Assembly (NCBI RefSeq): GCF_003334335.1
Contig: NZ_QOWQ01000007.1
Reading direction: 5' to 3' (one strand)
Length of the DNA stretch: 64,000 nucleotides
Source of the DNA: Escherichia coli
Lineage (GTDB): Bacteria > Pseudomonadota > Gammaproteobacteria > Enterobacterales > Enterobacteriaceae
Shown here: positions 1 through 64,000 of the stretch, one piece after another
Layout of the letters: the number at the start of each line of letters is the position of its first letter
How positions within the stretch are numbered: the stretch's first letter is position 1
Translations under genes and position numbers: made by a program
Notes under the pieces: generated by a model
What the model was told of the DNA's origin: nothing
What the model saw: the letters and a program-made list of their open reading frames with translations, nothing else
The model's database searches: none

Positions 1-754
1 CGGAAATGGCTTCTTCTGGCGCTTCGGTTTCGGCGGTGATCCAGTTCCCGCCAGCACAAGAAAGGGCAATGTAGGGACTATCAGGATCGAGGATCTGGCT
101 GCATCCCCAACGAACGAATTCATCCACATAACGTGTGTAGTTGGTAAACAAGACGAACGGCTGAAAATGTTCAACTGGCGTACCGGTATAATGGCGCAAC
201 CGCGCGAGGGAAAAATCGACGCGGCGCGCATCAAAATGCGATAGCGGGGAGAATTCAGTTGGATGATAAATGCCGTCTGCAGTTTCATCGCCAATTTGCG
301 CCAGTTCTGTTGTCGGGAAGTAGCGAGTTAACCCAGCGCTCATTGAGCGATCAAGTGTCAATTCAGAGCCATCGATGACATAAGGATAGGGGATTTCATG
401 CTGCGAGGGTTGCACCGAGATATGCGCACCATAATCCTGATACAGCAACGTAAGTTGTTCATTGAGATACGAACGAAAGAGAGTAGGGCGAGTAATCGTG
501 GTGGTGTAGCTGCCTGCGTGAGTAAAACGACCAAATGCGCGCGTTTTGGGGGGATTGGTTGTGCTACCGTCCCAGGTTACGGTCAGTGATGGATAGACAA
601 AAAGACCTTGTTTGCGGGCGTTTTCATCAGGTAATTCGCCACTTGTAATATAGTTGCCAATGGCGTTGCGTAATGCGACTACAGATTGCTCATACAGCGC
701 GTCGAGTTTATCCAGTGCCTGAGCTGGGGTCAGACCGGAGCCCTTATTATTCAT
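1..754 (-). CDS. amn: AMP nucleosidase, 3' end cut by window edge (N-terminal ~251 codons present)
   Basis: Reverse complement of 691-754 reads ATG AAT AAT AAG GGC TCC GGT CTG ACC... = MNNKGSGLTPAQALDKLDALY; frame stays open to position 1; synteny with shiA. Confidence 0.85.
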   Translation of the reverse strand, partial: MNNKGSGLTPAQALDKLDALYEQSVVALRNAIGNYITSGELPDENARKQGLFVYPSLTVTWDGSTTNPPKTRAFGRFTHAGSYTTTITRPTLFRSYLNEQLTLLYQDYGAHISVQPSQHEIPYPYVIDGSELTLDRSMSAGLTRYFPTTELAQIGDETADGIYHPTEFSPLSHFDARRVDFSLARLRHYTGTPVEHFQPFVLFTNYTRYVDEFVRWGCSQILDPDSPYIALSCAGGNWITAETEAPEEAIS

Positions 755-855
755 GTGTGTCTCCTGTTCCATACAATTACCGCACGTCCGATAGTATGTC
801 ACAGGAATGTGAAACAAAAGTGTAAGGCGAAGATCGGATGATCTTCGCCAGACTA

Positions 856-2172
856 TCAAGCGCGTTGATTGTCTTTCATCAACAAAGCGGTCATTGCGGA
901 AATCAGACATCCAGCCAGCAAATAAATGGCGACGCTATGCCAGTTCCCGGCAAAGTAAGTGATGAGTGCAGCGGCAATAAAAGGTGTAAATCCACCGCCA
1001 ACCACACTGGCGACCTGATAACCGACTCCAGCACCACTATAGCGATAACTGGCACCAAACATTTCGGTAAACATCGGTTGTTGCACACACACCACCATGT
1101 CATGCGCAATGTTTGCCAGCATTATGGAGAAGAAAACTATCCAGAAAATAGATTGTGCTTCAAGCGCCATAAAGAAAGGAAATGTGCTCAACGTTCCGAT
1201 TAACGCACCTGTGATATAAACCCTGCGGCGACCAAAACGATCGGCAAGCCAGGCAAAACAGGGAATTGTCAAGCAGCTTAATCCACCTACCAGCAAACCA
1301 ATATTGAGGAAAAGTTCGCGCGGTAACCCCATATTCTGGGTTGAATAATTAAGTGCAAAGGCAGTAACGATGTACATCGTCAGCAATTCGCACAGTCGTA
1401 GCGCAATAATCTTCAGGAAAGCACCGGGATGTCGTAACAGCGCTTCGATAACCGGGATGCGTTTTTTCGCGGCAGCTTGATAATGTTGCTGTTGTTCAAA
1501 TTCCGCGGACTCCTCCATGCCATTGCGCACCCACAATGCTCCCAGTACCAGTACGATGCTAAACAGGAAAGGAATGCGCCAGCCCCAGCTTAAAAACTGT
1601 TCGTCAGTCGTCATCATACTGATCAATGAAACCAGTCCGGTTGAAAGCAGTAAACCTACACCGTAGCCAACTTGTACACCGCTACTGTAAAAGGCTTTTT
1701 TATTTTTCGGTGCACTTTCAACGGAAAGCAACGCCGCGCCTCCCCATTCGCCGCCGACGGCAAATCCCTGAATGGCACGCAGTGTCACCAGCAAAATAGG
1801 TGCCCACCACCCAATGGTCGAGAATGAAGGAAGAATACCAATCAAGGCTGTCGCGATGCCCATCATCCAGACGGTCAGCATTAACATGCGCTTACGTCCC
1901 AGTCGGTCGCCAAAGTGACCGAAAATGACACCGCCGAGCGGACGGAAAAGGAATCCGACGCCAAAGGTGGCAAATGCGGCGAGCGTTCCCATCGCCGGGC
2001 TTACTTGCGGGAAAAACTCGCGATTAAACACCAGTGCGGCGGTGATGCCATAGAGTAAAAAATCATACCAGTCGACGACGGCACCAGCGAAGCTGCCTAA
2101 CGCAGCTCGTCGGGCGCGACTTAACGAAAGCGTCCCTTCATCGGGACGAGTGGAGATGAGCGTGGAGTCCAT
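856..2172 (-). CDS. shiA: shikimate/dehydroshikimate MFS transporter
   Basis: 438-aa ORF with multi-TM MFS features, recognised as ShiA; synteny amn-shiA-yeeL. Confidence 0.9.
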   Translation of the reverse strand: MDSTLISTRPDEGTLSLSRARRAALGSFAGAVVDWYDFLLYGITAALVFNREFFPQVSPAMGTLAAFATFGVGFLFRPLGGVIFGHFGDRLGRKRMLMLTVWMMGIATALIGILPSFSTIGWWAPILLVTLRAIQGFAVGGEWGGAALLSVESAPKNKKAFYSSGVQVGYGVGLLLSTGLVSLISMMTTDEQFLSWGWRIPFLFSIVLVLGALWVRNGMEESAEFEQQQHYQAAAKKRIPVIEALLRHPGAFLKIIALRLCELLTMYIVTAFALNYSTQNMGLPRELFLNIGLLVGGLSCLTIPCFAWLADRFGRRRVYITGALIGTLSTFPFFMALEAQSIFWIVFFSIMLANIAHDMVVCVQQPMFTEMFGASYRYSGAGVGYQVASVVGGGFTPFIAAALITYFAGNWHSVAIYLLAGCLISAMTALLMKDNQRA

Positions 2173-2486
2173 AATGATCCTGTTTGTACTGTCTTTTTAT
2201 AATTAGTATGGAAAAGGTAACTCACATTGCCGTCGATCTATAAACGAACCTTATGAGACTACCTCGACAGAGCGCATCTGCAAATGTTTTTATGGCTGAT
2301 TAGCGGCAACATGAAAAATTCGCTGGAAGATGAAAGCGCAGGAGTTGCTGGTGTTGTTTAAGGATTAAGCAGAGGACCCACAGGTTAGAGATATGAAACA
2401 TAAAAGTCCGCATATGCACAAAATGGCACCCTGATGAGTCTGATAGACTGCATTGTATTATAACCAGTAGGGAGGCGAGGTTAGGT

Positions 2487-3539
2487 ATGTTTTTAGCATC
2501 ATTGTTGAGACGTATTGCATTTAGTTACTACGATTATAAAGCTTATAATTTCAATATTGAAAAAACAGACTTTGTTGTCATCCATATTCCCGACCAGATT
2601 GGCGATGCTATGGCCATCTTTCCTGTTATTCGGGCGCTTGAATTGCATAAAATTAAGCATCTTTTAATTGTTACGTCGACAATTAATTTAGAAGTGTTTA
2701 ATGCACTTAAACTTGAAAAGACTAAATTAACATTAGTCACAATGACTATGCAGGATCACGCAACATTAAAAGAAATAAAAGATTTAGCAAAGAACATAAC
2801 ACAGCAATACGGTACGCCGGATCTTTGTATAGAGGCGATGCGTAAAAAGAACCTGAAAACGATGATATTTATCAGTCAGTTGAAAGCAAAAACGAATTTT
2901 CAGGTTGTTGGTTTAACCATGAAGTGCTACTCCTCTTTGTGCAAGAACGCGTCCCGGATGGATCAGAATCTCCGGGCTCCCGTACCCATGACATGGGCAT
3001 TTATGATGCGTGAGGCGGGTTTTCCAGCAGTCAGGCCAATATATGAATTGCCACTAAGTGAGGATGTACTCGATGAGGTGCGCGAGGAAATGCGATCGTT
3101 AGGATCTTACATTGCGCTTAATTTAGAAGGTAGCTCGCAGGAACGTACATTTTCATTATCGATTGCAGAAAATCTAATAGCAAAAATTCAAAGTGAAACA
3201 GATATACCAATAGTGATCGTTCATGGACCAAAAGGGGAAGATAAAGCCAGGGTATTAGTGGATTGTTATAATAATGTCTACCGTTTATCCTTATCACCCT
3301 CGATTAAACGTTCAGCAGCAATCATAAAAGATGCTTATATCGCAATAACTCCTGACACCTCAATATTACATATGGCAAGTGCCTATAATACTCCCGTTGT
3401 TGCAATTTATGCTGATTACAAAACGCGATGGCCCGCAATGGCCGATGTTTCGGAGTCAGTCGTCGTTGGGCAAAAAATTGACAATATAAGTCTGGATGAA
3501 TTCGCAAAGGCATTAAAAAGTGTTTTGGCGAGAATATGA
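2487..3539 (+). CDS. yeeL: family-9 glycosyltransferase (heptosyltransferase-like), apparently intact
   Basis: 350-aa ORF; C-terminal motif ITPDTSILHMASAYNTPVVAIYAD resembles GT9 nucleotide-sugar binding region; GGAGG upstream of ATG; position between shiA and yeeJ; AT-rich. Confidence 0.7.
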   Translation: MFLASLLRRIAFSYYDYKAYNFNIEKTDFVVIHIPDQIGDAMAIFPVIRALELHKIKHLLIVTSTINLEVFNALKLEKTKLTLVTMTMQDHATLKEIKDLAKNITQQYGTPDLCIEAMRKKNLKTMIFISQLKAKTNFQVVGLTMKCYSSLCKNASRMDQNLRAPVPMTWAFMMREAGFPAVRPIYELPLSEDVLDEVREEMRSLGSYIALNLEGSSQERTFSLSIAENLIAKIQSETDIPIVIVHGPKGEDKARVLVDCYNNVYRLSLSPSIKRSAAIIKDAYIAITPDTSILHMASAYNTPVVAIYADYKTRWPAMADVSESVVVGQKIDNISLDEFAKALKSVLARI

Positions 3540-3755
3540 GACAGTACTTATGCATAGTAATGCCGATCTGTTATGAACGGTGGTGTCATCAATACTCTGA
3601 GGCTGGTCAATCATCACAGAAAACCAGCCTTTGGATCAAAGCTGTACTCACCGGATACGATCATAGTCACATCGAACGCGATTCTTGCGGTGCAGCAGTT
3701 TTATTTATTCATTTTCTGTGAGAGAAGGGCAAGCTCTATAGAGGGAATGTAAAAA

Positions 3756-3779
3756 AGAGTGCTCCGAATGGAGCACTCT
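3756..3779 (-). terminator. hairpin terminator at the convergent yeeL/yeeJ 3' ends
   Basis: agagtgctcc-gaat-ggagcactct inverted repeat; T-run follows on minus strand immediately downstream of yeeJ stop. Confidence 0.6.
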
Positions 3780-3800
3780 TTAAGAAATTATAACGGAAAA

Positions 3801-11783
<7,983 letters not shown>

Positions 11784-12096
11784 GCTTACCTTCCCTGAAC
11801 GAGCTAACATAAATGCGCCCTTTCTAGCACAGCGAAAAAATGTAAATCCTGATAGCAATATGATTGAAAATTAATAACTTTTCGTTAGGCAGTTTTGAGT
11901 GTGAGTTGCAAGAGGGGAGACTACTGAATAACTCAAGTTTTATAATCGAGGGGAAAATGGTGATGGCGTTCATAGCAAAACGCCCTCAACCATAAAGGTC
12001 GAGGGCGCTTAAGATGTTAAAAACCCGCTATCCGTTAAAAAACAATGTTCAACTAAGGTCAGTGACATTGCGCTAAAAAAGCGAATTTTTAGAATT

Positions 12097-12172
12097 TGGC
12101 TCCTCTGACTGGACTCGAACCAGTGACATACGGATTAACAGTCCGCCGTTCTACCGACTGAACTACAGAGGA
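12097..12172 (-). tRNA. asnT: tRNA-Asn (GUU)
   Basis: Reverse complement matches the tRNA-Asn sequence (TCCTCTGTAGTTCAGTCGGTAGAACGGCGGACTGTTAATCCG...CCA). Confidence 0.95.
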
Positions 12173-12272
12173 ATCGTGTGAACGGGGCGCATATTACTTA
12201 GCGGTACCTTGTCTGTCAACACTAAATTTCATAAGTCATTTCAATTGGTTAATTAATCTGCAAAGTTGTTAA

Positions 12273-13070
12273 TTAATGAACATTCGTCGCCGAAAACGAG
12301 TCTGTATCATTAGTGCGATGCAGTCTCTGCAAAGGATCTTGTTGATAAAATTGGCAGAAACGTTGCCACAATGAAGGGAAACGAGGAGCAAAAAGTTCTG
12401 GGGCGCTAAAGAAATATTCAGAAAGTACGGCAAAACATTCAGCAGGATCACTGGCAGCATAAGCATCAATGCTCGCCGCATTCTCGCCAACCAATTCGAT
12501 TTCTTCCTGAATGTTGTTCATTGCAGCATGAAGATCGTGTTCCCAGCCAGCAACCTCACGCAACGGAATAAAGGGAACTCCGCTGGCGCGATCGCCGTTA
12601 CGGGTGTCCAGCTTATGAGCGACTTCATGAATAATCAGGTTAAAACCAGAAGCATCAAAAGAATCTTGTATATCCAACCAGTTCAAAACGATAGGCCCTT
12701 GCTGCCAGCTCTGACCTGACTGAACAATACGTTGGTTATGCACCAGACCGATATCGTCTTCCCATTCATCATCGACCACAAATGGCGCAGGATAAATTAA
12801 GACTTCATGAAAACCATCCAGCCATTCCAGTCCTAACTCCAGAACGGGTAGGCAAAATAGAAGTGCTATCCGGCAGCTTCTTAATGAATCCAGTTCAAAG
12901 CCCTGTAAAGGAACAAGCCGCTTTTGCTGTAAAAAACGTTCGGCAAGAGTGACTAATTTGCTTTGTTCCTGTTCCGTCAGACACGTTAAAAGGGGGATCG
13001 ATAGTGCTTCCTGCCAGGGAAGGGCAGTTTGATGTGCTGATTCTTGTACTTTCCAGGGCCACTTAATCAT
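12273..13070 (-). CDS. mtfA: Mlc titration factor A (zinc metallopeptidase-like)
   Basis: ORF track 12273..13109; start trimmed to internal ATG ([11 protein letters not shown]...) giving 265 aa; HEVAH zinc-binding motif present. Confidence 0.85.
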
Positions 13071-13163
13071 CGTTTTGCTCGCAAACTCGTCACTTGAACA
13101 AAATTGCACGGACAGGGACTGTTAAAATGCCAAATTTCCTGGCATCATGGCAACCATCTGAAC

Positions 13164-13253
13164 GGAGAGATGCCGGAGCGGCTGAACGGACCGGTCTCGA
13201 AAACCGGAGTAGGGGCAACTCTACCGGGGGTTCAAATCCCCCTCTCTCCGCCA
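13164..13253 (+). tRNA. serU: tRNA-Ser (CGA)
   Basis: GGAGAGATGCCGGAGCGGCTGAACGGACCGGTCTCGAAAACCGG...CTCTCCGCCA, 90 nt with long variable arm. Confidence 0.95.
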
Positions 13254-13822
13254 CTTTATCAATGACTTATCTCCCGACTTCCCGCCTTGCTTTTCCTAAA
13301 CAGAACAATCGTAGAATATTCTTGAAGGGTTAGATCGTCACTGTTTTCTGTTCGATACTGTGACATTCAGCACTTGATCCGCTATGGATCTGACAGGAAG
13401 CTTTCGAGCGAAAATGTGCAGTTATTCAGTCGTTTTCTTATCGGTCACCATTATTCTTTTAGACATTCATCCTATGAAACTGCCGCAAAGTTGGTGGTGG
13501 GAACTGAAGTTGCGTAGAGAAGGGGTCAATAATTGAGTCAAAAAAGGAACGCGGCCGTCAGATTAAAGCCGCGGGACAAAGTCCATAATTTCCAAGAGTT
13601 GTTGAATTTCCCAGCTTTTTTGAAAGCCTTTGTATCATACTAACAAGTAAAAAAGGTTTAAATACCAAAATTAACCTGTATTTTTGATAAGTCTTACCAT
13701 TGTACGATTTACACAGTTTCTGCTCCTCCTTGTTGATAGTGGAAAGGGTGCATTGTGCACTTGCGTAAACATTTATGACGCGTTGATGTCCATGGTTCAC
13801 ATTTCCTTGTCAGGGGATCGAC

Positions 13823-14353
13823 TTATTTGCGGCGAGGCATCATTCGTAACAGAGTATTATCTTTCTGAATGTAGTGATGAAAGAGTGCTGCGCCAGCGTG
13901 AGCTGCGATTAAAAAGTAACCTATATTCGCCCAGGTTTCGTGAATATTTTTTATCAGTGCTTTAATTTCGCTGTTTGGGGTAACAAAGGGAGACACATTG
14001 AAACCAAGGAAACTCCACGATTTTCCACTGTAAGCCATCAAAGCAATCCCCAGCAGAGGAAGTGCAAGGAAGGTTATATAAAGCATGATGTGCATTAGCG
14101 AAGCCGCTTTCATTTGCCAGGCAGGTGGCGGTGGTACAATAGAAGGATCACTATAACGGTGTTTTATAATCAGGCGTGAAAACATTAACACCCAAACGAA
14201 TATACCCGCATTGTAATGTGTTTCTCGCATCAGCAGATAAGTACTACTACCTTTAGGAAACCAGCCACGGAGTTCCATCGCGGCATAGGTTATTGCAACG
14301 AAAAGCAGCGTTATCCAATGTAAATAAATTTGAGTTTTTGAGAATCGGTTCAT
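13823..14353 (-). CDS. yodB: cytochrome b561 family inner-membrane protein
   Basis: ORF track 13823..14383; start trimmed to MNRFSKTQIYLHW (176 aa); His-rich TM helices. Confidence 0.8.
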   Translation of the reverse strand: MNRFSKTQIYLHWITLLFVAITYAAMELRGWFPKGSSTYLLMRETHYNAGIFVWVLMFSRLIIKHRYSDPSIVPPPPAWQMKAASLMHIMLYITFLALPLLGIALMAYSGKSWSFLGFNVSPFVTPNSEIKALIKNIHETWANIGYFLIAAHAGAALFHHYIQKDNTLLRMMPRRK

Positions 14354-14695
14354 TTTTGTAGCTCCTGTAATTTTTACAGTCAAGCTATCCCACGAACCTT
14401 AAAAATTCCTTATACAGATGTGGTTTTAAGAATTTGTTATTTAAAAAATTGATAGTGCACATTGTAACCAGCCAATATAAGCAATGGCGTGAGCACAGGT
14501 ATCTTTCTCAGTTGGCCGTATTGTGTATGGAATCCGTTATTGGTTAACTCAATGCGGGTTAGCTTATTAATATACAGACACGTCATAGTGATGAGCATGT
14601 CTGTAGCTAGCTTGCGTTCAGTGGCGTTTGTGGATGGACCAGTGGCAGTTATGATGACTTACTAAAGCGGCATCGAGGCGTTATCATGAGAATAC

Positions 14696-15346
14696 TCAAT
14701 GAGACATCATTTCCTCGACCACTTCTTCGCTACTCAACTGATATGGATAATACGTTGGCCAGTTTTCCATTTCATTTAATAAAGATTGCTGTGAATCATT
14801 ACCCATAAAAATGTGAAAATGAGATGATTTTCGTGGTGCAATTATATGATCGCTAAATTGTATATATTTAGGGGCTTTGCTTTCAGGATCTTTACATTCG
14901 AATAAGTAACGAACGCCTTTCTTGCCTGATTTATAGGTGAGTATTTTGTATCCATCGTACTCATATTTACAGGATGTTGTTTCATTATTTCTATGGAATT
15001 CAACAATGCCGTCCTCAATGCCAATCATCTCAATATCTGTTGCATAACCTTTGTGATAATAATCTTTAATTTCAGCAAATGTTTTAGTTTTATCTGCATC
15101 CGCTTTCTTCTGAAAGACGGGGTCAAGTTTGCCACTTTGCAGTAAAGGATAAACGGATTGCCAGACTCCATCCCAGTCACTGAGCGTTCGGTTTTGTACA
15201 TTGGCATCATCAAAAACACCATTAGCAGCTTTTTGTTCGACCTCTGTTAAGGGTTTGCCGTGTGAGTGATGACCATGCGAAAAGGCAGGAGCGCTAACAA
15301 TAAAGACACCTAAAGCAACAGCCAGTTTGTGAAGACGAATCGCCAA
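14696..15346 (-). CDS. zinT: periplasmic zinc/cadmium-binding protein
   Basis: ORF track 14696..15367; likely TTG start at 15346 after GGAGGA (gives 216 aa); signal peptide then HGHHSHG metal-binding motif. Confidence 0.85.
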
Positions 15347-15520
15347 AACAGTTTCCTCCAGAGTCATTGTATATGATGTGTAATGTTATATTGTAACATG
15401 TGACAAAATGCAATAACTCTTAGGAGATGAGAGCATAGTTTTCTCAGGTATACTTATCTATCTTATTGAAATAAAATGAATTATGTTGATAATTTGAGGT
15501 TGATGACAAACGAAACATAA

Positions 15521-15572
15521 CCTGATGTGATCTGCGTAGGCCGGATAGGGCGCTCGCGCCGCATCCGGCAGG
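15521..15572. repeat. REP (repetitive extragenic palindromic) element
   Basis: gtaggccggataagg...gcgccgcatccggc palindromic REP consensus between zinT and msrQ. Confidence 0.7.
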
Positions 15573-15602
15573 GATAACGCGTACTTTGTCGGCAATATGA
15601 AG

Positions 15603-16238
15603 TTATACAGATAATTTGTTGTGAACCTGCTTGCGTAACCGGTTAAAAAGGGAACGCAACTTCTTATACCGTAAGGCTAAAAGCAGTACAGCCAGCCCAG
15701 CGTAGATGAGCGGCTGCGGTGAAATAATCTTCACTGACCACAGATAATGTATTGGGGCCAGGATCGCGACAAGATAGACGAAATTATGCAACTGTTGCCA
15801 GTGCTTGCCGAGTTTTCGCTGCATCGCCTGGGTTGAAGTAAACGCTAAAGCAAGCAAAATAACCCAGCTGATAATACCTAACGTTAAATAAGGCCGGGTA
15901 ATTAACTCCTTACCTAATAACGCCAGATTATTCACGCCCAGCTCCAGCAATGCGTAACTGGTTAAATGCAGTGTCGCCCAGGCAAAGCTCCATAAGCCTA
16001 ACAGGCGGCGAGTGCGTATCAATAACGGCTGTTTTACGTAGCGTGCCAGAGGTGTGATTAACAAGGTCGCCAGCAAAAATTTCAGTGCAGTGCGACCGGT
16101 AAAATGCTGAATATCTTTCACCGGATCGGCACCCAGTCCACCGTGATTGATCGCCCAGACCAGCCAGAGAAACGGCAACAATCCGGCAAGATGCAGGCTA
16201 ACTTTCAGCCATGTCACCTGTTTTGCTGTCAGACGCAT
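15603..16238 (-). CDS. msrQ: methionine sulfoxide reductase haem-binding membrane subunit
   Basis: 211-aa multi-TM ORF immediately downstream of msrP, stop/start adjacent. Confidence 0.9.
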
Positions 16239-17249
<1,011 letters not shown>

Positions 17250-17351
17250 TCACACTTTTTTGTCGTTAGCCAGCAAGAGCCGTTTACTGTTAATCTGTTA
17301 GGGAGTGTCCTCCCTAACAGTAGCAGAGATCTGCTTTTACATATTTATGCA

Positions 17352-17765
17352 TTAACTGCCACGATAGGTTGAATACCCATATTGGCTAAGTAATAAAGGC
17401 ACATGATAATGCTCGTTCACTTTATTAATATGAAATTCAACGGGGATCTCAGGGAAGAAACTTTCAAGATTTTGTTTCTTGAAATAGTCCCCGGTTTTAA
17501 ATACGACACGGTAATCGCCCGTAGTTGCAGTTTGCTCGGGCCACAGTGCCTTAATTCGTCCATCCTTATCTGTTTTGGCGGTATTAAGTTGTAACCAGCC
17601 GTTGTCCGCTTTCTTTTCAAGAGTGACTGTCACGTCGGCAGCGGGTTTTCCTGTTTGCTGGTTCAAAATGTGCACGCTAAGAATGTTTTGTTGTGCAGCA
17701 TAGACCAAAGAAGGTAATGAAAATGCTGCCGTTGCTACCGAGAGTACTAAATAACGCTTTAACAT
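17352..17765 (-). CDS. hiuH: 5-hydroxyisourate hydrolase (transthyretin-like periplasmic protein)
   Basis: 137-aa ORF with signal peptide and C-terminal YRGS motif. Confidence 0.9.
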
Positions 17766-17897
17766 GTTTATATCCTTGTCATGTGAATGAGTTTTGAGGA
17801 TAGCGAAAAAGCGGCCAGGGTAACCTTACAGCAGCATTACAATTTTGTAATGAACCAGGCTGTTTCTATAACATATGATTTATGGCATATTATTTTC

Positions 17898-18569
17898 ATG
17901 AAGATTTTACTTATTGAAGATAATCAAAGGACCCAGGAGTGGGTAACGCAGGGGCTTTCCGAAGCGGGTTATGTCATTGATGCCGTTTCTGATGGCAGAG
18001 ATGGGCTTTATCTTGCGCTGAAGGATGATTATGCATTGATAATTCTGGATATTATGCTTCCGGGTATGGATGGCTGGCAGATCTTACAAACGTTAAGAAC
18101 AGCAAAGCAAACCCCTGTTATTTGCCTTACTGCAAGGGATTCTGTCGATGACAGAGTCAGAGGGCTGGACAGTGGAGCAAATGATTATCTGGTAAAACCT
18201 TTTTCATTTTCTGAGTTGCTGGCAAGGGTTCGGGCACAATTAAGGCAACATCACGCTTTGAATTCAACATTAGAAATCAGTGGTTTAAGAATGGACTCTG
18301 TTAGTCAAAGTGTGAGCAGGGACAATATCAGTATTACACTGACGCGCAAGGAGTTTCAGTTACTTTGGCTACTGGCCTCCAGAGCTGGCGAAATTATACC
18401 CAGAACGGTTATTGCGAGTGAAATTTGGGGAATCAACTTTGATAGTGATACCAATACGGTGGATGTCGCCATTCGCAGGCTCCGCGCAAAAGTTGATGAT
18501 CCTTTTCCTGAAAAGCTAATCGCCACAATCCGGGGGATGGGCTATTCATTCGTAGCGGTAAAAAAATAA
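17898..18569 (+). CDS. hprR: two-component response regulator (OmpR family)
   Basis: ORF track 17787..18569; start trimmed to MKILLIEDNQ (223 aa); receiver plus winged-helix domains; TAATG overlap with hprS. Confidence 0.85.
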   Translation: MKILLIEDNQRTQEWVTQGLSEAGYVIDAVSDGRDGLYLALKDDYALIILDIMLPGMDGWQILQTLRTAKQTPVICLTARDSVDDRVRGLDSGANDYLVKPFSFSELLARVRAQLRQHHALNSTLEISGLRMDSVSQSVSRDNISITLTRKEFQLLWLLASRAGEIIPRTVIASEIWGINFDSDTNTVDVAIRRLRAKVDDPFPEKLIATIRGMGYSFVAVKK

Positions 18570-19927
18570 TGAAAAGATTATCTATAACCGTCCGTTTAAC
18601 CTTGCTTTTTATATTGCTGCTGTCTGTTGCTGGCGCTGGAATTGTATGGACTCTCTATAATGGCCTGGCAAGTGAGTTGAAATGGCGCGATGATACAACA
18701 CTCATTAACCGGACAGCGCAGATCAAGCAGTTGTTAATTGATGGGGTAAATCCAGATACGTTACCTGTGTACTTTAACCGGATGATGGATGTTAGTCAGG
18801 ATATCTTGATCATTCATGGTGATGGCATCAATAAAATTGTTAACCGGACGAATGTCAGTGATGACATGTTAAATAACATACCTGCTAGTGAGACAATCAG
18901 CGCAGCTGGCATTTACAGAAGCATTATTAATGATACAGAGATAGATGCTTTACGAATTAATATTGATGAAGTTTCGCCATCATTAACGGTTACTGTGGCT
19001 AAATTGGCTTCAGCCAGACATAACATGCTTGAACAGTATAAAATTAATAGCATTATAATTTGCATTGTCGCCATTGTACTTTGCTCAGTATTAAGTCCGC
19101 TGTTAATCAGAACGGGATTACGAGAGATCAAAAAGTTGAGTGGTGTAACGGAAGCGCTGAATTATAACGATAGCCGGGAGCCTGTTGAGGTTAGCGCATT
19201 ACCGAGAGAACTAAAACCTCTTGGGCAGGCGTTGAATAAAATGCATCAAGCCTTAGTCAAAGATTTTGAACGCCTAAGTCAATTTGCTGACGATCTCGCT
19301 CATGAACTTAGAACGCCCATTAATGCATTACTGGGTCAGAATCAGGTTACGCTCAGTCAAACCAGAAGTATCGCTGAATATCAAAAAACAATTGCCGGTA
19401 ACATTGAAGAGCTGGAAAATATTTCGCGGTTAACAGAGAACATACTGTTTCTTGCCCGGGCAGATAAAAACAATGTTTTGGTGAAACTGGACTCGCTTTC
19501 TCTCAATAAGGAAGTCGAAAATTTGTTGGATTATCTTGAATACCTTTCAGACGAGAAAGAGATTTGCTTTAAGGTCGAGTGCAATCAGCAAATCTTTGCG
19601 GATAAAATTTTACTGCAACGAATGTTATCGAATCTTATTGTTAATGCCATTAGATATTCACCAGAAAAATCGCGTATTCATATAACCAGTTTTCTTGATA
19701 CCAACGGCTATCTTAATATTGATGTCGCCAGTCCTGGAACGAAAATTCATGAGCCTGAAAAACTCTTCCGTAGATTTTGGCGGGGAGATAATTCGCGTCA
19801 TTCCGTAGGTCAGGGACTTGGTCTTTCTTTAATCAAAGCGATTGCCGAATTACATGGGGGAAGTGCTACGTATCACTATCTCAATAAGCATAATGTGTTC
19901 CGGATTATGTTACCGCAAAGAAATTAA
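18569..19927 (+). CDS. hprS: two-component sensor histidine kinase
   Basis: 452-aa ORF with two TM segments, H-box (LAHELRTPIN) and ATPase motifs. Confidence 0.9.
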   Translation: MKRLSITVRLTLLFILLLSVAGAGIVWTLYNGLASELKWRDDTTLINRTAQIKQLLIDGVNPDTLPVYFNRMMDVSQDILIIHGDGINKIVNRTNVSDDMLNNIPASETISAAGIYRSIINDTEIDALRINIDEVSPSLTVTVAKLASARHNMLEQYKINSIIICIVAIVLCSVLSPLLIRTGLREIKKLSGVTEALNYNDSREPVEVSALPRELKPLGQALNKMHQALVKDFERLSQFADDLAHELRTPINALLGQNQVTLSQTRSIAEYQKTIAGNIEELENISRLTENILFLARADKNNVLVKLDSLSLNKEVENLLDYLEYLSDEKEICFKVECNQQIFADKILLQRMLSNLIVNAIRYSPEKSRIHITSFLDTNGYLNIDVASPGTKIHEPEKLFRRFWRGDNSRHSVGQGLGLSLIKAIAELHGGSATYHYLNKHNVFRIMLPQRN

Positions 19928-19958
19928 CATAGGGCTTCAGTACGCCATAAATCAACCA

Positions 19959-19999
19959 TGAAAAAACGCAGCCACGTCGTGAGTATTAACGTGGCTGCG
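19959..19999 (-). terminator. hairpin terminator between convergent hprS and hchA
   Basis: cgcagccacg...cgtggctgcg inverted repeat with T-run on the minus strand. Confidence 0.5.
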
Positions 20000-20034
20000 A
20001 TTGATTATGCGCTTACATTCATACGTAACAGGGA

Positions 20035-20886
20035 TTAACCCGCATAAGCTGCCAGCATTTCCTGCGCCGCCAGTTTACCCAACGCATTCGCTGCGAAAGG
20101 ACTGTCGCCGGTGAGAACTTTACGGTCCTTATGTACTCGCCCGGCGATGTCGTCATTAATAATGTTCATGCCCATTTTCTTCAGCTCTTCGCCGAAGTAC
20201 CAGGTGAGATGACCCGGCATATAGCCTATCTCTGGCGTTTGTTTGTCTGCGGCGTCTGGGAATGCGCAAATGGAATAACCATTCAGTGGGTTATCGCCGT
20301 GGCGAAGCGCCAGAAAAGCCGCCGGGCCGTGGCAAAGGGAGATAACAAAACGGTCATTTTTGATTGCCCACTGTAAAGCAGCAGCCACGTCCTGGCTTTC
20401 TGGTAGACCAATAAGTGCGCCATGACCACCAGGAACAAAGATTGCTGCATATTCGCTATCAGCGTTGAGGCTGGCGACAACATCCGCGAGTTTCTTCGGA
20501 TTGCGGAACAACGATTTATGCTGCTCAAAGAATGGCATTACTTTTTCATCTTTGTGCGGCATAGCCCAGTATTCAAACTTGGTCATCAGACCGGAAATGG
20601 TCGCCACTTCGAATTCGAAACCTGCAGCATGGAGATGATACAACGGCAGCAACGTTTCAATCGGATGGTTACCGGTCGAGAACAGTTTTCCGTTATCGGT
20701 CGGCAAATAACGTTCGTCCGCGGCGATCACCAGAATTTTATGTTTACCGCGATACGGTTTTGGATAGTCCACGCCATCAAGATCAGAGACAGGACTGGTA
20801 TATTGGCTAAGCGAATATTCTGAAGGGAAGAATGCATTATCTTCAGCAATATCGACCTGCGGATTTTTACTTGTTTGAACAGTCAT
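20035..20886 (-). CDS. hchA: glyoxalase III / Hsp31 chaperone (DJ-1/PfpI family)
   Basis: 283-aa ORF recognised as HchA; synteny. Confidence 0.9.
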   Translation of the reverse strand: MTVQTSKNPQVDIAEDNAFFPSEYSLSQYTSPVSDLDGVDYPKPYRGKHKILVIAADERYLPTDNGKLFSTGNHPIETLLPLYHLHAAGFEFEVATISGLMTKFEYWAMPHKDEKVMPFFEQHKSLFRNPKKLADVVASLNADSEYAAIFVPGGHGALIGLPESQDVAAALQWAIKNDRFVISLCHGPAAFLALRHGDNPLNGYSICAFPDAADKQTPEIGYMPGHLTWYFGEELKKMGMNIINDDIAGRVHKDRKVLTGDSPFAANALGKLAAQEMLAAYAG

Positions 20887-21396
20887 AGTGTATTCCTTAT
20901 TGTTGCTTAGTTAGGGTAGTCACTATATTTGCGACTGAGCTGGTCGCTATTTTTAACCAGGCTGGAAAATTGAGTCAATATATCGAAAGCGGTAGTCGGC
21001 GGGTGTAAGTATGTAATGATGATGCTGCACTGGTGTTGAATATTATTCACGCCAAATTTTCCTTATTGAGCAACGTCGTCGCAAGTGGCCTCAATGATTT
21101 TAGACCATTATCAGAGGTACGGGGCGGCGGGGAGAGATTTAGTGATGTGGAATATTGTGGTGCTGATGAATATTTATATCCCGGATTGGTAGAGAAAAAG
21201 CTTATTTCATGCACTATTTTTGCAAATATTTCTATATGGGAGGCGGTTTTGTTGCAGATTAATTCATAAAGAAATGCATTTGGGTCTTGGCTGGAAGAGT
21301 CGCTGGTAGATGTTATTGTGCCAGCAGGGGCAGGGTAAGGTGCTGTATCGATATGCTTTGGCAATTGCGCGTGCCGCAGAGGGAGATAAAATGCCA

Positions 21397-21435
21397 ATAA
21401 AAAAGCCTGAGTTCGATGAGGGACGAACTCAGGCT
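21397..21435 (-). terminator. intrinsic terminator downstream of yedS
   Basis: agcctgagttcg...cgaactcaggct hairpin followed by T-run on the minus strand. Confidence 0.6.
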
Positions 21436-21477
21436 AGTGTTAAGTTTTACAGTAACACGCCGCGGCGCGTTGGCTGA

Positions 21478-22536
21478 TTAGAACTGGTAGACGATACCAA
21501 ATGCGAGTTGGTCGTCGGTGTTCAGTCCATGAGCGAGAACATAATCACTCTTATCAAGCAGGTTGATCTGATAAGCGGTATATACGTTCATGTTCTTATT
21601 GAAGTAATACCAGGTACCGATTTCAATGTAGTTCAGACGATCAGAATCTTTGTAACCTGCTACGTCCAGTGCTTTAGAATAGGAGTAACCGATGGATGGA
21701 CGCAGACCGAAGTCGAACTGATATTGCAGAACAGCTTCGAAGTTTTGTGTTTTGTTCACAACATCACCGTCGTCGGAATTCATGTTGTGAGATTCACCGT
21801 ACATCACAGCAGCATAGACGTTGTTGGCATCATATTTTGTTGACAGTGCCCAAACTTCTGCTTTTTCACCTTTACTATCACTAGACTGGAAATCAGTACG
21901 ATCAGAGTTTGCGTAAGCACCAGCAAATGAGAAACCGTCAATAGTGTAAGTTACAGATAAACCATGGCCATCGCCATTTGCTTTGTAGTTGCCTGTACCT
22001 TCATTTTTACCCTGATATTGCAGAGCAAAATTTAGACCTTCAACCATGCCAAAGAAATCTGTGTTACGATAGGTTGCAACACCGTTGGTACGGTTGGTCA
22101 TGAACAGGTCAGTACCAGCCCATGAATCACCGCCCCACTCAACAAACATATCAGTAAATGCTTCTGCATCATACGCGACACCGACATTACGACCATAGTC
22201 GAATGAACCAAAATCTTTGTAACTCAAACCAGCATAAGCCAAACGAGTTTGGTCAGGGTTGTCTCTGTTTGATGCTTCCAGGTCTAGTTCAAACTGACCG
22301 TAACCAGTCAATTCAGGGTTGATCTGAGTTTCACCTTTCACGCCTACACGGGCATAAGAGGTATCTTGAGAATTATCGCCTTTTTCACCATTTTCACGGT
22401 CGGTCAGAATGCGCTCACCAACCATCTTGCCGTACAAATCCAGTTTATTGCCATTTTTATTATAAATTTCAGCCGCATTTGCTGCGCCAGCAACTAATAA
22501 CGCCGGGACCAGCATTGCCAGAACTTTTCTTTTCAT
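21478..22536 (-). CDS. yedS: outer-membrane general porin (OmpC/OmpF family), intact
   Basis: ORF track 21478..22566; start trimmed to MKRKVLAMLVPALLVAGAANA signal peptide; porin N-terminus AEIYNKNGNKLDLYGK and C-terminal ...AFGIVYQF. Confidence 0.85.
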   Translation of the reverse strand: MKRKVLAMLVPALLVAGAANAAEIYNKNGNKLDLYGKMVGERILTDRENGEKGDNSQDTSYARVGVKGETQINPELTGYGQFELDLEASNRDNPDQTRLAYAGLSYKDFGSFDYGRNVGVAYDAEAFTDMFVEWGGDSWAGTDLFMTNRTNGVATYRNTDFFGMVEGLNFALQYQGKNEGTGNYKANGDGHGLSVTYTIDGFSFAGAYANSDRTDFQSSDSKGEKAEVWALSTKYDANNVYAAVMYGESHNMNSDDGDVVNKTQNFEAVLQYQFDFGLRPSIGYSYSKALDVAGYKDSDRLNYIEIGTWYYFNKNMNVYTAYQINLLDKSDYVLAHGLNTDDQLAFGIVYQF

Positions 22537-22845
22537 TATGTATTCCCTTGTGATTATAATCTTCATGAATATATCAATAAGTGCCGTTATCCAAAAAAAA
22601 GCACATTTGGATACTATTCTATGAAGTTCATTTTATTTTAAGGATTACATGTAACAAATGTATTTAAAAGATTTCAAAATGTTTCTAATCTATTTAATAT
22701 AATTCGGAATTATGAATTCTAAATATAAATATTCATGAAAATTATAAATGTATATCAATATGTTATGAGTTGAGCGGAAACATAGGGGGTATCAATGATT
22801 GTTGCGCCAAACGACTGGTGTGATCAGGCGCACATTAATGAAGGC

Positions 22846-22878
22846 ATAAAAAAAAGCCGGCATCATGCCGGCCCAAAA
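22846..22878. terminator. bidirectional hairpin terminator in yedS-yedR intergenic region
   Basis: aaaaaaaa-gccggcatcatgccggc-ccaaaaaa: perfect palindrome flanked by A-run and, on the other strand, T-run. Confidence 0.5.
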
Positions 22879-23102
22879 AATATAAACAAGACGATAAAAG
22901 GCTAATAACGGAAGCATCATGACACAGAATAATAAAAAGGTATAATTGTAATCAGTGCTAATATATTGATTAAATGAATTAATAAAGCCGATATCAAAGA
23001 TAAATAAAATCGCTCAAAACGATTTTTCCTGTATTCACTGCCGTTGCGCAAAATTTATCTATTTGTTCAAAAAATGATTGAGTCTTGACTGGCTCATCCA
23101 AT

Positions 23103-23468
23103 GTGGAAAAATGTGACTTTTATCACATAATAGTACTAAGTCTGAATTTTCCGGGTTATCTCAAAATGGAATACGGTTCGACAAAGATGGAAGAGAGACT
23201 CTCTCGCAGCCCTGGTGGCAAACTGGCTTTGTGGGCTTTTTATACATGGTGTGGCTATTTCGTCTGGGCAATGGCGCGTTACATCTGGGTGATGAGCCGG
23301 ATCCCCGATGCTCCCGTGTCGGGATTTGAAAGCGATTTAGGCTCTACCGCGGGAAAGTGGTTAGGGGCACTGGTCGGATTTTTATTTATGGCTCTGGTCG
23401 GGGCATTGTTAGGCAGCATTGCCTGGTACACCCGACCTCGTCCCGCACGTAGCAGACGCTATGAATAA
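23103..23468 (+). CDS. yedR: small inner-membrane protein
   Basis: ORF track 23085..23468; two predicted TM helices; GTG at 23103 would give 121 aa, exact start uncertain. Confidence 0.65.
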   Translation: MEKCDFYHIIVLSLNFPGYLKMEYGSTKMEERLSRSPGGKLALWAFYTWCGYFVWAMARYIWVMSRIPDAPVSGFESDLGSTAGKWLGALVGFLFMALVGALLGSIAWYTRPRPARSRRYE

Positions 23469-23507
23469 AAACTGCTAAGGTGGCGACTCTTTGGCAACGG
23501 AGCGCGT

Positions 23508-24203
23508 ATGGACTTACAACACTGGCAGGCACAGTTCGAAAACTGGTTGAAAAACCATCATCAGCACCAGGACGCGGCCCATGACGTGTGTCATTTTCGC
23601 CGCGTCTGGGCTACGGCACAGAAGCTGGCGGCAGATGACGACGTCGATATGCTGGTGATTTTAACCGCCTGTTATTTTCACGATATTGTGAGCCTGGCGA
23701 AAAATCATCCGCAAAGGCAGCGTTCTTCAATCCTGGCAGCAGAAGAGACGCGTCGCCTGCTCCGTGAAGAGTTCGTGCAATTTCCGGCGGAGAAAATTGA
23801 GGCCGTTTGTCATGCCATTGCCGCTCACAGTTTCAGCGCGCAAATCGCCCCCTTAACAACGGAAGCTAAAATCGTCCAGGATGCGGATCGGCTGGAAGCC
23901 CTGGGGGCGATTGGCCTGGCGCGCGTGTTTGCCGTTTCAGGGGCATTGGGCGTGGCGCTGTTTGATGGTGAAGATCCGTTCGCACAGCATCGCCCGCTTG
24001 ATGATAAACGCTACGCCCTGGATCATTTCCAGACTAAGTTGCTGAAGCTACCGCAAACCATGCAAACCGCAAGAGGCAAGCAGCTGGCGCAGCACAACGC
24101 GCATTTTTTAGTCGAGTTTATGGCGAAGCTCAGTGCCGAACTGGCGGGGGAGAATGAAGGTGTCGATCACAAGGTGATAGATGCGTTTTCACCCGCGGGA
24201 TAA
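23508..24203 (+). CDS. yedJ: HD-domain phosphohydrolase
   Basis: 231-aa ORF with HD motif (CYFHDIV). Confidence 0.85.
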
Positions 24204-24269
24204 GCGCGTGGCCCTAAATGGCTGTAATTATGTTAACCTGTCGGCCATCTCAGATGGCCGGTTAAATCT

Positions 24270-25688
24270 ATGCAGGAAAATATATCAGTAACCGATTCAT
24301 ACAGCACCGGGAATGCCGCACAGGCAATGCTGGAGAAACTGCTGCAAATTTATGATGTTAAAACGCTGGTGGCGCAGCTTAATGGTGTGGGTGAGAATCA
24401 CTGGAGCGCGGCAATTTTAAAACGTGCGCTGGCGAATGACTCGGCATGGCACCGTTTAAGTGAGAAAGAGTTCGCCCATCTGCAAACGTTGTTACCCAAA
24501 CCACCGGCACATCATCCGCATTATGCGTTTCGCTTTATCGATCTATTTGCCGGAATTGGCGGCATCCGTCGCGGTTTTGAATCGATTGGCGGACAGTGCG
24601 TGTTTACCAGCGAATGGAACAAACATGCGGTACGCACTTATAAAGCCAACCATTATTGCGATCCGGCGACGCATCATTTTAATGAAGATATCCGCGACAT
24701 CACCCTCAGCCATAAAGAAGGCGTGAGTGATGAGGCGGCGGCGGAACATATTCGTCAACACATTCCTGAACACGATGTTTTACTGGCCGGTTTCCCTTGT
24801 CAGCCATTTTCGCTGGCTGGCGTATCGAAAAAGAACTCGCTCGGGCGGGCGCACGGTTTTGCCTGCGATACCCAGGGCACGCTGTTTTTTGATGTGGTAC
24901 GCATTATCGACGCGCGTCGTCCGGCGGTGTTTGTGCTCGAAAACGTCAAAAACCTGAAAAGTCACGACCAGGGTAAAACGTTCCGCATCATCATGCAGAC
25001 GCTGGACGAACTGGGCTATGACGTGGCTGATGCAGAAGATAATGGGCCAGACGATCCGAAAATCATCGACGGCAAACATTTTCTGCCGCAGCACCGTGAA
25101 CGCATCGTGCTGGTGGGTTTTCGTCGCGATCTGAATCTGAAAGTCGATTTTACCCTGCGTGATATCAGCGAATGTTTCCCTGCGCAGCGAGTGACGCTGG
25201 CGCAGCTGTTGGACCCGATGGTCGAGGCGAAATATATCCTGACGCCGGTGCTGTGGAAGTACCTCTATCGATATGCGAAAAAACATCAGGCGCGCGGTAA
25301 CGGCTTCGGTTATGGAATGGTTTATCCGAACAATCCGCAAAGCGTCACGCGTACGCTGTCTGCGCGTTATTACAAAGATGGCGCGGAAATTTTAATCGAT
25401 CGCGGCTGGGATATGGCCAAAGGTGAGAAAGACTTTGACGATCCGCAGAATCAGCAACATCGTCCACGTCGGTTAACGCCTCGGGAATGCGCGCGCTTAA
25501 TGGGTTTTGAAGCGCCGGGAGAAGCGAAATTCCGCATTCCGGTTTCGGACACTCAGGCCTATCGCCAGTTCGGTAACTCGGTGGTCGTGCCGGTCTTTGC
25601 CGCGGTGGCAAAACTGCTTGAGCCAAAAATCAAACAGGCGGTGGCGTTGCGTCAGCAAGAGGCACAACATGGCCGACGTTCACGATAA
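24270..25688 (+). CDS. dcm: DNA-cytosine C5 methyltransferase (CCWGG)
   Basis: 472-aa ORF with motif I FAGIGG and PCQ catalytic motif (GFPCQPFS). Confidence 0.95.
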
Positions 25689-26139
25689 GGCCACTCGCAG
25701 CAAAAATATGCGCGCGATTGCCACGCGTGATACGGCGATAGAGAAGCGCCTCGCCAGTCTGTTAACCGGGCAGGGCCTGGCATTTCGCGTTCAGGACGCC
25801 AGTCTGCCCGGACGTCCGGATTTTGTCGTTGATGAATATCGTTGCGTGATATTTACCCATGGCTGCTTCTGGCATCATCATCACTGCTATCTGTTTAAAG
25901 TGCCTGCGACTCGAACCGAGTTCTGGCTGGAGAAGATAGGTAAAAATGTTGAACGCGATCGCCGCGATATCAGTCGTTTGCAGGAACTCGGCTGGCGCGT
26001 ACTGATTGTCTGGGAGTGTGCATTACGTGGGCGCGAGAAGCTGACGGATGAAGCGCTTACCGAGCGTCTGGAAGAGTGGATCTGCAGCGAAGGTGCCAGC
26101 GCGCAGATCGACACGCAGGGGATTCATTTACTCGCTTGA
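25669..26139 (+). CDS. vsr: very-short-patch repair endonuclease
   Basis: ATG at 25669 inside ORF 25507..26139 gives 156 aa ([17 protein letters not shown]...); overlaps dcm 3' end by 20 nt. Confidence 0.9.
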
Positions 26140-27048
26140 TGCGTCCTGAATAACTGGCGCAACTACGGGTTTTGCCGGGAAGAGATATTTTCCCAACGTG
26201 ACCAGTACCACCGCGAAGACAATTACGCCGAGCGCCAGCCATTCAATCTTCGACAGCGTCTCTCCGCCCAGTCCCGTACCCAGCAAGACCGCGACCACCG
26301 GGTTAACGTAGGCGTAGCTGGTGGCGAGAGCCGGACTGACATTACGGATTAAATACATATAAGCGTTGATGGCGATAATCGAACCAAACAGCGCCAGATA
26401 GCCGACCGCAAGGAAGCCTGAAAGGGAAGGGAGCGCCGTCAGTTTTTCACCTGCAATCATCGACGCGATCATTAACACCACGCCTGCCGCCAGCATCTCA
26501 ATCGCACCCGCCATCATCCCTACAGGTAAGGTAATGCGCGAGCCATAAACCGAGCCAAACGCCCAGCTAATCGAGCCGATTAAAATCAGAATCGCGCCCC
26601 ACGGATTGCCGCTTAAATTTCCACCGCTATTGAGCATGATGATTCCGGCAAGCCCAATGGCGATACCCACCCATTCCAGTTTGCGCGTTTTAATGCCAAA
26701 CAGGCGGCTGAAGCACAGGGTAAAGAGGGGCACGGTTGCAACCACAACGGCGGCGATGCCGGAAGGAACATTTTGATGCTCGGCAACCGTCACCATGCCA
26801 TTACCGACAGCCAGCAATAACAGGCCAATCAGCGCGGCATTGAGCAGCGGACGTAGCGGGGGGAGCTTGTGTCCGCGCAGTAGCAAAAATGCCATCAATA
26901 AAATACCGGCTGCCAGGAATCGAACGCCTGCCATCATTAACGGAGGCCAGCTTTCCACGCCAATCCGAATGACAAAATAGGTTGAGCCCCAAATGATATA
27001 CAACGCAAACAGCGCGCCAAAAAGCGGTAACAACTGGCGGAAACGCAT
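26128..27048 (-). CDS. yedA: EamA/DMT-family transporter
   Basis: 306-aa ORF with 10 predicted TM segments. Confidence 0.85.
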   Translation of the reverse strand: MRFRQLLPLFGALFALYIIWGSTYFVIRIGVESWPPLMMAGVRFLAAGILLMAFLLLRGHKLPPLRPLLNAALIGLLLLAVGNGMVTVAEHQNVPSGIAAVVVATVPLFTLCFSRLFGIKTRKLEWVGIAIGLAGIIMLNSGGNLSGNPWGAILILIGSISWAFGSVYGSRITLPVGMMAGAIEMLAAGVVLMIASMIAGEKLTALPSLSGFLAVGYLALFGSIIAINAYMYLIRNVSPALATSYAYVNPVVAVLLGTGLGGETLSKIEWLALGVIVFAVVLVTLGKYLFPAKPVVAPVIQDASSE

Positions 27049-27220
27049 AATCCCTCACGGTGGAAATAAAAAGGTGGTTCATAGTAAACGTGAAAATCAT
27101 TCTGCTGGCGAGAGATATAATTGCACTTGATTGTTAAAAAAATGTTGACCTGTGAAGCAAGTATCAGAGCTGCCGTTTTTGCTTCATACTTACACCCTTC
27201 AACAATAAAAATGAGAGGGA

Positions 27221-28138
27221 ATGCTTTTGGCCGGGAGTAGTTTACTGACGTTGCTCGATGATATCGCCACACTACTGGACGATATCTCCGTGATGGGCAA
27301 ACTGGCGGCGAAGAAAACCGCCGGTGTATTAGGGGATGACTTATCGCTCAATGCGCAACAAGTTTCAGGCGTGCGGGCCAACCGGGAACTTCCCGTGGTC
27401 TGGGGCGTGGCGAAAGGATCGCTGATTAATAAAGTGATTCTGGTGCCGCTGGCGCTGATCATCAGTGCGTTTATCCCGTGGGCGATTACGCCTCTGTTGA
27501 TGATTGGTGGCGCGTTTCTCTGCTTTGAAGGAGTAGAGAAAGTGCTGCATATGCTGGAGGCGCGTAAACATAAAGAAGATCCGGCGCAGAGCCAGCAGCG
27601 TCTGGAGAAGCTGGCGGCGCAGGATCCGCTGAAGTTTGAAAAGGACAAAATAAAAGGGGCGATTCGTACCGATTTTATATTGTCTGCCGAAATCGTCGCC
27701 ATCACGCTGGGGATTGTGGCCGAAGCGCCGTTGCTTAATCAGGTGCTGGTGCTTTCAGGCATCGCGCTGGTAGTGACCGTGGGCGTCTACGGTCTGGTAG
27801 GGGTTATCGTTAAGATTGATGACCTGGGGTATTGGCTGGCGGAAAAATCCAGCGCGCTGATGCAGGCATTAGGTAAAGGGTTATTGATCATTGCGCCCTG
27901 GTTGATGAAGGCGTTATCGATTGTCGGCACGCTGGCGATGTTCCTCGTCGGCGGTGGGATTGTGGTACATGGAATTGCGCCGCTGCATCACGCCATTGAA
28001 CATTTCGCCGGGCAGCAAAGTGCAGTGGTGGCGATGATATTACCGACTGTTTTAAATCTGATTCTTGGATTTATCATCGGCGGCATCGTGGTGCTGGGAG
28101 TGAAAGCCGTAGCGAAAATACGCGGTCAGGCACATTAA
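27221..28138 (+). CDS. yedI: DUF808 inner-membrane protein
   Basis: 305-aa ORF; synteny. Confidence 0.8.
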
Positions 28139-28216
28139 TACTCGCACAGGCTATTATGCAAAATTCGCCATCTTCAACTAAGGTGAACAAGTTTCACTCG
28201 AAAAAAGGAGGCGAGT

Positions 28217-28399
28217 ATGAGCTTTATGGTTAGTGAGGAAGTTACGGTTAAAGAGGGCGGCCCGCGGATGATTGTCACCGGATACTCCAGCGGTATGGTT
28301 GAGTGTCGTTGGTATGACGGTTACGGGGTCAAGCGGGAAGCTTTTCATGAAACCGAGCTTGTTCCGGGGGAGGGGAGTCGTTCTGCGGAAGAAGTTTGA
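28217..28399 (+). CDS. yodC: small protein YodC
   Basis: 60-aa ORF with AAGGAGG Shine-Dalgarno 7 nt upstream. Confidence 0.75.
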   Translation: MSFMVSEEVTVKEGGPRMIVTGYSSGMVECRWYDGYGVKREAFHETELVPGEGSRSAEEV

Positions 28400-28420
28400 A
28401 AGGGTATCATTAACACCCGA

Positions 28421-28600
28421 CCGGATGTGGCGCACACGTCGCATCCGGTCGGGTGTGCCAGTGTCTGCACTGAATTGCCTGATGCGACGCTATCGCGTCT
28501 TATCATGCCTACGTTATAAAACTATCGATGTCTGTCGCGTCTTATCATGCCACCATTATAAAATTATCGCTGTTTTGCGGTACGCTATCGCCAGGTTATG
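28421..28600. repeat. palindromic hairpin plus degenerate REP-like direct repeats
   Basis: cccgaccggatg...catccggtcggg palindrome, then two copies of gcgtcttatcatgcc(N)ttataaaa(c/t)tatcg. Confidence 0.6.
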
Positions 28601-28636
28601 CCAGAATCATAAAAAAGCAGGTTGGGAGTCGTCAGG

Positions 28637-31161
<2,525 letters not shown>

Positions 31162-31340
31162 TTACCAGGATGATTCTCAAAACAGCACAAATAATCAAAG
31201 ATGATTTTTTCGGGAGCGATCCCGTTGACGCCAGAGCCACCAAGGGGTGACGCACGTCACATTTCTATTCATAAGTAGCGTTAATCATTCATATCGCGAA
31301 TATTTTCTTGTCAGCGAAAAAAATTGCGGATAAGGTGATG

Positions 31341-31427
31341 AACACATCAGATTTCCTGGTGTAACGAATTTTTTAAGTGCTTCTTGCTTAAGCAAGTTTC
31401 ATCCCGACCCCCTCAGGGTCGGGATTT
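31341..31427 (+). ncRNA. dsrA: DsrA small regulatory RNA (Hfq-dependent; rpoS activator / hns repressor)
   Basis: Matches the DsrA sequence AACACATCAGATTTCCTGGTGTAACGAATTTTTTAAGTGCTTCTTGCTTAAGCAAGTTTCATCCCGACCCCCTCAGGGTCGGGATTT incl. terminator hairpin and U-tract. Confidence 0.95.
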
Positions 31428-31440
31428 TTTTATTGTGCAT

Positions 31441-31668
31441 TCAACGATTCACTTCAGAGACGCTGAAGTCATGAATATCCAGTTCGAAGGCATCCGCCAA
31501 TTCACGCCATGTATGATATTCACGTCCATCGACGCTAACGTGTTCAGAATCGTTCTGGCTGCGATGAACTTCGCTTTCGCTAATTTCATTGATCGCCGCC
31601 AGCAGGGCATCGACATCGACGCTGACCTCACGTTTTGCGGTATCGCTGTACTCTTTTGCGGTTTTCAT
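31441..31668 (-). CDS. yodD: small stress-induced protein YodD
   Basis: ORF track 31441..31683; start trimmed to MKTAKEYSDTAKREV (75 aa). Confidence 0.8.
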   Translation of the reverse strand: MKTAKEYSDTAKREVSVDVDALLAAINEISESEVHRSQNDSEHVSVDGREYHTWRELADAFELDIHDFSVSEVNR

Positions 31669-31740
31669 CATCTTTCCTCGCAACCGTTACTCTGTTGTTG
31701 CCGCCAGTCGTTAAGTCCGCCTGGCATCTCTTAAGTATAG

Positions 31741-32019
<279 letters not shown>

Positions 32020-32062
32020 TCTTATTCAGCCTGACTGGTGGGAAACCACCAGTCAGAATGTG

Positions 32063-32686
32063 TTAGCGCATGTTGACAAAAATACCATTAGTCACATTAT
32101 CCGTCAGTCGGACGACATGGTAGATAACCTGTTTATTATGCGTTTTGATCTTACGTTTAATATTACCTTTATGCGATGAAACGGTCTTGGCTTTGATATT
32201 CATTTGGTCAGAGATTTGAATCGTTCCCTGACCTGCCATCCACATTCGCAACATACTCGATTCGGTTCGGCTCAATGATAACGTCGGCATATTTAAAAAA
32301 GAGGTTATCGTTGTCTCTTTTTTCAGAATATCGCCAAGGATATCGTCGAGAGATTCCGGTTTAATCGATTTAGAACTTATCAATAAATTTTTTCTGACCA
32401 ATAGATATTCATCAAAATGAACATTGGCAATTGCCATAAAAACGATAAATAACGTATTGGGATGTTGATTAATGATGTGCTTGATGTGCTGACTGTTAGA
32501 AGCATCATGGATGAAACAGTCCTCATTAATAAACACCACTGAAGGGCGCTGTGAATCACAAGCTATGGCAAGGTCATCAACGGTTTCAATGTCGTTGATT
32601 TCTCTTTTTTTAACCCCTCTACTCAACAGATACCCGGTTAAACCTAGTCGGGTGTAACTACATAAATCCATAATAATCGTTGACAT
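32063..32686 (-). CDS. rcsA: LuxR-family transcriptional co-regulator of capsule synthesis
   Basis: 207-aa ORF with C-terminal LuxR-type HTH; AT-rich gene. Confidence 0.9.
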
Positions 32687-32936
32687 GGCATACCCTCACT
32701 CAATGCGTAACGATAATTCCCCTTACCTGAATATTTCATCATGACTAAACGGAACAACATGGGTCACCTAATGCGCCACTCTCGCGATTTTTCAGGCGGA
32801 CTTACTATCCCGTAAAGTGTTGTATAATTTGCCTGGAATTGTCTTAAAGTAAAGTAAATGTTGCGATATGTGAGTGAGCTTAAAACAAATATTTCGCCGC
32901 AGGAGTATCCTGGAAGATGTTCGTAGGTATTATTTT

Positions 32937-32950
32937 TCGGATAATCCTTA
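32937..32950 (-). promoter_or_regulatory. candidate RcsAB box upstream of rcsA
   Basis: Minus-strand TAAGGATTATCCGA resembles RcsAB-box consensus TaAGaatatTCctA; position relative to the promoter not verified. Confidence 0.35.
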
Positions 32951-32975
32951 GGATAACATGATAAACGTTACGGAA

Positions 32976-33761
32976 TTATATTAATGGCAATTCACTAATA
33001 ATATCAGCCAGCAAATTAAACATCTCACTGAATAAATGTTCGCAAAAAGGTGCAATTAACGGCATTAATGCCGCCATTAAAGAGATACCGACAGTCAGAG
33101 TTAATGGAAATCCAATAACAAAAATGGATAATTGCGGGGCCATACGATTAAGTAAACCTAATGCCAGATTCAGTGTCAGCAGCAGAGTAATGAGCGGTAA
33201 CGCCAGCATTAGCCCGTTAAGGAAAATCAAACTCCCTGCTTTGGTGAGTGCCAGAAACGCATTGCTGTTCAACGGTTCGCCACCAATTGGCAGGGTGTGA
33301 AAGGTATCGACCAGCAGTGAAATCAACCATAAATGACCGTTAAATGTCAGGAACAGCAATAACGCCAGCATATCCATGATACGGGCTAGAACGGGCATAT
33401 TGAGATGGCTGGCCGGATCGACAAACGTCGCAAATGACAGCCCCATTTGCAGACCGATAATTTCGCCAGCGGTTCGCACAGCGGCAAAGGCAAATTGCAT
33501 GGTGAAACCAAGCGCAATGCCGATCAGGATCTGCTGCACGGCCAGCCACAGAGCAAAGAACGAAAAAACAGGAACATCGTTGGCAGGTAATGATGGGGCA
33601 ATAGCGAACGTGATCATCATTGCCAGACCCAGTTTTACCCGTTTCGGCACGCTGCGTTCGCTCAGAATTGGCGCGGTAGAAATGAGCGCCAGCACGCGCA
33701 GTAACGGCCAGAAGTACAGACTTAGCCAGGAAAGCCATTGATCGCTTGTCACCTGCATCAT
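32976..33761 (-). CDS. fliR: flagellar export apparatus protein FliR
   Basis: 261-aa multi-TM ORF at end of fliLMNOPQR operon. Confidence 0.95.
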
Positions 33762-33769
33762 TGTACGGG

Positions 33770-34039
33770 CTACCCGATGATATACGGCAGGTTAGTGAAC
33801 AAGGTGCGGACGTAATCCAGCAACAGATTGAGCATCCACGGTCCGGCAATAATAATGGCAATAAATACGGCGATGATTTTTGGAATAAACGACAGCGTCA
33901 TTTCGTTGATCTGCGTGGCGGCCTGCAAAATACTGATGATAAGGCCCGTGACCAGCGCCACCAGCAACAGCGGGGCAGCCAGTGCCAGCGCGACTTTCAT
34001 CGCTTCAGTCCCCATCATCATGACCGATTCAGGTGTCAT
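33770..34039 (-). CDS. fliQ: flagellar export apparatus protein FliQ
   Basis: 89-aa two-TM ORF. Confidence 0.95.
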
Positions 34040-34048
34040 TTTGCCTCT

Positions 34049-34786
34049 CTAGCTGTAAAAGCTCTGCGCCAGCGAACCGACCAGCAATTGCCAGCCATCC
34101 ACCAGTACAAACAGCATCAGTTTAAAGGGCAGAGCAATGGTGGCGGGGGGGACCATCATCATCCCCAATGCCATCAACACGCTGGCAATCACCAGGTCGA
34201 TAATCAAAAAAGGGATGAAAATCGTGAAGCCTATCTGAAATGCGGTTTTCAACTCGCTGGTCACGTAGGCCGGGAGCAAAATGCGCATCGGCACGGCTTC
34301 AGGTCCCTGCAACGGGCCAGTATTCGCCAGTCTGGCAAACAACCCTAAATCCGCCTCACGGGTCTGACGCAGCATAAACTCACGCAGCGGCTGCGCCCCT
34401 TTTTCCAGCGCCTCCTGCATTGATATTTTCTCTTCGCTGAATGGCTGGTACGCATCGACATAAATTTTGTCGATCACCGGCGACATAATAAAAAAGGTCA
34501 AAAACAGCGCCAACCCCAGCAATACCTGGTTAGGTGGCGCGGAGGGTGTTCCCAGCGCGTTACGCAATAAACCAAAAACAATAATGATGCGGGTGAAACT
34601 GGTCATCATCAGTAAAATTGCCGGAATAAACGTCAACGAGGTGATGAACACCAGCGTCTGCACCGGGAGCGACCAGCTTTGTCCACCGCCAGGCAGCGGC
34701 TGGCTGGTGATACCCGGCAGTTGCGCGAAGGCGAGGGGCGTAATCAGCCAGAGAAGGACAGGGGCGACAGACAACAAACGACGCAT
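34049..34786 (-). CDS. fliP: flagellar export apparatus protein FliP
   Basis: 245-aa ORF with signal peptide and TM segments. Confidence 0.95.
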
Positions 34787-35154
34787 CAGGATCTCCCGCT
34801 ACGCTTAAGCAAGTTTTTCATGACCGACTGAAAATCGGGCTGCGGTATCTCTTCCGTTGGTGCTGAAGGGGGAAGTTTATGCAGCAGATTGATTTGCCCT
34901 GCGGTAACGCCGAGCACCAGCCGTGCATCTTCCACATCGACCACCACAACCCGTTCACGCGCGCCCAGCGAAGCACTGGCGCTAATTTTCAGACCGTTAA
35001 CGCCAGTGCGTTTAGGGACAAATCCCAACCGTTTTACCAGCCAGGCAGCAGCGAGGATCAGGGCAATAATGGCGATGAGTGCGCCGCTCACCTGCAGCAG
35101 TGGCGCAGCAGAAACCGGCGCGGAAGATTGCACAGTAGCGTGGTTATTCATCAC
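34786..35154 (-). CDS. fliO: flagellar protein FliO
   Basis: 122-aa single-TM ORF between fliN and fliP. Confidence 0.9.
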
Positions 35155-35567
35155 TAACGGCTCAGGCGGCGCATTCGCTCAGACGGAGTAATGATATCGG
35201 TGATCCGCACGCCATATTTATCGGCAACGACCACCACTTCGCCCTGGGCAATTAAATAACCGTTGATCAGAATATCCAGTGGTTCGCCCGCCAGACCGTC
35301 CAGCGCCACGACGGACCCTTGCGTCAGACGCAACAGCTCTTTGATGGTCATCCGCGTACGGCCCAGCTCGACGGTCAGCTTGACCGGAATATCCATAATC
35401 AGGTCGATATCCTGCAACGTTCCGCTGACATCACCACCGCCAAATTGCTGGAACACCGCGTCGGCAGCGCTTTTGCTGCTGGTTGATTTTTGTTCGCTCA
35501 AAGCTTCAGCCCACAGATCGTCCATTGCGCCGTTGTTGTCATCGGCCGGATTATTCATGTCACTCAT
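35154..35567 (-). CDS. fliN: flagellar motor switch protein FliN
   Basis: 137-aa ORF recognised as FliN. Confidence 0.95.
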   Translation of the reverse strand: MSDMNNPADDNNGAMDDLWAEALSEQKSTSSKSAADAVFQQFGGGDVSGTLQDIDLIMDIPVKLTVELGRTRMTIKELLRLTQGSVVALDGLAGEPLDILINGYLIAQGEVVVVADKYGVRITDIITPSERMRRLSR

Positions 35568-36568
35568 TTGGGCTGTTCCTCGTTCAGAGAATTTAAAATC
35601 GGGTTAATCAAATGTTCTATCCGTAACGCATACTGACCGTTGAGGGTGCCGTACTGACTGGTCAGTACCGGAACGCCGTCAACATGAGCGATGATGCGAT
35701 CGGGTTTTTCTATCGGCAGGACGTCGCCGGGTTTCAGTTTTAAAATCTGCGACAGGCGTAGCGAGATATCGGCAAAGTTGGCGACCAACTCCAGCTGTGA
35801 ATGCTGCACCTGGCGCACCAGGTTATCGCGCCAGTTCTGATCTTCATTACGCGAGTTTTCCAGCGGCGGGTTAACCAACAATTCCCGTAGCGGCTCAATC
35901 ATGCTGAATGGCAGACAGATATTAAATTCGCCGGTCAGGTTGCCAATCTCCACATGGAACGGCGTGTTAACCACAATGTCGTTCGGCGAGGTGGTGATAT
36001 TGGTAAATTTCACCTGCATTTCCGAACGCACGTACTCAACTTCCAGCGGATTAATCGCCTTCCAGGCGTCGCTATAGCCTTCAAGCGCCAGCTTTAACAT
36101 GCGGTTGATGACGCGCTGTTCGGTATGGGTAAACTCGCGACCTTCCACTTTGGTCGGGAAGCGTCCATCGCCGCCAAACAGGTTATCCACGGCGATAAAC
36201 ACCAGACTCGGTGAAAACACCACCAGCCCTGTGCCGCGCAGCGGTTTCAGATGGATAAGGTTCAGGTTGGTCGGCACCGGCAGGTTGCGGGCAAATTCAT
36301 GGTACGGCTGAATGCGGATGGCCCCGACGGTTATATCCGGGCTACGACGCAGCAGGTTGAACAGCCCCATACGAAAATGGCGGGCAAAGCGCTCATTAAT
36401 GATTTCCAGCGCCTGCAAACGTTCGCGCACAACCCGTCGTTGGGTATTCGGATCGTACGGACGAATGTCACTTTCGCCGCTAACACTGGCTGTCGGTTCG
36501 TCTTTGACTTCGCTGTCACCATTCAACAGCGCATCAATTTCAGCTTGAGAAAGAATACTATCGCCCAT
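35564..36568 (-). CDS. fliM: flagellar motor switch protein FliM
   Basis: ORF track 35564..36670; start trimmed to MGDSILSQAEIDALL (334 aa). Confidence 0.95.
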   Translation of the reverse strand: MGDSILSQAEIDALLNGDSEVKDEPTASVSGESDIRPYDPNTQRRVVRERLQALEIINERFARHFRMGLFNLLRRSPDITVGAIRIQPYHEFARNLPVPTNLNLIHLKPLRGTGLVVFSPSLVFIAVDNLFGGDGRFPTKVEGREFTHTEQRVINRMLKLALEGYSDAWKAINPLEVEYVRSEMQVKFTNITTSPNDIVVNTPFHVEIGNLTGEFNICLPFSMIEPLRELLVNPPLENSRNEDQNWRDNLVRQVQHSQLELVANFADISLRLSQILKLKPGDVLPIEKPDRIIAHVDGVPVLTSQYGTLNGQYALRIEHLINPILNSLNEEQPK

Positions 36569-36572
36569 GTCG

Positions 36573-37037
36573 TTATCGCAGAATAAAAGCGGTATACAGC
36601 ACGTCGGTGACATCCTGTTTCGGTTGCCCGGCAACAAGCGGGGTGGAAAGCGTGGTTTTAATCTCGGCAATCAGGTTTTTCTTGCCTTCTTCTGTCGCCA
36701 GTACGGCAGCATCCTGACGCGAAAACAGTAACAGCAAACGGCTACGGACTTCCGGCAAATACTCACTCAGCCGCGAGCGTGTAGCTTCATCTTTCAGGCG
36801 CAGGGTTATGCCGATATACAGCACGCGATCCGCATCGCCCAGATTGACCGTAAAGGTATCCAGCGCATAGAAGACCGGGGAGGGCACGACGCGTTGCTGC
36901 GCTTTGTCGTCAGCGGCAACCTGATGCGAATGCCAGTAGCTGTAACCTGCGCTGGCACAGGCCGCGAGGGTAATGAATACCAGAATCGGGATCCAAAGCG
37001 ATCGCTTGCTTTTCTTGCTTATCGCGTAATCAGTCAT
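36573..37037 (-). CDS. fliL: flagellar basal-body-associated protein FliL
   Basis: 154-aa single-TM ORF, first gene of fliL operon. Confidence 0.95.
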
Positions 37038-37141
37038 GTGTTGCGGTCTTCCTGTGTCGCTACTGCTTATCGGCTAATTATCCTGCGTCTTGAGCGCAAC
37101 AAAGCGGGGAAAAGACGCGGATTACGGTGCTACCTCTGACG
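37038..37141 (-). promoter_or_regulatory. fliL operon class-2 (FlhDC-dependent) promoter region
   Basis: Intergenic region immediately upstream of fliL; placement by established operon structure, no motif verified. Confidence 0.4.
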
Positions 37142-38269
37142 TTAGGCGAAAATATCAACGCCGCTGTTGCCTGTTACGCGCCCTTGTAAAGAGACGGGAA
37201 CCGGAAGCGTATCGTCGTCTTCCCCCGCCAGAGGTTCATGGTTTGCTGTGCGTTGGCTTTGCTGTTGCTGGGAAGCGGCCTGCTGCTGACCACTAAAGCT
37301 TTCGCCACTGATGTTGCTTTGCCCTAACTGAATGCCACTTTCGGCCAGCTGCGTTCGCAGTACCGGAAGCGCTGCTTCCAGGGCGGCGCGTACGTGTTGA
37401 TGCGGTGAAACCATCTGGATTTGCGCCTGGTTATCATCCACTTTGAGGGAGATTTGCACTTCACCTAAATCCTGCGGGTGCAGACGCAACTCTGCACTTT
37501 GTTGCCCCTGGCGGGTGAACAGCGAAATATGCTGGCTTAATGATTGTTGCCATTCGTGAGAACCCAGCGGTGCACTCAACACAGGCGCGGCGACGGTGGG
37601 CAGTGGCTGTGTCTGGTGTGGAGTGATTAGCGGGCTGGCGGCAGCGGTCACCGGTGAAGGTGTGCTGATGACTTCCGCTTTACTCTGGGCTTCTGCTACC
37701 AGCGGTGTTAATGGCTGAGCTGGCGTGCCGGGGGCATCATCAGGCTGTGCTGTTGTGAGTTGCGCAGAAGTCAGTTTTGTGAAGAGCGTTGGTTTCTCTG
37801 CCGGTAACACGGTTGACGGCACATCAGTCACTTTGGGCGTATTGTCAAAACCCGGCAACATCGCAAAAAGGGCGCTCAGGCTTGCGGTGACGTCTTCATT
37901 CAGATCATCCGCTTTTTCGTCTTTTGCCGTATTGTTGCCAGCCACCGCAGCCAACGTCATCGTTTGAGCGGTGGTTAATGGTGTTGATGTGGATTGTTCG
38001 TCGTTGATGACAGGCGGTGTTTCATCCACAGGGATCAGTAAATCCGCTTGTTGCGCATCGGCAAGAATCTCGCTGACCAGCGGCTCGCCTTTTGTCGTGG
38101 GCTTATCTGTTGCCACCAGCAACTGGGGGGCCGCTTTGTCGGTAGTTGTCTCGCCTGCTAATGCTTCGCTCAACAACGCGAGAAAATCTTGTGCAGCATC
38201 GCTGGCTTTGCCGCCAGGCAATGTGGTGGTGTCAACGTCGGCGGTAATTAAGGGCGCTAAGCGAATCAT
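37142..38269 (-). CDS. fliK: flagellar hook-length control protein FliK
   Basis: 375-aa Pro/Gln-rich ORF. Confidence 0.95.
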
Positions 38270-38709
38270 TCAGGTTTCCTCATGGCGGCGCGCTGGGCGA
38301 ACTCATCCATCTTTTTCTGATCGAGGCGGTTTTCTGCAAGCAGTGCCGCCGTGGATTGCCGTTCCTGCAGTGTCTGCCAGGCCTGCAAACGTTGTTTCTT
38401 TTCTCGCCAGCTGTTCAGGGCAATGTCAACTTTCTGCGTCCACTGATTAAGTTGCTGGCGATGCTGAGTAATGGCTTTTTCCAGCGTCTGGATAAACTGC
38501 TGATAGTTGATCCAGCGGTTGCTGGTCATCCCGGCACTCATATCGCTGTTGAGGTTATTGCGATATTCATTCTGATAATCGATCAGCATTTTGAGCTGTT
38601 CTTCCGCCTGCTGACACCCGCGACGCATTTCACCCAGCAGGCGCGCGGCATCCTCTACCTCTTTTTCTGCCAGATCTTTCAGGGTCGCCAGCGCGCCATG
38701 TTCTGCCAT
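38266..38709 (-). CDS. fliJ: flagellar export chaperone FliJ
   Basis: 147-aa coiled-coil ORF. Confidence 0.95.
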
Positions 38710-38727
38710 CTGCCGTTATCTCCTGGG

Positions 38728-40100
38728 TTATGACACTGTCGGGAAAATACGCTCCAGCCCCTGGAGAGACGCTTCCCAGTCCGCGCGTTCAAAAATGCCT
38801 TGTTGCAAATAGCCCTCCAGCTGCGGCCACAGGGCGATGGCTTTGTCGAGCATCGGATCGCTGCCTTTGGCATACGCGCCGACGCTAACCAGATCGCGGT
38901 TACGCTGAAAACTCGACAACAGCTGTTTGAAGGTGCGCACTCGCGCGTAATGTTGCTCACTGATCAACGCCGTCATTGCGCGGCTGATCGACGCTTCAAT
39001 ATCGATAGCCGGATAGTGCCCGGCTTCCGCCAGTCGGCGAGACAGCACAATGTGACCGTCGAGGATTGCCCGCGCAGAGTCGGCAATGGGGTCCTGCTGG
39101 TCATCGCCTTCAGTGAGCACGGTATAAAATGCAGTAATCGATCCGCCGCCGCTAATGCCATTTCCGGCACGCTCGACCAGTGCCGGTAATTTGGCAAACA
39201 CCGACGGTGGATAACCTTTAGTGGCAGGTGGTTCGCCAATCGCCAGCGCAATTTCACGCTGGGCCATCGCGTAGCGGGTGAGGGAGTCCATAATCAGCAA
39301 CACATGCTGACCACGATCGCGAAAATCTTCGGCAATTCGCGTGGCATAGGCGGCACCTTGCATTCGCAGAAGCGGAGAGACATCCGCCGGAGCGGCAATC
39401 ACCACGGAGCGTGCACGTCCCTCGGCACCGAGGATATTCTCAATAAAATCTTTTACTTCGCGCCCACGTTCACCAATCAAACCCACGACAATGACATCGG
39501 CGCGGGTGTAACGGGCCATCATCCCCAGCAGCACACTTTTACCAACGCCAGACCCGGCAAACAGCCCCATACGCTGCCCACGCCCAACGGTAAGCAGGGC
39601 ATTGATTGGGCGCACGCCGGTGTCCAGCACATGTTCAATCGGTGTACGTTGCAACGGGTTAAATGGCGGGGTAATCAGCGCACCGGTTTCCGTCGTATCG
39701 GGGGAGGGCAGGCCATCGAGCGGCTTACCGCTGCCGTCCAGAACGCGACCTAATAACGCCGGACCGAGCGGCAACTGCTTGCCGCTTTGCAGTCCTTCAG
39801 CCGAAATGTTTTTGGCATAAACCCGCGCGCCGGGCAGGACACCTTCGACTTCCTCCAGCGGCATTAAAAACAGCCGTTGACCGTTAAAGCCAACGACTTC
39901 GCTTTCTACTTCGTGCGTTTCAGTGCCGTTCTGGCGTTCAATGACACAGGTTGCGCCGAGCGGCAATTGTAATCCGGTGGCTTCCAGCACCAGCCCGGTA
40001 GCGCGGGTTAATCGCCCATAGCGACGTACCGCAGGCAACTGCGCCATTTTGGCTTCAAAGTTATCCAGCGTGGTTAGCCAGCGAGTCAGGCGCGTGGTCA

Positions 40101-40101
<1 letters not shown>
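38728..40101 (-). CDS. fliI: flagellum-specific ATPase FliI
   Basis: 457-aa ORF with Walker A GSGVGKS. Confidence 0.95.
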
Positions 40102-43426
<3,325 letters not shown>

Positions 43427-43640
43427 CGCGCACCTCGTGGCTGATTATGGACGGCGTTATTGGCAAAGTGGAACAAGACTCACTCCCGGGTCAGCAAACT
43501 CGAAAAATTGACGCTGCCATTATTTGTGCTTTCGTTTTTTTCTATCCGCCAATAAACCCGTTTTTTTGTTGCTATTTAGCGCCTTTGTCTTATTGACTTA
43601 CTGGTAGGCTTTGCTACCAGAAATTATCCAGGAGACGAAA
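43427..43640. promoter_or_regulatory. divergent fliF / fliE class-2 promoter region
   Basis: Intergenic region between divergently transcribed fliF and fliE; no motif verified. Confidence 0.4.
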
Positions 43641-43955
43641 ATGTCAGCGATACAGGGGATTGAAGGGGTTATCAGCCAGTTACAGGCTACGGCGATGAGT
43701 GCGCGTGCGCAGGATTCACTGCCGCAACCGACCATTAGTTTTGCCGGGCAGCTGCACGCCGCGCTCGATCGCATTAGCGATACACAAACAGCTGCCCGCA
43801 CGCAGGCAGAAAAATTCACCCTCGGTGAACCCGGCGTGGCGTTAAACGATGTGATGACCGATATGCAAAAAGCCTCAGTTTCTATGCAAATGGGGATTCA
43901 GGTGCGTAATAAGCTGGTGGCGGCGTATCAGGAAGTGATGTCCATGCAGGTGTAG
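43641..43955 (+). CDS. fliE: flagellar hook-basal body protein FliE
   Basis: ORF track 43611..43955; start trimmed to [10 protein letters not shown] (104 aa). Confidence 0.9.
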
Positions 43956-44347
43956 GTTTTGTAACCTGTTGTTAATTACATCCCATCTGCCCGCGTGGGG
44001 CATGGATGGGGCAAACTCACCCTATTTCTGGTTTAAAATGGATACCTGATCCTGAAAGTTTTCTGCCATCCACGATCCGTATACGCGATAAACCCTCTGA
44101 TCATCAGAGGCCTCATTTGATACACATCACCACGTCGGATGTTGTTACGACCGCAGACGCAACAGTAACGTTTGAATAATTTAATCTTTGTTGATGTTTT
44201 TATTCATATTCCGGGCTAGGGAAATAATCAGGCGTAATTGTGTCACTGGAATAGAGGTTTCTTGTGGCGCATGTGGAAGGAGCGTCTACTTTGTCTAATA
44301 GAGATTTCTTATGACGCAGTATTATTGATCAATAGTCTCCTGGCTTA

Positions 44348-45016
44348 TCAAACCGGTTGAATTAACTCCGCTCCCTGGTTTTTGATATTACCCACCGCGC
44401 GCGATACCGGGTGCCAGGAGAACTGGTTTGCTGGCACACAGCCACTGGCCGCGATTTCTGAGGCTTCTTTACCGCCAATGTCTTGCCGCATCCATTCCCG
44501 CGCAGCTTCTGGCGACAGTACCAGTGGGCGGCGGTCATGAATGTCTACCAGACCCTGGTCTGCTGCAGCAGTGACAATTAAAAATCCTTCGGCTTCGTCA
44601 CCGCGCTCAAACGGTGTGCTACCTATCGCGGCCATAAAAACAGGTTGTCCATCAGCGCGATAGATAAAATAAGGCTGTTTTTTGTCGCCTTCTTTTTTCC
44701 ACTCAAACCAGCCATCGGCAAAACAGATTGCCCGACCATGTTGCCAGAGCGGTTTAAACATGCGACTGGTGGCCGCAGTTTCTACGCGGGCGTTAATCAG
44801 CGGCGGTTTATCCCACCATCCGGGAGCATATCCCCAGAAAACCGGATCCAGATGAAGGTGTTCATCACGTTCACTGAGCAGAAGAACTTTGGTTCCCGGC
44901 GCGACGTTGTATCTGCCAATGGGTTCGGGATCGTAGGGAATATCGCGTTCAATATCTTCCGCGAGAAGCGCAAGGTAATCTTCACGCGTTTGGGATTGGG
45001 CAAAGCGTCCACACAT
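44348..45016 (-). CDS. yedK: SOS-response-associated peptidase (abasic-site DNA-protein crosslink protein)
   Basis: 222-aa ORF beginning MCGRF (catalytic Cys2). Confidence 0.9.
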   Translation of the reverse strand: MCGRFAQSQTREDYLALLAEDIERDIPYDPEPIGRYNVAPGTKVLLLSERDEHLHLDPVFWGYAPGWWDKPPLINARVETAATSRMFKPLWQHGRAICFADGWFEWKKEGDKKQPYFIYRADGQPVFMAAIGSTPFERGDEAEGFLIVTAAADQGLVDIHDRRPLVLSPEAAREWMRQDIGGKEASEIAASGCVPANQFSWHPVSRAVGNIKNQGAELIQPV

Positions 45017-45122
45017 AGAAACCTCCTGAGATCATACTGAAAAGAATAGGAGAGGGGGCGGGTAAAATCTATGTGTCAGAGGCAACGATGTTCCCGCTGT
45101 GGGCCACAGCGGGAATGAGGGA

Positions 45123-45356
45123 TTACTTCTGAATTAAATAACGAATGGTCGGCCCGTCTTGCTGAATATCCAGCACCGTATAGCCGTGATTACGCGCATC
45201 CAGTGGAATATTATTGATCGACTGTGGACAGTCGCTCACCACTTCCAGGATTTCCCCTTTTTTTAACTGCGGCATCGCCTCAAGAGTTGCGACTGCCGGA
45301 TAAGGGCAGGGTTCACCCACCATATCAAGGCGGTAATCAGGAACGATATTTTTCAT
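45123..45356 (-). CDS. yedF: TusA-like sulfur-carrier protein
   Basis: 77-aa ORF with CPYP motif (GEPCPYPAV). Confidence 0.9.
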   Translation of the reverse strand: MKNIVPDYRLDMVGEPCPYPAVATLEAMPQLKKGEILEVVSDCPQSINNIPLDARNHGYTVLDIQQDGPTIRYLIQK

Positions 45357-46558
45357 GCGATCTCCTTAGCAGTCTGCGGTGCCGCACGGCGGAAGAAGCG
45401 TTTTTCCCAGCCGATAATCAACATCAGCGCAGTAAACAACAGCAAATATGTCACCAGCAGGCCACCCATCGGGCCAAAGGTTTTCAGCAGGTTGATTTTG
45501 TCCCAGTCGGTGGCCAGCGCCGGAGCGAAATCATCCCAGTAATACGCCAGAATCGTTGAGCCGATCACGTTGCCCAGACCGACCCACCAGTAGTGCACCT
45601 GGCCTTCTACCGCGCGGTACATCCAGCCGGTTTCGCAGCCGCCTGCCAGCACGATGCCAAAACCAAACAGTAAACCACCAATTACCGCGTTTGGTCCCGC
45701 CCACATGATTTTGGGTTCAACGCCTAACTGTACGTAACTGAAGATCCCGATGGCACTCACCGCCATACCAATAATGATTGCTTTCGCCATATGGGTACGT
45801 CCGGTGATCCACATATCGCGGAACGCTGAAGTAAAGCAGATTTGCGCACGTTCAATCAGTAAACCAAAGCCGACGCCAAACAGCATTGCCAGCCCCAGTT
45901 TGGGTTGGTTCATCGCCGTGAGCAGCGCCCAGCCCAGCATGCCGAAAAAGACCAGCATCCCGAGACGAAAACGACGCCGCGCCTGATCCGGTTTTTGCGT
46001 CAGCGGTGAGGCGGCAGAAACTTTCTGCATTTTCACGGGAATACGGAAGATGGGCAGCAGGGTAAAGCGCGCGCCAAACCATGAACCAATGGCAGTGGCG
46101 ATGGCAAAGAACCAGGCATGCAGCGAGAACTGAGGAATGCCGGTAAAGAACGCCGCCAGGTTACAGCCCATTGCTAGACGCGCGCCAAAACCGGCGATAA
46201 TGCCGCCAATAATGGCCTGCATAATGCGGATACGGCTGCGCGGCATGCGTAGTTTGACATTGTTGGCCCACAGTGCTGCGGCAAAGCAGCCGCCAAACAT
46301 GCCGAGGATCATCATCCCGTCGATGCGGGTTAATGGCGATCCTTCCAGATGGATAATTTTAAAATAACCCCACTCTTCAGCATGGACGCCAAACAGCTGC
46401 AGGAGCTGACCGCCCCAACGGGTAAATTCACCCGTGACAGCCCAAAAGGTGCCAGTAATGCCAAAATAGTAAGTGGAGAGAATACCCGCCGCGATGACCG
46501 CAGGGATGGGTGCCCAGAATTTAATCAACCAGGCGTGTTTGAATTGCTGCCATGACAT
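45353..46558 (-). CDS. yedE: YeeE/YedE-family membrane transporter (thiosulfate/selenium-related)
   Basis: 401-aa multi-TM ORF overlapping yedF start. Confidence 0.85.
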   Translation of the reverse strand: MSWQQFKHAWLIKFWAPIPAVIAAGILSTYYFGITGTFWAVTGEFTRWGGQLLQLFGVHAEEWGYFKIIHLEGSPLTRIDGMMILGMFGGCFAAALWANNVKLRMPRSRIRIMQAIIGGIIAGFGARLAMGCNLAAFFTGIPQFSLHAWFFAIATAIGSWFGARFTLLPIFRIPVKMQKVSAASPLTQKPDQARRRFRLGMLVFFGMLGWALLTAMNQPKLGLAMLFGVGFGLLIERAQICFTSAFRDMWITGRTHMAKAIIIGMAVSAIGIFSYVQLGVEPKIMWAGPNAVIGGLLFGFGIVLAGGCETGWMYRAVEGQVHYWWVGLGNVIGSTILAYYWDDFAPALATDWDKINLLKTFGPMGGLLVTYLLLFTALMLIIGWEKRFFRRAAPQTAKEIA

Positions 46559-46744
46559 GAATGTAGCCTCTGAACTCAGAAGGTTTGAAACAAGAATCGC
46601 GAATCATACATCATGCAAATTTATTTTCGGGGTAATAATTCACAAAAATAATAGTTAGATCAAATTTCTCTCTGAACCTTGAAAGGCTGGCGACATCAGG
46701 GCTTTAATGCCACAATCCTCTTTTCTTCTCATGCAGGACGAATG

Positions 46745-47158
46745 ATGAAAAAACTCGCAATTGCAGGCGCGCTCATGTTGCTGGCGGGCTGTGCCGAAGT
46801 CGAAAACTATAACAATGTCGTGAAAACCCCCGCGCCGGACTGGCTGGCGGGCTACTGGCAGACCAAAGGGCCGCAACGTGCGCTGGTCAGCCCGGAAGCG
46901 ATAGGCAGCCTGATTGTCACTAAAGAGGGCGATACCCTGGATTGCCGTCAGTGGCAGCGGGTGATTGCCGTGCCGGGTAAGTTGACATTGATGTCTGATG
47001 ATCTCACTAACGTTACCGTAAAACGTGAGCTGTACGAGGTTGAGCGTGACGGTAACACCATTGAGTACGATGGTATGACGATGGAGCGTGTGGATCGCCC
47101 GACGGCAGAGTGTGCCGCCGCGCTGGATAAAGCGCCGTTACCGACGCCACTGCCGTAA
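46745..47158 (+). CDS. yedD: lipoprotein YedD
   Basis: ORF track 46679..47158; start trimmed to MKKLAIAGALMLLAGC (lipobox LAGC). Confidence 0.8.
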   Translation: MKKLAIAGALMLLAGCAEVENYNNVVKTPAPDWLAGYWQTKGPQRALVSPEAIGSLIVTKEGDTLDCRQWQRVIAVPGKLTLMSDDLTNVTVKRELYEVERDGNTIEYDGMTMERVDRPTAECAAALDKAPLPTPLP

Positions 47159-47191
47159 TGAAATCTCCCCGGCTTGCCGCCGGGGATGAAT

Positions 47192-48679
47192 TTAAATCAC
47201 CTCTTCGATAACCCACACGCTGACGCTGCCGCCGTTGCAAAAGAAGGTCGCTTCACCGTTTTCGTCGGTTACTACGCTCTCTTGCCGGTTCCCCAGAAAA
47301 TCACGCCAGGTTTTATTGCCGTAATTCTCTCCCAGATTAATGGTTTTTTCGCCATCATCCCCGTTCGACATGACCACCACGCAGCCGGGATATTCGTCAG
47401 TGCCACTGCGGCTAAAGGCAATGCAGTTCGGATGGTCGAAAAATAATGTCTGTACACCGTGGGCGAAACGCTGACGGGCGAGAATTAACTCATCAAGCTG
47501 TTCGATTATTGGCATATCTATCGGATAGGTTTGCCCGTCACCGCCGACATCTTCGTAATGCGCACCGTAGAGGTCCGGATAGAATACCGAAGGAACGCCA
47601 TTTTCCCGCAACAAAATTAAGGCATATGCCAGCGGTTTAAACCACGGTTCGACCGGCGCTTCGAGGGCTTGCAACGGTTGGGTGTCGTGATTGGCAACGA
47701 GCGTCACGGCGTGGAAAGGATCGGCTTCCACTAATGTACCCGTGAAAATCTGCGTCATGTCGTAGTCACGCCCCATGCGCGATGCTTCATGGAATTTCAT
47801 CTGCAGCGGCGCATCGAACAGCATGGTTTTGCCTTCCACCTGATCAATATACGTTTGCAGTTTATCGACTTCATGCGACCAGTACTCCGCCACAATAAAC
47901 AGCGGCTTTGGCGCAACTTCCTGTACGTGTTCGATCCACTCTTTATAAAACCACGCCGGAATATGTTTGACCGCATCAAGACGAAAACCGTCGCATTGCG
48001 TTTGTTCCATCACCCAGCGCGCCCAGTATTTAATCTCTTCCGTCACGGCATGATTGCGAAAATCGATATTCTCGCCCATCAGATAATCGAAATTACCTAA
48101 TTCATCATCAACCTGATCGTTCCAGCCTTCGCCGGTGTAGTCGTTAACAATTTTAAATATGCCATCTTCATCAGGGTTTTCGATATGGTCGATACCGCTA
48201 AAACATTTGAAATCCCAGATAAACTGTGAGTATTGCCCGGCACGGGCGGGGAAGGTGTAACGCGTCCAGCCTTCGCACTCAATGATTTCTTCATCAATTT
48301 GCGTACGGTCGTCAGCATTTACACGCTGCACGCGAATAGCTTCTTTTTCATCCGCGCCCATTTTGTGGTTGACTACCACGTCCAACAGCACCGCAATGTC
48401 ATTACGTTTCAGGGCGTCAATGGCGGCCAGCAGTTGTGCTTTATCGCCATATTTAGTAGGGATGCTGCCTTTCTGATCAAACTCACCTAAATCAAATAAA
48501 TCATAGGAGTCGTAGCCGACCGAATACCCGCCCGATGCGCCTTTATAGGCGGGCGGCAACCAGACCATATTGATACCAATATCATTAAAACCGTCGGCGC
48601 GCTCGGCCAGTTCAGGCCAGAGCTTACCGCCTTCCGGGTAATACCAGTGAAAACATTGTAACAGCGTGGGATTACGCAT
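47192..48679 (-). CDS. amyA: cytoplasmic alpha-amylase
   Basis: 495-aa GH13 ORF, no signal peptide. Confidence 0.9.
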
Positions 48680-48756
48680 TCTTCGACTCCATTCAAGGGG
48701 AACATTAGAAGCGTAGCCGTAATCGGATTATTCGCGAGCCATCGACTCGTTCAGAT

Positions 48757-49122
48757 TCAAAAGAGGTTATCCTGCGGAGCCAGCACAAAGCCGCCCTGAT
48801 CGCCATAGGCACTTAACACCGATTTTTGCACCGATGACTGACCGACCAGTTTCGCCAGTTCATCCATCCGAATCTGTAATAACTGCTTTACCTTGCTTTC
48901 GTTGTCGAGAATCAGGCGCAGCATCGGGCGGAGCTGCTCCTGCATCGTGGTGGACGGGTCAATCTCTTCAGTCAGATGTGCAATCTCCTGCACCGCATTC
49001 ACATACGCCATCTCGCTGGCGATGAGTTCGTCCCATTGTTCTTCTGTTGCCAGGCGTAACATGAGCTGGCTTTTTTCGACGAGTTGTTGCCAGGCGAAAT
49101 ACAAATGCGGTGCGTGGTTCAT
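48757..49122 (-). CDS. fliT: flagellar export chaperone / anti-FlhDC factor FliT
   Basis: 121-aa ORF, last gene of fliDST. Confidence 0.9.
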
Positions 49123-49532
49123 CAGACTGGGTCCTGAATCAAAGAAGGGGAGAGTAACGACTCTTTCCAGGCATCGGCAATATTGCGCATTAATGCTTCC
49201 ACTTCTTCGACTGCGGAGACATCGTTGCGTAAATTGGCTTGCAGCAAGCGCCTGACCATATAGCTATAAAGAGCAATCAAGTTTTGGGTTAGTTCGTCTT
49301 TGCTCTCTTCATCAAGACTCACCCGCAGTCCGTTCTCAATGATGTTGATCGCTTTTGACAAAGAGACGCCTTTGCCTTGCTGATTGTTGTCCTGCATAAA
49401 CAGGCGCGCTCTAACCAGTGCGCTCAGCACTCCATCAAATAGCATGGTGACCAGCTGCTGCTGGCTGGCGCTCATTACGGCGCTTTCGACGCCAATTTGT
49501 GCATAGGCCTGGGTGCCTTTTGCTGCGTACAT
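49122..49532 (-). CDS. fliS: flagellin-specific chaperone FliS
   Basis: 136-aa ORF. Confidence 0.95.
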
Positions 49533-49556
49533 GACCTGTCTCCCGATGAATAATGA

Positions 49557-50963
49557 TTACTTGGAATTACTGTTGTTTTCGAACTGCTGCGTTAAGTAGC
49601 TGCTGGTGCTGTTTAACGAGGTCATTAAAACGTCCAGTTGGGTAAATTGTTCTTTGTAGCGCGCGACCTGCGCATCAATGCGATCGCTGGCGGCGTTGTA
49701 GTCTTTAGTTAACTTATTCAGGGTTTTACTAACGCCATCGGTAGCGGCTTTAATAATGCCCGTTGTCGAAAGCCAACTGGTCAGGTTGCTGCCGATGGTG
49801 GTTGTGATGCCGGTTTTTTTACCATCGCCAACAATCAATGCACCTACGCCGCTGGCATCTTTTTTCAGTGCAGCGGTGAGTTTGTCGGCATCCAGTTCCA
49901 GTTTGCCATCGCTGGGATCGGTCGTGATACCAATCTGTGCCAGCGTTTTATAGTTGGAAGAACTGACGGTATTACTCAGCATCGATTTCAACTGCGTCTG
50001 AATCGTCCGCAGCGTGGAGTCGCCGAGCAGTGCGCCATTGCTAGAACTCTGGCTATCAGCTCCCGCATCTACGGCGGTGTATTTGGTCAGGCTGCTGAAG
50101 GTATCTATTAGCGAGTTATAGGCATTCACCCAGTCTTTAATCGCTGTTTGCGCTTTGGAGGTGTCCTGAGTGATGGTTAGCGTCTGGTTGCCCGTGGTGA
50201 CATCGTTCAGGTTCAGGGTGATGTTTTCCAGCGCGTCGCTGATGGTGTTGCTGCTGTTCTCGATGGCGACGTTGTTGACCGTCAGCTGCGCATTTTGGGC
50301 GGCGACCGAAACCTCCATGCCGTTGCTGCTGGCACTGGCGTCATAGCCCATAAAACTTTGTAGCGCATCATCACCACTGACCGAGAGCGTCATCGCATTA
50401 TCATGGCCGGTGTCATTAGATGTGACTGACAGACGATATTCACCGTTACCCACGTTAATGATGCTTGCGCTTACGCCTGCTTTTGCGTTGTTGATAGCAT
50501 CACGGATCCCGCTTAATGACGAGTTAGCTGCGCTGATATCAATGGTAATCGGATCTTTGTCGCCGCCTTGTTGAATGGTGAGTTTACTGTCGCTGGTGGC
50601 AATCGCCGTTTTCGTATCGTCTCTGGTGGTGCGTGTGGTCAGGGTTTGCGCCTGCGCCAGATGGGTGACGCTGATGGTGTATTTCCCGGCGATGGCGTTA
50701 CCCGCAGTGGTGGCACTGAACGCGGTGGTGCTGCTGGTGGTGCTGGTGGCGGAAAAAAGATCGGTTTTAGACAATGCAGTATTGGCGGTCTGGAAAGTCG
50801 TCAGCGCGCTTTTCAGCGTACCGTAGGCGCTAAGTTTAGCGGTAAACGACGATTGCTGATTTGAAATAGGGGTTAGCGTCGCTTTTTGCGCGGCGGTGAG
50901 GCTATCGAGGATTGAACTTAAATCCAGACCTGACCCGACTCCCAGCGATGAAATACTTGCCAT
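49557..50963 (-). CDS. fliD: flagellar filament cap protein FliD
   Basis: 468-aa ORF. Confidence 0.95.
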   Translation of the reverse strand: MASISSLGVGSGLDLSSILDSLTAAQKATLTPISNQQSSFTAKLSAYGTLKSALTTFQTANTALSKTDLFSATSTTSSTTAFSATTAGNAIAGKYTISVTHLAQAQTLTTRTTRDDTKTAIATSDSKLTIQQGGDKDPITIDISAANSSLSGIRDAINNAKAGVSASIINVGNGEYRLSVTSNDTGHDNAMTLSVSGDDALQSFMGYDASASSNGMEVSVAAQNAQLTVNNVAIENSSNTISDALENITLNLNDVTTGNQTLTITQDTSKAQTAIKDWVNAYNSLIDTFSSLTKYTAVDAGADSQSSSNGALLGDSTLRTIQTQLKSMLSNTVSSSNYKTLAQIGITTDPSDGKLELDADKLTAALKKDASGVGALIVGDGKKTGITTTIGSNLTSWLSTTGIIKAATDGVSKTLNKLTKDYNAASDRIDAQVARYKEQFTQLDVLMTSLNSTSSYLTQQFENNSNSK

Positions 50964-51006
50964 GCGATTTCCTTTTATCTTTCGACACGTAAAACGAATA
51001 CCGGGG

Positions 51007-51033
51007 TTATCGGCCTGAATTGCGCAAAGTTTA
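51007..51033 (-). promoter_or_regulatory. sigma-28 (FliA) promoter of fliDST
   Basis: Minus strand reads TAAACTTT-N11-GCCGATAA, a near-perfect match to the sigma-28 consensus TAAAGTTT-N11-GCCGATAA. Confidence 0.8.
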
Positions 51034-51125
51034 CGTTTAATTGTTTTTTTTAATAGCGGGAATAAGGGGCAGAGAAAAGAGTATTTCGGCGACTAACAAA
51101 AAATGGCTGTTTGTGAAAAAAATTC

Positions 51126-51152
51126 TAAAGGTTGTTTTACGACAGACGATAA
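51126..51152 (+). promoter_or_regulatory. sigma-28 (FliA) promoter of fliC
   Basis: TAAAGGTT-N11-GACGATAA about 75 nt upstream of fliC ATG. Confidence 0.8.
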
Positions 51153-51228
51153 CAGGGTTGACGGCGATTGAGCCGACGGGTGGAAACCCAATACGTAATC
51201 AACGACTTGCAATATAGGATAACGAATC

Positions 51229-52875
51229 ATGGCACAAGTCATTAATACCAACAGCCTCTCGCTGATCACTCAAAATAATATCAACAAGAACCAGTCTGCG
51301 CTGTCGAGTTCTATCGAGCGTCTGTCTTCTGGCTTGCGTATTAACAGCGCGAAGGATGACGCAGCGGGTCAGGCGATTGCTAACCGTTTTACTTCTAACA
51401 TTAAAGGCCTGACTCAGGCTGCACGTAACGCCAACGACGGTATTTCTGTTGCGCAGACCACCGAAGGCGCGCTGTCCGAAATCAACAACAACTTACAGCG
51501 TATTCGTGAACTGACGGTTCAGGCGACGACCGGAACTAACTCCACCTCTGACCTGGACTCCATTCAGGACGAAATCAAATCCCGTCTCGATGAAATTGAC
51601 CGCGTATCCGGCCAGACCCAGTTCAACGGCGTGAACGTACTGTCTAAAGATGGCTCGATGAAAATTCAGGTCGGCGCGAACGATGGCGAAACAATTACTA
51701 TTGATCTGAAGAAAATTGACTCTGATACGCTGGGGCTGAATGGGTTTAATGTGAACGGCAAGGGGGAAACGGCTAATACGGCAGCAACCCTGAAAGATAT
51801 GTCTGGATTCACAGCTGCGGCGGCACCAGGGGGAACTGTTGGTGTAACTCAATATACTGACAAATCGGCTGTAGCAAGTAGCGTAGATATTCTAAATGCT
51901 GTTGCTGGCACAGATGGAAATAAAGTTACAACTAGCGCCGATGTTGGTTTTGGTACACCAGCCGCTGCTGTAACCTATACCTACAATAAAGACACTAATT
52001 CATATTCCGCCGCTTCTGATGATATTTCCAGCGCTAACCTGGCTGCTTTCCTCAATCCTCAGGCCGGAGATACGACTAAAGCTACAGTTACAATTGGTGG
52101 CAAAGATCAAGATGTAAACATCGATAAATCCGGTAATTTAACTGCTGCTGATGATGGCGCAGTACTTTATATGGATGCTACCGGTAACTTAACTAAAAAT
52201 AATGCTGCTGGTGATACACAAGCTACTTTGGCTAAACTTGCTACTGCTACTGGTGCTAAAGCCGCGACCATCCAAACTGATAAAGGAACATTCACCAGTG
52301 ACGGTACAGCGTTTGATGGTACATCAATGTCCATTGATGCCAATACATTTGCAAATGCAGTAAAAAATGACACTTATACTGCCACTGTAGGTGCTAAGAC
52401 TTATAGCGTAACAACTGGTTCTGCTGCTGCAGACACCGCTTATATGAGCAATGGGGTTCTCAGTGATACTCCGCCAACTTACTATGCACAAGCTGATGGA
52501 AGTATCACAACTACTGAGGATGCGGCTGCCGGTAAACTGGTCTACAAAGGTTCCGATGGTAAGTTAACAACGGATACGACTAGCAAAGCAGAATCAACAT
52601 CAGATCCGCTGGCAGCTCTTGACGACGCTATCAGCCAGATCGACAAATTCCGCTCCTCCCTCGGTGCCGTTCAAAACCGTCTGGATTCTGCGGTGACCAA
52701 CCTGAACAACACCACTACCAACCTGTCTGAAGCGCAGTCCCGTATTCAGGACGCCGACTATGCGACCGAAGTGTCCAACATGTCGAAAGCGCAGATCATT
52801 CAGCAGGCCGGTAACTCCGTGCTGGCAAAAGCCAACCAGGTACCGCAGCAGGTTCTGTCTCTGCTGCAGGGTTAA
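51229..52875 (+). CDS. fliC: flagellin (filament protein; H antigen)
   Basis: 548-aa ORF with N-terminus [54 protein letters not shown] and C-terminus ...[12 protein letters not shown]; variable Thr/Ala/Gly-rich centre. Confidence 0.95.
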
Positions 52876-52917
52876 TCGTCGTAAACTGATTAACTGAGAC
52901 TGACGGCAACGCCAAAT

Positions 52918-53017
52918 TGCCTGATGCGCTGCGCTTATCAGGCCTACAAGGTGAACTGCAATTTATTGAATTTGCACATTTTTGTAGGCCAGATAAGGCG
53001 TTTACGCCGCATCCGGC
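52918..53017. repeat. BIME: two inverted REP elements in fliC 3' region
   Basis: gcctgatgcgctgcgcttatcaggcctac and gtaggccagataaggcgtttacgccgcatccggc. Confidence 0.75.
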
Positions 53018-53049
53018 AACATAAAGCGCAATTTGTCAGCAACATGCTT

Positions 53050-53072
53050 CCCCGCCACCGGCGGGGTTTTTT
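53050..53072 (+). terminator. intrinsic terminator downstream of fliC
   Basis: ccccgcc-acc-ggcgggg hairpin followed by TTTTTT. Confidence 0.8.
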
Positions 53073-53133
53073 CTGTCCGCAATTTACCGGTAACCCCCAA
53101 ATAACCCCTCATTTCACCCACTAATCGTCCGAT

Positions 53134-53169
53134 TAAAAACCCTGCAGAAACGGATAATCATGCCGATAA
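53134..53169 (+). promoter_or_regulatory. fliA promoter region (sigma-28-type -10 GCCGATAA)
   Basis: GCCGATAA at 53162-53169, 26 nt upstream of fliA GTG start; -35 match is weak. Confidence 0.5.
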
Positions 53170-53194
53170 CTCATATAACGCAGGGCTGTTTATC

Positions 53195-53914
53195 GTGAAT
53201 TCACTCTATACCGCTGAAGGTGTAATGGATAAACACTCGCTGTGGCAGCGTTATGTCCCGCTGGTGCGTCACGAAGCATTGCGCCTGCAGGTTCGACTGC
53301 CCGCGAGCGTGGAACTTGACGATCTGCTACAGGCGGGCGGCATTGGGTTACTTAATGCCGTCGAACGCTATGACGCCCTACAAGGAACGGCATTTACAAC
53401 TTACGCAGTGCAGCGTATCCGTGGCGCTATGCTGGATGAACTTCGCAGCCGTGACTGGGTGCCGCGCAGCGTGCGACGTAACGCGCGTGAAGTGGCACAG
53501 GCAATAGGGCAACTGGAGCAGGAACTTGGCCGCAACGCCACGGAAACTGAGGTAGCGGAACGTTTAGGGATCAATATTGCCGATTATCGCCAAATGTTGC
53601 TCGACACCAATAACAGCCAGCTCTTCTCCTACGATGAGTGGCGCGAAGAGCACGGCGATAGCATCGAACTGGTTACTGATGATCATCAGCGAGAAAACCC
53701 GCTACAACAACTGCTGGACAGTAATCTGCGCCAGCGGGTGATGGAAGCCATCGAAACGTTGCCGGAGCGCGAAAAACTGGTATTAACCCTCTATTACCAG
53801 GAAGAGCTGAATCTCAAAGAGATTGGCGCGGTGCTGGAGGTCGGGGAATCGCGGGTCAGTCAGTTACACAGCCAGGCCATTAAACGGTTACGCACTAAAC
53901 TGGGTAAGTTATAA
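53195..53914 (+). CDS. fliA: flagellar sigma factor sigma-28
   Basis: 239-aa ORF with GTG start; MNSLYTAEGVMDKHSLWQRYV... Confidence 0.95.
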   Translation: MNSLYTAEGVMDKHSLWQRYVPLVRHEALRLQVRLPASVELDDLLQAGGIGLLNAVERYDALQGTAFTTYAVQRIRGAMLDELRSRDWVPRSVRRNAREVAQAIGQLEQELGRNATETEVAERLGINIADYRQMLLDTNNSQLFSYDEWREEHGDSIELVTDDHQRENPLQQLLDSNLRQRVMEAIETLPEREKLVLTLYYQEELNLKEIGAVLEVGESRVSQLHSQAIKRLRTKLGKL

Positions 53915-53959
53915 CGTCAGTAAATGCCGCACTTTAACTTTGACTACCAGGAGTTCTTA

Positions 53960-54511
53960 ATGATGGTGCAGCACCTGAAAAGACGGCCATTAAGCCGCTA
54001 TCTTAAAGACTTTAAACACAGCCAGACCCATTGCGCGCATTGCCGTAAATTACTCGATCGCATTACCTTAGTTCGCGACGGCAAAATAGTGAATAAAATC
54101 GAGATTTCCCGCCTGGACACGCTGCTTGATGAAAAGGGCTGGCAAACGGAACAAAAATCATGGGCGGCATTGTGCCGATTTTGCGGTGATTTACATTGCA
54201 AAACGCAGAGTGATTTTTTCGATATTATCGGCTTTAAGCAATTTCTTTTTGAGCAAACTGAAATGAGCCCAGGTACGGTGCGTGAATATGTCGTTCGTTT
54301 GCGCCGTTTGGGGAATCATCTACACGAGCAAAATATTTCCCTCGATCAGCTGCAGGACGGTTTCCTTGATGAAATCCTCGCCCCGTGGCTGCCCACCACC
54401 AGCACCAACAATTACCGCATCGCGTTACGGAAGTATCAACACTATCAGCGCCAAACCTGTACCGGACTTGTGCAGAAATCCTCCAGCCTGCCTGCTTCTG
54501 ATATATATTAA
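53960..54511 (+). CDS. fliZ: regulator FliZ
   Basis: ORF track 53924..54511; start trimmed to MMVQHLKRRPL (183 aa). Confidence 0.85.
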   Translation: MMVQHLKRRPLSRYLKDFKHSQTHCAHCRKLLDRITLVRDGKIVNKIEISRLDTLLDEKGWQTEQKSWAALCRFCGDLHCKTQSDFFDIIGFKQFLFEQTEMSPGTVREYVVRLRRLGNHLHEQNISLDQLQDGFLDEILAPWLPTTSTNNYRIALRKYQHYQRQTCTGLVQKSSSLPASDIY

Positions 54512-54598
54512 ATAAGAATAAGATGTAGCGGAGTTGTTTTTGTGTTTACAAACAATGGCTCTACACTGCAAACAGACATAACAACATTCGGGGTGAAT

Positions 54599-56490
<1,892 letters not shown>

Positions 56491-56504
56491 CTCCGGGAAC
56501 GCTC

Positions 56505-57173
56505 ATGCAAGAAAGTATACAACTGGTTATTGATTCCTTGCCGTTCCTGCTGAAAGGGGCTGGGTATACGCTGCAACTCAGTATCGGCGGCATGTTTTTT
56601 GGCTTACTGCTCGGGTTTATTCTCGCGCTGATGCGCCTGTCGCCAATCTGGCCCGTGCGCTGGCTGGCGCGTTTTTATATCTCTATTTTTCGTGGTACAC
56701 CGCTCATCGCACAACTGTTTATGATCTATTACGGCCTGCCGCAGTTTGGTATCGAATTAGATCCCATTCCGTCAGCAATGATTGGTCTGTCGCTCAACAC
56801 TGCCGCCTATGCTGCCGAAACGCTGCGCGCCGCCATTTCTTCTATTGATAAAGGTCAGTGGGAAGCAGCTGCCAGTATTGGTATGACGCCATGGCAGACT
56901 ATGCGTCGCGCGATTTTGCCACAGGCGGCGCGGGTGGCGTTGCCGCCGCTGTCGAACAGCTTTATCAGCCTGGTAAAAGATACGTCGCTGGCCGCGACAA
57001 TTCAGGTGCCGGAGCTGTTCCGTCAGGCGCAGTTGATTACCTCGCGCACGCTGGAGGTGTTCACCATGTACCTGGCGGCTTCGCTCATCTACTGGATCAT
57101 GGCGACAGTATTATCGACGTTGCAGAACCATTTTGAGAATCAACTTAATCGCCAGGAGAGAGAACCAAAATGA
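56505..57173 (+). CDS. tcyL: L-cystine ABC transporter permease
   Basis: 222-aa polar-amino-acid ABC permease ORF. Confidence 0.9.
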   Translation: MQESIQLVIDSLPFLLKGAGYTLQLSIGGMFFGLLLGFILALMRLSPIWPVRWLARFYISIFRGTPLIAQLFMIYYGLPQFGIELDPIPSAMIGLSLNTAAYAAETLRAAISSIDKGQWEAAASIGMTPWQTMRRAILPQAARVALPPLSNSFISLVKDTSLAATIQVPELFRQAQLITSRTLEVFTMYLAASLIYWIMATVLSTLQNHFENQLNRQEREPK

Positions 57174-57922
57174 GTGCCATTGAAGTTAAGAACCTGGTGA
57201 AAAAATTTCACGGTCAGACGGTGCTGCACGGTATCGACCTTGAGGTAAAGCCTGGCGAAGTGGTGGCAATTATCGGTCCGAGTGGTTCCGGCAAAACCAC
57301 GTTGCTACGCAGCATAAATCTGCTGGAACAACCGGAAGCGGGAACTATCACCGTTGGCGATATCACTATTGATACTGCACGTTCATTAAGTCAGCAAAAA
57401 TCGCTGATTCGCCAGTTGCGTCAGCACGTCGGGTTTGTCTTCCAGAACTTTAATTTGTTTCCGCATCGTACGGTACTGGAAAACATTATTGAAGGGCCGG
57501 TGATCGTCAAAGGCGAACCGAAAGAAGAGGCCACGGAGCGCGCTCGCGAGCTGTTGGCGAAAGTTGGGCTGGCCGGTAAAGAAACCAGCTATCCACGTCG
57601 TTTGTCTGGCGGTCAACAGCAACGTGTTGCGATTGCACGTGCGCTGGCAATGCGTCCTGAGGTGATTTTGTTTGACGAGCCAACGTCGGCGCTGGATCCA
57701 GAGCTGGTGGGCGAAGTCCTGAACACCATCCGTCAGCTGGCGCAGGAAAAGCGCACGATGGTGATTGTGACGCACGAAATGAGCTTTGCCCGGGATGTTG
57801 CGGACCGGGCGATTTTTATGGACCAGGGGCGGATAGTCGAGCAGGGGGCAGCAAAAGCGTTATTTGCCGATCCCCAGCAGCCTCGCACCCGCCAGTTCCT
57901 CGAGAAGTTTCTGCTGCAATAA
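57170..57922 (+). CDS. tcyN: L-cystine ABC transporter ATP-binding protein
   Basis: 250-aa ORF with Walker A GPSGSGKTT and signature LSGGQQQR. Confidence 0.9.
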   Translation: MSAIEVKNLVKKFHGQTVLHGIDLEVKPGEVVAIIGPSGSGKTTLLRSINLLEQPEAGTITVGDITIDTARSLSQQKSLIRQLRQHVGFVFQNFNLFPHRTVLENIIEGPVIVKGEPKEEATERARELLAKVGLAGKETSYPRRLSGGQQQRVAIARALAMRPEVILFDEPTSALDPELVGEVLNTIRQLAQEKRTMVIVTHEMSFARDVADRAIFMDQGRIVEQGAAKALFADPQQPRTRQFLEKFLLQ

Positions 57923-58151
57923 TAAGAAAAAATCAGCCCCGACGATTCACCTGTCGGGGCGGGACGCCATTTCAAGCGTGATAAAACTGCTTAACAAATC
58001 AGCATAACTCATTAATAACATAAGAGAATGCGATGGCTTGCAAAAGTAATTCATTGCCTGAATAATATAAATTATATATAAATCTTATTTATGTGATAGT
58101 TTGAATTATCATTATAAATGATACTCACTCTCAGGGGCGTTGCGGTTTACT

Positions 58152-58874
58152 ATGCAGGATACGGATTTTTTCAGCTGGCGTCGCACGATGCTGTTGCGTT
58201 TTCAGAGGATGGAGGCCGCAGAAGAGGTCTACCATGAAATAGAGCTTCAGGCTCAGCAGCTAGAGTACGATTACTATTCGTTATGTGTTCGCCACCCGGT
58301 ACCATTCACGCGACCTAAAGTGGCTTTCTACACCAATTACCCTGAGGCGTGGGTTAGTTATTATCAGGCAAAAAACTTTCTCGCAATTGATCCGGTGCTG
58401 AACCCTGAAAACTTTAGTCAGGGCCATTTAATGTGGAATGATGACTTATTCAGCGAAGCACAGCCGTTATGGGAAGCCGCGCGCGCACATGGTTTACGCC
58501 GCGGTGTCACTCAGTATTTAATGCTGCCAAACCGGGCGCTGGGCTTTTTGTCCTTTTCCCGTAGCAGCGCGCGCGAAATACCCATTCTTAGTGATGAACT
58601 GCAATTAAAAATGCAGTTACTGGTGCGCGAAAGTCTGATGGCTCTGATGCGTTTAAATGATGAAATAGTGATGACGCCAGAGATGAATTTCAGCAAGCGC
58701 GAAAAAGAAATTTTGAAATGGACGGCGGAAGGGAAGACATCAGCAGAGATAGCGATGATTTTGTCAATCTCTGAGAATACGGTCAATTTCCACCAGAAAA
58801 ACATGCAGAAAAAAATTAATGCACCAAATAAGACCCAGGTTGCCTGTTACGCGGCCGCTACTGGCTTAATTTGA
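58152..58874 (+). CDS. sdiA: LuxR-family acyl-homoserine-lactone receptor
   Basis: ORF track 58140..58874; start trimmed to MQDTDFFSWRRTML (240 aa); C-terminal LuxR HTH. Confidence 0.9.
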   Translation: MQDTDFFSWRRTMLLRFQRMEAAEEVYHEIELQAQQLEYDYYSLCVRHPVPFTRPKVAFYTNYPEAWVSYYQAKNFLAIDPVLNPENFSQGHLMWNDDLFSEAQPLWEAARAHGLRRGVTQYLMLPNRALGFLSFSRSSAREIPILSDELQLKMQLLVRESLMALMRLNDEIVMTPEMNFSKREKEILKWTAEGKTSAEIAMILSISENTVNFHQKNMQKKINAPNKTQVACYAAATGLI

Positions 58875-58902
58875 TCTCTTTTCTGTCCTGCGTGCCAGAT
58901 GC

Positions 58903-58938
58903 AAAAACCGGCTGAAAGGCACGCTATCAGCCGGTTTT
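58903..58938. terminator. bidirectional terminator between convergent sdiA and yecF
   Basis: aaaaa-ccggctga...tcagccgg-tttt hairpin with A-run and T-run flanks. Confidence 0.65.
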
Positions 58939-58941
58939 ATA

Positions 58942-59166
58942 TTACTGACGGTAGGCTTGTTTAATTTGCTTAACCGTTTTGGAAAATACTGCAGCCTGGG
59001 TTTCGTCTTCGATCAGCGCAAGCTGTTTTTCCATCTTTAACATCACGCGGCCCGCGTCAGCTTGTCCCATCGCCTGTAGCATCAGCGTCAGCATTGCTTT
59101 CAGGCAGGAGACTTCATTTGCCAGTTCTTGATTATTCTCGGCAGTAGAAAAATCAGGCGTACTCAT
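58942..59166 (-). CDS. yecF: small protein YecF (DUF2594)
   Basis: 74-aa ORF; synteny. Confidence 0.8.
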
Positions 59167-59624
59167 TTATTTTCCTCGTCATGTTGCAATGAAAATTTGC
59201 GGTGAAAAATGTTAAGGCGGCGGAGTATACCATAAGCTTTGCTAAAAATAGCAGTGGTTGTTTTTTGAGCGTGATATCGGCAGTGCTATAAAATACGTTA
59301 ATATAATGACCAATAAATATTTTTATCATGAATGTTTTTTGCCCGTATTGTTCGGGTTAATTAATGTTACATATTCAGCGGGCTGATTTTCATTTTTGCT
59401 GAATAAAGTCAATTTTTGTCACATTTCATCGTAGGGCTTACTGTGAAACGATCCGGTAAGCCGTTGGTGACGGGCGTGACCATAACTGTGGACAATCGAA
59501 TTGACAAAAACGAGAGAAAAATCGAATACCCACCATTTTTAACGTTTCAAAGTTGCAATAAAAACCGCTAATATACGAATGACTAACTATCAGTAGCGTT
59601 ATCCCTATTTCTGGAGATATTCCT

Positions 59625-60281
59625 TTGATCAACGTTCTACTTGTTGATGACCACGAACTGGTGCGCGCAGGGATACGACGCATTCTGGAAGATATAAAGG
59701 GTATAAAAGTCGTCGGTGAGGCATCGTGCGGTGAAGACGCCGTTAAGTGGTGCCGGACAAATGCCGTTGACGTGGTGCTAATGGACATGAGTATGCCGGG
59801 CATTGGCGGTCTTGAGGCGACGCGTAAAATCGCGCGTTCCACAGCTGATGTCAAAATCATCATGCTTACCGTCCATACAGAAAACCCTTTACCAGCGAAA
59901 GTCATGCAGGCCGGTGCTGCGGGCTACCTCAGCAAAGGCGCGGCTCCGCAGGAAGTCGTGAGTGCGATTCGTTCTGTCTATTCAGGGCAGCGTTACATTG
60001 CTTCTGACATCGCTCAACAAATGGCGTTAAGCCAGATCGAACCAGAAAAAACAGAAAGCCCATTTGCCAGTTTGTCTGAACGTGAATTGCAGATTATGCT
60101 GATGATCACCAAGGGCCAGAAGGTCAATGAGATCTCAGAACAGCTCAATCTCAGTCCGAAAACGGTGAACAGCTACCGCTATCGTATGTTCAGTAAACTA
60201 AACATTCATGGCGATGTTGAGCTGACTCACCTGGCAATTCGCCATGGTCTGTGTAATGCGGAGACATTATCAAGTCAGTGA
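59625..60281 (+). CDS. uvrY: response regulator UvrY (BarA/UvrY two-component system)
   Basis: 218-aa ORF with TTG start after GGAG; receiver plus LuxR HTH; 4-nt overlap with uvrC. Confidence 0.9.
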
Positions 60282-62110
60282 GTGATCAGTTTGACGCAAA
60301 AGCGTTTTTAAAAACCGTAACCAGCCAGCCAGGCGTTTATCGCATGTACGATGCTGGTGGTACGGTTATCTATGTCGGCAAAGCGAAAGACCTGAAAAAA
60401 CGGCTTTCCAGCTATTTCCGTAGCAACCTCGCTTCGCGCAAAACCGAAGCGCTGGTCGCCCAGATCCAGCAAATTGATGTAACGGTTACTCACACAGAAA
60501 CCGAAGCGCTGTTGCTGGAACACAACTACATCAAACTCTATCAGCCGCGTTACAACGTTTTGCTACGCGATGATAAATCATATCCTTTTATCTTCCTGAG
60601 TGGTGATACCCACCCGCGTCTGGCGATGCATCGTGGTGCGAAGCATGCCAAAGGTGAATATTTCGGCCCGTTCCCGAATGGCTATGCCGTACGTGAAACA
60701 CTGGCGCTACTACAAAAGATTTTCCCCATTCGCCAGTGCGAAAATAGTGTTTATCGCAATCGCTCGCGTCCGTGTCTGCAATACCAGATAGGGCGCTGTC
60801 TGGGACCGTGCGTTGAAGGACTGGTGAGTGAAGAAGAATACGCTCAGCAGGTCGAGTATGTGCGCCTGTTTTTGTCTGGCAAAGATGATCAGGTGCTTAC
60901 GCAACTCATTAGTCGTATGGAAACTGCCAGCCAGAATCTGGAGTTTGAAGAAGCTGCACGTATTCGCGACCAAATTCAGGCGGTGCGACGCGTCACCGAA
61001 AAACAATTCGTTTCCAATACCGGCGACGACCTCGACGTTATTGGTGTGGCGTTCGATGCGGGCATGGCTTGTGTCCACGTATTGTTCATTCGTCAGGGCA
61101 AAGTGCTCGGCAGCCGCAGCTATTTCCCGAAAGTGCCTGGCGGTACGGAACTGAGCGAGGTGGTAGAAACCTTCGTAGGCCAGTTCTATTTACAAGGCAG
61201 CCAGATGCGCACCTTACCGGGTGAGATCCTGCTCGATTTTAATCTTAGCGATAAAACGCTGCTCGCCGATTCCCTTTCAGAACTGGCGGGACGCAAGATT
61301 AATGTTCAAACCAAACCTCGCGGCGATAGGGCGCGTTATCTGAAACTCGCGCGCACCAATGCGGCGACGGCCTTAACCAGCAAACTTTCGCAGCAATCTA
61401 CCGTTCACCAGCGACTGACCGCGCTTGCCAGCGTGTTGAAATTGCCGGAAGTGAAGCGGATGGAGTGCTTTGACATCAGCCATACCATGGGCGAACAAAC
61501 CGTCGCTTCCTGTGTGGTGTTTGATGCTAACGGCCCGCTGCGTGCGGAGTATCGGCGCTATAACATTACAGGCATCACGCCGGGCGATGATTATGCGGCG
61601 ATGAATCAGGTGCTGCGTCGGCGTTATGGTAAAGCCATTGACGACAGTAAGATCCCGGATGTGATCCTTATCGACGGCGGCAAAGGCCAGCTTGCGCAGG
61701 CGAAAAATGTCTTCGCCGAACTGGATGTCTCATGGGATAAAAATCATCCGCTGCTACTTGGCGTTGCCAAAGGAGCAGATCGTAAGGCTGGACTGGAAAC
61801 GCTGTTCTTTGAGCCGGAAGGTGAGGGATTTAGTTTGCCGCCAGATTCACCCGCGCTGCATGTTATCCAGCATATTCGCGATGAATCACATGATCACGCG
61901 ATTGGCGGGCACCGTAAAAAACGGGCGAAGGTCAAAAATACCAGTTCCCTGGAAACCATTGAAGGCGTCGGGCCAAAACGTCGGCAAATGTTGTTGAAAT
62001 ATATGGGCGGTTTGCAAGGTTTACGTAACGCCAGCGTCGAGGAAATTGCAAAAGTGCCGGGTATTTCGCAAGGTCTGGCAGAAAAGATCTTCTGGTCGTT
62101 GAAACATTGA
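60278..62110 (+). CDS. uvrC: excinuclease ABC subunit C
   Basis: 610-aa ORF with GIY-YIG N-terminus ([24 protein letters not shown]). Confidence 0.95.
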
Positions 62111-62166
62111 TGTCTCTGTAGCAACATAGGGGTAATCTTACTGACAACAGATAGTTACCCGTCATT

Positions 62167-62715
62167 ATGCAATTTAATATCCCTACGTTGCTTACACTGT
62201 TCCGTGTCATCCTTATCCCATTCTTTGTATTGGTCTTTTATCTGCCTGTCACCTGGTCGCCGTTTGCCGCCGCGCTCATTTTCTGCGTCGCGGCGGTGAC
62301 TGACTGGTTCGATGGTTTTCTGGCACGCCGCTGGAACCAGAGTACCCGGTTTGGTGCTTTCCTTGACCCTGTGGCAGATAAAGTTCTCGTGGCTATCGCC
62401 ATGGTGCTGGTAACCGAGCATTATCACAGCTGGTGGGTGACATTACCGGCGGCAACGATGATCGCCCGTGAAATTATTATTTCTGCGCTACGCGAATGGA
62501 TGGCGGAGTTGGGTAAACGCAGTAGCGTGGCCGTCTCCTGGATTGGGAAAGTGAAAACCACTGCCCAGATGGTGGCGTTGGCATGGCTGCTGTGGCGTCC
62601 GAACATTTGGGTTGAGTACGCCGGTATTGCACTTTTCTTTGTGGCTGCGGTACTGACTCTGTGGTCAATGTTGCAATATTTGAGCGCTGCGCGTGCAGAT
62701 TTGCTTGATCAGTGA
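62167..62715 (+). CDS. pgsA: CDP-diacylglycerol--glycerol-3-phosphate 3-phosphatidyltransferase
   Basis: 182-aa multi-TM ORF with CDP-alcohol phosphatidyltransferase motif ([10 protein letters not shown]). Confidence 0.9.
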
Positions 62716-62866
62716 TCGTTTCGGCGCAATTTTCAGCAAACGATCAAAAGTGGTGAAAAATATCGTTGACTCATCGCGCCAGGTAAGTAGAATGCAACGC
62801 ATCGAACGGCGGCACTGATTGCCAGACGATAATAAAATCAAGTGATTAACTGATTGCTTGATGAAT

Positions 62867-62951
<85 letters not shown>

Positions 62952-62996
62952 ACATCGGCCTCAAGCGGATGTCTGGCTGAAAGGCCTGAAGAATTT

Positions 62997-63070
62997 GGCG
63001 CGTTAACAAAGCGGTTATGTAGCGGATTGCAAATCCGTCTAGTCCGGTTCGACTCCGGAACGCGCCTCCA
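62997..63070 (+). tRNA. cysT: tRNA-Cys (GCA)
   Basis: GGCGCGTTAACAAAGCGGTTATGTAGCGGATTGCAAATCCGTCTAGTCCGGTTCGACTCCGGAACGCGCCTCCA. Confidence 0.95.
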
Positions 63071-63082
63071 CTTTCTTCCCGA

Positions 63083-63169
63083 GCCCGGATGGTGGAATCG
63101 GTAGACACAAGGGATTTAAAATCCCTCGGCGTTCGCGCTGTGCGGGTTCAAGTCCCGCTCCGGGTACCA
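63083..63169 (+). tRNA. leuZ: tRNA-Leu (UAA)
   Basis: GCCCGGATGGTGGAATCGGTAGACACAAGGGATTTAAAATCCCTCGGCG...GGGTACCA, 87 nt with long variable arm. Confidence 0.95.
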
Positions 63170-63237
63170 TGGGAAAGATAAGAATAAAATCAAAGCAATA
63201 AGCAGTGTCGTGAAACCACCTTCGGGTGGTTTTTTTG
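63170..63237 (+). ncRNA. 3' external transcribed spacer of the glyW-cysT-leuZ transcript (3'ETS-leuZ sRNA sponge) with terminator
   Basis: Segment between leuZ CCA end and the accacc-ttcg-ggtggt + TTTTTTT terminator (63215-63237); function by analogy with the described 3'ETS-leuZ. Confidence 0.5.
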
Positions 63238-64000
63238 TTCTTGTGTTTTTGTATGTGGCGGTAACGTGGCGATGGTATGGCGATATGTAGGAGCAAGAGT
63301 AAAGCAGGCTCAGTAGCAATTGCCTTTGCTGTCATAACTGCGCTTTTACTACTCTCGGTGTTATCCACAGTTTGTTGGTGTGGATTGCTTTCAATGATGC
63401 TGAAAAGAAAAGCCCGCAGTTTTTACGCTACGGGCTTTGTTTTTCTTTGTGACTTGCGTGTGAGGGTGCTACTTTCGGCCTTACCCTGGCAACCGATTGA
63501 CGGGGGATTGCTCCCCCGTCGCGGTTTCTTACGGTTTACACTGCAAGAACGCCGCAAATTCTGACCACATGATGTTAAGTCTGAACTCACACGGTGAACG
63601 GTGTATCATCCAGACGGTCAACAACATGGTTAAGCATAAAATGCTCACGATGATCGTTTTTTGCGGCATAGCGCTTGCTCCTTTTTCAAAGAGGCGCTAA
63701 CCTTCCACTTGTCACGGTTAGATGGTCAGGGCCTCGGGTTAAACAATATGTTTGACTCGGGGCCTTTCCACATCCGGCCTTCAGGTAATCCTTCCAGCCG
63801 TCAGCCGAAAGGCACCCGCGCGTAATGTACAGTTTTTGACTGGGAGGCGCAATCGCCCAGGGGGAGGCTGAGTTGATCCCTTCCCCGGTGGCATGATTTG
63901 AAAGCGTCTGCGGGGACGACTCCCATAAGCGCTAACTTAAGGGTTGTGGTATTACGCCTGATATGATTTAACGTGCCGATGAATTACTCTCACGATAACT

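Follow-up and report, generated by a model that had tools for sequence, protein, structure and literature searches.

In the aah-aidA and tibC-tibA systems, the transferase gene is located directly upstream of the gene of its substrate and belongs to the same operon. The enzymes of this BAHT family (TibC, Aah) are built on a GT9-related GT-B catalytic core using ADP-heptose as donor, and their hallmarks are an N-terminal beta-barrel (residues 1–97 in TibC), a beta-hairpin thumb, an iron finger formed by four conserved Cys residues in the C-lobe (C339, C342, C358, and C370 in TibC), and assembly into a dodecameric ring (PMC4358343). The other described relatives to which a GT9-like protein can be compared are the LPS inner-core heptosyltransferases WaaC (HepI), WaaF (HepII), and WaaQ of CAZy family GT9 (2GT1/2H1H, 1PSW), and the uncharacterised Veillonella GT9 protein 3TOV.

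Here, we analyze yeeL, a GT9-like gene found in a 64,000-nucleotide stretch of the Escherichia coli contig NZ_QOWQ01000007.1 (the window). Like the BAHT genes, yeeL adjoins an adhesin gene, yeeJ, and an earlier note on this DNA had proposed YeeL and YeeJ as an enzyme–substrate pair of the Aah/TibC type. This hypothesis turned out to be unsupported, as the co-occurrence of the two genes, the synteny of yeeL homologues, the BAHT hallmarks, and the orientation of the genes all speak against it.

Results

The yeeL locus

The local gene order is shiA (−), yeeL (+), yeeJ (−), and tRNA-Asn (−), and the features of the region are summarized in Table 1. The earlier note had described yeeL as one uninterrupted ORF of 350 aa that converges with yeeJ, and both statements were borne out, since a single ATG-started frame was found on the strand opposite to that of yeeJ. 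A GAGG Shine–Dalgarno sequence was recognized by sequence inspection 6 nt 5′ of the ATG, and the start call is right because the N-terminus of YeeL is conserved in all 22 of the 22 aligned homologues. The promoter of yeeL must lie within the divergent intergenic region shared with shiA; scanning for the sigma-70 consensus gave a site count not above that of shuffled sequence, with no convincing site upstream of yeeL. On the other side, approximately 260 bp separate yeeL from yeeJ, and this gap holds the terminator of yeeJ, which may act in both directions. The yeeJ gene of the window is the long allele, which is 7,983 nt in strain 1506 (99.9% identical to the window in the segment 2,200–3,800), and contains internal tandem repeats of 609 nt. 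In other strains, the yersiniabactin island is found on the tRNA-Asn side of yeeJ, which is reduced to a remnant. The genome matches H16–H28 covered query positions 1–1,485, that is, 2,200–3,684 of the window. We regard yeeJ here only as a neighbour of yeeL. A structured RNA in or around yeeL was also considered and dropped, since an Rfam search of positions 2,000–4,000 at E ≤ 0.1 returned zero structured-RNA matches.

Table 1. Features of the yeeL region, with positions in the window
Feature	Position	Strand	Remarks
shiA	856–2172	−	shikimate transporter; divergent neighbour of yeeL; from ORF and annotation
shiA–yeeL divergent intergenic region	2173–2486		contains GAGG at 2477–2480
yeeL CDS	2487–3539	+	intact, 350 aa plus stop; ATG start; GT-B fold, GT9-like
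Asp40 codon, motif IGD	2604–2606	+	aligns with WaaC Asp13
Arg220 codon, GSSQERTF	3144–3146	+	aligns with WaaC Lys192 (diphosphate contact)
Codon 235 of yeeL	3189–3191	+	CAA (Gln) here; TAA in K-12 (from translation)
Donor-binding motif D290-T291-S-I-L-H295	3354–3371	+	equivalent to WaaC D261-T262-G-L-S-H266
3′ flank travelling with yeeL	3540–3684	+	matches end just past ~3684 in genomes without full-length yeeJ
yeeJ intrinsic terminator	3754–3781	−	12-bp GC-rich hairpin, then T-run
yeeJ, long allele	3801–11783	−	inverse autotransporter adhesin, 2660 aa; ORF and strain 1506 annotation
yeeJ internal tandem repeats	7286–8748
tRNA-Asn	12097–12172	−	beside the yeeJ start

The opening codons of yeeL had been noted as AT-rich and unlike the flanking genes, and this was also found to be the case: the first 60 nt have 28.3% GC, compared with about 50% in the flanks. 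The GC profile showed that the bias extends over the gene, which has 38.7% GC overall and a GC3 of 35.6%, compared with 50.5% GC in shiA, 50.0% in yeeJ, and 49.4% in the entire window, and only 2.2% of 1,053-nt windows have a GC content as low as that of yeeL. The value resembles those of the outer-core genes of the K-12 waa cluster (27–45%).

YeeL as a GT9-like protein

The GT9-type C-terminal motif pointed out in the earlier note was recovered by HMM searches. Pfam PF01075 (Glyco_transf_9) matched residues 228–321 only, that is, the C-terminal domain, with an i-E of 6.9e-7, and the NCBIfam model TIGR02193 (heptosyltransferase I) gave an E-value of 1.2e-9 at 37.8 bits, with a cut-off of 185.3. 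The scores obtained with the LPS heptosyltransferase I, II, and III equivalogs were all below their cut-offs (37.8/185.3, 19.7/134.6, and 16.9/170.2 bits, respectively), and because they are so far below, YeeL is regarded as GT9-like, but not as an equivalog of WaaC, WaaF, or WaaQ. The AlphaFold (AF2) model of YeeL (pLDDT 85.1, pTM 0.83) showed a GT-B fold of two Rossmann domains nearest to solved GT9 structures, and its best Foldseek matches were GT9 3TOV, WaaF, and WaaC. No transmembrane segment was found. The N-terminal (acceptor) domain has a pI of 9.6, similar to that of WaaC (9.8) and WaaF (9.5), and the C-terminal domain is acidic.

Alignment with the WaaC, WaaF, WaaQ, and WaaU sequences taken from the K-12 waa cluster identified eight residues (G39, D40, D112, G178, D290, H295, A299, and P303) that are invariant in the YeeL family as well as in these four E. 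coli enzymes. Asp40 occupies the place of Asp13 of WaaC, the catalytic base of that enzyme, and Arg220 is invariant in the close YeeL family. The equivalence of the D290-T291…H295 motif to that of WaaC was obtained both by HMMER alignment to 2GT1 and by hhalign, and D290, T291, and H295 are invariant. Judged by these equivalents of the catalytic and donor-binding residues of WaaC, YeeL appears to be a functional member of GT9.

Nevertheless, YeeL differs from the described GT9 enzymes in several respects. It is only 11–15% identical to WaaC, WaaF, WaaQ, and 3TOV, and the similarity detectable by sequence is confined to the C-terminal ~90 residues. The N-terminal domain gave zero sequence matches to any characterised GT9 in Pfam, PDB profile, and hhalign searches, and for this reason the acceptor of YeeL could be something quite different. 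A family-specific loop (residues 142–156, modelled at pLDDT <50) carrying the invariant Cys147 and Cys152 distinguishes YeeL from WaaC, WaaF, WaaQ, and 3TOV; Cys114 is likewise invariant in the family. Moreover, unlike the waa genes, yeeL stands alone between shiA and yeeJ, outside the waa/rfa core cluster. In our reading, YeeL is a soluble, two-domain GT-B protein that belongs to a distinct, uncharacterised GT9 subfamily.

With the BAHT enzymes, YeeL shares the GT9-related GT-B core and, by analogy, may share ADP-heptose as donor. In contrast to TibC, it has no four-Cys iron finger in the C-lobe, as its only Cys residues are at positions 114, 147, 152, and 260, without any CxxC and with none after 260, and the N-terminal beta-barrel with the beta-hairpin thumb also has no counterpart in the predicted structure, which opens with a helix at residues 2–13 followed by Rossmann strands and helices. 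TibC was never returned by PDB sequence searches at E ≤ 10, whether the single YeeL sequence or the family profile was used, and structure comparison placed the fold of YeeL nearer to LPS-type GT9 enzymes than to TibC. Among the NCBIfam matches at E ≤ 1, no autotransporter-heptosyltransferase family was present, although this library may include none.

Prevalence of yeeL and its inheritance relative to yeeJ

The segment 2,200–3,800 of the window was matched in 5,288 of 5,426 complete E. coli genomes, with 99.9% identity to strain 1506. The state of yeeL and yeeJ was inspected in 18 of these, a small and partly hand-picked sample, in which 16 genomes were taken at even steps along the similarity ranking and EC958 and SMS-3-5 were chosen deliberately. 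yeeL was intact in 15 of the 18 genomes, and the other three (K-12 MG1655, EBJ001, and CUVET18-789) had a TAA235 allele in common. Accordingly, the intact gene is the majority, wild-type state in E. coli and not an unusual one, so the earlier observation on yeeL is correct but ordinary. The name “glycosyltransferase family 9 protein” is the existing annotation of yeeL in thousands of RefSeq genomes.

The statement in the earlier note that yeeL is a pseudogene in K-12 proved right: the MG1655 gene is flagged “internal stop” in RefSeq, and the lesion is one nonsense change, CAA to TAA at codon 235, rather than a frameshift. The exact K-12 61-mer around this stop was present in 765 of the 4,490 genomes matching that stretch, a proportion that probably overstates the natural frequency of TAA235 because laboratory strains derived from K-12 abound among these genomes. 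We also noticed an IS1 insertion in the yeeL of one genome (match H29), and many truncated YeeL entries among E. coli and Shigella, notably Shigella sonnei. Among 17 distinct yeeL alleles, synonymous changes exceeded the non-synonymous ones several-fold, and mean dN divided by mean dS was ~0.19, which indicates that yeeL is under purifying selection. Across YeeL homologues of 53–73% identity, 100 residues are invariant.

The co-occurrence check in the 18 genomes did not reveal the association with long yeeJ alleles that the proposed pairing implied, as intact yeeL was found with long, short, and absent yeeJ. It was accompanied by an intact long yeeJ in five genomes (1506, serving as a proxy for the window, O157:H7 F6321, D8, 98223, and ST3), by an intact short yeeJ in one (SMS-3-5), and by a frameshifted, stopped, or remnant yeeJ in nine (AZ161, O104:H4, 97.3, CH4796, MS14386, NCTC9112, CT30, GF31, and EC958); the remnant yeeJ of this last class adjoins the yersiniabactin island. 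Conversely, the nonsense yeeL was associated with an intact short yeeJ in K-12 and EBJ001 and with an IS-disrupted yeeJ in CUVET18-789. Thus, yeeJ is broken or a remnant in 9 of the 15 genomes with intact yeeL and is intact in two of the three with nonsense yeeL, which shows that yeeL is inherited independently of yeeJ. In this respect, yeeL differs from the BAHT genes, being neither co-inherited nor co-oriented with the adjacent adhesin gene, and the convergent yeeL and yeeJ are not co-transcribed as are aah-aidA and tibC-tibA.

The published data on YeeJ are in line with this separation. MG1655 YeeJ is surface-displayed and promotes biofilm formation in K-12 hosts (PMC5595812), and since these hosts lack YeeL, YeeJ is functional without it. 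Neither this paper nor the survey of inverse autotransporters (PMC6714894) mentions yeeL or glycosylation, and our literature search found no paper that ties yeeL to yeeJ functionally. In the papers that mention both genes, yeeL appears as a neutral integration site or a table entry.

Homologues in other genera and the origin of yeeL

A search of 5.8 billion proteins found YeeL only in Escherichia/Shigella, Pseudocitrobacter, Enterobacteriaceae bacterium G50, Erwinia, and Rosenbergiella. The neighbourhoods of homologues with 53–73% identity were read to 10 kb, and in the seven contexts outside E. coli proper, no inverse autotransporter or other adhesin was present within this distance. The gene order is amn-shiA-yeeL-mtfA in Pseudocitrobacter, shiA-yeeL-nac-cbl-mtfA in G50, and hchA-yeeL-mtfA-shiA in a divergent Escherichia lineage; the E. 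albertii homologue is located between tonB and yciA, another one between maeB and the eut operon, and those of Erwinia and Rosenbergiella follow a YdeE-like and a NepI-like MFS gene, respectively. shiA is therefore syntenic with yeeL in Pseudocitrobacter and G50, and because yeeL sits at shiA/mtfA without yeeJ in these relatives, its adjacency to yeeJ in E. coli indicates the history of the locus, not function. The E. albertii copy is no simple ortholog, as it is only 66% identical to E. coli YeeL and is found at a different locus.

The horizontal origin suggested in the earlier note is supported by the anomalous GC content and by the patchy spread of the homologues over at least five different chromosomal positions. 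Their GC content is 7–12 points under that of the flanks in Enterobacteriaceae and near the flank GC in Erwinia and Rosenbergiella. A horizontal origin is thus reasonable, but the event is old. In E. coli, yeeL belongs to the core genes, and its synteny extends to Pseudocitrobacter and G50, which fits an old acquisition. Three further associations were examined and dropped. Mobility by plasmids or phages was rejected, as the tblastn search against plasmids returned mislabelled chromosome-sized records and weak generic GT9 matches, but no true plasmid copy of yeeL. A link to MFS transporters was suggested by the MFS genes beside yeeL in E. coli, Erwinia, and Rosenbergiella, but the encoded ShiA, YdeE-like, and NepI-like proteins are mutually unrelated, and no transporter gene lies beside the E. 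albertii or the maeB/eut copy. Membership in a defence system was dropped with no PADLOC match for YeeL or three of its distant relatives.

Distant relatives in glycan loci

A full-library profile search detected distant, uncharacterised full-length relatives scoring 110–290 bits to the YeeL profile, which are 24–35% identical to YeeL, compared with 15% for the Waa enzymes. All five of those with a readable context lie in LPS-core or surface-glycan loci. One is found among GT4, GT9, two GT2, two Wzy_C, WecG, and Bac_transf genes (P0108), another beside Wzy_C, Bac_transf, WecG, GT4, and flippase genes (P0111), and a third one is located 32 nt downstream of a GT8 gene resembling LPS 3-alpha-galactosyltransferase (P0115). 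The fourth has a true WaaF in its neighbourhood (TIGR02195, 496 bits vs. a cut-off of 134.6; P0130), and in the fifth, a YeeL-like domain is naturally fused to an O-antigen-ligase domain of the Wzy_C type (PF04932, 2.4e-13; P0136). YeeL shares with these proteins N-domain motifs such as DY, IGD, DLC, and LxAxxN. However, the relatives are embedded in glycan clusters or fused to a ligase, whereas YeeL proper is solitary and was never seen within a glycan cluster, either in E. coli or in the seven homologue contexts.

Discussion

Considering the fold, the conserved residues, and the relatives, we lean, with a chance only slightly better than even, to the view that YeeL is a cytoplasmic GT9 enzyme, probably dependent on ADP-heptose, that acts on the core of LPS or on a different lipid-linked glycan of the envelope. 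According to this model, YeeL would be a sugar transferase that, by analogy with other GT9 enzymes, most likely takes heptose from ADP-heptose. Its acceptor would be an anionic membrane-associated glycolipid, most likely the core of LPS (inner or outer) or a different lipid-linked glycan of the envelope. The outcome would be a non-essential and strain-variable envelope modification, lost by K-12 via the stop at Q235, and the position of yeeL beside yeeJ would be an accident of locus history. The suggested link to LPS or envelope glycans comes from relatives of 24–35% identity only, and, to our knowledge, the E. coli core structures are accounted for by the enzymes of the waa cluster, with no obvious orphan linkage left. 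The sole experimental lead on yeeL that we found is a screen-level one: in a hypermotility TraDIS screen of the ST131 strain EC958, yeeL insertions are enriched with a logFC of 7.46 (PMC5425062). Since EC958 has an intact yeeL and only a remnant of yeeJ, the role of yeeL in this strain does not involve YeeJ.

The EC958 result bears on the pairing proposed in the earlier note. Spelled out, YeeL would be a dedicated O-heptosyltransferase by which YeeJ is glycosylated while still in the cytoplasm, prior to its export, in the manner of Aah with AIDA-I and TibC with TibA. The adjacency of the genes and the conserved catalytic residues of a GT9-like protein would suit such a role, and so would the intact yeeL in all five genomes of the 18-genome sample that have an intact long yeeJ, but this last coincidence is expected from linkage alone because the genes are ~260 bp apart. 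We regard the proposal as extremely improbable, given the 9 of 15 intact-yeeL genomes without a functional yeeJ, the intact yeeJ with nonsense yeeL in K-12 and EBJ001, the short yeeJ beside the intact yeeL of SMS-3-5, and the seven contexts outside E. coli proper that have no adhesin neighbour. The protein also lacks the beta-barrel and the iron finger, the genes are convergent with yeeJ's own terminator between them, YeeJ works in K-12 (PMC5595812), and glycosylation is unmentioned in the YeeJ papers (PMC5595812, PMC6714894). A broader variant appears very improbable as well. In this variant, YeeL founds a new class of protein heptosyltransferases that has no relation to the BAHT enzymes, and its targets are Ig-like inverse-autotransporter adhesins such as YeeJ, or a different protein of the cell surface or of motility; if it were true, K-12 would be unable to produce the glycosylated proteins found on the surface of wild E. 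coli. That YeeL glycosylates some other protein, such as an adhesin, a flagellar, or an envelope protein, instead of LPS is improbable, too. GT9 does include the protein-modifying BAHT family (PMC4358343), the N-terminal domain of YeeL is unlike the LPS heptosyltransferases by sequence, and the motility phenotype in the TraDIS screen (PMC5425062) would agree with a protein target, but the fold is closer to LPS-type GT9 enzymes than to TibC, the distant relatives are found in glycan-assembly clusters and not beside protein substrates, and no conserved neighbour points to a substrate.

An acceptor that is neither LPS nor protein (such as a small metabolite, enterobacterial common antigen, an intermediate of capsule or colanic acid, or periplasmic glucans) is unlikely, even if it would be compatible with the solitary position of the gene, the divergence of the acceptor domain, and the MFS transporter adjacent in three lineages. 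These transporters (ShiA, YdeE-like, and NepI-like) are unrelated to one another, the E. albertii and maeB/eut copies have no adjacent transporter, and we know of no GT9 enzyme that acts on small molecules. Finally, yeeL may be a dispensable gene drifting toward loss and without current function. The nonsense allele of K-12-like lineages (765 genomes), the IS1 insertion in one genome, the many truncated Shigella and E. coli entries, and a dN/dS of 0.19, which is not especially low, could all be read in this way; still, the gene is intact in most genomes (15/18), 100 residues are invariant across genera, the catalytic residues are kept, synonymous changes outnumber the non-synonymous ones several-fold, and the TraDIS screen gave a phenotype (PMC5425062), so that we find this explanation improbable.

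For the study of YeeJ, the outcome is negative, since the genomes lend no support to a glycosyltransferase dedicated to this adhesin. The point of interest that is left is the loss by K-12 of an uncharacterised GT9 subfamily. YeeL is an uncharacterised member of a known enzyme family, and this interest is modest. Nevertheless, K-12, the reference for LPS and envelope biology, carries a premature stop in a glycosyltransferase gene that is preserved under purifying selection in most wild E. coli. Should YeeL attach a sugar to the core of LPS or to a different envelope glycan, the K-12 envelope would be without a modification present in O157:H7 and ST131 pathogens, and this modification, if it exists, could affect motility, sensitivity to phages or serum, or immune recognition.

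Family-specific loop of YeeL, and distant relatives of the protein

In the region of the family-specific loop of YeeL, Cys147, Cys152, Ser156, Asp159, and Gln160 are invariant, as is Cys114, and the loop itself was modelled with a pLDDT below 50. This segment could constitute a metal or redox site, or it could act as an acceptor-binding lid.

Two of the distant full-length relatives of YeeL lie beside a gene of the same composite type: P0136, in which a Wzy_C (O-antigen-ligase) membrane domain and a YeeL-like GT9 domain are naturally fused, adjoins a GT4-polysaccharide-deacetylase fusion, and such a fusion also adjoins P0130 (locus L034). A second GT9 gene was located two genes away from a third YeeL-like relative, P0108. 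Its product gave the same weak heptosyltransferase I match, restricted to the C-terminal part (E 1.3e-10), and the gene may be a paralogue belonging to the same uncharacterised subfamily.

Several database labels were also encountered that look like errors. The nr name of the YeeL-like protein P0075 (75% identity) is "glutathione transporter [Rattus norvegicus]", a 95.7%-identical yeeL (H48) is assigned to a 1.04-Mb "Klebsiella pneumoniae plasmid", and PLSDB lists several multi-megabase E. coli chromosomes as plasmids.

Coordinates of the features discussed
Feature	Position	Remarks
YeeL family-specific loop	window 2910-2954	residues 142-156
609-nt repeat unit	window 7286-8748	three tandem copies, 68-90% identity; within yeeJ (- strand)
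EC958 yeeL (EC958_2299)	L035:34863-35915	
P0136 gene	L030:1955-4288	
Second GT9 gene near P0108	L031:7750-8811	
yeeO with internal stop	L018:189-1676, L019:2148-3635	

yeeL in a motility screen

In the hypermotility TraDIS screen of ST131 EC958, yeeL was among the 30 genes with enriched Tn5 disruption (logFC 7.46; PMC5425062 Table 1); no individual validation of yeeL was seen in the text consulted.

Variation of yeeJ and the adjacent region

The long and short yeeJ alleles differ by 906 bp (PMC5595812), and the tandem repeats within the gene are presumably the source of this difference. In many strains (O104:H4, ST131 EC958, AZ161, CT30, and GF31), yeeJ is cut down to an approximately 2.8-kb remnant consisting of a beta-domain fragment and a frameshifted Ig-like piece, immediately adjoined by fyuA and the yersiniabactin island. 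Comparison of window 3685-11783 with the corresponding loci (L003, L004, L022, L023, and L035) showed that the match to the window stops at about 3,684.

Two sampled strains, EBJ001 and 98223, carry an internal stop in the MATE efflux gene yeeO, and IS1 or IS100 insertions lie close to the adjacent tRNA-Asn. The tRNA-Asn-rich neighbourhood as a whole appears prone to decay.

Follow-up and report, generated by a model that had tools for sequence, protein, structure and literature searches.

The tRNA genes asnT and serU are vacant as attachment sites in the window, a 64,000-nucleotide stretch of Escherichia coli DNA, and the spacer that follows serU is built of four parts; of this anatomy we are practically certain. 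Neither gene adjoins a degraded island of the classic kind. A phage-related small-RNA gene that has become fixed probably lies in the spacer, and the statement as a whole, in which the vacant sites stand beside a four-part spacer with a phage-derived small-RNA unit, is one that we moderately favour. The anatomy of this spacer shows the make-up of a "blank" tRNA flank: long-standing chromosomal sequence, copied by phages, then a phage-related small transcription unit and, last, the border of a strain-variable gene cassette.

Vacant attachment sites at asnT and serU

The window is collinear with K-12 MG1655 at ~2.04 Mb in reverse complement, and its segment 11700-14000 is 100% identical to strain 1506. 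The genes follow one another in the order yeeJ (-), asnT (-), mtfA (-), serU (+), yodB (-) and zinT (-). ARAGORN and Rfam placed tRNA-Asn(GTT) at 12097-12172 on the minus strand and tRNA-Ser(CGA) at 13164-13253 on the plus strand; both genes are intact. Between them lies mtfA (12273-13070, minus strand), annotated in K-12 and strain 1506 as the Mlc titration factor (DgsA anti-repressor), and the serU-mtfA-asnT triad is kept across 80 Enterobacteriaceae loci. The sequence-only reading had both tRNA genes flanked only by housekeeping genes. Its observation that integrase, repeat and cargo are missing stands, but "only housekeeping genes" is too strong, because the yodB cassette, yeeJ and the zinT-hchA block vary between lineages. 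yeeJ is absent beside asnT in the close lineage Escherichia sp. MOD1-EC7003, and no zinT-hchA block is found at this place after serU in Citrobacter, Salmonella, Leclercia or Raoultella.

The claim that neither tRNA gene adjoins a genomic island was borne out by the searches for repeats and integrases. Probes of the last 17 or 25 nt of asnT and serU, with up to 3 mismatches allowed, found no second copy within the 64 kb. Short-word BLAST of the window with the whole tRNAs and their 3' parts returned chance matches only, of at most 13 nt, so that neither spacer holds a duplicated tRNA 3' end by these two methods. General repeat finding in 11700-14000 likewise yielded short chance pairs only. 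Integrases of the asnT island (the HPI of strain IAI39) and of the serU prophage (O157:H7, in three frames) were used as tblastn queries against the window; nothing better than E = 0.26 was obtained, and no match fell in either spacer. The annotation of the identical strain has no integrase at asnT or serU.

The junctions themselves were examined with 300-bp probes across each tRNA end in 5,426 complete E. coli genomes. Of these, 2,680 (49%) have an uninterrupted asnT junction and 3,856 (71%) an uninterrupted serU junction, and where a site is occupied the breakpoint lies precisely at the tRNA end, as expected. In the window both junctions are continuous, and relative to other strains no insertion begins at the end of either tRNA. 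Nothing is integrated at asnT or serU now, nor was anything integrated there recently. Since the two junctions are uninterrupted in such proportions of complete genomes, the empty state is an ordinary one. Empty asnT and serU sites are known from K-12-like strains.

At asnT, the 3' end of the gene is the unoccupied attachment site, and the first gene past it is yeeJ (3801-11783, minus strand), which encodes an inverse autotransporter adhesin in its long allele of 2660 amino acids (open reading frame list and annotation of strain 1506 and K-12). The spacer on this side had been given as 11859-12096. Its limits are corrected here to 11784-12096, the annotated yeeJ start in the identical strain being the ATG at 11783; an open reading frame from 11858 begins at a TTG upstream of that ATG. 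The resulting 313 bp (39% G+C) comprise the asnT 3' trailer and terminator and then the yeeJ upstream region. The first 139 bp past asnT are kept at 87% identity in Escherichia sp. MOD1-EC7003. As read from the sequence, a terminator hairpin occupies 11982-12006 on the minus strand, with arms GCCCTCGACC and GGTTGAGGGC followed by GTTTTG, and the K-12 Term-seq 3' end 2044735(+) corresponds to window position 11986, within its 3' arm (PMC7815308, supplementary file 1). On the other side of asnT, a consensus scan marked a promoter-like site at 12191-12219 on the minus strand (TTGACA, a 17-nt spacer and TAATAT, agreeing at 10 of 12 consensus positions), and its position just upstream suggests that it may serve asnT. 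The asnT-yeeJ spacer had no match among 50,697 phage records searched in distant mode, and neither this search nor that for tRNA-end repeats found a trace of a mobile element in 11784-12096.

Occupied genomes show what is missing here. The HPI targets the same asnT 3' end and starts, with its integrase, at a position equivalent to window 12093-12096; its integrase and ybt genes start within 4 bp of the asnT end in IAI39, CREC7837 and O111:H11. Genomes with the HPI become similar to the window again at 12093 and have a tyrosine integrase adjoining asnT. The window, by contrast, lacks the HPI, and its asnT junction is uninterrupted, as in about half of the complete genomes.

The tRNA gene serU (13164-13253) is likewise an unoccupied attachment site. 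Islands and prophages integrated at serU begin at 13253 or at 13269/70, and their far ends bear a partial serU copy of 62 nt. This copy corresponds to the last 62 nt of the gene (13192-13253, plus strand), which serU-integrated lambdoid prophages repeat at their far end and which the window has once. In agreement with these limits, the second serU places in occupied genomes begin at query position 89-90, that is, window 13192-13193, and the record of the SerU-LTIIb prophage has a 62-nt pseudo tRNA-Ser annotated beside the spacer. In the serU lambdoid prophages (the O157:H7 prophage, SerU-LTIIb and the Stx1d prophage of O121:H7), the integrase lies directly after serU, and the far end consists of the 62-nt partial serU followed by the same spacer and yodB as in the window. 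The window differs in carrying no such prophage, with one serU and one copy of the 62 nt.

Four parts of the serU-yodB spacer

The spacer between the convergent genes serU and yodB covers 13254-13822 (569 bp) and has a G+C content of 40.6%, against 49.4% for the window. Its four parts are an old chromosomal flank of serU (13254-13531), a small transcription unit on the minus strand (13541-13662), a short variable stretch (13663-13700) and the edge of the yodB cassette (13701-13822). The first 447 bp are present in essentially every E. coli genome.

The old flank is 278 bp long and non-coding and was found in 5,422 of the 5,426 E. coli genomes. Its first 100 bp have 1 variable site among 7 E. 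coli sequences, and 13255-13378 is 85% identical in E. albertii. The same 278 bp have also been copied into phages. In ev099, mEp332 and PhiR70_1, 340 bp from the serU locus, made up of 62 nt of serU and the 278-bp flank, are present at 97% identity and sit behind the P arm of a serU prophage, while these phages use lambda Int and attP. The b region of ev099, mEp332 and PhiR70_1, with P arm, 62 nt of serU and 278 bp of host flank, thus resembles a capture of the lambda gal/bio type. The difference is that the serU junction in these phages is fossil cargo, not a working attachment site, and it is a feature of the phages rather than of the window.

At its other end the spacer passes into the yodB cassette (13701-14695), whose limits were taken from alignment with IAI39. 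Its 995 bp comprise the yodB coding sequence (13823-14353, minus strand), flanked by 122 bp at the 3' end and 342 bp at the 5' end. yodB was found in 3,114 of 5,426 genomes (57%), and an unrelated allele of 222 bp in 2,300 (42%); E. albertii has the 222-bp allele type instead of the cassette. The cassette starts 447 bp from serU and has neither repeats nor mobility genes, and judging from these alignments it looks like an allelic replacement. A plasmid origin of the cassette was considered and is unsupported, the plasmid collection having yielded mislabelled E. coli chromosomes and a weak 94-bp match to Citrobacter.

The sequence-only reading had singled out this spacer as the place where a small remnant could hide. 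That it would conceal a degraded island of the classic type, in which pieces of an integrase, attachment repeats or cargo survive, draws on its length (569 bp), its AT-richness, its position between convergent genes and its place beside a tRNA used by phages and islands (PMC9729726). We hold this to be extremely improbable. There is no copy of a tRNA end and no similarity to an integrase, and the first 447 bp belong to essentially every E. coli genome. When fragments of the spacer translated in six frames were compared with PHROGs and NCBIfam, the only two matches were marginal (E = 0.023 and 0.11), none being better than E = 0.02, and both were judged to be chance. The same fragments had no tblastn match in the mtfA loci of other genera, and the only matches to appear were those of E. 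albertii at the DNA level. The suspicion of a remnant nevertheless proved partly right: no tRNA repeat or integrase piece is present, but phage-related sequence is. The homology search that had been proposed for the spacer showed that a unit of ~125 bp is homologous to an element of the late region of lambdoid prophages.

Small proteins are a very unlikely product of the spacer. Two open reading frames do exist, one of 50 amino acids at 13384-13536 (plus strand) and one of 80 amino acids at 13558-13800 (minus strand), and the former has a hydrophobic stretch together with the marginal PHROG match at E = 0.023. Against this, substitutions in the 50-amino-acid frame show no third-position excess (4/10, in 7 E. 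coli sequences), the 80-amino-acid frame spans the boundary of the yodB cassette at 13700 and is therefore absent from 42% of genomes, and neither frame is annotated in any record examined.

A small transcription unit on the minus strand

The phage-related unit (13541-13662, minus strand; ~125 bp) consists of -35 and -10 elements, then three hairpins and finally a U-tail whose last position is 13540. A promoter scan predicted the -35 element TTTAAA at 13662-13657 and the -10 element TATGAT at 13639-13634, separated by 17 nt. The hairpins are a variable 5' hairpin, a second with the stem GGAC/GTCC and a third with the stem CGCGGC/GCCGCG, followed by the tail UUCCUUUUUU; the third hairpin and this tail constitute an intrinsic terminator that forms the 3' end of the RNA. 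From its own putative sigma-70-type promoter the unit would make an RNA of ~87 nt, running from about 13627, the presumed start, to 13540. The double 3' hairpin and U-tail fit the Hfq-binding module of base-pairing small RNAs, and the RNA may be Hfq-dependent. The single-stranded stretch between hairpins 1 and 2 is the likely seed for putative targets. We regard it as somewhat probable that the unit is an independent small RNA.

The unit is present in 5,418 of 5,426 E. coli genomes. In a comparison limited to 7 related sequences, it was less polymorphic than its flanks (2/122 versus 21/225 variable sites; Fisher p = 0.0056). Covariation analysis of the three helices found 4 pairs changed on both sides and 98.3% of cells paired; none of 500 shuffles reached the score, and slid controls were paired in 38-53%. 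Most pairs of hairpins 2 and 3 are invariant, and the covariation comes mainly from hairpin 1, together with a single pair in hairpin 3. The single-sequence fold of the unit is unremarkable (z = -1.33). No Rfam family matches the unit at E values up to 10 for the window or up to 1 for a phage copy; weak matches to sX4 and to plastid families overlap serU and were set aside as tRNA-like noise.

Published K-12 data bear on the same interval. The 'orphan' Term-seq 3' end 2043181(+) coincides with window position 13540, the last U of the tail; LB cultures at OD 2.0 and M63 cultures showed it, whereas it was missing from LB at OD 0.4 (PMC7815308). The Hfq RIL-seq networks include yodB.serU.IGR as a node with few chimeras (33-39), whose reads may stem from the unit.

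A competing explanation assigns the hairpin at 13549-13572, together with the U-tail, to a distal terminator of yodB, or to a back-stop for zinT, with no RNA of its own and with chance hexamers. yodB lies on the same strand with its stop 282 nt upstream, so that the mapped 3' end could be that of a long yodB 3' untranslated region, and only a weak hairpin is found nearer the stop. The promoter scan gave fewer sites than shuffled sequences (4 versus 5.7 expected), a RIL-seq-based classifier assigned the yodB-serU intergenic region low small-RNA probabilities (0.010 and 0.046), and the Cappable-seq and SMRT-Cappable-seq supplements have no transcription-start entry near the unit; all three agree with a terminator. 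Other genomes speak against it. The unit, including its hexamers, is equally conserved where yodB is missing and is intact in the yodB-less strains IAI39, O104:H4 and NCTC86, and zinT there has its own terminator hairpin directly after the stop. The same -35/-10 spacing and three hairpins also recur in 60 phage contigs with neither yodB nor zinT upstream. We therefore consider a distal terminator unlikely and return to the unit as a small RNA. If this is true, the 'orphan' 3' end 2043181 would be linked to a gene family.

Phage homologues and known prophage small RNAs

Homologues of the unit occur in 60 lambdoid viral contigs, at one set position between the phage tRNA genes and the holin gene. 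A holin homolog lies downstream of the phage copy in all 48 contigs with enough sequence (at 233-259 bp in 44), and 51 of 53 have a plus-strand tRNA 373-484 bp upstream. The phage copies are antisense to the late transcript, whereas the copy in the window stands outside any prophage. Host and phage copies have in common the -35/-10 hexamers and their 17-nt spacing, but the spacer sequence differs, and identity between the host unit and the phage copies is 83-90% over 45-48 nt. The phage copies form a diverse set: their terminators come in at least 3 variants, their flanks share 79-93% identity, and this diversity at one fixed position argues for long residence in phages. The pattern of the viral scan starts with G where the window has A, so that the scan is uninformative on host-type copies.

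The direction of transfer can be read in two ways. The unit could be a native E. coli gene picked up by lambdoid phages, in which case the spacer holds no phage remnant. Capture from this very spacer does happen, as the 340 bp in ev099, mEp332 and PhiR70_1 attest, and E. albertii already has the promoter block of the unit, although its hairpin part is absent there. Nevertheless, the phage copies are diverse and keep one position between tRNA genes and holin, the host copy is less similar to them than the 97% seen in the recent capture, and the 78 mtfA loci examined from other Enterobacteriaceae showed no copy. A host origin is on balance improbable, and an origin in phages with transfer to the host comes close to an even chance. 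On this phage-to-host reading, the simplest view would be that an ancient lambdoid prophage at serU left the chromosomal copy behind as a fixed remnant, which was retained for its usefulness. It is a tentative proposal that every E. coli, K-12 included, has beside serU an unannotated but expressed small-RNA gene that descends from a family of lambdoid lysis-region RNAs and has a seed region unlike that of its phage relatives.

Known prophage RNAs offer close parallels. The named members compared were AsxR, AgvB, EcOnc03, PasA, PasB, PasC and the IpeX region. The DLP12 nmpC/ipeX region was compared as a possible relative and is not similar. Among the RNAs described from lambdoid prophages of E. 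coli O157 are the anti-sRNAs AsxR and AgvB (EcOnc01-03; Tree et al. 2014, PMC4104026). These RNAs are short, bind Hfq and come from the 'moron' site downstream of the late promoter PR', where they are antisense to late transcription; their 3' hairpin and U-tail are conserved, and their 5' part varies (PMC4104026). The phage copies of the unit occupy the same region in the same orientation. AsxR, AgvB and EcOnc03 nevertheless have no sequence similarity to the unit, and their published sequences lack the GGACUUUGUCC and CGCGG..CCGCG hairpins. The unit RNA would also be longer, about 80-87 nt compared with 51-60 nt for AsxR and AgvB, and, unlike them, one copy of the unit is a fixed part of the core genome in every E. 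coli, K-12 included.

PasA and PasC of EPEC prophages are similar in another way: they are encoded on the minus strand directly upstream of the holin-lysozyme genes, are Hfq-dependent and end in a 3' terminator (Pearl Mizrahi et al. 2021, PMC8550237; Zhu, Shabalina and Storz 2026, preprint, 10.64898/2026.05.13.724894). When the unit and its phage surroundings were compared by BLAST with the loci of PasA, PasB and PasC in E2348/69, no match appeared. Divergence of Pas RNAs after integration has been described, and Pas RNAs are reported to be absent from 88% of E. coli genomes, including K-12 (10.64898/2026.05.13.724894), in contrast to the unit, which is missing from only 8 of 5,426 genomes. 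Should the unit function as a small RNA, it would represent a rare case of a prophage lysis-region RNA, still unnamed, that has become a fixed part of a model organism's core genome.

Vacant attachment sites at asnT and serU

The locus carries, in order, yeeJ (3801-11783, minus strand, annotated start at the ATG at 11783), asnT (tRNA-Asn(GTT), 12097-12172, minus strand), mtfA (12273-13070, minus strand, between the two tRNA genes), serU (tRNA-Ser(CGA), 13164-13253, plus strand), yodB (13823-14353, minus strand, beyond the serU spacer) and zinT (14696-15367, minus strand, beyond yodB); both tRNA genes were identified with ARAGORN and Rfam. Window 11700-14000 was 100% identical to E. coli strain 1506, and the reversed K-12 MG1655 counterpart at ~2.04 Mb showed 98.7% identity over 5.5 kb. 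Contigs of two MAGs, "Bacillota bacterium" (L006) and "Bacteroides sp." (L007), were 99-100% identical to the zinT-yodB-serU-mtfA-asnT locus and are almost certainly E. coli contamination of the MAG bins. The far end of the window (62867-63169) has a second tRNA cluster, Gly-GCC, Cys-GCA and Leu-TAA (glyW-cysT-leuZ in K-12).

The sequence-only reading had seen no islands next to asnT or serU. Searches for tRNA 3'-end duplications in the spacers found none: 3'-terminal stretches of 17 and 25 nt from asnT and serU each occurred once in the 64 kb (≤3 mismatches), and when the complete tRNAs, the final 62 nt of serU and the final 40 nt of asnT served as short-word BLAST queries, only chance matches of ≤13 nt came back. 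The integrase of the high-pathogenicity island (HPI) at asnT in IAI39 matched the window no better than E = 0.26, with zero matches in the spacers; the frameshifted integrase of the O157:H7 serU prophage, searched in three frames, reached E = 0.26 at most, again with none in the spacers. Six-frame fragments of the serU spacer gave nothing convincing against PHROGs and NCBIfam, and the asnT spacer had zero matches among 50,697 phage records. These searches thus leave no sign of a classic degraded island. The absence of adjacent islands was confirmed, and asnT and serU are ordinary vacant attachment sites.

A survey of 5,426 complete E. coli genomes gave sharp breakpoints relative to the window. 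On the asnT side, similarity ends at 12093-12096, with the HPI integrase and ybt genes directly next (IAI39, CREC7837, O111:H11). At serU, it ends at 13253 for the CREC7837 island and at 13269/70 for the O157:H7 lambdoid prophage, whose integrase begins 12 bp on. Second match places in occupied genomes begin at window 13192-13193; at the far end of the serU prophage in the SerU-LTIIb record, a 62-nt partial serU copy is followed by the same spacer and yodB. An Stx1d prophage has likewise been reported between serU and yodB (PMC9729726). When 300-bp probes were placed with the tRNA end at their midpoint, junctions were uninterrupted in 2680/5426 genomes (49%) for asnT and 3856/5426 (71%) for serU, so the state of the window is common and unremarkable.

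The asnT-side spacer, previously delimited as 11859-12096, is slightly longer (11784-12096), as set by the annotated yeeJ ATG. A strong promoter-like site (TTGACA, 17 nt, TAATAT) lies directly upstream of asnT, and a G+C-rich hairpin with a T-run (11982-12006) lies ~90-115 nt downstream. The K-12 Term-seq 3' end 2044735 corresponds to window 11986, in the 3' arm of this hairpin (PMC7815308). In Escherichia sp. MOD1-EC7003, which lacks yeeJ, the 139 bp next to the asnT 3' end are retained, a pattern that fits an asnT unit ending at the terminator. Beyond the terminator, the spacer consists of the yeeJ upstream region.

The serU-mtfA-asnT triad is kept in 80 Enterobacteriaceae loci. In Citrobacter, Leclercia, Raoultella and Salmonella diarizonae, a porin-like gene directly follows serU (window counterpart 21478-22566), so that the zinT-msrQP-hiuH-hprRS-hchA block is Escherichia-specific at this place (window 13254-21000 compared with L014, L018, L025, L055 and L076), a lineage-specific insertion without mobility genes. 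Cryptic Escherichia lineages (L009, L010 and L011, compared with window 1-23500) have the triad inverted relative to its flanks, with amn-shiA adjoining serU and a yeeL-like gene and hchA adjoining asnT, and lack yeeJ and the yodB-hprS block. No recognisable mobile-element genes were found in the window for either the block or the triad rearrangements.

The serU spacer and the yodB segment

The AT-rich spacer after serU, estimated earlier at ~570 bp, measures 569 bp with a G+C content of 40.6%, compared with 49.4% for the whole window. Since serU and yodB are convergent, it needs to hold a promoter for neither, and its length is worth explaining. The spacer (13254-13822) divides into four parts: a conserved non-coding flank (i, 13254-13531), a small minus-strand unit (ii, 13541-13662), a short, highly variable stretch (iii, 13663-13700) and the 3' flank of the yodB segment (iv, 13701-13822).

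Part (i) was found in 5422/5426 genomes. Its ORF fragments had zero homologs, and substitutions in a 50-aa ORF showed no codon-position bias. Next to serU, seven diverse E. coli sequences differ at 1 site in the first 100 bp, and E. albertii is 85% identical over 13255-13378; these first 100-124 bp could be a serU precursor trailer or attachment-site arm sequence. Within the unusually conserved 13254-13378, an imperfect hairpin, GTCACTGT..ACTGTGAC, lies at ~13336-13364 without a U-tail. In strain ET979 (L086), the IS66-family element ISEc23 is inserted at ~13516, and phage-captured flank ends at 13531; the spacer around 13516-13531 seems to tolerate or attract insertions.

That captured flank occurs in phages ev099, mEp332 and PhiR70_1 as a 340-bp b-region stretch with 97% identity to window 13192-13531, made up of 62 nt from the serU 3' end and 278 bp of flank (L089 3939-4278 in ev099; L090 3941-4278 in mEp332). 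It lies between a tail-fibre assembly gene and an AraC-type gene, with transposase remnants also following; ahead of it stands the P-arm sequence found at the border of the SerU-LTIIb prophage. The integrase and attachment site of these phages are of the phage lambda type. As cargo they carry, in this stretch, a fossil junction from the right end of a serU prophage; here host DNA moved into phage.

yodB is carried on a 995-bp segment (13701-14695) and is present in 3,114/5426 genomes (57%); an unrelated 222 bp replaces the segment in IAI39 and 2,299 others (2300/5426, 42%). The yodB-less state is probably ancestral, since E. albertii also has the 222-bp type. Of the two alleles, the 222-bp one is the more diverse. 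Next to zinT, at ~14576-14603, the segment contains a zinT terminator hairpin in a second, diverged copy, which suggests that the yodB cassette was imported by recombination from a divergent lineage. Exactly this presence/absence of yodB, coupled to HPI, served as a clone marker in a study of ST410 (PMC10786849).

A small transcription unit in the spacer

In part (ii), a promoter scan identified, on the minus strand, a candidate -35 element TTTAAA (13662-13657) 17 nt from a candidate -10 element TATGAT (13639-13634). The ~87 nt downstream of the -10 comprise a 5' hairpin, a single-stranded stretch, a second hairpin (GGAC-UUU-GUCC) and a third (CGCGGC-loop-GCCGCG), and terminate in UUCCUUUUUU at 13540. 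Term-seq in K-12 mapped a 3' end, classed as "orphan", at 2043181(+); it was present in M63 glucose and in LB at OD 2.0, and absent from LB at OD 0.4 (Adams et al. 2021). The sequence printed for it is the terminator of the unit, and it falls on the final U of the tail (window 13540). In Hfq RIL-seq networks, the yodB-serU intergenic region appears as a node, albeit one with few chimeras and a low small-RNA score.

The main rival reading takes the 3' end at 13540 as the end of a long yodB 3' UTR; the unit, with its promoter-like hexamers, is intact in strains without yodB. In a crude test on seven related E. coli sequences, variable sites numbered 2 over the 122 bp of the unit and 21 over 225 bp of spacer on its flanks (Fisher p = 0.0056). 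The unit is most likely an independent small-RNA gene with a predicted start and function, of the Hfq-binding type as judged by the double 3' hairpin, the upstream A/U-rich stretch and the U-tail. A 7-codon mini-ORF (13565-13588, minus strand; ATG GAC TTT GTC CCG CGG CTT TAA, MDFVPRL) overlaps hairpins 2 and 3, has no clear ribosome-binding site and recurs in all phage copies (as MDFVPRS or MDFVPRR); conservation of the hairpins probably gives rise to it as a by-product.

Phage relatives and known prophage small RNAs

The SerU-LTIIb prophage carries a collinear relative of the unit between its tRNA genes and holin, in two blocks of 83% and 76% identity. Searching IMG/VR with a degenerate pattern built on the conserved 3' part yielded 60 contigs, all with phage-type flanks. 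A holin homolog lies downstream on the late strand in 48/48 contigs with enough sequence (233-259 bp away in 44), and on the upstream side 51/53 have a tRNA gene on the same strand at a distance of 373-484 bp; the annotated phage vB_EcoS-683R6 has the order Q, tRNA-Thr, tRNA-Gly, element, holin. Four features are common to host and phage copies: the -35/-10 positions, a hairpin 1 that keeps its place with another sequence, an invariant hairpin 2, and a hairpin 3 with a C-G pair swapped for U-A. In an alignment of 23 distinct sequences, 98.3% of cells are paired, and changes on both sides occur in four pairs; the covariation score was reached by 0/500 shuffles, and slid controls pair at 38-53%.

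Diverse phage copies at a fixed position speak for transfer from phage to host, in which case the unit would be a relic of an ancient prophage at serU; its orientation relative to serU matches that in integrated prophages. The unit may instead have passed from host to phage, as ev099, mEp332 and PhiR70_1 do copy DNA from the serU spacer; their homology stops at 13531, ~10 bp short of the unit. The sequence-only interpretation was supported in part: an integrase or repeat relic is absent and the sites are vacant, but the spacer does contain a small transcription unit, unannotated and related to phage sequence, whose 3' end has been mapped in K-12.

Just before the minus-strand element of vB_EcoS-683R6, STnc100 matched the late strand (L152 2222-2418) below threshold (22.9 bits; gathering score 47; E = 0.019). 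The match has no counterpart in the window; together with the element, it would form a convergent small-RNA pair, as described for O157 prophages. No Rfam family matches the unit, and the published sequences of AsxR, AgvB and EcOnc03, the PasA, PasB and PasC loci of E2348/69 and the DLP12 nmpC/ipeX region are without similarity to it; its family is none of these members. The unit most likely belongs to the small RNAs antisense to the late transcript near lambdoid-prophage lysis genes, a class known from AsxR and AgvB (PMC4104026) and including PasA and PasC (PMC8550237; 2026 preprint 10.64898/2026.05.13.724894).

Follow-up and report, generated by a model that had tools for sequence, protein, structure and literature searches.

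The porin gene and its surroundings

The window considered here (the whole stretch of Escherichia coli DNA that was analysed, 64 kb in length) carries on its minus strand, at 21478..22536, an ORF of 352 codons plus stop (stop codon at 21478..21480, minus strand), in which neither the ORF listing nor the translation contains an internal stop codon. RefSeq annotates this gene at the same coordinates simply as a 'porin' (WP_069888990.1), the precursor being 352 aa and the mature chain 331 aa long. The protein starts with a Sec signal peptide, MKRKVLAMLVPALLVAGAANA, whose codons (22474..22536, minus strand) are identical in every class in the alignment of the alleles A to D described below, and which ends at an ANA|AE cleavage site; the mature chain then opens AEIYNKNGNKLDLYGK. 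This site was placed by comparison with solved mature chains: the mature N-terminus is AEIYNK, and the crystallised OmpK35, PhoE, OmpF and OmpE35 chains have the same start in the PDB alignment. At the other end the protein terminates in ...GIVYQF, with the G-x-x-Y-x-F motif and the terminal Phe both present, and a C-terminal aromatic residue, as in this YQF, is of the type that the BAM assembly machine recognises.

The start codon was set at 22536, as both the RefSeq annotation and all other alleles begin MKRKVLAMLV there, and a Shine-Dalgarno sequence (AAGGGA) is found 7 nt before this ATG. An alternative start at an upstream ATG (22566), taken from the mechanical ORF list, was rejected, as it adds 10 residues before the signal peptide, which does not vary between the alleles. 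Downstream, a strong intrinsic terminator at 21404..21435 (minus strand; a 12-bp stem, 7 pairs of which are G-C, around a loop of 8 nt and then a T-run) begins 43 nt past the stop codon, in a spacer which is 90-100% conserved across allele classes. An earlier note on this DNA had described, without giving a strand, a complete porin ORF with signal peptide, conserved N-terminus and C-terminal Phe, followed by a clean terminator. All of these were found, on the minus strand, with the stem and T-run of the terminator running from 21435 to 21404, and the internal frameshift or stop that the note feared it might have missed is absent from the translation of the 352 codons.

The porin sits at the yedS (ompS1-position) locus. 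Its gene order is hchA (20035..20886), porin, rseX (22849..22938), drpB (23187..23468), yedJ, dcm and vsr, within a wider arrangement that runs amn, shiA, ..., msrQP, hiuH, hprRS, hchA, porin, drpB (yedR), yedJ, dcm, vsr, yedA, ..., fli genes, ..., uvrC, pgsA. The whole locus is 100% identical to the chromosome of E. coli strain 1506 (NZ_CP059288.1; human, Hangzhou). The gene order is the same in K-12 W3110, and the flanks are 91-100% identical to K-12 outside the mature-protein codons (spacer alignment); the order published for K-12 is yedS'-rseX-drpB (PMC7648144). In W3110 the place of the porin is taken by a gene with the annotation 'porin OmpC, frameshifted; internal stop', and three-frame translation reveals a TAG after ...NNGFFG and a change of frame further on, so that the statement in the earlier note of a fragmented yedS pseudogene in K-12 is borne out.

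The next gene upstream, which like the porin gene is on the minus strand, is the small RNA gene rseX (22849..22938); it matches Rfam RF01401 over its full length (97.7 bits, for a gathering score of 50) and has its own terminator at 22874..22854 (minus strand) according to the terminator scan. This adjacency is kept in all allele classes. RseX is an Hfq-binding small RNA, reported as a repressor of ompA and ompC. No RNA element beyond rseX was found by a permissive Rfam scan of 20800..23600. The spacer between hchA and the porin (20887..21477, 591 bp) is 90-100% conserved whatever the allele class, with a strong G-over-C skew. One locus tag (RS08850) is skipped at this place in RefSeq, and a small hypothetical ORF is annotated there in some genomes; the spacer has no Rfam match and the porin terminator is the only element identified in it. 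On the other side of rseX, sampled O157:H7 genomes carry a frameshifted drpB (L006 3516..3796; L007 3257..3537) together with a decayed porin gene at the locus.

Several other features of the window may be mentioned. A gene for a 2,660-aa protein with Ig-like domains (3801..11783, minus strand) adjoins tRNA-Asn (12097..12172), which is the position of a YeeJ-type inverse autotransporter adhesin. An intact family 9 glycosyltransferase gene (2487..3539, plus strand), which presumably corresponds to the yeeL pseudogene of K-12, is an ordinary one: among 5,426 complete E. coli genomes, 4,940 contain 80% or more of it, with identities of 95-99%. Finally, a flagellin gene of the FliC/FljB family (548 aa) is located between fliD and fliA at 51229..52875 (plus strand), and a 72-nt remnant, a partial pseudogene ('transcriptional regulator') by its annotation, lies between yecU and uvrY at 59412..59483 (minus strand).

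Family placement, fold and pore of the protein

Residues 27-352 of the protein match the Pfam Porin_1 model (PF00267) over all of its positions (1-337 of 337; E 4.7e-110, 368.6 bits). Scores against the three named NCBIfam models are 413.5 bits for the OmpF equivalog (NF007446, cut-off 583), 409.4 bits for the PhoE equivalog (NF007544, cut-off 599) and 391 bits for the OmpC subfamily (NF007841, cut-off 484). As all of them are below the respective cut-offs, the name given by PGAP is just 'porin'. The attribution to an 'OmpC family' in the earlier note can therefore be kept only in its loose sense, that of the OmpC/OmpF/PhoE superfamily (Porin_1): the protein is not a member of the OmpC subfamily, which it misses with 391 bits for a required 484, and both its OmpF and its PhoE scores are higher.

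A sequence search of the PDB returned full-length matches to OmpK35 of Klebsiella pneumoniae (409-445 bits, 409 for the mature protein), to the Omp35 of Klebsiella aerogenes (406 bits; 5o78, titled Omp35 of Enterobacter (Klebsiella) aerogenes in the Foldseek table), and to the E. coli porins PhoE (367 bits), OmpF (330-369 bits, 330 for the mature protein) and OmpC (314 bits). Protein identity is about 62% to OmpK35 and about 56% to PhoE, and the nearest proteins outside E. coli are porins of K. oxytoca, at 69% identity. By these comparisons the protein is a general porin of the OmpF/OmpC/PhoE superfamily, nearest to the OmpF-type porins OmpK35 and Omp35.

The earlier note had suggested an alignment and a barrel prediction, and both agree with an intact porin. 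Alignment to the solved porins covers the full length, with gaps confined to variable stretches between the conserved blocks, and no conserved block is missing in a family alignment of 31 sequences (query included). An AlphaFold2 model built from this alignment (pLDDT 75, pTM 0.73) has its best Foldseek matches in OmpF and OmpK35, with TM-scores of 0.82-0.89 and a probability of 1.00 over about 340-350 columns. The model is weak in L3, where residues 137-149 have a pLDDT below 50, and pore geometry was thus considered from sequence conservation only.

Alignments with PhoE and OmpK35 indicate that the basic ladder of the OmpF constriction (K16, R42, R82 and R132) is entirely conserved in the porin, as are the acidic L3 residues D113, E117 and D121 (OmpF numbering). 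The sequence of loop L3, TDMFVEWGGDS, is also that of OmpK35. In PhoE, anion selectivity is determined by K125; the aligned position of the porin carries an Asn (FMTNRTNG, versus FMTKRASG in PhoE), and the net charge of the mature chain is -21. On all these comparisons, an OmpF-type general diffusion channel is better supported than a PhoE-like or an OmpC-like one. The protein is thus predicted, from its sequence and model, to be a trimeric 16-stranded general diffusion porin, whose channel would be filled with water, weakly selective for cations and open to small hydrophilic solutes, beta-lactams among them.

One residue of the last beta-strand (AFGIVYQF) deserves a comment. Codon 346 (21495..21497) encodes a Phe in the window and in the class-A sublineage that is 99% identical to it, and a Val in the 97% class-A sublineage and in most homologues (20 Val, 5 Met, 4 Leu and 2 Phe in the 31-sequence alignment). 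This change is probably harmless, as the residue would be lipid-facing if the strand alternates as usual.

Allele classes, frequency and selection

The spacer between hchA and drpB was aligned whole across classes, and identity was scored in successive 100-column blocks. The locus is polymorphic: the mature porins encoded between its conserved flanks fall into at least four classes that have diverged deeply. Class A (352 aa) is represented by the intact genes of the window and of strain LTC101, class B (357 aa) by an intact gene in EC22, and class C (371 aa) by an intact gene in CB209. Class D (393-404 aa) is intact in NCTC9699, A36, KK19-02 and S42, has a frameshift and an internal stop in K-12, and is frameshifted in O157:H7 PNUSAE146743. 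Two additional copies were not classed: one is frameshifted, with an adjacent IS30, in O104:H4 FDAARGOS_348, and the other is split by IS1203 in O157:H7 F3113. At the protein level, class A is 68-69% identical to B or C and 59% identical to D, while B and C share 90% identity; with this last pair set aside, identities between classes range from 59 to 69%. The OmpC subfamily cut-off (484 bits) is passed by class D (535-542 bits) and missed by the three others.

Coming from hchA, identity to all classes is 90-100% as far as the stop codon. In the segment between 22499 and 22798, which comprises signal peptide, UTR and promoter region, the window is again 96-100% identical to the B, C and D loci. 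Between these flanks, nucleotide identity in the mature-protein codons falls to 24-87% per 100-column block against classes B, C and D (24-79% per 100-column block against the class D alleles of K-12 and O157), so that the class boundaries are codon-sharp: divergence spans 21482..22498, that is, from the stop codon to within the signal-peptide codons. With flanks as conserved as these, it is unlikely that the four classes occupy different chromosomal positions. Such a combination of shared flanks and divergent mature codons argues that the porin of the window is not a repaired K-12 yedS, but belongs to a different allele class. Judging from the alignment, class A is a divergent allele or replacement at yedS, not the intact counterpart of the K-12 fragments; the decayed copies in K-12 and O157:H7 belong to another class, the OmpC-like class D.

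Class A is ordinary, not unusual, among E. coli. A megablast search with the variable region of the gene, in which counts were binned by coverage and identity, detected it at 95% nucleotide identity or more in 1,166 of the 5,426 complete genomes (about 21%); the match extends over 80% or more of that region in 1,143 of them. Carriers include ATCC 8739, 'Seattle 1946', NC101, CE10 and an ST648 strain, and the 90% protein cluster to which the porin belongs has 2,356 member sequences. All seven class-A copies that were sampled are intact, a figure which comes, like the others on intactness, from a small sample, the hit tables having no pseudogene flags; one IS-interrupted class-A copy (H7) appears in the hit table. 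The porin of the window differs by 2-5 substitutions from the commonest class-A proteins.

Two sublineages can be distinguished within class A, with 20 synonymous and 10 non-synonymous differences between them, i.e. a dN/dS of 0.13 for a synonymous-site divergence of about 9%. As this ratio indicates purifying selection, class A is functional in the evolutionary sense. The term 'functional' used in the earlier note holds in this sense, a coding-intact gene under purifying selection, and is limited to it.

Divergent mature sequences between conserved flanks are what would be expected under diversifying or frequency-dependent selection, with recombination, on a surface protein. The yedS locus may be a site for porin 'cassettes', where long-term balancing selection, or selection driven by phages, colicins or immunity, acts on a supposedly 'quiescent' porin, although we put this idea forward as a tentative one, more doubtful than not. 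If it is true, E. coli must express and expose this porin under natural conditions, and allele class might predict susceptibility to phages or colicins, or beta-lactam entry in strains without OmpF and OmpC. We found no description in the literature of this four-class, cassette-like polymorphism or of an OmpK35-like class A.

Expression, alternative readings and known porins

The 312 bp between the porin ATG and rseX (22537..22848, minus strand), which contain the 5' UTR and the promoter region, have a G+C content of 28% (0.279), for 43% in the porin CDS and 49% in the window. A promoter scan found two weak sigma-70-like sites here (22723..22696 and 22657..22630), which are not in excess of chance, as 6 sites were found over the region scanned and 8.2 were expected. 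In K-12, H-NS represses rseX 'and surrounding areas' (PMC8313858). The yedS gene has been equated with ompS1 (PMC2731931), which in Salmonella Typhi is a quiescent porin gene, silenced by H-NS and StpA and activated by LeuO (PMC4264507). Low expression is to be expected from the conjunction of a 28% G+C upstream region, H-NS repression near rseX and a quiescent ompS1, and by analogy this suggests H-NS silencing of the AT-rich promoter region, with low laboratory expression. The porin would then probably be held low by H-NS, as are Salmonella ompS1 and the rseX/yedS region of K-12, and would matter mainly on derepression or when both OmpF and OmpC are lost.

A carbapenem-resistant clinical isolate without OmpF and OmpC is said to have expressed a functional YedS (Warner et al. 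2013, Antimicrob Agents Chemother 57:1935), with MarA and MicF reportedly involved in its regulation, and that YedS may be of a class other than A. The study is cited in PMC4048246 and PMC11267920, and a one-line summary in the citing literature associates carbapenem resistance with an active yedS and with the inactivation of marR. We calculated the thermodynamics of the duplex between the 5' end of MicF, for which E. coli genomes gave matches of 100% identity, and positions -80 to +30 of the porin. The value obtained was -11.1 kcal/mol, and 72% of shuffled sequences were as good; the ompF control reached -27.4 kcal/mol, and the best MicF site anywhere between -312 and +150 of the porin reached -15.3 kcal/mol. 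Direct pairing of MicF with the translation-initiation region of the porin thus found no support in this thermodynamic prediction, its signal not exceeding background, and any MicF effect on class A may be indirect or act elsewhere.

Taken together, these data make it very probable that the gene is an intact allele at the yedS locus, encoding a classical trimeric 16-stranded general diffusion porin closest to OmpK35/Omp35. An intact gene could nonetheless be a cryptic one, permanently silenced by H-NS and without any role in permeability, and its intactness would then merely reflect a recent acquisition or too little time for decay. The low G+C content of the upstream region and of the CDS (28% and 43%, for 49% in the window) fits such a gene, as do the H-NS silencing of the rseX region in K-12 (PMC8313858), the description of the Salmonella homologue at this position as quiescent (PMC4264507), and independent decay in K-12, O157:H7 and O104:H4, including through IS insertion. 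Permanent silencing is however difficult to reconcile with a dN/dS of 0.13 at about 9% synonymous divergence, which points to long-term purifying selection, or with the intactness of the seven sampled class-A copies and the existence of intact members in classes B, C and D. As S. Typhimurium ompS1 mutants are moreover attenuated in mice (PMC4264507), we regard a cryptic class A as unlikely.

Two other explanations question whether the product of the gene is a general OmpF-type channel in working order. It is highly improbable that class A is a specialised PhoE-like porin, selective for anions or phosphate. The NCBIfam PhoE score does nearly equal the OmpF score (409.4 and 413.5 bits), and E. 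coli PhoE outscores mature E. coli OmpF in the PDB search (367 versus 330 bits), but the former score is far under the PhoE equivalog cut-off of 599 and the best matches of all are OmpK35 and Omp35, which are OmpF orthologues. The Asn at the K125-aligned position and the mature net charge of -21 argue in the same direction; PhoE-like specialisation was rejected on this Asn and the sub-cut-off score. Even less credible is an open frame that hides a subtle defect, for example a barrel unable to assemble. Nothing was found in favour of such a defect, beyond an AlphaFold2 confidence that is just moderate (pLDDT 75), and it is opposed by gaps that fall in variable stretches only when compared with solved porins, by a C-terminal G-x-x-Y-x-F motif and a full set of conserved blocks (31 sequences), by evident purifying selection, and by the few substitutions (2-5) that separate the protein from the commonest class-A proteins.

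Several practical points follow. Class A should be annotated as a real, intact minor porin, neither as a 'yedS pseudogene' nor as OmpC. Clinical E. coli without OmpF and OmpC may still admit beta-lactams via the class A porin, a route reported for YedS in 2013, and predictions based on porin loss that are blind to the locus and to the allele class can mislead, since beta-lactam uptake may persist through a yedS porin. The proposal of the earlier note that an extra general porin could alter permeability is supported as plausible. The sharp-edged, multi-allelic divergence suggests that phages, colicins or the host do encounter this porin, in spite of its reputation as a silent one. That intact yedS porins exist is already known, as they are annotated in RefSeq, common in E. 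coli and published as 'functional outside K-12', and nothing here should surprise a specialist. A 'putative porin with 50% homology to YedS' has also been reported in the outer-membrane fraction of an STEC, the text giving no accession for it (PMC9731836).

Among known systems, the K-12 yedS pseudogene (b1964-b1966; ompS1 in PMC2731931) shares with class A the locus, the signal peptide and flanks that are 95-100% identical, among them the terminator and the 5' UTR with the promoter region. However, this pseudogene and its intact relatives (393-404 aa) form an OmpC-like class, 59% identical to the 352-aa class A. Salmonella OmpS1, silenced by H-NS and StpA and activated by LeuO and OmpR, was compared by description: the AT-rich promoter region and the adjacent rseX of class A fit a silenced minor porin of this kind, although the class D alleles, judging from their length and OmpC-likeness, are more likely the OmpS1 counterparts. 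With E. coli OmpF, PhoE and OmpC, class A has in common the Pfam family, the 16-strand barrel and the constriction residues K16/R42/R82/R132 and D113/E117/D121, but it scores under each NCBIfam cut-off and is devoid of the K125 of PhoE. The closest relatives in both sequence and fold are the OmpF orthologues OmpK35 and Omp35 (PDB 5o77, 9hn1, 5o78; 405-445 bits, TM-score up to 0.89), which share the L3 motif VEWGGD and the constriction residues with the class A porin, but which belong to another genus and another locus. The loops differ as well: in class A, L1 (TDRENGEKGDNSQD) is longer, and the segments that correspond to L6 and L7 are shorter.

Follow-up and report, generated by a model that had tools for sequence, protein, structure and literature searches.

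Which RNA, if any, is encoded in the long and very AT-rich spacer between a yedS-type porin gene and drpB (formerly yedR) in Escherichia coli, and between which positions and on which strand does it lie? Reports exist of a small RNA at this place. A computational screen by Chen et al. (2002) gave the first prediction of RseX as a candidate sRNA. Douchin et al. (2006; cited in PMC8313858) have recovered it among library plasmids that suppress the toxicity of an rseP deletion, have described it by 5' RACE as a primary transcript from a sigma-70 promoter, and have reported that it reduces ompA and ompC mRNA in an Hfq-dependent manner. Predicted in 2002, characterised in 2006 and present in Rfam, EcoCyc/RegulonDB and the MG1655 annotation, rseX has little discovery value in itself. 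In the stretch of E. coli DNA analysed here (64 kb, referred to as the window, to which all coordinates apply unless another record is named), the locus is, with high confidence, the gene for RseX, a 91-nt trans-acting and Hfq-dependent sRNA whose core is predicted to pair with ompA and ompC and which is silenced by H-NS/StpA. The present analysis shows which gene this is, where and on which strand it lies, how its promoter and terminator are built, how far it is conserved, and which pairing can be computed for it.

Identity of the locus and limits of the spacer

The whole window was scanned against Rfam 15 at gathering thresholds. The rseX family (RF01401) matched at 22849..22938 on the minus strand with 97.7 bits against a gathering score of 50 (E = 3e-12), and the match covered the full model (positions 1-94 of 94). 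In MG1655 the rseX ncRNA (b4603) is annotated at 2033649..2033739, between drpB (b1963, formerly yedR) and the yedS pseudogene; the minus strand of the window at 22848..22938 is identical to b4603 at 91/91 positions, and the surrounding alignment is identical at 230/231, the sole substitution lying 50 nt downstream of rseX. Gene order is also that of MG1655, with rseX pointing the same way as the porin gene and away from drpB. The first-pass annotation had named RseX as the candidate for the yedS-yedR spacer, had left its boundaries and strand unplaced, and had proposed an alignment to the published sequence and an Rfam scan as checks, the lack of any alignment counting against it. Both comparisons returned RseX, in the same synteny, and the gene runs from 22938 (5') to 22848 (3') on the minus strand. 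The locus is significant because of the Rfam match and the identity to b4603, not because of a hairpin and T-run alone: such a combination is within chance in this region (one found versus 0.6 +/- 1.0 in shuffles), and about a dozen perfect GC-rich 7-bp hairpins exist in the 64 kb. The feature is an already known gene, and its RNA sequence is no different from the K-12 reference. A permissive Rfam rescan for a second RNA in the spacer gave sub-threshold chance matches on the terminator only (RyhB, 23 versus 55). The other above-threshold Rfam matches in the window were DsrA (102.5 bits), ES036/CssrF (marginal, 42.1 bits versus 37.6) and five tRNA genes, located at 31341..31427 (+), 52940..52981 (-), 12100..12172 (-), 13164..13250 (+) and 62867..63166 (+).

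The AT-richness noticed at first pass is real, with 29.9% G+C in 22567..23102 versus 49.4% in the whole 64-kb window and only 0.05% of same-length windows as low. The limits 22567-23102 given there for the spacer had to be revised, since both depend on start codons that are no longer in use. On the right, 23102 immediately precedes position 23103, at which the GTG formerly taken as the start of yedR begins. The start of DrpB is the ATG once numbered codon 22 (23166), which has experimental support, and the drpB promoter has been mapped between the old GTG and this ATG (PMC7648144). The MG1655 annotation now uses the ATG that corresponds to 23166, and the consensus scan placed promoter-like sites near the drpB start at 23085..23112 and 23104..23131. 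The left limit follows from 22566, the ATG of the longest porin ORF; the RefSeq porin starts at 22536, and the protein begins MKRKVLAMLVPALLVAGAANA (MKRKVLA...). The true spacer is therefore 22537..23165, with a length of 629 bp and again 29.9% G+C. In a RefSeq strain that matches the window without a single difference over 901 bp, a gene annotated as 'porin' lies at 21478..22536 (-) on one side and drpB (+) on the other. The translation of the porin has a signal peptide and ends in the C-terminal YQF; yedS is a pseudogene in MG1655, and the yedS-type porin of the window is intact. Among E. coli genomes the 5' end of this porin gene varies allelically, and the gene is annotated as 'porin' or 'ompC'.

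Table 1. Features of the rseX locus in window coordinates
Feature	Position	Strand	Basis and remarks
yedS-type porin	21478..22536	-	RefSeq annotation in identical strain; intact, 352 aa
rseX gene, 91-nt RseX sRNA	22848..22938 (5' end 22938, 3' end 22848)	-	Rfam RF01401 and identity to b4603
U8 tail of intrinsic terminator (RseX nt 84-91)	22848..22855	-	Terminator scan, sequence
Terminator hairpin GCCGGCA/UGCCGGC, loop UGA (RseX nt 67-83)	22856..22872	-	Terminator scan, folding
U6 tract immediately 5' of hairpin (RseX nt 59-64); second A-run of the first-pass annotation	22875..22880	-	Sequence
Invariant core CGUUAUUAGCCUUUUAUCGUC (RseX nt 29-49, 21 nt), putative target-pairing (seed) region	22890..22910	-	7-sequence alignment
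5' stem-loop (RseX nt 14-38), Rfam consensus structure	22901..22925	-	Rfam alignment; loop varies between species
rseX -10 hexamer TACAAT, -12..-7 from annotated 5' end	22945..22950	-	Read from sequence
drpB (= yedR)	23166..23468	+	MG1655 annotation; start codon and promoter mapping (PMC7648144); divergent from rseX

Promoter, terminator and fold

Upstream of the -10 hexamer of rseX (Table 1), which is correctly placed, the best -35 element is TTAATC at 22968..22973. Because it agrees with the consensus at only 3/6 positions, the promoter was not called in the consensus scan; so poor a -35 fits an inactive gene. A near-consensus sigma-70 promoter-like site, ATGACA-16-TATAAT (11/12), lies at 22919..22946 on the plus strand, opposite to rseX. 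The 5' end of rseX falls within this site, and the -10 hexamer of rseX directly adjoins it; TATAATTGTA is nearly its own reverse complement. Read on the rseX strand, ATGACA is TGTCAT, a hexamer shared by 7/7 sequences; TATAAT corresponds to ATTATA, which is kept in 5/6 Escherichia sequences and altered in E. albertii and Citrobacter. As the main promoter of drpB the plus-strand site is ruled out, since that promoter maps between 23103 and 23166 (PMC7648144). We consider it unlikely that the plus-strand site and the weak rseX promoter form an overlapping divergent pair in H-NS-bound DNA, or else that RseX and MicC go back to a single porin-linked sRNA lineage as paralogues that have since diverged. 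If the divergent pair were true, occupancy of the antisense-facing promoter, beyond H-NS alone, would silence RseX and set its timing.

The hairpin at the other end of the gene is a one-directional terminator of rseX on the minus strand. It had been described at first pass as a perfect bidirectional terminator at 22846-22878. The palindrome does exist (GCCGGCAT-C-ATGCCGGC at 22856..22872), with A8 before it (22848..22855) and CC plus A6 after it (22873..22880); the whole string is at 22848..22880, 2 nt to the right of where it had been placed. For a terminator to work in both directions, the hairpin must be preceded by an A-run and followed by a T-run. Here, A-runs stand on both sides on the plus strand, so that a plus-strand transcript would lack a U tail; the minus strand reads UUUUUUGG-hairpin-UUUUUUUU. 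It is therefore very improbable that the hairpin halts transcription entering the spacer from both directions. In favour of it, the palindrome has no mismatch and folds just as well on one strand as on the other (-13 and -14.8 kcal/mol; z versus shuffles about -2.6 to -2.9). Against it, the plus strand continues after the hairpin with CCAAAAAAUAUAAAC, which contains no U tract, only on the minus strand did the consensus scan call a terminator (9 pairs, 3-nt loop, U8), and the flanking genes are divergent (porin on the minus strand, drpB on the plus strand), so that no plus-strand gene ends there. Two misreadings, the bidirectional terminator and the spacer limits taken from obsolete start codons, are thus corrected. 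A U-rich tract followed by a hairpin and a poly-U tail is said, in work by Otaka in 2011 and by Ishikawa in 2012, to be the layout of the Hfq-binding module of sRNAs; the 3' end of RseX (U6 tract, terminator hairpin, U8 tail), as judged from its letters, would be a typical example.

The Rfam structure of RseX consists of the 5' stem-loop (nt 14-38), a long unpaired stretch and the terminator. The whole RNA folds no better than shuffles (z = -1.4), and the terminator alone is robust. Seven orthologous sequences (Escherichia spp. and Citrobacter amalonaticus) were compared, among which nt 12-23 and especially nt 29-49 are invariant, and the hairpin loop, the 5' end and the flanks of RseX vary. 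The pairs of the 5' stem-loop are kept in 97-100% of cells with no compensatory change. The single compensatory exchange, G-C to A-U at the base of the terminator in Citrobacter, was equalled in 63/500 shuffles. Covariation is nearly uninformative here, the divergence among the seven orthologues being too small for it to prove or disprove the structure.

Distribution, conservation and action of RseX

Copies of rseX were found in 4879 of 5426 complete E. coli genomes, 1623 of them at >=99% identity, 2921 at 95-99% and 335 at 90-95%; the gene is absent from 547 genomes (about 10%). These counts agree with the listing of RseX as a 'variable' sRNA that has been lost in several lineages (PMC3318445). 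In NZ_AP027850.1, from an E. coli without rseX, an IS1A element lies between a truncated hchA and drpB (2156..3534), and the porin gene and rseX are gone together. Two rseX matches are on records classed as plasmids. None of the 12 matches listed in NCBI PGAP E. coli records (0/12) carries a feature under rseX, and MG1655 alone among the records examined annotates it; with the gene, its strand and its boundaries now placed in the window, this annotation gap is filled. A pattern scan of one genome per species recovered rseX in E. albertii, E. whittamii, two further Escherichia lineages and Citrobacter amalonaticus in addition to the E. coli representative, all copies scoring above the Rfam threshold (70.9-95.2 bits). 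The same scan gave no Salmonella copy; it demanded 23 exact bases, and its result is no evidence of absence. The order drpB-rseX-porin is common to the orthologues (yedJ-drpB-rseX-porin in Citrobacter amalonaticus), and the spacing of about 310 nt between rseX and the porin gene is maintained as far as Citrobacter.

Footprinting of the spacer revealed two conserved islands, the body of RseX (60-77% invariant columns) and a block of about 150 nt abutting the porin ATG (77-87%); the DNA between and upstream of them has 10-30% invariant columns. The second island, at 22537..22688 on the minus strand and directly 5' of the porin ATG, is the most conserved part of the spacer, above RseX itself: in 6 species 77-87% of its columns do not vary, and it is 83-90% identical to the Citrobacter sequence. 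It contains a promoter-like site, TTGTTA-16-TAAAAT, at 22657..22630, and is probably the porin promoter together with a constrained 5' UTR.

The degree to which the first island is constrained bears on whether rseX still has a function. An evolutionary relic, permanently silenced by H-NS and acting on overexpression only, would explain that RseX has always escaped detection in wild-type E. coli and Salmonella (PMC8313858, PMC1804206), that about 10% of complete E. coli genomes lack it, in one case through an IS1-associated deletion, and that it is listed among the variable sRNAs (PMC3318445). Nevertheless, not one base of the 21-nt core changes between E. coli and Citrobacter, in a spacer whose neighbouring DNA has strongly diverged, which argues for purifying selection on the RseX RNA, and we regard a relic without natural function as having a low probability. 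Together with the drpB-rseX-porin order in Citrobacter amalonaticus, the invariant core lends modest support to selection on a silent sRNA.

Conservation also bears on a coding function. An ATG-initiated 42-aa ORF (22792..22920, minus strand) begins at RseX nt 19 and could specify a small hydrophobic protein, alone or as part of a dual-function RNA. No Shine-Dalgarno sequence stands ahead of it, however, and the frame passes through the terminator with no stop codon within the 91 nt; both ATGs are missing in Citrobacter (CATTATC), and 1-nt differences in T-runs change the frame between the window and other Escherichia sequences. The ORF was rejected as a gene on these grounds, and we assign a protein product a negligible probability.

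Pairing of RseX with candidate targets was computed with correction for accessibility, the total energy being the sum of hybridisation and opening energies. RseX nt 37-50 paired with ompA -21..-7 (total -12.7 kcal/mol) and nt 29-44 with ompC -15..+1 (total -10.8 kcal/mol). Both predicted sites span the Shine-Dalgarno region and both involve the invariant core. The windowed hybrid energies were matched by 4/150 shuffles for ompA and 6/150 for ompC, or about 2 sd. When RNAduplex was applied to the whole of RseX and the leaders of ompA, ompC and the porin gene, it paired the molecules from end to end, which is unrealistic and no better than shuffles (z about -0.4); these runs were set aside in favour of the windowed, accessibility-corrected search. 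From the computed pairing and the alignment, we infer that the invariant core, nt 29-49, would serve as the target-pairing seed; the RseX-ompA site has no experimental mapping according to PMC8313858. In the windowed search, pairing of RseX with the initiation region of the neighbouring porin did not go beyond chance (109/150 shuffles as good).

An alternative reading takes the transcript for an attenuator, a terminated leader acting in cis on the porin gene downstream, and not for an RNA that works independently in trans. The orientation of rseX like the porin gene, and the linkage and spacing of about 310 nt kept to Citrobacter, would suit a leader. Against it stand the strong terminator with its U8 tail, the separate and highly conserved block with a promoter-like site (22657..22630) that adjoins the porin ATG, the lack of significant pairing with the porin initiation region, and the state of MG1655, which has an identical rseX beside a porin pseudogene. 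In addition, plasmid-borne RseX works in trans on ompA, ompC, fimB, ihfB and fepA (PMC8313858, PMC11979758). A cis-acting leader is thus highly improbable, and RseX is best read as a trans-acting sRNA.

Its action in trans on ompA and ompC, its Hfq dependence, its silencing by H-NS and its targets fimB, ihfB and fepA are taken from the literature. Removal of H-NS has been reported to yield an RseX band of about 91 nt and a form of about 75 nt, which are stronger in an hns stpA double mutant, and RseX also represses fimB and ihfB (PMC8313858). Repression of fepA needs the terminator loop, Hfq and RNase E, and apparently proceeds without direct pairing (PMC11979758). Read together with the anatomy of the locus, these reports suggest a mechanism in which transcription of the minus strand would start at 22938 from a weak sigma-70 promoter (TACAAT, 22945..22950) and end at 22848 behind the intrinsic terminator (22856..22872 plus U8). 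The single-stranded invariant core (nt 29-49) may then pair with the ribosome-binding regions of ompA and ompC, upon which mRNA levels would fall, and the U-rich tract, terminator hairpin and poly-U tail would form the Hfq-binding end. H-NS/StpA on the very AT-rich surroundings would keep rseX silent in wild-type cells.

Relation to known small RNAs

The closest relatives of RseX in function and setting are MicC and MicF (micC-ompN, micF-ompC), which, like RseX, are short, Hfq-dependent and trans-acting sRNAs encoded beside porin genes and which likewise exert repression at the initiation region of the mRNA for a major porin. ompC is a target of MicC as well as of RseX (PMC1804206). The three RNAs belong to separate Rfam families, and rseX is co-oriented with its porin neighbour, whereas micC and micF are divergent from theirs. 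The RseX core (22890..22910) resembles the 5' seed of MicC from MG1655 (GUUAUUAGCCUUUUAUCGUC versus GUUAUAUGCC-UUUAUUGUC); as a sign of sequence kinship this resemblance was rejected, 266/2000 shuffles scoring as high. Both rseX and micC are encoded beside a quiescent porin gene. RseX, unlike MicC and MicF, is silenced by H-NS, and we know of no condition that induces it. Overall, the closest match is RseX of E. coli K-12 itself (b4603; RF01401), to which the RNA of the window is identical over 91 nt, with the same relative strand, position, putative promoter and terminator; the two loci differ in the adjoining porin, which is intact in the window (352 aa) and a pseudogene in K-12, and the RNA itself shows no difference.

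Follow-up and report, generated by a model that had tools for sequence, protein, structure and literature searches.

DsrA is among the most thoroughly studied of the bacterial small RNAs. In the RefSeq record of Escherichia coli K-12 MG1655, dsrA (b1954) occupies 2025223..2025313 (91 nt) between yodD (2024986..2025213, on the opposite strand) and yedP, and the arrangement in which yodD runs toward dsrA while yedP runs away from it has already been tabulated for E. coli and Salmonella. Stem-loop 1 (SL1) of the RNA has been defined by NMR as nt 4-22, stem-loop 2 (SL2) is bistable, and Linker1 together with SL2 has been assigned to pairing with hns, mreB and rbsD (PMC5766208). The U-tail has a role in Hfq binding, and the efficiency of the DsrA terminator goes up at low temperature (PMC6582626). 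Temperature control of the dsrA promoter, and the importance of its spacer, are credited to Repoila & Gottesman (2001, 2003) in passages of PMC8544407, PMC2613000 and PMC6582626. The overlapping bidirectional terminators (Ju et al. 2019) are a second described system with a bearing on this locus.

We examined dsrA and its surroundings in a stretch of 64,000 nt from E. coli (contig NZ_QOWQ01000007.1 of assembly GCF_003334335.1), which we call the window and whose coordinates we use throughout. There is very little doubt in our minds that 31341..31427 is dsrA, that it belongs to an ordinary E. coli other than K-12 and encodes the Hfq-dependent sRNA, and that the hairpin of stem-loop 3 (SL3) is used from both strands. 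The gene is already known, stands in a known context and carries the majority E. coli allele, and this copy matters little in itself. Two points reach beyond it: a scan of raw sequence recovers a real gene that PGAP annotation omits, and the 3' end of dsrA is not free-standing, as the yodD message appears to be ended by the same hairpin across the Enterobacteriaceae. Identity, structure, complementarity to both targets, synteny, spacing and the conservation of that spacing come from the present analysis; expression, Hfq dependence, regulatory outcomes, temperature control and mapped 3' ends are taken from the literature on K-12, and we assume that this strain acts like K-12 on the strength of its sequence identity, promoter included.

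Identity and structure of the dsrA gene

An Rfam cmscan of the whole window placed DsrA (RF00014) at exactly 31341..31427 on the + strand, with 102.5 bits (E 1.5e-18) against a gathering score of 60; the match covers model positions 1-85 of 85 and is not truncated. The 87-nt sequence, AACACATCAGATTTCCTGGTGTAACGAATTTTTTAAGTGCTTCTTGCTTAAGCAAGTTTCATCCCGACCCCCTCAGGGTCGGGATTT, is identical to MG1655 b1954 at all 87 positions, and the RefSeq 91-nt form is likewise matched, 91/91, by 31341..31431 (+), the extent that we assign to the gene. Three 3' ends thus need to be kept apart: that of the classical 87-nt form at 31427, that of the RefSeq 91-nt annotation at 31431, and the dominant Term-seq end at 31425, which gives an RNA of 85 nt. 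The order yedP/dsrA/yodD/dsrB/rcsA and the orientations of these genes are the same as in K-12, and dsrA is in its native place.

Folding of the DsrA strand gives three hairpins with an energy of -31.9 kcal/mol (z -4.67), which was equalled by 0 of 200 dinucleotide shuffles. Together with the Rfam match, this puts the finding well outside what chance would produce. SL1 (DsrA nt 4-22, window 31344..31362, +) has a 7-bp stem and an AUUUC loop and appears in the minimum free energy fold, the Rfam structure line and the RNAalifold consensus. SL2 (about nt 26-59, 31366..31399, +) is found in the minimum free energy fold and by RNAalifold; linker and SL2 together span about nt 23-59, and the upper 5-bp stem of SL2, CUUGC/GCAAG, is conserved across species. 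SL3 and its T run (31401..31431, +) were found both by the terminator scan and in the fold. The 10-bp stem, at 31401-31425, contains seven G-C pairs and is followed by T7 at 31425-31431, and on the + strand SL3 is the canonical intrinsic terminator of DsrA. The T7 run also provides the tail of at least seven U that marks the DsrA family, and SL3 with this U-tail would form the Hfq-binding 3' module described in the literature.

The fold agrees with what is seen among homologs. From 26 diverse homologs, RNAalifold recovered SL1, SL3 and the upper part of SL2. Compensatory changes affect four pairs of SL3 and one pair of SL1, five in all; the window's allele of the SL3 stem is all Watson-Crick. 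The homolog from Pantoea wallisii was omitted from this structure alignment. It keeps SL1, the rpoS-pairing stretch and a terminator, and SL2 is absent.

An earlier note on this DNA had claimed an 87-nt DsrA of full length in which both regulatory stem-loops and the terminator are present, and had named alignment to the K-12 gene as the check and mismatches in the hns- or rpoS-pairing regions as what would speak against it. The end-to-end RF00014 match and the three-hairpin fold bear the claim out, the alignment is the 87/87 identity given above, and no mismatches were found in either pairing region.

Pairing with rpoS and hns

Both targets lie outside the window, and their sequences were taken from K-12, not from this genome. 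The duplex figures given here come from restricted inputs. RNAduplex runs of full-length DsrA against the 230-nt rpoS leader or the 514-nt hns mRNA returned long, gappy duplexes that were no better than those of shuffles, and these runs were dropped.

The rpoS-pairing region (DsrA nt 9-33, window 31349..31373, +) was located with RNAduplex against the K-12 rpoS leader, where it pairs with -120..-96 (dG -26.4, z -6.0 against 500 shuffles) around a 13-bp core helix between DsrA nt 20-32 and -119..-107. This agrees with the published duplex, in which DsrA 1-32 (DsrA32) pairs with rpoS -119..-95 (PMC5766208). The hns-pairing core (DsrA nt 31-43, window 31371..31383, +), in the linker and the lower part of SL2, forms an uninterrupted 13-bp helix with hns +7..+19, and the extended duplex of DsrA nt 25-50 with hns +1..+23 has a dG of -21.9 and a z of -5.1 (RNAduplex). 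The longest uninterrupted helix, G.U pairs allowed, discriminates weakly, as 13 bp was reached by 8 of 500 and by 30 of 500 shuffles, and it served solely to locate the cores.

Pairing of nt 9-33, in SL1 and the linker, with the rpoS leader would open the inhibitory leader hairpin and turn on translation of RpoS, by an anti-antisense route, and pairing of the linker and lower SL2, through the core at nt 31-43, with the start of the hns mRNA would lower H-NS synthesis. Activation of rpoS, repression of hns and binding of Hfq at the 3' hairpin and U-tail are the functions to be expected of this RNA from its identity with the studied K-12 gene.

The dsrA promoter and the DNA upstream of it

A sigma-70 consensus scan missed the dsrA promoter because its -10 element is weak, and conservation across species was used in place of the scan. 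Across 82 distinct upstream sequences anchored on +1, a core promoter was delimited at 31307..31336 (+). It consists of a conserved block CTTGTC(A) at -34..-28 (31307-31313), an A-rich spacer of 15-17 nt, and a block GATAAGGT at -12..-5 (31329-31336), for which the cross-species consensus is GATAAnGT. Two registers of the -10 element are possible, the hexamer being TAAGGT if the spacer is 17 nt and GATAAG if it is 15 nt. K-12 has the same sequence from -45 to +1, the nearest difference being at 31295. Transcription of DsrA would thus start from a temperature-sensitive sigma-70 promoter with a weak -10 and would end at SL3 and the U-tail.

About 90 nt upstream of the dsrA start, at 31247..31260, is the palindrome GTGACG-CA-CGTCAC. 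Its centre is CA in the window and TG in K-12. Each version is thus exactly the other's reverse complement, a difference that looks like the signature of a hairpin-loop inversion. The palindrome was flagged as terminator-like by the scan, yet it lies within the divergent yedP/dsrA promoter region.

A hairpin shared with yodD

The neighbor of dsrA on its 3' side is yodD, which encodes an RpoS-dependent stress protein of 75 aa (RpoS dependence: PMC10957080, PMC4447067). The reading frame, at 31441..31668 on the - strand, is identical to K-12 b1953 and agrees with the PGAP annotation of E. coli strain 1506; its TGA stop is at 31441..31443 (-). The two genes are thus convergent, as had been stated before. 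The figure of 14 nt previously given for the distance from the DsrA 3' end to the yodD stop is right as the difference between 31441 and 31427, and the intervening bases number 13. Counted in this second way, the gap shrinks from 13 nt with the 87-nt form to 9 nt if the 91-nt annotation is used, and the 85-nt Term-seq end widens it to 15 nt.

Between the yodD stop and dsrA, the terminator scan found no terminator-like site on the - strand; the only site was that on the + strand. The hairpin at 31401-31425 is the sole hairpin in the dsrA/yodD gap, and there is no room for separate terminators. On the - strand it folds as an 11-bp hairpin, and the sequence that follows it on the yodD side, AUGAAACU, has no U-tract, the U-tract being on the DsrA side only.

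Both 3' ends have been mapped in K-12 by Term-seq. For DsrA, Adams et al. 2021 (PMC7815308, supplementary file 1) give position 2025229 (-) of K-12 under each of the three conditions, with 603756 reads in LB at OD 0.4, 887088 in LB at OD 2.0 and 777985 in M63. The "primary" end of yodD is at 2025257 (+) and is labelled antisense to dsrA; it has 11227 reads in LB at OD 2.0 and 2463 in M63 and is absent in LB at OD 0.4, and its restriction to stationary phase and minimal medium fits the RpoS dependence of yodD. The two 61-nt strings reported with these ends occur verbatim in the window and place them at 31425 (+) and 31397 (-). The yodD mRNA therefore extends across the complement of SL3 and for 5 nt more (...GGGAUGAAA), to end inside dsrA, with a 3' UTR of 44 nt (31397..31440, -) that runs from the base after the stop to the Term-seq end. 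With ends taken from K-12 and a sequence that is identical here, the antisense overlap is 29 nt, 31397-31425, which are the last 29 nt of DsrA.

The earlier note had proposed that terminator read-through in either direction would create antisense overlap. The overlap does occur, but on the yodD strand read-through is not needed for it, because the two genes share the terminator hairpin and the K-12 yodD 3' end has been mapped inside dsrA. By our analysis the 29-nt overlap would be present whenever yodD is expressed, as something built into the shared hairpin: SL3 on the - strand, with no U-tract, would mark the 3' end of the convergent yodD mRNA, and the two RNAs would overlap by about 29 nt. 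Read-through of DsrA into yodD antisense is also an established possibility, because the efficiency of the DsrA terminator depends on temperature (PMC6582626). Because the hairpin is shared, deleting, tagging or replacing either the dsrA terminator or the yodD 3' end will alter both transcripts.

Conservation of the locus across the Enterobacteriaceae

Homologs were sought with an exact 18-base pattern, GATTTCCNGGTGTAACGAA, over species-representative genomes. The scan returned 86 loci, all but one from the Enterobacteriaceae, including Escherichia, Salmonella, Citrobacter, Enterobacter, Klebsiella, Raoultella, Leclercia and Lelliottia, with further loci in Buttiauxella, Trabulsiella, Atlantibacter, Siccibacter and Franconibacter and in one Pantoea. 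A match in a Deltaproteobacteria metagenome-assembled genome had no synteny and was rejected as a chance match to the 18-base pattern. By tblastn, the order and orientation of yedP/dsrA/yodD/dsrB/rcsA are kept in about 80 species loci.

The spacing between dsrA and yodD was counted wherever the yodD C-terminus was complete, at 78 loci. In 74 of them, 2-15 nt separate the yodD stop from the last T of the DsrA T run, with modes at 4 and 9, so we consider the tight layout to be old. Wider gaps measure 22-24 nt in two loci and more than 120 nt in two Buttiauxella loci only. The extra length in these two Buttiauxella species is an insertion of 124-141 nt that separates the yodD stop from the DsrA terminator.

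Past the hairpin in the yodD direction, the first 8 nt include no more than three U in 78/78 loci, and for that reason the hairpin is a canonical intrinsic terminator for DsrA alone in all of them. The yodD strand forms the stabler SL3 hairpin in 59 of 78 loci, with a margin above 1 kcal/mol; the reverse holds in two. In about 18 loci, a pair inside the stem is A.C, a mismatch, when read as DsrA and G.U, a wobble, when read as yodD; they include Salmonella, many Citrobacter, some Enterobacter, Superficieibacter and E. whittamii. The loci are phylogenetically related, and the excess of variants with the A.C in the DsrA sense amounts to some 5-6 independent events against 1-2, which is suggestive and not significant alone.

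Formation of the yodD 3' end

We considered two accounts of the yodD end at 31397. According to the first, yodD transcripts read through past the hairpin, dsrA and the dsrA promoter, possibly into the co-oriented yedP, and 31397 is what 3'-to-5' exonucleases leave when they stall; we would put this at slightly under an even chance. The end is 5 nt beyond an 11-bp, G+C-rich hairpin that lacks a U-tract, and ends a few bases past a stable hairpin, where PNPase or RNase II stalls, are typical of trimming. On the yodD strand, yedP follows downstream with no terminator-like site in between. The curated Term-seq 3' ends of K-12, however, include no further one on the + strand between 2025257 and 2043181, no read-through product is documented, and the region is absent from the Rho table of Adams et al. 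(PMC7815308).

The second account takes 31397 as a true termination site. The hairpin would pause the yodD polymerase, which would then be released by head-on collision with polymerases from the much more active dsrA promoter, together with trailing polymerases; we hold this to be a fair way short of probable, although well worth entertaining, and the same guarded view applies to the reading that goes with it, that the hairpin is an "overlapping bidirectional terminator" with a single canonical side. The layout is suited to it, with a convergent pair of genes, a single hairpin and 3' ends that overlap on both strands. Members of the known class do not resemble intrinsic terminators and are Rho-independent, working by hairpin pausing and collisions (bioRxiv 10.1101/2022.10.23.513370), and neither yodD nor dsrA is among the Rho-termination regions that Adams et al. 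tabulate (PMC7815308). In LB at OD 2.0, DsrA 3' ends outnumber yodD 3' ends by about 80:1, suggesting heavy opposing traffic. Against termination, none of the 78 species loci has a U-tract on the yodD side, and a Term-seq end may reflect termination or processing alike, as the method cannot separate the two. On balance, we regard collision-assisted termination and exonuclease trimming as about equally probable.

Possible regulatory meaning of the overlap

Since DsrA raises RpoS and RpoS drives yodD, the overlap could itself be regulatory, through feedback on DsrA or through an action of DsrA on the yodD mRNA. We think this unlikely, and think no better of the routes by which it might work, namely polymerase collision or a 29-nt duplex. 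The idea draws on yodD being the most purely RpoS-dependent among four promoters tested and on a sigma-S ChIP peak in the dsrB-yodD intergenic region (PMC10957080 / PMC4447067). It also draws on the tight layout kept in 74/78 species loci, and on a hairpin that is systematically more stable on the yodD strand, with A.C in the DsrA sense appearing as G.U on the yodD strand in several lineages.

Several observations weigh on the other side. The yodD 3' ends amount to about 1% of the DsrA 3' ends, which makes titration of DsrA implausible, and each of the two complementary segments is held within a stable hairpin of its own (-17.7 and -18.9 kcal/mol). In the RIL-seq/iRIL tables of PMC12262471, no chimera between DsrA and yodD mRNA occurs among the rows listed, which is a weak negative. 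None of the papers searched describes such an effect, and among them nothing specific to the dsrA/yodD locus was found on dsrA or yodD with antisense transcription or bidirectional terminators. Moreover, tight packing alone can explain a shared hairpin. The near-universal 2-15 nt spacing, the lack of a separate yodD terminator and the excess of stem variants that mismatch in DsrA but wobble in yodD are compatible with selection on the yodD-strand hairpin, but the fuller proposal, that the DsrA terminator hairpin is a conserved dual-use element setting the RpoS activator DsrA head-on against yodD, a gene among the most RpoS-dependent, with feedback, strikes us as improbable. If it were true, yodD transcription into dsrA, or pairing of DsrA with the yodD 3' UTR, would exert feedback on the output of DsrA, on its temperature-dependent termination or on the stability of the yodD mRNA.

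Prevalence, annotation and strain background

The 87-mer has a match in 5339 of 5426 complete E. coli genomes, at an identity of at least 99% in 4974 of the 5339, and has none in the other 87. Two of the matches sit on plasmids. In E. coli B-1109 (NZ_CP117971.1) the match covers nt 22-87 only, in two places in the record, which suggests that its dsrA is interrupted or rearranged near the end of SL1.

In none of 15 sampled genomes did a PGAP feature lie under the match, and strain 1506 (NZ_CP059288.1), which is 100% identical here, has no PGAP feature between yedP and yodD; dsrA is annotated, as 91 nt, in the curated MG1655 record only. The missing feature is an annotation gap and is no evidence of absence. 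It is the sole point in favor of a decayed or silent copy in place of a working gene, a reading to which we give almost no credence, as there are zero substitutions from the experimentally studied K-12 gene, promoter from -45 included, while flanking genes differ by 1.1-4.6%, and the position is the native, syntenic one.

The 5.6-kb locus around dsrA is 98.3% identical to K-12, with 93 differences, which tells us that the window is not from K-12; strains such as 1506 match it at 100% over 12 kb. All 93 differences fall outside a 926-bp block, 31296..32221, that holds the dsrA promoter core, dsrA, yodD, dsrB and the spacers between them and has zero differences from K-12, where about 16 would be expected at the flanking rate. 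The flanking genes yedP, dgcQ, rcsA and fliR differ from K-12 by 1.1-2.8%, and the distal part of the yedP-dsrA spacer by 4.6%. The block could be a recombination block common to this strain and K-12, or it could reflect unusually strong constraint.

Some other features of the window were noted in passing. A second sRNA, RseX (RF01401), is present at full length at 22849..22938 (-) with 97.7 bits, adjoining an intact porin gene that is annotated as "porin" in strain 1506. This gene appears to be the homolog of yedS/ompS, which is a pseudogene in K-12. A match to the Rfam sRNA ES036 (CssrF) at 52940..52981 (-) scores 42.1 bits, just over the gathering score of 37.6. The flagellin gene is annotated in strain 1506 as "FliC/FljB family" only. 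At about 43600..44350, between fliE and yedK, the identical strain 1506 has yedK directly after fliE; K-12 has yedL, yedN, yedM and intG remnants between the two. The distance from dsrA to the glyW-cysT-leuZ tRNA cluster (62867..63169) is about 1.7 kb shorter than in K-12, probably from the absence of the yedL/yedN/yedM/intG remnants.

Comparison with known systems

The closest system is DsrA of K-12 MG1655 itself (b1954; RF00014). The likeness extends to the 87/91-nt sequence, the promoter from -45, the neighbors yedP, yodD, dsrB and rcsA, the stem-loops and the pairing stretches; the difference is one of host genome only, with none in the gene itself. The other rpoS-activating sRNAs, RprA and ArcZ, share with DsrA the anti-antisense logic on the rpoS leader and the dependence on Hfq (PMC6582626). 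Their sequences and loci are unrelated to DsrA, which is the cold-induced member and also targets hns.

A second pair of convergent genes with a single shared hairpin is found next door, where dsrB (+) and rcsA (-) have a hairpin of 11 bp with a GAAA loop at 32031..32056, between their two stop codons. The dsrB 3' end mapped by Term-seq at K-12 2024594 corresponds to window 32060, 2 nt before the rcsA stop (32063-32065). This pair differs from dsrA/yodD in that neither side has a U-tract and both genes encode proteins.

Overlapping bidirectional terminators, as described by Ju et al. 2019 and in the ynaJ-uspE model (bioRxiv 10.1101/2022.10.23.513370), likewise have one hairpin between convergent units. 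At dsrA/yodD, too, the 3' ends on the two strands flank the hairpin and overlap (31425 on + and 31397 on -, from K-12 Term-seq), and the region is absent from the Rho-dependent list. A U-tract in both directions was not found here, and none is required in the collision-type class (bioRxiv 10.1101/2022.10.23.513370). The dsrA/yodD hairpin differs from that class in its asymmetry, the DsrA side being a textbook intrinsic terminator with T7 and the yodD side having no U-tract, and in that one of the partners is an sRNA of high abundance, with a 3' hairpin and U-tail that are used for Hfq binding as well.

Follow-up and report, generated by a model that had tools for sequence, protein, structure and literature searches.

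The 392-bp spacer between fliE and yedK in this E. coli contig is best read as the worn-down left (attL) end of an old lambdoid prophage in the 3' end of fliE, and as a common allele of a polymorphic island; we put the probability of this reading at about 0.88. The spacer is not an empty site but an attL end, since an attachment core is followed there by phage integrase sequence. It is ordinary and falls within known biology, and the relic that it holds is already annotated in K-12. The result corrects an annotation-level idea: the gap keeps an integrase relic together with a putatively usable phage attachment core, yedL and yedN/yedM are not core genes, and intG is close to fixed in E. coli. 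As a modestly useful by-product, the 3' end of fliE is clearly defined as a live attachment site.

Genes and spacer at the fliE-yedK locus

The window, by which we mean the whole 64,000-nucleotide stretch analyzed, covers flagellar region III of E. coli. In it, fliF (41768 to 43426, minus strand) is followed by fliE (43641 to 43955, plus strand; WP_001274295.1), which has 104 codons and a TAG stop codon at 43953 to 43955. On the other side of the spacer are yedK (44348 to 45016), yedF (45123 to 45356) and yedE (45353 to 46558), all on the minus strand. The yedK product is an SOS-response-associated peptidase that is matched end to end by NCBIfam NF007413. Both fliE and yedK are present in the open reading frame list and in the RefSeq annotation, and the gene names are those given by RefSeq to a genome with 100% identity over 43600 to 45050. 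Between yedK and yedF, at 45091 to 45115, two perfectly complementary 12-nt arms (TTCCCGCTGTGG / CCACAGCGGGAA) form an inverted repeat around a 1-nt spacer.

The convergent fliE and yedK leave 392 bp between them (43956 to 44347). A reading made from the sequence only had described a short, AT-rich spacer with no credible open reading frame. The description holds for length and coding content: the longest open reading frame in the list encodes 57 aa and runs antisense to the integrase relic. It holds in part for base composition, as the GC content of 0.426 is below that of fliE (0.546) and yedK (0.531) and the AT-richness is therefore only modest.

An attachment core at the 3' end of fliE

Alignment of the window with K-12 and two phages defined an attL-type att core at 43936 to 43971 (TGATGTCCATGCAGGTGTAGGTTTTGTAACCTGTTG). 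The 36 bp consist of the last 20 bp of fliE, including the stop codon, and 16 bp downstream, and they contain the inverted repeats CAGGT/ACCTG and AGGTT/AACCT. The sequence agrees at all 36 positions with the attP core of Escherichia phage IdasGreatGrand and with the attL of an intact prophage in E. coli UTAK-1. In IdasGreatGrand, a single base separates the int stop codon from the core, this placement being that of a lambda-type attP. CobraSix, an Enterobacter phage, carries the Enterobacter version of the core (…ATGGGCATGCAAGTTTAG…), which fits the Enterobacter FliE C-terminus VMGMQV. When the window, K-12, IdasGreatGrand and CobraSix were aligned, the phage homology extended past the end of int into the core.

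The core is present in a single copy in the 64-kb window. No second core (attR) was found within the 64 kb at up to 3 mismatches, and the best match to a degenerate attR in 43972 to 45400 was 15/28, no better than in shuffled sequences. Given its sequence identity to phage cores, the intact core would make the site a usable attB for present-day phages.

Codon 101 of fliE (Ser, 43941 to 43943) is TCC in the window and in the IdasGreatGrand attP, versus AGC in K-12; two bases differ, and both codons encode Ser. In the UTAK-1 lysogen, the same codon is TCC in attL and AGC in attR. The difference may reflect att recombination with phages, by which some lineages would have acquired a new fliE end. 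Since the last fliE codons lie inside the attachment site, gain or loss of a prophage can rewrite the end of this flagellar gene without breaking it.

An integrase relic directly after the core

The integrase relic (43972 to 44119, minus strand) is encoded opposite to fliE, 17 bp past its stop codon. It corresponds to ~45 codons at the C-terminal end of a tyrosine integrase of the lambdoid type (Int residues ~387 to 432 of 434 by tblastn). The first 164 bp of the spacer matched the 3' end of the IdasGreatGrand int at 84.7% nucleotide identity (E 2e-48), and the start of the spacer also matched CobraSix at 80.6%; in both phages the match spans the last ~50 codons of int and continues beyond its stop codon. 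The phage database search returned nothing for the right-hand 228 bp, beyond spacer position 164. The IdasGreatGrand integrase is assigned to phrog_1, a tyrosine integrase family, and the window fragment matched phrog_27762 (E 2.9e-11). At these E-values, a chance resemblance to integrase genes is ruled out.

The relic carries an in-frame stop, its minus-strand translation being ...VYRVYGSWMAENFQDQVSILNQK*GEFAPSMPHA, for comparison with ...VYRVYGSWMAENNQDQVSILNQKLSEFAPSMPHAVGSDVIKQA* at the C-terminus of the IdasGreatGrand Int. An 11-bp gap relative to the phage takes out the integrase stop codon in the window relic. By its position, homology, tyrosine-integrase origin and truncated, non-functional state, the fragment is K-12 intG, or 'cryptic prophage PR-G', and PGAP annotates an 'integrase' pseudogene at the equivalent place in other strains. 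K-12 intG (b1936) shares with it the position directly after fliE, the strand and the truncated C-terminus. The relic itself is essentially no different from K-12 intG; what differs is the neighboring DNA, which in the window is without yedN/yedM and yedL.

The order of the fliE end, the core and an int 3' end reading towards the core is, judged from sequence, that of an attL junction. As in a lambda-type attL, the core repeats the final codons of the gene that is targeted, and int reads towards the core; unlike a lambda-type attL, the window keeps only the last ~45 int codons, without an attR and without any other phage gene. Phage 21 and e14 integrate in a similar manner into the 3' end of icd and rebuild the gene.

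Two other descriptions of the site were considered and rejected. An unoccupied attB would have one copy of the core, as found, but the integrase 3' end abuts the core, so the flank is phage-derived. A resident prophage bounded by attL and attR does not fit a locus that has no attR and no phage genes beyond the int fragment; the spacer contained no other phage gene and no open reading frame above 57 aa.

Two blocks of the K-12 interval are missing from the window

The distance from the yedK stop codon to the fliE stop codon is 2,210 bp in MG1655 versus 392 bp in the window. The MG1655 annotation of the interval lists yedL (b1932), the yedN pseudogene (b4495) and the intG pseudogene (b1936), and the feature note 'cryptic prophage PR-G' on 2012502-2012663 is the sole K-12 prophage annotation here. 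The K-12 gene content of the interval, including yedM and yedN_1/yedN_2, is given likewise in PMC5122947.

Pairwise BLAST of the window against a K-12 derivative (L001) gave three collinear pieces, in which window positions 43600 to 44225 correspond to L001 1501-2125, 44222 to 44288 to L001 3338-3404, and 44289 to 45050 to L001 4008-4769. The identity between 43900 to 44225 and L001 1801-2125 was 93.3%, and the first 270 bp after fliE, including the whole of PR-G/intG, are kept in the window at ~93% identity. The first extra block of K-12 (1,212 bp) holds yedN/yedM, a frameshifted DUF5503 LRR pseudogene of an EspR-like effector. The second (603 bp) holds yedL, a GNAT acetyltransferase gene.

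The sequence-only reading had placed extra K-12 genes between fliE and yedK and had taken them to be lacking in this strain. The MG1655 annotation and the pairwise BLAST bear this out for yedL and yedN/yedM, and the alignment confirmed that fliE and yedK are not directly adjacent in K-12. The reading had gone further, to a site that lacks the K-12 cryptic-prophage genes and is either unoccupied or cleanly deleted, and here it failed. The intG/PR-G relic is retained at 43972 to 44119 with ~93% identity, and the window is collinear with K-12 across intG; the strain is without yedL and yedN/yedM yet not without PR-G/intG. Behind the att core come 148 bp from the 3' end of an integrase gene, and the site is therefore not unoccupied. 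One clean deletion is likewise contradicted, as two separate blocks are missing and 67 bp are kept between them.

The segment that follows the relic (44120 to 44225; 106 bp, GC 0.387) was collinear with K-12 and O157 by blastn, and in K-12 and O157 it sits between intG and the region upstream of yedN/espR4. The phage database search found no homologue of it outside the E. coli island. At junction 1 (44217 to 44229), K-12 has an additional 1,212 bp (80 bp of upstream sequence plus yedN/yedM) and O157 has an intact espR4. This junction has no sharp boundary: a possible TATG microhomology gives way to diverged bases.

The 67-bp segment (44222 to 44288) corresponds to the intergenic stretch of K-12 and O157 that runs from the yedN/espR stop codon to yedL, with 94 to 95.5% identity to L001 3338-3404 and to 9001-9067 of the O157 180-PT54 locus (L008). 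In the latter, espR4 ends at 9002, and the 67-bp segment thus begins at the espR4 stop codon. At junction 2 (44288/44289), K-12 has the additional 603 bp with yedL; the break is sharp and shows no microhomology. The remaining 59 bp, 3' of yedK (44289 to 44347; GC 0.339), are common to K-12.

Both junctions were searched for direct repeats, inverted repeats, target duplications and att-like sequence, and only short chance matches were found. The suspicion of att-like scars in the sequence-only reading was broadly right, as the 36-bp core overlaps the 3' end of fliE, but at the two junctions its proposed search for direct repeats or att-like sequence yielded nothing. A site-specific excision scar, a further candidate, was ruled out by the absence of such sequences. 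The difference between the window and K-12 is not an assembly artifact, since the same contiguous junction is found in 1,014 complete E. coli genomes.

Alleles of the island in E. coli

Frequencies were obtained by megablast among 5,426 complete E. coli genomes, and all counts are lower bounds. The fliE-yedK query matched in at least 5,380 genomes and the int relic in at least 5,029. The window-type short junction (uninterrupted 44160 to 44347) was present in at least 1,014, or about 19%, including O26:H11 11368; O121:H19 FWSEC0006 also has a fliE-yedK interval as short as that of the window. At least 1,314 genomes carry the yedL block and at least 1,542 the LRR block. Each block is also found singly, yedL alone in AST85 and the LRR pseudogene alone in Survcare045, and all four combinations of presence and absence occur. 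The K-12 arrangement is one minority allele among several, and the window allele is common. In AST85, PGAP places an 18-codon 'cyclic lactone autoinducer peptide' just 3' of yedL, inside the 603-bp block (L019 1187-1243), which is probably a spurious call of a small open reading frame.

The espR4/espR3-yedL island of O157:H7 shares the int relic, the 106-bp and 67-bp segments and the yedK-proximal DNA with the window. Its other components, which the window lacks, are yedL, intact LRR effector genes and a tandem duplication; in O157 and O55, espR4 and espR3 are both intact and lie in this duplication, in which the int relic is repeated. The duplicated unit of O157 180-PT54 is ~1.96 kb long and comprises the int relic, an espR gene, the 67-bp segment and part of yedL. 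Its relic copies lie at L008 7533-7679 and 9481-9637, and the second copy begins at the equivalent of window position 43972, directly past the att core.

The allele of ST131 and APEC O78 shares the att core with the window, as well as the initial ~120 bp of the relic, as far as window position 44091. Its cargo is wholly different, consisting of emrE-ybcL-ybcM and an IS200/IS605 element, and homology resumes at 44349, on the yedK side. The DLP12 prophage of K-12 also has emrE-ybcL-ybcM, and the cargo resembles it. The allele was located at L004 20700-23971 in ST131 MNCRE44 and at L005 7601-12012 in APEC O78, with tnpA/tnpB of the IS200/IS605 type. A second integrase fragment (Int aa 210 to 277, at about 40%) lies beside the relic in this allele. 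The ST131 yedK is annotated as incomplete, and the IS200/IS605 element is just upstream of the break.

Proposed history of the spacer

In the history that we propose, a lambdoid prophage would have integrated into the 3' end of fliE, rebuilding fliE and placing the 3' end of its int after the core. It would then have decayed to the att core and the last ~45 int codons, broken by a stop, which is what is called intG or PR-G. The rest of the spacer would be leftover island DNA common to K-12, from which the 1,212-bp and 603-bp blocks would have been lost by two separate illegitimate deletions in an O157- or K-12-like island. The present spacer may have no function except to accommodate the 3' end of fliE and the ends of the two convergent transcripts.

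It was considered that the missing blocks may have been lost in the window lineage. On the other hand, the window arrangement may be the older one, with the LRR-effector and yedL blocks each added later, through recombination with incoming DNA, in the lineages towards K-12 and O157. Later addition is consistent with the minority status of both blocks (1,542 and 1,314 of 5,426 genomes), with the existence of all four presence/absence combinations with the lack of deletion-type microhomology at junction 2, and with the location of the region near fliC, a recombination hotspot. However, it requires two independent single-gene insertions 64 bp apart that brought no mobility genes, target duplications or terminal repeats, and the coincidence of the left end of the 67-bp piece with the espR4 stop codon is more easily seen as leftover intergenic DNA. 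We therefore regard later addition as a tentative and rather unlikely alternative.

Loss of the two blocks from the window is probable and is the order of events that we favor. All segments of the window are contained in the K-12/O157 arrangement, the left end of the 67-bp piece falls on the stop codon of an intact espR4, and the missing blocks are without mobility genes, inverted repeats or target duplications. The yedL-less junction of L020 and of UTAK-1 (L021) also differs from that of the window, which argues for deletion; an L020-type junction could be derived as well from a window-like sequence by a further loss of ~47 bp. Neither window junction bears a diagnostic deletion signature, junction 1 being fuzzy and junction 2 lacking microhomology.

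Alternatively, the spacer may have been kept because it contains some functional element that annotation has missed, be it a small RNA, a small protein or a regulatory site. In favor of this, at least 93% of genomes conserve the int relic, and the core contains a hairpin-like inverted repeat. However, an Rfam search over 43400 to 45200 returned nothing at E ≤ 1, a consensus scan found no promoter-like or terminator-like sites, and the RNA folding of both spacer ends was no better than that of shuffled sequence (z = -0.88 and +0.84). The conserved stretch carries a stop codon, and common descent from a single integrase gene accounts for its conservation, which makes a retained functional element very improbable.

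That the site is empty, or that the whole K-12 prophage remnant was cleanly excised to leave an att scar, would suit a short spacer with no open reading frames, a single core copy and no yedL or yedN, but it is refuted by the integrase homology at 43972 to 44119, where 148 bp of integrase 3' end follow the core, and by the retention of PR-G/intG with two separate blocks gone around 67 bp, and we give it almost no credence.

The fliE attachment site in present-day phages

In phages of this integrase family, attP copies the last fliE codons and 16 bp of the downstream sequence. Since attP holds this copy, integration rebuilds fliE and puts the int 3' end directly after it. A full-length int of this type abuts fliE in six complete E. 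coli genomes, of which UTAK-1 was inspected. In UTAK-1, fliE and the old int relic are separated by a complete lambdoid prophage of 38.7 kb whose head genes are P22-like, and beyond the relic come an intact LRR gene and then yedK. The core copies are at L021 806-840 (attL) and L021 39531-39565 (attR), and attR is flanked by phage sequence on its left and by the old relic on its right. The complete prophage at fliE in UTAK-1 indicates that the site is still in use. The prophage (L021 841-39530) contains two tRNA genes, and a tailspike gene adjoins attR.

A scan of species-representative genomes gave nine loci, among which those of Escherichia other than E. coli were covered up to the int relic. 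In Pseudenterobacter timonensis, a full-length int adjoins fliE. In Lelliottia sp. and Enterobacter wuhouensis, a full-length int adjoins the core, and fliE is outside the fetched stretch. Enterobacter cloacae DSM 26481 has the order fliE, int relic, acyltransferase, umuC fragments and yedK. In CobraSix, umuD/umuC-like genes flank attP on the other side, and the umuC fragments of E. cloacae accordingly resemble the right-hand end of such a prophage, the integrase fragment looking like the other end of the decayed element. If the E. cloacae locus is read as a decayed prophage, yedK looks like the host gene beyond the site in Enterobacter too. The E. cloacae relic (locus L009 6105-9927) is a 186-aa internally deleted integrase, and the acyltransferase is of the membrane type.

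These loci suggest with good confidence that the fliE 3' end is a conserved and still-used attachment site for lambdoid or P22-like phages that share one integrase type, across Escherichia, Enterobacter, Lelliottia and Pseudenterobacter, with attP copying the last fliE codons of each host. The intG relic of E. coli would then be the residue of one such integration, and the Ser-codon switch may be a footprint of gene-end replacement. In the literature searched, no paper was found on PR-G or on the fliE attachment site, and the site may be recorded elsewhere.

Two further matches came from assemblies under other names. A contig of a 'Lachnospiraceae MAG' (SFGN01000137.1, L012) contains E. coli fliE, int-relic and yedK sequence, and a 268-bp Nocardioides malaquae contig (L016) contains E. 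coli fliE and int-relic sequence, both at E. coli-level identity. From this identity, the two look like E. coli contamination of those assemblies.

Follow-up and report, generated by a model that had tools for sequence, protein, structure and literature searches.

The divergent spacer between fliD and fliC very probably consists of two known FliA (sigma-28) promoters arranged back to back, one for fliC and one for fliDST, with the fliD side being a composite of class 2 and class 3 control. Both sigma-28 promoters were already known and have been well studied, so that the finding is sound and unremarkable. The sole addition to the earlier sequence-only reading of this DNA is a probable FlhDC-dependent promoter on the fliD side. 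The window (the whole stretch of Escherichia coli DNA that was analysed) is 64 kb long. The occupancy and expression data discussed below were recorded in K-12 throughout and not in the present strain.

Sequence of the spacer and its sigma-28 motifs

The fliD–fliC spacer is 265 bp in length and separates the start codons of fliD (ATG at 50963) and fliC (ATG at 51229). The coordinates of the features are given in Table 1. The fliD open reading frame shares 99–100% identity with sequences that carry the fliD annotation in RefSeq genomes of E. coli. A stretch of 401 bases around the spacer shares 100% identity with E. coli strain M217 and 99% with K-12, and at least 80% of this stretch is present in 3,185 of 5,426 complete E. 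coli genomes. In an alignment with K-12 MG1655, two of the 265 spacer positions differ (51014 and 51113). The plus strand carries C at 51014 here and T in K-12, so that the fliD −10 element reads GCCGATAA here and ACCGATAA in K-12; at 51113, upstream of the fliC −35 element, G is found here and T in K-12.

Table 1. Coordinates of the genes, promoter elements and leader features at the fliD–fliC locus (window numbering).
Feature	Coordinates	Strand	Remarks
fliD coding sequence	49557..50963	-	Open reading frame; filament cap, 468 aa; first gene of fliDST
Predicted sigma-28 start of fliD	50998..51001	-	From the spacing at aer
fliD sigma-28 −10 octamer GCCGATAA	51007..51014	-	Perfect consensus
fliD sigma-28 −35 octamer TAAACTTT	51026..51033	-	First six bases TAAACT, 51033..51028
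Published K-12 fliD start	51042	-	Kim 2012 Table S1, position 2001817; 3 reads, 79 nt upstream of ATG
FlhDC-box-like imperfect palindrome AATAGCGGGAATAAGG-N11-GAGTATTTCGGCGACT	51052..51094	.	Candidate activator site of the fliD class 2 promoter
A-tract GAAAAAAATTC	51115..51125	+	Directly upstream of the fliC −35; resembles an UP element
fliC sigma-28 −35 octamer TAAAGGTT	51126..51133	+	Identical to the K-12 ChIP-seq motif
fliC sigma-28 −10 octamer GACGATAA	51145..51152	+	Identical to the K-12 ChIP-seq motif
Predicted sigma-28 start of fliC	51158..51161	+	From the spacing at aer
fliC 5′ leader, two conserved hairpins	51162..51189	+	RNAalifold, 22 species
fliC coding sequence	51229..52875	+	Open reading frame; flagellin, 548 aa, H6-like allele

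The sequence-only reading had placed sigma-28 motifs on both strands within 51007–51152, and both were recovered there with exactly the sequences given. Relative to the sigma-28 consensus TAAAGTTT-N11-GCCGATAA (PMC2859248), the minus-strand fliD site, 5′-TAAACTTT GCGCAATTCAG GCCGATAA-3′ (51033..51007), has one mismatch and the plus-strand fliC site, 5′-TAAAGGTT GTTTTACGACA GACGATAA-3′ (51126..51152), has two. On both strands of the 64 kb window these are the only sites with two or fewer mismatches. Shuffled sequences contained a mean of 0.03 such sites, and none of 100 shuffles contained two or more. When three mismatches were allowed, five sites were present in the window against 0.67 expected. 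Both sites are correctly oriented with respect to their genes, and the distance from the −10 element to the ATG is 43 nt for fliD and 76 nt for fliC. The earlier figure of about 110 bp between the promoters was loose: the distance is 92 bp between the −35 elements and 119 bp from centre to centre, and the outer span is 146 bp.

For scoring, a weight matrix was derived from 46 K-12 FliA ChIP-seq motifs (Fitzgerald et al., 2014, Table 2; PMC4183435), with the four motifs that lie inside the window left out to lessen circularity. Over 127,946 positions, the fliD site ranked first with 21.6 bits; the fliC site ranked 18th with 12.2 bits, or third if the two octamers alone were scored. The FliA-bound 28-mers of K-12 are present exactly in the window for fliC (51126–51153), fliA (53143–53170) and fliL (37093–37066). 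The fliD 28-mer differs from that of K-12 by a single base, G for A at the first position of the −10 element, which raises the score from 18.4 to 21.6 bits.

The second-best match to the weight matrix in the window, TAACGTATTTTATAGCACTGCCGATATC (59273–59300, minus strand, 17.5 bits), is located within yecU, upstream of yecF, and is absent from the K-12 FliA ChIP-seq sites. A search of the fliD–fliC spacer against Rfam gave no match, the only hits being REP-type elements downstream of fliC. One is ES036 on the minus strand (52940–52981), with a score that exceeds the gathering threshold, and the other is a partial match to naRNA4 (52987–53027); both correspond to REP-type repeats in the fliC–fliA spacer (window 52933–53027). 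The K-12 small RNA FliX originates in this spacer.

Conservation among species and within E. coli

For comparison between species, one genome per species was scanned for relatives of the FliC N-terminus and 80 loci were taken, of which the 55 with a divergent fliD upstream formed the comparison set. The set includes Kluyvera, Enterobacter, Pseudocitrobacter, Pantoea, Erwinia, Citrobacter and Buttiauxella, as well as Rahnella, Yersinia, Serratia, Hafnia, Photorhabdus and Gilliamella. The back-to-back arrangement is invariant in these 55 species of Enterobacterales and relatives: a sigma-28 site was found on each strand of the spacer in every one of them, scoring higher than any of 330 size-matched coding control windows. 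The gap from the −10 element to the ATG has a median of 76 nt for fliC (range 66–93) and of 38 nt for fliD (34–51, with one outlier). The N11 sequences vary, 41 forms being present on one side and 44 on the other, and the two −35 elements are separated by 73–170 bp.

On the fliD side, the −35 octamer TAAACTTT is retained in 47 of the 55 species, the −10 octamer GCCGATAA in 35 and GCCGATAN in 51; the first base of the −10 element is G in 51. On the fliC side, TAAAGGTT occurs in 34 species and GACGATAA in 24, with GCCGATAC as the Citrobacter-type form. The non-consensus bases of the octamers are themselves conserved across the 55 species. The survey should be useful for automated promoter annotation and for the design of reporters and promoter mutants.

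Within E. coli, a diverged allele of the fliD-side spacer is carried by 1,325 of the 5,426 complete genomes. It is approximately 75% identical to the sequence described here and 19 bp shorter; all four octamers are exact and both N11 spacers differ. The diverged segment takes in fliD and the fliD-side spacer (50964–51114), has its 19 bp deletion at 51097–51115 and merges with the common sequence immediately before the fliC −35 element; the position of this junction suggests a recombination boundary inside the spacer. With respect to the first base of the fliD −10 element (51014), an exact 53-mer with G was found in 2,553 E. coli genomes and a further 620 matched with one or two mismatches. The A of K-12 appears to be a derived, weaker variant, and the G predicts a somewhat stronger class 3 fliD promoter in most wild E. 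coli. In E. coli strain A30, an IS1A element adjoins fliC, 6 nt ahead of its ATG, with fliR as the neighbouring gene. The fliC promoter, fliDST and the flagellar and yed genes that otherwise lie between are therefore absent from this strain.

The fliC allele had been noted to be unlike that of K-12, and FliC is indeed 548 aa here versus 498 aa for H48. Only 234 of the 5,426 E. coli genomes contain its central region, and one of these is named O150:H6. Strain M217, in which fliI is frameshifted, has a spacer identical to that of the window and a flagellin of 670 aa. The same spacer is thus associated with different flagellins, which uncouples the promoter region from the antigenically variable part.

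Class 3 control of fliC and probable dual control of fliDST

In K-12, the FliA ChIP-seq signal, expressed as FAT (fold above threshold), is 110 at fliC, which is the genome maximum, and 43 at fliDST (PMC4183435). The peak centres were reported at 2001692 for fliC and 2001856 for fliD (PMC4183435). With the coordinate map window = 2052859 − NC_000913.2 position, these correspond to 51167 and 51003, respectively, just downstream of the two −10 elements. Deletion of fliA reduced the expression of fliC from 2319 to 11 (PMC4183435), and a 78.8-fold decrease in fliC without FliA was found by Zhao et al.

The response of fliDST is less simple. In LB mid-log cultures of K-12, deletion of fliA changed its expression from 633 to 356, which was not significant (PMC4183435), and deletion of flhD or flhC took it from 633 to 3. 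The authors of the K-12 study considered that dual targets were mostly transcribed from FlhDC-dependent promoters under their conditions. On these values the fliD sigma-28 motif might be a low-activity or vestigial site, with fliDST in practice belonging to class 2 and only the fliC site working as a class 3 promoter. We regard this as improbable. The fliD site is occupied by FliA (see the FAT value above), overexpression of fliA in an flhD deletion brought fliD back to the wild-type level or above, and in a second study fliD fell 9.9-fold without FliA (Zhao et al.); the site is also the best sigma-28 match in the window and has been kept in all 55 species while the spacer drifts. Because deletion of fliA barely alters fliDST in K-12, the fliD sigma-28 promoter is minor in LB mid-log.

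The octamers could also have been kept mainly for some other DNA-binding factor, for example an RNA-guided repressor of the TldR type with a GTTAT that overlaps the fliC −10 element. In Enterobacter, prophage TldR is directed by its guide RNAs to the host fliC promoter beside GTTAT, a TldR off-target ChIP peak was recorded at the K-12 fliC–fliD spacer (PMC10705468), and the bottom strand at the fliC −10 element reads GTTATCGTCTGTCGTAAAAC in the window. This explanation seems highly improbable, as the TldR system exploits the promoter and does not explain it, and the Enterobacter fliC start was mapped in agreement with the sigma-28 elements (PMC10705468). Unlike the Enterobacter TldR loci, the 64 kb window contains neither tldR nor a second flagellin gene; the fliD site is without a TldR target and the FliA dependence of fliC is direct. 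That both motifs are chance occurrences of an AT-rich pattern might be argued from the AT-richness of intergenic DNA and from the 18th rank of the fliC site with the full weight matrix. The likelihood of this is close to nil, and it was rejected on the basis of the shuffles, the conservation in 55 of 55 species and the binding of FliA in K-12; the motifs also precede the correct genes at conserved distances.

The K-12 deletion and occupancy data therefore point to fliC as a pure class 3 gene and to fliDST as a dual class 2/class 3 operon. The sequence-only reading had assigned both promoters to class 3. For fliC, with a 28-mer identical to the K-12 FliA motif, the assignment stands as purely class 3; for fliD it was right but incomplete. 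Dual control of fliDST in K-12 implies a third control element in the spacer, an FlhDC box together with a sigma-70 promoter, which is absent from the sequence-only reading. At the K-12 fliDST promoter, FlhDC was detected by ChIP-qPCR, the site was not called by ChIP-seq peak-calling, and genomic SELEX (in vitro selection of FlhDC-bound genomic fragments) gave a low signal at fliD.

The FlhDC box consensus is AAYGSSNNAAATAGCG-N10-12-CGCTATTTNNSSCRTT (PMC9962212). A systematic scan independently found a candidate box with an 11 nt gap at 51052–51094, the highest-scoring one in the spacer, in a block that is identical in K-12. It scores 32 of 50 and ranks 24th of 191,874, the consensus being degenerate and 23 other places in the window scoring equally well or better. 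The reference boxes of fliA (53091–53134, the sequence listed in PMC9962212) and fliL (37101–37143) score 33 and 34, respectively. A first pairing of half-sites, AAATACTC (51086–51079) with CGCTATTA (51058–51051), was dropped as its gap is 20 nt and the consensus needs 10–12. Two conserved blocks are apparent in an alignment of the spacer from 16 genera: TAAT(A/G)GCGGGAATA at 51050–51065 and GAGTATTTCGGCG(A/G)CTAA at 51079–51096.

The best box between the promoters lies 18–20 nt from the fliD −35 element in 45 of the 55 species (at 19 nt in 37), the exceptions being mainly AT-rich Gilliamella genomes; the distance from the same box to the fliC −35 element ranges from 12 to 102 nt. Because the distance to fliD is fixed while that to fliC varies, we infer that the box at 51052–51094 belongs to fliD and not to fliC. 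At fliA and fliL, the promoter-proximal edge of the box is 18 nt from the sigma-70 −10 element GATAAT (53153–53158 and 37082–37077, respectively), and the published fliA start, with a 30 nt leader, maps to 53165, which is 7 nt past GATAAT and fits this geometry. At fliD, the distance from the box to TAAACT (51033–51028) is also 18 nt. With the same geometry as at fliA and fliL, the class 2 sigma-70 −10 element therefore probably lies inside the sigma-28 −35 element, with TAAACT probably serving as the −10 element of an FlhDC-activated fliD promoter. A simple sigma-70 scan of 50700–51500 showed no promoter-like site; activator-dependent promoters would be missed by such a scan anyway, and the result carries no information.

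A stronger version, in which the single stretch TAAACT is used by two holoenzymes in mutually exclusive registers approximately 20 nt apart, agrees with the present results and is doubtful. If true, such dual use would fix the FlhDC box at 18–20 nt and account for the near-invariance, across Enterobacterales, of the non-consensus C at position 5 of the −35 element. The overlap may already be implicit in the mapping of start sites in Salmonella.

The sigma-28 starts in Table 1 were placed by analogy with aer, where transcription begins 6 bp downstream of the −10 octamer (PMC2859248). Conservation of the fliC leader across genera begins exactly at 51158. The published K-12 fliD start (Kim et al., 2012) lies upstream of the sigma-28 −35 element and 10 nt from the FlhDC-like box, and fits neither promoter model; a −10-like TATTAA is found nearby at 51055–51050. 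The same study placed a 'fliC' start with two reads inside fliD. Neither start was accepted as promoter evidence, given the minimal reads and a position that fits neither geometry. A sigma-28 start for fliC is absent from the table of Kim et al. (2012), presumably owing to poor expression of the flagellar regulon in that MG1655 stock. No usable sigma-28 start of fliC or fliD was found in the data of Ettwiller (2016), Mendoza-Vargas (2009), Cho (2014) and Conway (2014), and no start coordinates for either gene are given in Melamed (2023) or the RNase E paper.

The predicted fliC leader contains a first hairpin with the stem CGGC/GCCG (51162–51175) and a second with the stem GGGU/ACCC (51178–51189). 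Covariation among the 22 species is seen at the fourth pair of the second hairpin, with UA in 11, CG in nine and UG in two. The loop of this hairpin carries GGA and the Shine–Dalgarno sequence is AGGA (51216–51219), which together look like a CsrA-type pair of GGA sites. Upstream of the promoter, the A-tract GAAAAAAATTC is nearly invariant in a cross-genus alignment of 16 sequences and in the diverged E. coli allele. The A-tract may act as an UP element (an AT-rich enhancer upstream of a promoter), which might explain how fliC is the strongest FliA site in K-12 despite a non-consensus −10 element.

In the composite arrangement that we favour, sigma-28 RNA polymerase would read TAAAGGTT-N11-GACGATAA rightward from a start at approximately 51158–51161, giving a fliC transcript with a leader of approximately 70 nt and two conserved hairpins before the flagellin gene. 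This class 3 promoter fires only after completion of the hook–basal body and export of the anti-sigma factor FlgM. Leftward, the sigma-28 holoenzyme would read TAAACTTT-N11-GCCGATAA from a start at approximately 51001–50998, with a leader of approximately 38 nt before fliDST, and an FlhDC-activated sigma-70 promoter would act through TAAACT with a predicted start near 51021. Through FlhDC, the products of fliDST would then appear early, and sigma-28 would provide for a second round of synthesis at a late stage or in filament repair. On this reading the strain keeps the textbook wiring despite its H6-like allele, with fliC purely under sigma-28 and fliDST under FlhDC and sigma-28.

Comparison with known promoters

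The K-12 fliC promoter (PMC4183435) has the identical 28-mer, TAAAGGTTGTTTTACGACAGACGATAAC, with the same leader and the same distance to the start codon; it drives the 498 aa H48 flagellin, whereas that of the window drives the 548 aa H6-like flagellin. The K-12 fliDST promoter shares with the window the −35 octamer, the spacer, the position and the FlhDC-box-like block, but the first base of its −10 element is A in place of the G that gives full consensus here. The fliC promoters targeted by TldR in Enterobacter (PMC10705468) have the same sigma-28 −10 element with GTTAT on the bottom strand.

The Citrobacter-type fliC promoter, TAAAGTTC-N11-GCCGATAC, has the same architecture, with a divergent fliD, a similar distance to the ATG (66–75 nt) and a conserved second leader hairpin; it differs in having other non-consensus positions in both octamers. 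We assume that this type is also that of Salmonella; the loci compared included no Salmonella genome.

The class 2 promoters of fliAZ and fliLMNOPQR in the window resemble that proposed for fliD in having a box 18 nt from the sigma-70 −10 element and an overlapping sigma-28 motif. They differ in the register of the overlap. At fliA and fliL, the sigma-70 −10 element GATAAT lies in the spacer of the sigma-28 motif and the sigma-28 −35 element is poor, whereas at fliD the putative sigma-70 −10 element TAAACT coincides with a good sigma-28 −35 element.

Follow-up and report, generated by a model that had tools for sequence, protein, structure and literature searches.

The DNA analyzed here is a stretch of 64,000 nucleotides, one strand of Escherichia coli contig NZ_QOWQ01000007.1, which is referred to as the window. 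It contains an intact fliC gene, an H6 allele, which encodes a flagellin of 548 amino acids and is closed by a stop codon (Table 1). The gene is divergent from fliDST and is located upstream of fliAZ, and the order of genes is the same as in K-12 and in strain EC416. The reading frames called for fliZ, tcyJ, and dcyD exceed in length the genes annotated in these two strains because the program that lists open reading frames begins at the first possible start codon; no real difference is involved.

The protein encoded by fliC is matched by Pfam Flagellin_N (PF00669; residues 5-140, E = 2.8e-46) at the N-terminal end and by Flagellin_C (PF00700; residues 462-546, E = 5.4e-32) at the C-terminal end. 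The enterobacterial 'FliC' family PF12445 covers residues 337-452, and the NCBIfam model NF005953, 'FliC/FljB family flagellin', gives 774.2 bits, which is above its cutoff of 619. Cys, Trp, and His are all absent from the whole protein, and its last residues are QQVLSLLQG. When the 64-kb window was searched by tBLASTN with FliC, only fliC was matched, and no second flagellin gene was found within it. An earlier note on this DNA had taken positions 51700-52620 to be the serotype-determining centre of a 548-aa flagellin. This range is in frame and comprises 921 nt, or residues 158-464, and the reading frame, the Pfam and NCBIfam matches, and the matches to H6 genomes described below all agree with that reading.

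Table 1. Features of the fliC region and of the tRNA gene toward the end of the window (positions are those of the window)
Feature	Position	Strand	Basis or remark
fliD	49557-50963	-	upstream of fliC, with fliS and fliT on the same strand
Predicted sigma-28 (FliA) class-3 fliC promoter	51126-51152	+	TAAAGGTT, N11, GACGATAA; read from the sequence
fliC	51229-52875	+	intact open reading frame of 548 aa plus stop
Conserved N-terminal D0/D1	51229-51753	+	residues 1-175; 93-99% aa identity to nine other alleles
Hypervariable outer domains D2-D4, predicted H6-antigen determinant	51754-52605	+	residues 176-459, roughly 285 aa
GNLTKNN, counterpart of the D4 dimer-interface motif	52183-52203	+	residues 319-325; full-length alignment to 7SN4 (H7)
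(GCTACT)2, coding for Ala-Thr-Ala-Thr	52240-52251	+	residues 338-341; shortest state of a length-polymorphic H6 tract
Conserved C-terminal D1/D0	52606-52872	+	residues 460-548; Flagellin_C match, invariant from P460
fliC 3' UTR, equivalent of the K-12 FliX small-RNA region	52876-53076	+	K-12 ncRNA fliX is annotated directly 3' of fliC; near-identical alignment
REP-like element, Rfam ES036	52940-52981	-	above gathering score
Rfam naRNA4 match	52987-53027	+	below gathering score
Intrinsic terminator	53050-53066 (stem), then T run	+	terminator scan
fliA	53195-53914	+	downstream of fliC
fliZ	53924-54511	+	ORF call, 588 nt; 552 nt annotated in K-12 and EC416
tcyJ	54542-55399	+	ORF call, 858 nt; 801 nt annotated in K-12 and EC416
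dcyD	55408-56490	+	ORF call, 1083 nt; 987 nt annotated in K-12 and EC416
tRNA-Leu	63083-63169		

Putative expression signals are located on both sides of the gene. The sigma-28 consensus is TAAAGTTT-N11-GCCGATAA, and each of the two elements of the putative promoter agrees with it at 7 of 8 bases. Transcription of fliC would start from this sigma-28 promoter and end at the intrinsic terminator, past the FliX-like 3' UTR with its REP-like elements. In the H6 lineage of KY1497, NT1W25, and 2022N21-074-17, about 155 nt of the fliC 3' UTR are absent, the REP-like elements included, and the spacer between fliC and fliA is 163 nt as against 319 nt.

Toward the end of the window, six genomes are approximately 100% identical to it over positions 39001-63238, and the match ends at 63238. 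The sequence beyond this point (63239-64000) is found next to tRNA-Leu in other strains, where its counterpart is annotated as an ogr/Delta-like zinc-finger protein and a Hok/Gef family protein. These annotations suggest that positions 63239-64000 are the end of a P2-like prophage inserted beside tRNA-Leu.

The hypervariable part of the flagellin was delimited by comparison with nine other fliC alleles from complete genomes, which were aligned to the window protein. The set consists of the alleles of K-12 (H48), ATCC 25922, and an O89m:H9 strain, two other alleles of 670 aa, and alleles of 545, 554, 555, and 564 aa. Identity to the window protein, taken per block of 15 residues, is 94-100% up to residue 165, falls to 79% at residues 166-180 and to 21-53% over residues 181-450, and then rises through 60% (residues 451-465) and 86% (residues 466-480) to 97-100% from residue 481 onwards. 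The last invariant residue on the N side is V175, and an invariant run on the C side begins at P460. From these block identities, together with the invariant columns that end at V175 and resume at P460, the limits of the hypervariable region were placed at about residues 176-459. The conserved D0/D1 part that precedes it includes the segment at residues 89-98. The hypervariable region shares 12-61% aa identity with other H types; residues 453-548 are 90-95% identical to the other fliC alleles.

The earlier note divided the protein into parts of about 170, 300, and 100 residues. That division comes close to the limits found here, but the first 18 or so residues of its central range still belong to conserved D1. 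Its description of the centre as rich in Thr, Ala, and Gly is borne out by the composition of the range (Ala 17.3%, Thr 16.3%, Asp 10.1%, Gly 9.8%). The hypervariable centre has a lower GC content (45.1%) than the conserved parts on either side of it (49.3% and 55.6%). When the central 290 residues were compared with themselves by BLASTP, only the self-match was returned, and no internal domain duplication was found by this search.

The K-12 flagellin (H48; PDB 8CXM) is grouped, together with Salmonella FliC, among the known flagellins nearest to the window protein. Its length of 498 aa, as given in the earlier note, is confirmed by the MG1655 fliC gene (1497 nt, 498 aa). The gene has the same locus and regulation as that of the window, and the D0/D1 core of its product is 91-93% identical to the window protein; in the centre, however, the identity is only 12-14%, with many gaps.

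A flagellin whose filament was solved by cryo-EM is available for comparison in the FliC of the enteropathogenic (EPEC) O127:H6 strain E2348/69 (PDB 7SN7 and 7SQJ; Kreutzberger et al. 2022, PMC8931119). The window protein aligns end to end with the PDB chains 7SQJ (548 aa) and 7SN7. The two flagellins are colinear and of the same 548-aa length, 539 of 548 residues are identical, and the hypervariable region, the (Ala-Thr)2 tract, the D4 interface motif, and the locus are the same in both. They differ by nine substitutions (window to PDB): T100S, T106D, S139A, E154Q, T228A, G280R, A327G, L337V, and T365A, the last five of which fall, in the comparison with 7SQJ, within residues 176-459. The conserved 5' part of the E2348/69 gene is also of other nucleotide ancestry than that of the window.

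In the EPEC O127:H6 filament, D0 and D1 form the canonical core, and the outer domains D2-D4 cover this core and lie on the surface (PMC8931119). D2 dimerises in two ways (Sn:Sn+11 and Sn:Sn+6) and D4 as Sn:Sn+22; the D2 and D4 contacts together produce a tetrameric outer-domain sheath that is broken by a seam (PMC8931119). Flagellins of H7, H6, and Achromobacter share a highly conserved D4 interface sequence, and N319 and N323 of H7 were mutated to disrupt the dimer interface; motility of the H7 N319F N323F mutant was drastically worse, and the sheath prolongs tumbling (PMC8931119). These two H7 positions were mapped onto the window protein via full-length alignment, because a PDB search with residues 258-390 alone did not reach H7. 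N320 and N324 of the window align with H7 N319 and N323, so that the D4-interface asparagines of sheath flagellins are present in the window protein. The D4 interface motif is also found in H18, H9-like, and other alleles.

The O157:H7 FliC (PDB 7SN4, 585 aa) resembles that of H6 in having three outer domains and a sheath (PMC8931119), and it has been placed in cluster #8 (PMC11532411). Its D4 interface asparagines are common to the window protein, with which it shares 57% overall identity (Foldseek). The sheath of H7, however, is dimeric and without a seam, in contrast to the H6 tetramer with a seam (PMC8931119, PMC11532411).

An AF2 model of the window protein was built on an alignment of 12 sequences. 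The outer domains in the model are mainly of beta structure with pLDDT values mostly of 75-92; D0/D1 have a mean pLDDT of 67. Foldseek with this model gave 7SN7_A as the best match (E = 1.5e-54, 98% identity), and 7SN4 was matched at E = 1.3e-36. The whole-chain TM-scores, which include a D0/D1 part of low confidence, are 0.38 (7SN7) and 0.28 (7SN4), and they are low because this core is poorly modelled. The fold search is consistent with the sequence identity and appears to add little beyond it.

In the window protein, the conserved D0/D1 ends would fold as a coiled-coil core, and the filament would arise through polymerisation of this core; that the protein polymerises is expected because it is 98% identical to a flagellin whose filament has been solved. 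The 285 or so central residues would fold into beta-rich D2-D4 domains that face the medium and bear the H6 epitopes used in serotyping. Pairing of D2 and of D4 would then produce a tetrameric sheath with a seam, as in the EPEC O127:H6 filament, and the sheath architecture of the window strain's filament is probably the same as that of E2348/69. In the related H7 flagellum, the sheath is reported to alter the filament waveform and tumbling (PMC8931119).

Outer domains of this kind may also act in adhesion. Flagella of the H6 type, once purified, bind to HeLa cells as well as to mucins, collagen, and laminin; moreover, inactivation of fliC(H6) lowers the adhesion of EPEC, and expression of FliC(H6) makes a laboratory strain adhesive (reviewed in PMC4009794). 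Such reports would favor the idea that the H6 outer domains have been selected mainly for adhesion to mucins, extracellular matrix, and epithelial cells and not for the tuning of motility, an idea that is complementary to the assignment of the gene to H6 and does not exclude it. The data come from EPEC O127:H6, however, whereas the genomes closest to the window were obtained from pig and other faeces, vegetable, chicken, and human sources. Adhesion as the main selective force is possible but somewhat doubtful for this flagellin.

In E. coli, certain H antigens are encoded at the flk, fll, flm, and fln loci, in strains whose fliC is inactivated (PMC7018530). Since the window covers only 64 kb of the genome, the window strain might be non-motile or express another flagellin locus, and fliC would then be present but would not determine the phenotype, so that H6 would not be the expressed antigen. 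Several features of the locus make this improbable. The fliC gene is intact and carries its putative sigma-28 promoter and terminator, the fliD, fliS, fliT, fliA, and fliZ reading frames around it are also intact, and the only flagellin gene of the window is fliC itself. In EC416, whose fliC is 100% identical, neither the same flanking genes nor fliE-R are flagged as pseudogenes in the annotation. Expression of fliC in the window strain is probable, and a phenotype that fliC does not determine is considered quite unlikely.

The H6 antigen as such is defined by agglutination with H6 antiserum; the assignment made here depends on the occurrence of this sequence in public genomes. Genomes with the designations O150:H6, O2:H6, and O99:H6, as well as that of NC101, match the central 921 nt at 99.5% identity. 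The whole fliC gene is 100% identical at the nucleotide level in four complete genomes (1506, ECZP248, EC416, and GDSC2BY4G) and 99.9% identical in two further complete genomes, and 187 contigs in public databases encode exactly the FliC protein of the window. A domain-specific probe of 212 nt matches 234 of 5426 complete genomes, including O127:H6 E2348/69 and an O102:H6 strain. Among 1281 genomes that match the centre, the same number, 234, cover at least 80% of it, and the remainder cover no more than 11%; these other 1047 genomes share at most the first 100 or so nucleotides of the range, which are the end of conserved D1. Because genomes outside the 234 match the conserved edge only, the H6 central domain is a discrete form. 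The hypervariable regions of E. coli H antigens have been described as non-intergrading groups (PMC7018530).

The nearest other H type sampled is represented by a 554-aa allele (RIVM_C039205). An 801-nt probe from it matches a strain named O15:H18 at 100% identity, and on this ground the allele was identified as H18. This flagellin is similar in length to that of the window and shares the GNL(T/S)K(N/T)NAG motif, with an overall aa identity of 77%. Nevertheless, it belongs to a distinct hypervariable group, with 54-61% identity in the centre, no megablast match across the centre, and no Ala-Thr tract at the equivalent site. The centre of H18 is also variable in length, and the 801-nt probe spans 794, 800, 806, or 807 nt in different genomes.

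Other H6 alleles, namely FEX669 (O150:H6), the KY1497 point-sequence group, and M2021_10044824_1_E (O102:H6), have a hypervariable region that is 99.5% identical to that of the window at the nucleotide level except for repeat number. The KY1497 group includes full-length matches of 98.8%, such as MS6198 and ECONIH1. From 20 to 42 point differences separate these alleles from the window, mostly in the conserved ends, and (GCTACT)n varies from 2 to 15. Canonical H6 alleles differ from the window at 40-42 nt. In the comparison with one of them, FEX669 (42 nt and 7 aa differences), 29 of the 42 are located in nt 135-468 of the gene (51363-51696), within the conserved N-terminal part; the 921-nt centre contains 5, accounting for three of the seven aa differences, and the 3' conserved part contains 8.

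Judged from the sequence, the window allele is a mosaic, with its differences clustered in the conserved 5' part. Of the sampled alleles, those of 670 aa in MRSN346647 and F8704-2 come nearest to the 5' segment, with 6 differences over nt 135-470. A K-12-like source of the segment was rejected, as 41 differences were counted in the first 470 nt. H types are known to be exchanged by recombination whose breakpoints lie within the conserved ends (PMC7018530), a pattern which the apparent mosaic fits.

That the central domain might be a new or intermediate H antigen and not H6, a serotype of its own set apart by its substitutions and by a length unlike that of K-12, may be proposed from the distance to the canonical alleles and from the seven and nine aa that separate it from FEX669 and the E2348/69 structure sequence, but this is highly improbable, since few of these differences fall in the centre, all 234 genomes with the hypervariable region form one discrete group that the others touch at the conserved edge only, probe identities below about 98% within the 234 track extra repeat copies, and even H18 is far removed in the centre. 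The range is best regarded as the part of a chromosomally encoded FliC that comprises the hypervariable outer domains, in an E. coli strain whose flagellar antigen is H6, and a probability of about 95% is given to this reading. The centre is what the earlier note took it to be, a surface-exposed H antigen by which the strain can be typed: the type is H6 by sequence, and D2-D4 are on the filament surface in the solved structure (PMC8931119).

Variation of another kind was found within H6 itself. An in-frame (GCTACT)n tract encodes (Ala-Thr)n in H6 fliC, and the alleles that were fetched have n = 2, 3, 4, 5, and 10. Of the 234 H6 genomes, 60 were sampled at even spacing, and n was derived from the span of the probe match; two copies were the most common state (29 of 60), followed by three (15), four (9), and five (5); n = 6 and n = 15 were each seen in one genome. 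Alleles with no point differences outside the tract nevertheless differ in n, with 3, 4, and 5 copies on one background and 2 versus 10 on another. Since n varies among alleles that are otherwise without differences, the copy number of the repeat changes faster than point substitutions accumulate. By the same comparison, the two backgrounds have undergone independent changes in this number, which is what strand slippage would be expected to produce. Tandem Repeats Finder reported nothing in the fliC gene, because a 6-nt unit present only twice does not reach its threshold, and the polymorphism is visible only by comparison of alleles.

The tract is located where a short helix predicted by the AF2 model (residues 334-339) ends, 14 residues past the D4 dimer-interface asparagine. 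Its site corresponds to a 5-residue gap in H7 and is a hotspot of insertions and deletions across H types. A literature search for H6 fliC or an in-frame 6-bp fliC repeat found no description, which is not proof that the repeat is undescribed. It may be speculated, with a small chance of being correct, that (Ala-Thr)n is a slippage-prone site of the contingency type whose length could alter the surface of the outermost domain, and thereby tune H6 antigenicity, packing of the sheath, or motility.

As the earlier note had anticipated, novelty is lost once a reference H type is matched exactly, and this applies here: the H6 fliC finding is already known in its exact sequence, its serotype, and its atomic structure. 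No new biology follows from it, and functional literature already exists for the H6 outer-domain sheath and for adhesion. The H6 call provides the flagellar half of the serotype of the strain and is of use in typing and epidemiology. The Ala-Thr length polymorphism is the only element that is perhaps worth more work; it could serve as a sub-typing marker or affect the sheath, and, if the speculation above is true, variation of the contingency type would be layered upon the H type.

Follow-up and report, generated by a model that had tools for sequence, protein, structure and literature searches.

The external transcribed spacer at the 3' end (3'ETS) of the tRNA operon glyW-cysT-leuZ of Escherichia coli K-12, 3'ETS-leuZ, is an RNase E-made RNA that pairs with the small RNAs RyhB and RybB, as summarised in bioRxiv 10.1101/2021.04.25.441314; the original K-12 description (Lalaouna et al. 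2015, Mol Cell 58:393) is known here through citing papers. In a pcnB mutant the fragment over-accumulates, and mutations in the pairing site of the ETS restore RyhB stability in that background (PMC6191717), while proximity ligation by TRIC-seq recovers the contact between RybB and 3'ETS-leuZ in vivo (bioRxiv 10.1101/2025.09.11.675593). Salmonella enterica has an RNase E-dependent sponge from the same tRNA precursor, leuZ-3'ETS, and TIER-seq placed its RNase E-made 5' end at an adenine that lies 15 nt downstream of mature leuZ (PMC5222698). Other transcript by-products are also able to pair with RybB and titrate it, namely the internal transcribed spacer (ITS) of metZ-metW-metV (which pairs with MicF as well), FtsO, and RbsZ, but they come from other loci and have sequences different from that of 3'ETS-leuZ. 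The leuZ gene is in addition an integration site, occupied by prophage Sp13 in O157:H7 Sakai and by an integrative element in O145:H28.

The DNA analysed here (the window) is a stretch of 64,000 nucleotides of E. coli that carries the glyW-cysT-leuZ operon close to its 3' end (Table 1). The sequence 3' of the leuZ CCA end is UGGGAAAGAUAAGAAUAAAAUCAAAGCAAUAAGCAGUGUCGUGAAACCACCUUCGGGUGGUUUUUUU, and the trailer matches the ncRNA b4759 of K-12 MG1655, annotated in the RefSeq record as "small regulatory RNA 3'ETSleuZ" and located immediately 3' of leuZ, at 67 of 67 nt, both by alignment and by string comparison. An initial annotation of this DNA had placed the 3'ETS at 63170-63237 and had proposed its alignment to the K-12 RNA, which leaves no mismatch. 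The start of that segment holds, with ARAGORN and Rfam both ending leuZ at 63169, directly before the trailer, whereas its end has to be moved, the K-12 annotation closing 1 nt earlier, at 63236. A 116-nt query spanning the trailer matched 5,425 of the 5,426 complete E. coli genomes (at 99% identity or more in 5,164 of them), so that the resemblance reflects homology and not chance. Operon, position, and 67-nt sequence are the same as in K-12, and because of this identity the RyhB and RybB sites, the A-rich tract, and the terminator are also those of b4759. Judged by its sequence, the segment is the known 3'ETS-leuZ element, and the RNA itself offers nothing new. Since it is unchanged from K-12, the same function is most likely here, and we put at about 93% the probability that the trailer is 3'ETS-leuZ, a tRNA-derived sponge of RyhB and RybB that would work as it does in K-12.

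Table 1. Features around the leuZ trailer, in window positions
Feature	Positions	Strand	Basis
Candidate sigma-70-like promoter for glyW-cysT-leuZ transcription	62766-62793	+	consensus scan only
glyW, tRNA-Gly(GCC)	62867-62942	+	ARAGORN; Rfam tRNA 69.1 bits; gene order as in K-12
cysT, tRNA-Cys(GCA)	62997-63070	+	ARAGORN; Rfam tRNA 54 bits
leuZ, tRNA-Leu(UAA), CCA encoded	63083-63169	+	ARAGORN; Rfam tRNA 57.7 bits; identical to K-12 leuZ
Probable attL core, 124-bp identity block	63115-63238	+	exact second copy in EC2 (L005 38347-38470)
3'ETS-leuZ, full 67-nt trailer (K-12 b4759)	63170-63236	+	100% identity to NC_000913.3 1991748-1991814
ARN-type A-rich tract, proposed Hfq distal-face contact	63174-63194	+	triplet count
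Probable mature 53-nt sponge species	63184-63236	+	homology to Salmonella RNase E cut
sRNA-pairing region	63189-63212	+	RNAduplex and contiguous-pair search against K-12 RyhB and RybB
RybB pairing sites	63189-63195 and 63200-63207	+	
RyhB pairing sites	63193-63199 and 63201-63212	+	
Rho-independent terminator	63212-63236	+	terminator scan; MFE structure (-13.2 kcal/mol) of the isolated ETS
P2-like prophage left arm, cut by window end	63239-64000	.	EC2 annotation of matching region; Rfam; ORF list
hok-like ORF, 46 aa	63529-63669	-	annotated Hok/Gef in EC2
sok-like RNA match	63659-63817	-	Rfam 47.9 bits, below gathering score 59
Start of ogr	within 63239-64000		EC2 annotation of matching region

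As in K-12, pgsA lies upstream of glyW-cysT-leuZ; the consensus scan found a candidate promoter between the pgsA stop and glyW, with TTGACT and TAGAAT boxes at a 16-nt spacing (10 matches out of 12). About 50 kb upstream of leuZ, the window contains a tRNA-Asn(GTT) at 12097-12172 (-) and a tRNA-Ser(CGA) at 13164-13253 (+). In K-12 asnT and serU lie about 51 kb from leuZ, and on this map the window would seem to be collinear with K-12 from the tRNA-Asn and tRNA-Ser genes to leuZ. An 801-bp query across the locus matched all 5,426 complete E. coli genomes. Among the RefSeq strains examined, only K-12 carries the ncRNA feature, and the sponge is unlabelled in the others. A search of positions 62000-64000 with Rfam 15 in E-value mode found no family covering the trailer; sroD, the one model with an overlapping hit, was rejected as chance (20.4 bits against a gathering score of 50, E = 0.58). 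A coding reading was also considered, with an ATG at 63168 that overlaps the CCA end and starts a 10-codon frame (MGKIRIKSKQ*), and found unsupported; all open reading frames of 20 aa or more across the segment overlap tRNA genes or the terminator.

The trailer is closed by a strong intrinsic terminator, as the initial annotation had stated; the hairpin and its T-run were found both by the terminator scan and by the fold. In the minimum free energy (MFE) structure of the isolated ETS, the 5' part is unstructured and is followed by the hairpin GAAACCACC-UUCG-GGUGGUUUU at 63212-63233, a 9-bp stem with a UUCG loop, after which the remainder of the 7-T run extends to 63236, leaving three U unpaired. 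Structure probing of 3'ETS-leuZ agrees with this fold, including the three unpaired U (bioRxiv 10.1101/2021.04.25.441314). The A-rich tract of the unstructured part reads AAA GAU AAG AAU AAA AUC AAA, that is, seven triplets, two of them imperfect, unpaired in the MFE fold. The count is the same as in the published description of the Hfq distal-face site of 3'ETS-leuZ, which has seven ARN repeats when two mismatches are allowed (bioRxiv 10.1101/2021.04.25.441314). Nucleotide 15 of the trailer is an A (63184) and the nucleotide after it a U, in keeping with the +2 U rule for RNase E. By homology with the adenine cut of Salmonella, cleavage at A63184 would probably yield a 53-nt RNA; the two sites, in different bacterial species, are presumed to correspond.

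Complementarity to the seed regions of RyhB and RybB, the second check proposed in the initial annotation, is retained. Every pairing base is present, and no sRNA-complementary base, the loss of which had been named as evidence against retention, is missing from a sequence that is K-12 base for base; the published pairing sites are intact because of this identity. With the K-12 sequences of RyhB and RybB as queries, nt 35-46 of RyhB form 12 contiguous base pairs, one of them G-U, with nt 32-43 of the ETS (AGCAGUGUCGUG), and nt 50-56 of RyhB add a second helix of 7 bp with ETS nt 24-30. The RybB seed (nt 3-10) pairs over 8 bp with ETS nt 31-38, and RybB nt 13-19 over 7 bp with ETS nt 20-26. Duplex energies were calculated for single-stranded regions only and compared with those of 2,000 dinucleotide shuffles of the ETS. 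The RyhB duplex has a dG of -29.2 kcal/mol versus a shuffle mean of -15.1 +/- 3.1 (z = -4.6), an energy reached by 1 of the 2,000 shuffles. For RybB the values are -20.7 kcal/mol versus -14.2 +/- 3.0 (z = -2.2; 66 of 2,000 shuffles as low), so that this complementarity is by itself only modestly above the shuffles and owes its significance to experiments in the literature. A full-length RNAduplex energy for RyhB (-45.8 kcal/mol) was discarded, being an end-to-end value that is inflated and blind to intramolecular structure. Both sRNA genes lie outside the 64-kb window, and their presence in the source genome is expected from species-wide conservation, with RyhB found in 5,425 and RybB in 5,419 of 5,426 complete E. 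coli genomes.

What we observed at this locus is the identity to K-12, the complementarity, the terminator, the ARN tract, and a trailer conserved throughout E. coli; release by RNase E, binding to Hfq, and action as a sponge are carried over from published work in K-12 and Salmonella, and would proceed in the source strain as in K-12. Following that literature, glyW-cysT-leuZ would be transcribed as one precursor ending at the intrinsic terminator, and RNase E would cut the trailer during tRNA maturation, probably before A63184, freeing an RNA of about 53 nt. This RNA would carry the ARN tract for Hfq's distal face, together with the single-stranded pairing region and the terminator hairpin with its short U-tail. 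The pairing region would bind RyhB, the iron-sparing sRNA, and the 5' seed of RybB, the envelope-stress sRNA. As a constitutively made tRNA by-product, the sponge may titrate the few sRNA molecules present under non-inducing conditions and in this way set a threshold for RyhB and RybB action. The segment might instead be only the trailer and terminator of a tRNA operon, degraded after processing and without regulatory effect in the source strain. A terminator is required in any tRNA operon, and both hairpin and T-run are present here; the fragment is normally kept at a low level by PAP I-dependent decay (PMC6191717), and in wild-type cells the sponge has subtle effects that come down to suppressing noise. 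However, the sequence is identical to that of an RNA for which experiments have demonstrated pairing with RyhB and RybB as well as their destabilisation, and the non-terminator part that includes the pairing core is invariant in the diverged E. coli copies examined, where it is the flanking bases of the trailer and the loop of the terminator that vary, which makes a silent trailer very improbable. The claim of the initial annotation that the RyhB/RybB sponge layer is retained is supported by the K-12 identity and the intact pairing sites.

What distinguishes this locus from K-12 lies on the 3' side of the trailer. In K-12 the operon is followed by the intergenic region of yecA, whereas here the similarity to K-12 ends at 63238 in the alignment, and a P2-like prophage begins 2 nt past the T-run of the leuZ terminator; the window covers its first 762 bp, and the 260 bp that follow the junction are common to only 10 genomes. 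This context, in which the attachment site probably encloses the sponge, had been overlooked in the initial annotation. The best match was strain EC2 (99.6% over 801 bp, window positions 62700-63500). EC2 (NZ_CP058571.1, 2111400-2155000) has a P2-like prophage of about 38 kb 3' of leuZ, followed by yecA, with the order hok (Hok/Gef), ogr (ogr/Delta), gpD, tail genes including the tail sheath, baseplate, lysis, capsid, terminase, replication, and integrase. The second copy of the 124-bp block lies in EC2 between the phage integrase and yecA, about 38 kb away. The repeat and the integrase seen in EC2, which has the same junction as the window, point to a position of the sponge inside the attL of a P2-like prophage.

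Attachment sites in tRNA genes are usually laid out from a tRNA loop through the 3' part of the gene. As in sites of the anticodon-loop class, the block here runs from the anticodon loop past the 3' end of the tRNA, and the element therefore rebuilds leuZ on integration. It begins at 63115, where the anticodon loop of leuZ also begins (TTTAAAA, with the anticodon at 63117-63119), and it ends 2 nt past the T-run, which takes it 69 nt beyond the tRNA gene, over the whole trailer and the terminator. We found no discussion, in the literature searched, of an attachment block that covers an entire regulatory trailer and its terminator. In the standard model the crossover occurs in the anticodon loop, and the phage is the source of all sequence 3' of that point in the copy attached to the operon, the whole sponge included. 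Because the attL identity block encloses the segment, the sponge copy attached to the operon was probably supplied by the phage. The two att copies of EC2 are identical, and for this reason the sequence cannot tell which of them is phage-derived; strain 12867 carries a related prophage, and its attL differs from both attR and K-12 at the final T of the T-run, a difference that fixes only the 3' edge of the block. Because the copy attached to the operon is identical to that of the host, function should not change. The trailer query matched 7,102 places in 5,425 genomes, which suggests that a sizeable minority of E. coli carries the duplication. A terminator scan of the EC2 attR returned no call and is uninformative on termination between int and attR, given that it missed even the K-12-type leuZ terminator by assigning part of the T-run to the stem.

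The visible end of the prophage bears a hok/sok-type toxin-antitoxin module. Downstream of hok there is a terminator-like site at 63438-63409 (-), and its hairpin probably explains weak Thr_leader matches. Between the leuZ terminator and hok, we also observed an ORF of 95 aa (63277-63564, +) that is unannotated in EC2 and whose N-terminal half is hydrophobic; O157 EC4115 and strain 12867 have a hypothetical protein of 93 aa (WP_001303543.1) at a comparable position.

Copies of the trailer were also found in phage genomes and next to other elements at leuZ. The lambdoid phages mEp390 (L007 2501-2621) and Fostie (L009 2501-2621) carry the 3' part of leuZ and the whole 3'ETS at about 88% identity, and the mEp390 record annotates the block as attP. 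In both phages the core AUAAGCAGUGUCGU is invariant, while there is a compensatory change in the T-stem, further changes are found around nt 8-12 and 24-29, and the terminator loop is GAAA in place of UUCG; the second RyhB/RybB helix AAAGCAAU becomes AA-UGAU. Only these two were counted as real attP copies. Phage records 520873 and vB_EcoM-*, which contain the block at 98-100%, were rejected as attP, since they include the host yecA and are excised-prophage predictions that show attR. The P2-type integrase is only 21-26% identical to the mEp390-type integrase and to another leuZ-adjacent integrase, and on this basis the elements that use the leuZ site appear to be independent. The operon-attached ETS of O157:H7 EC4115 (L010 3031-3135) has the change G9C and, in the T-run, T7C, the latter also present in strain 12867, and that of strain 2017.04.02CC (L011 3031-3135) is substituted at three positions, has a deletion of 2 nt, and differs in the loop. 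In the operon-attached copies at other leuZ elements (L010, L011, L012, and L013), the pairing region, nt 20-43, is untouched.

It is conceivable, though we consider it unlikely, that leuZ-integrating elements (P2-like, mEp390, Fostie, and at least one other island), by carrying the whole sponge in their attachment sites, could let lysogeny alter the dosage or the sequence of the sponge and thereby the thresholds of RyhB and RybB. If this were true, the host copy would be displaced to a position immediately downstream of the integrase gene of the phage, which would make co-transcription possible, and the invariant AUAAGCAGUGUCGU core of the phage copies would reflect selection to keep host sRNA buffering. 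Very improbable as well is the reading that the segment matters mainly as DNA, as the attL core of a P2-like prophage conserved for homology in integration and excision and not for its RNA: leuZ is a documented integration site, EC2 has the 124-bp block a second time at the far end of its prophage, and the same block serves elements whose integrases are only distant relatives (21-26% identity), but DNA and RNA roles are not mutually exclusive, tyrosine integrases need only a short overlap and core sites and not 124 bp, and most E. coli genomes are single-copy (median of 1 place per genome), like K-12 without an element at this position, so that their conservation cannot come from att function.

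With the trailer read as the K-12 sponge, the source strain would keep an unchanged tRNA-derived buffer of RyhB (iron) and RybB (envelope-stress) signalling, a retention to be expected in every E. coli. As for the prophage context, it adds little and represents no new kind of system. Nevertheless, leuZ lysogens hold two copies of the sponge, which is relevant to read mapping, to the design of deletions, and to comparisons of sponge level among strains.
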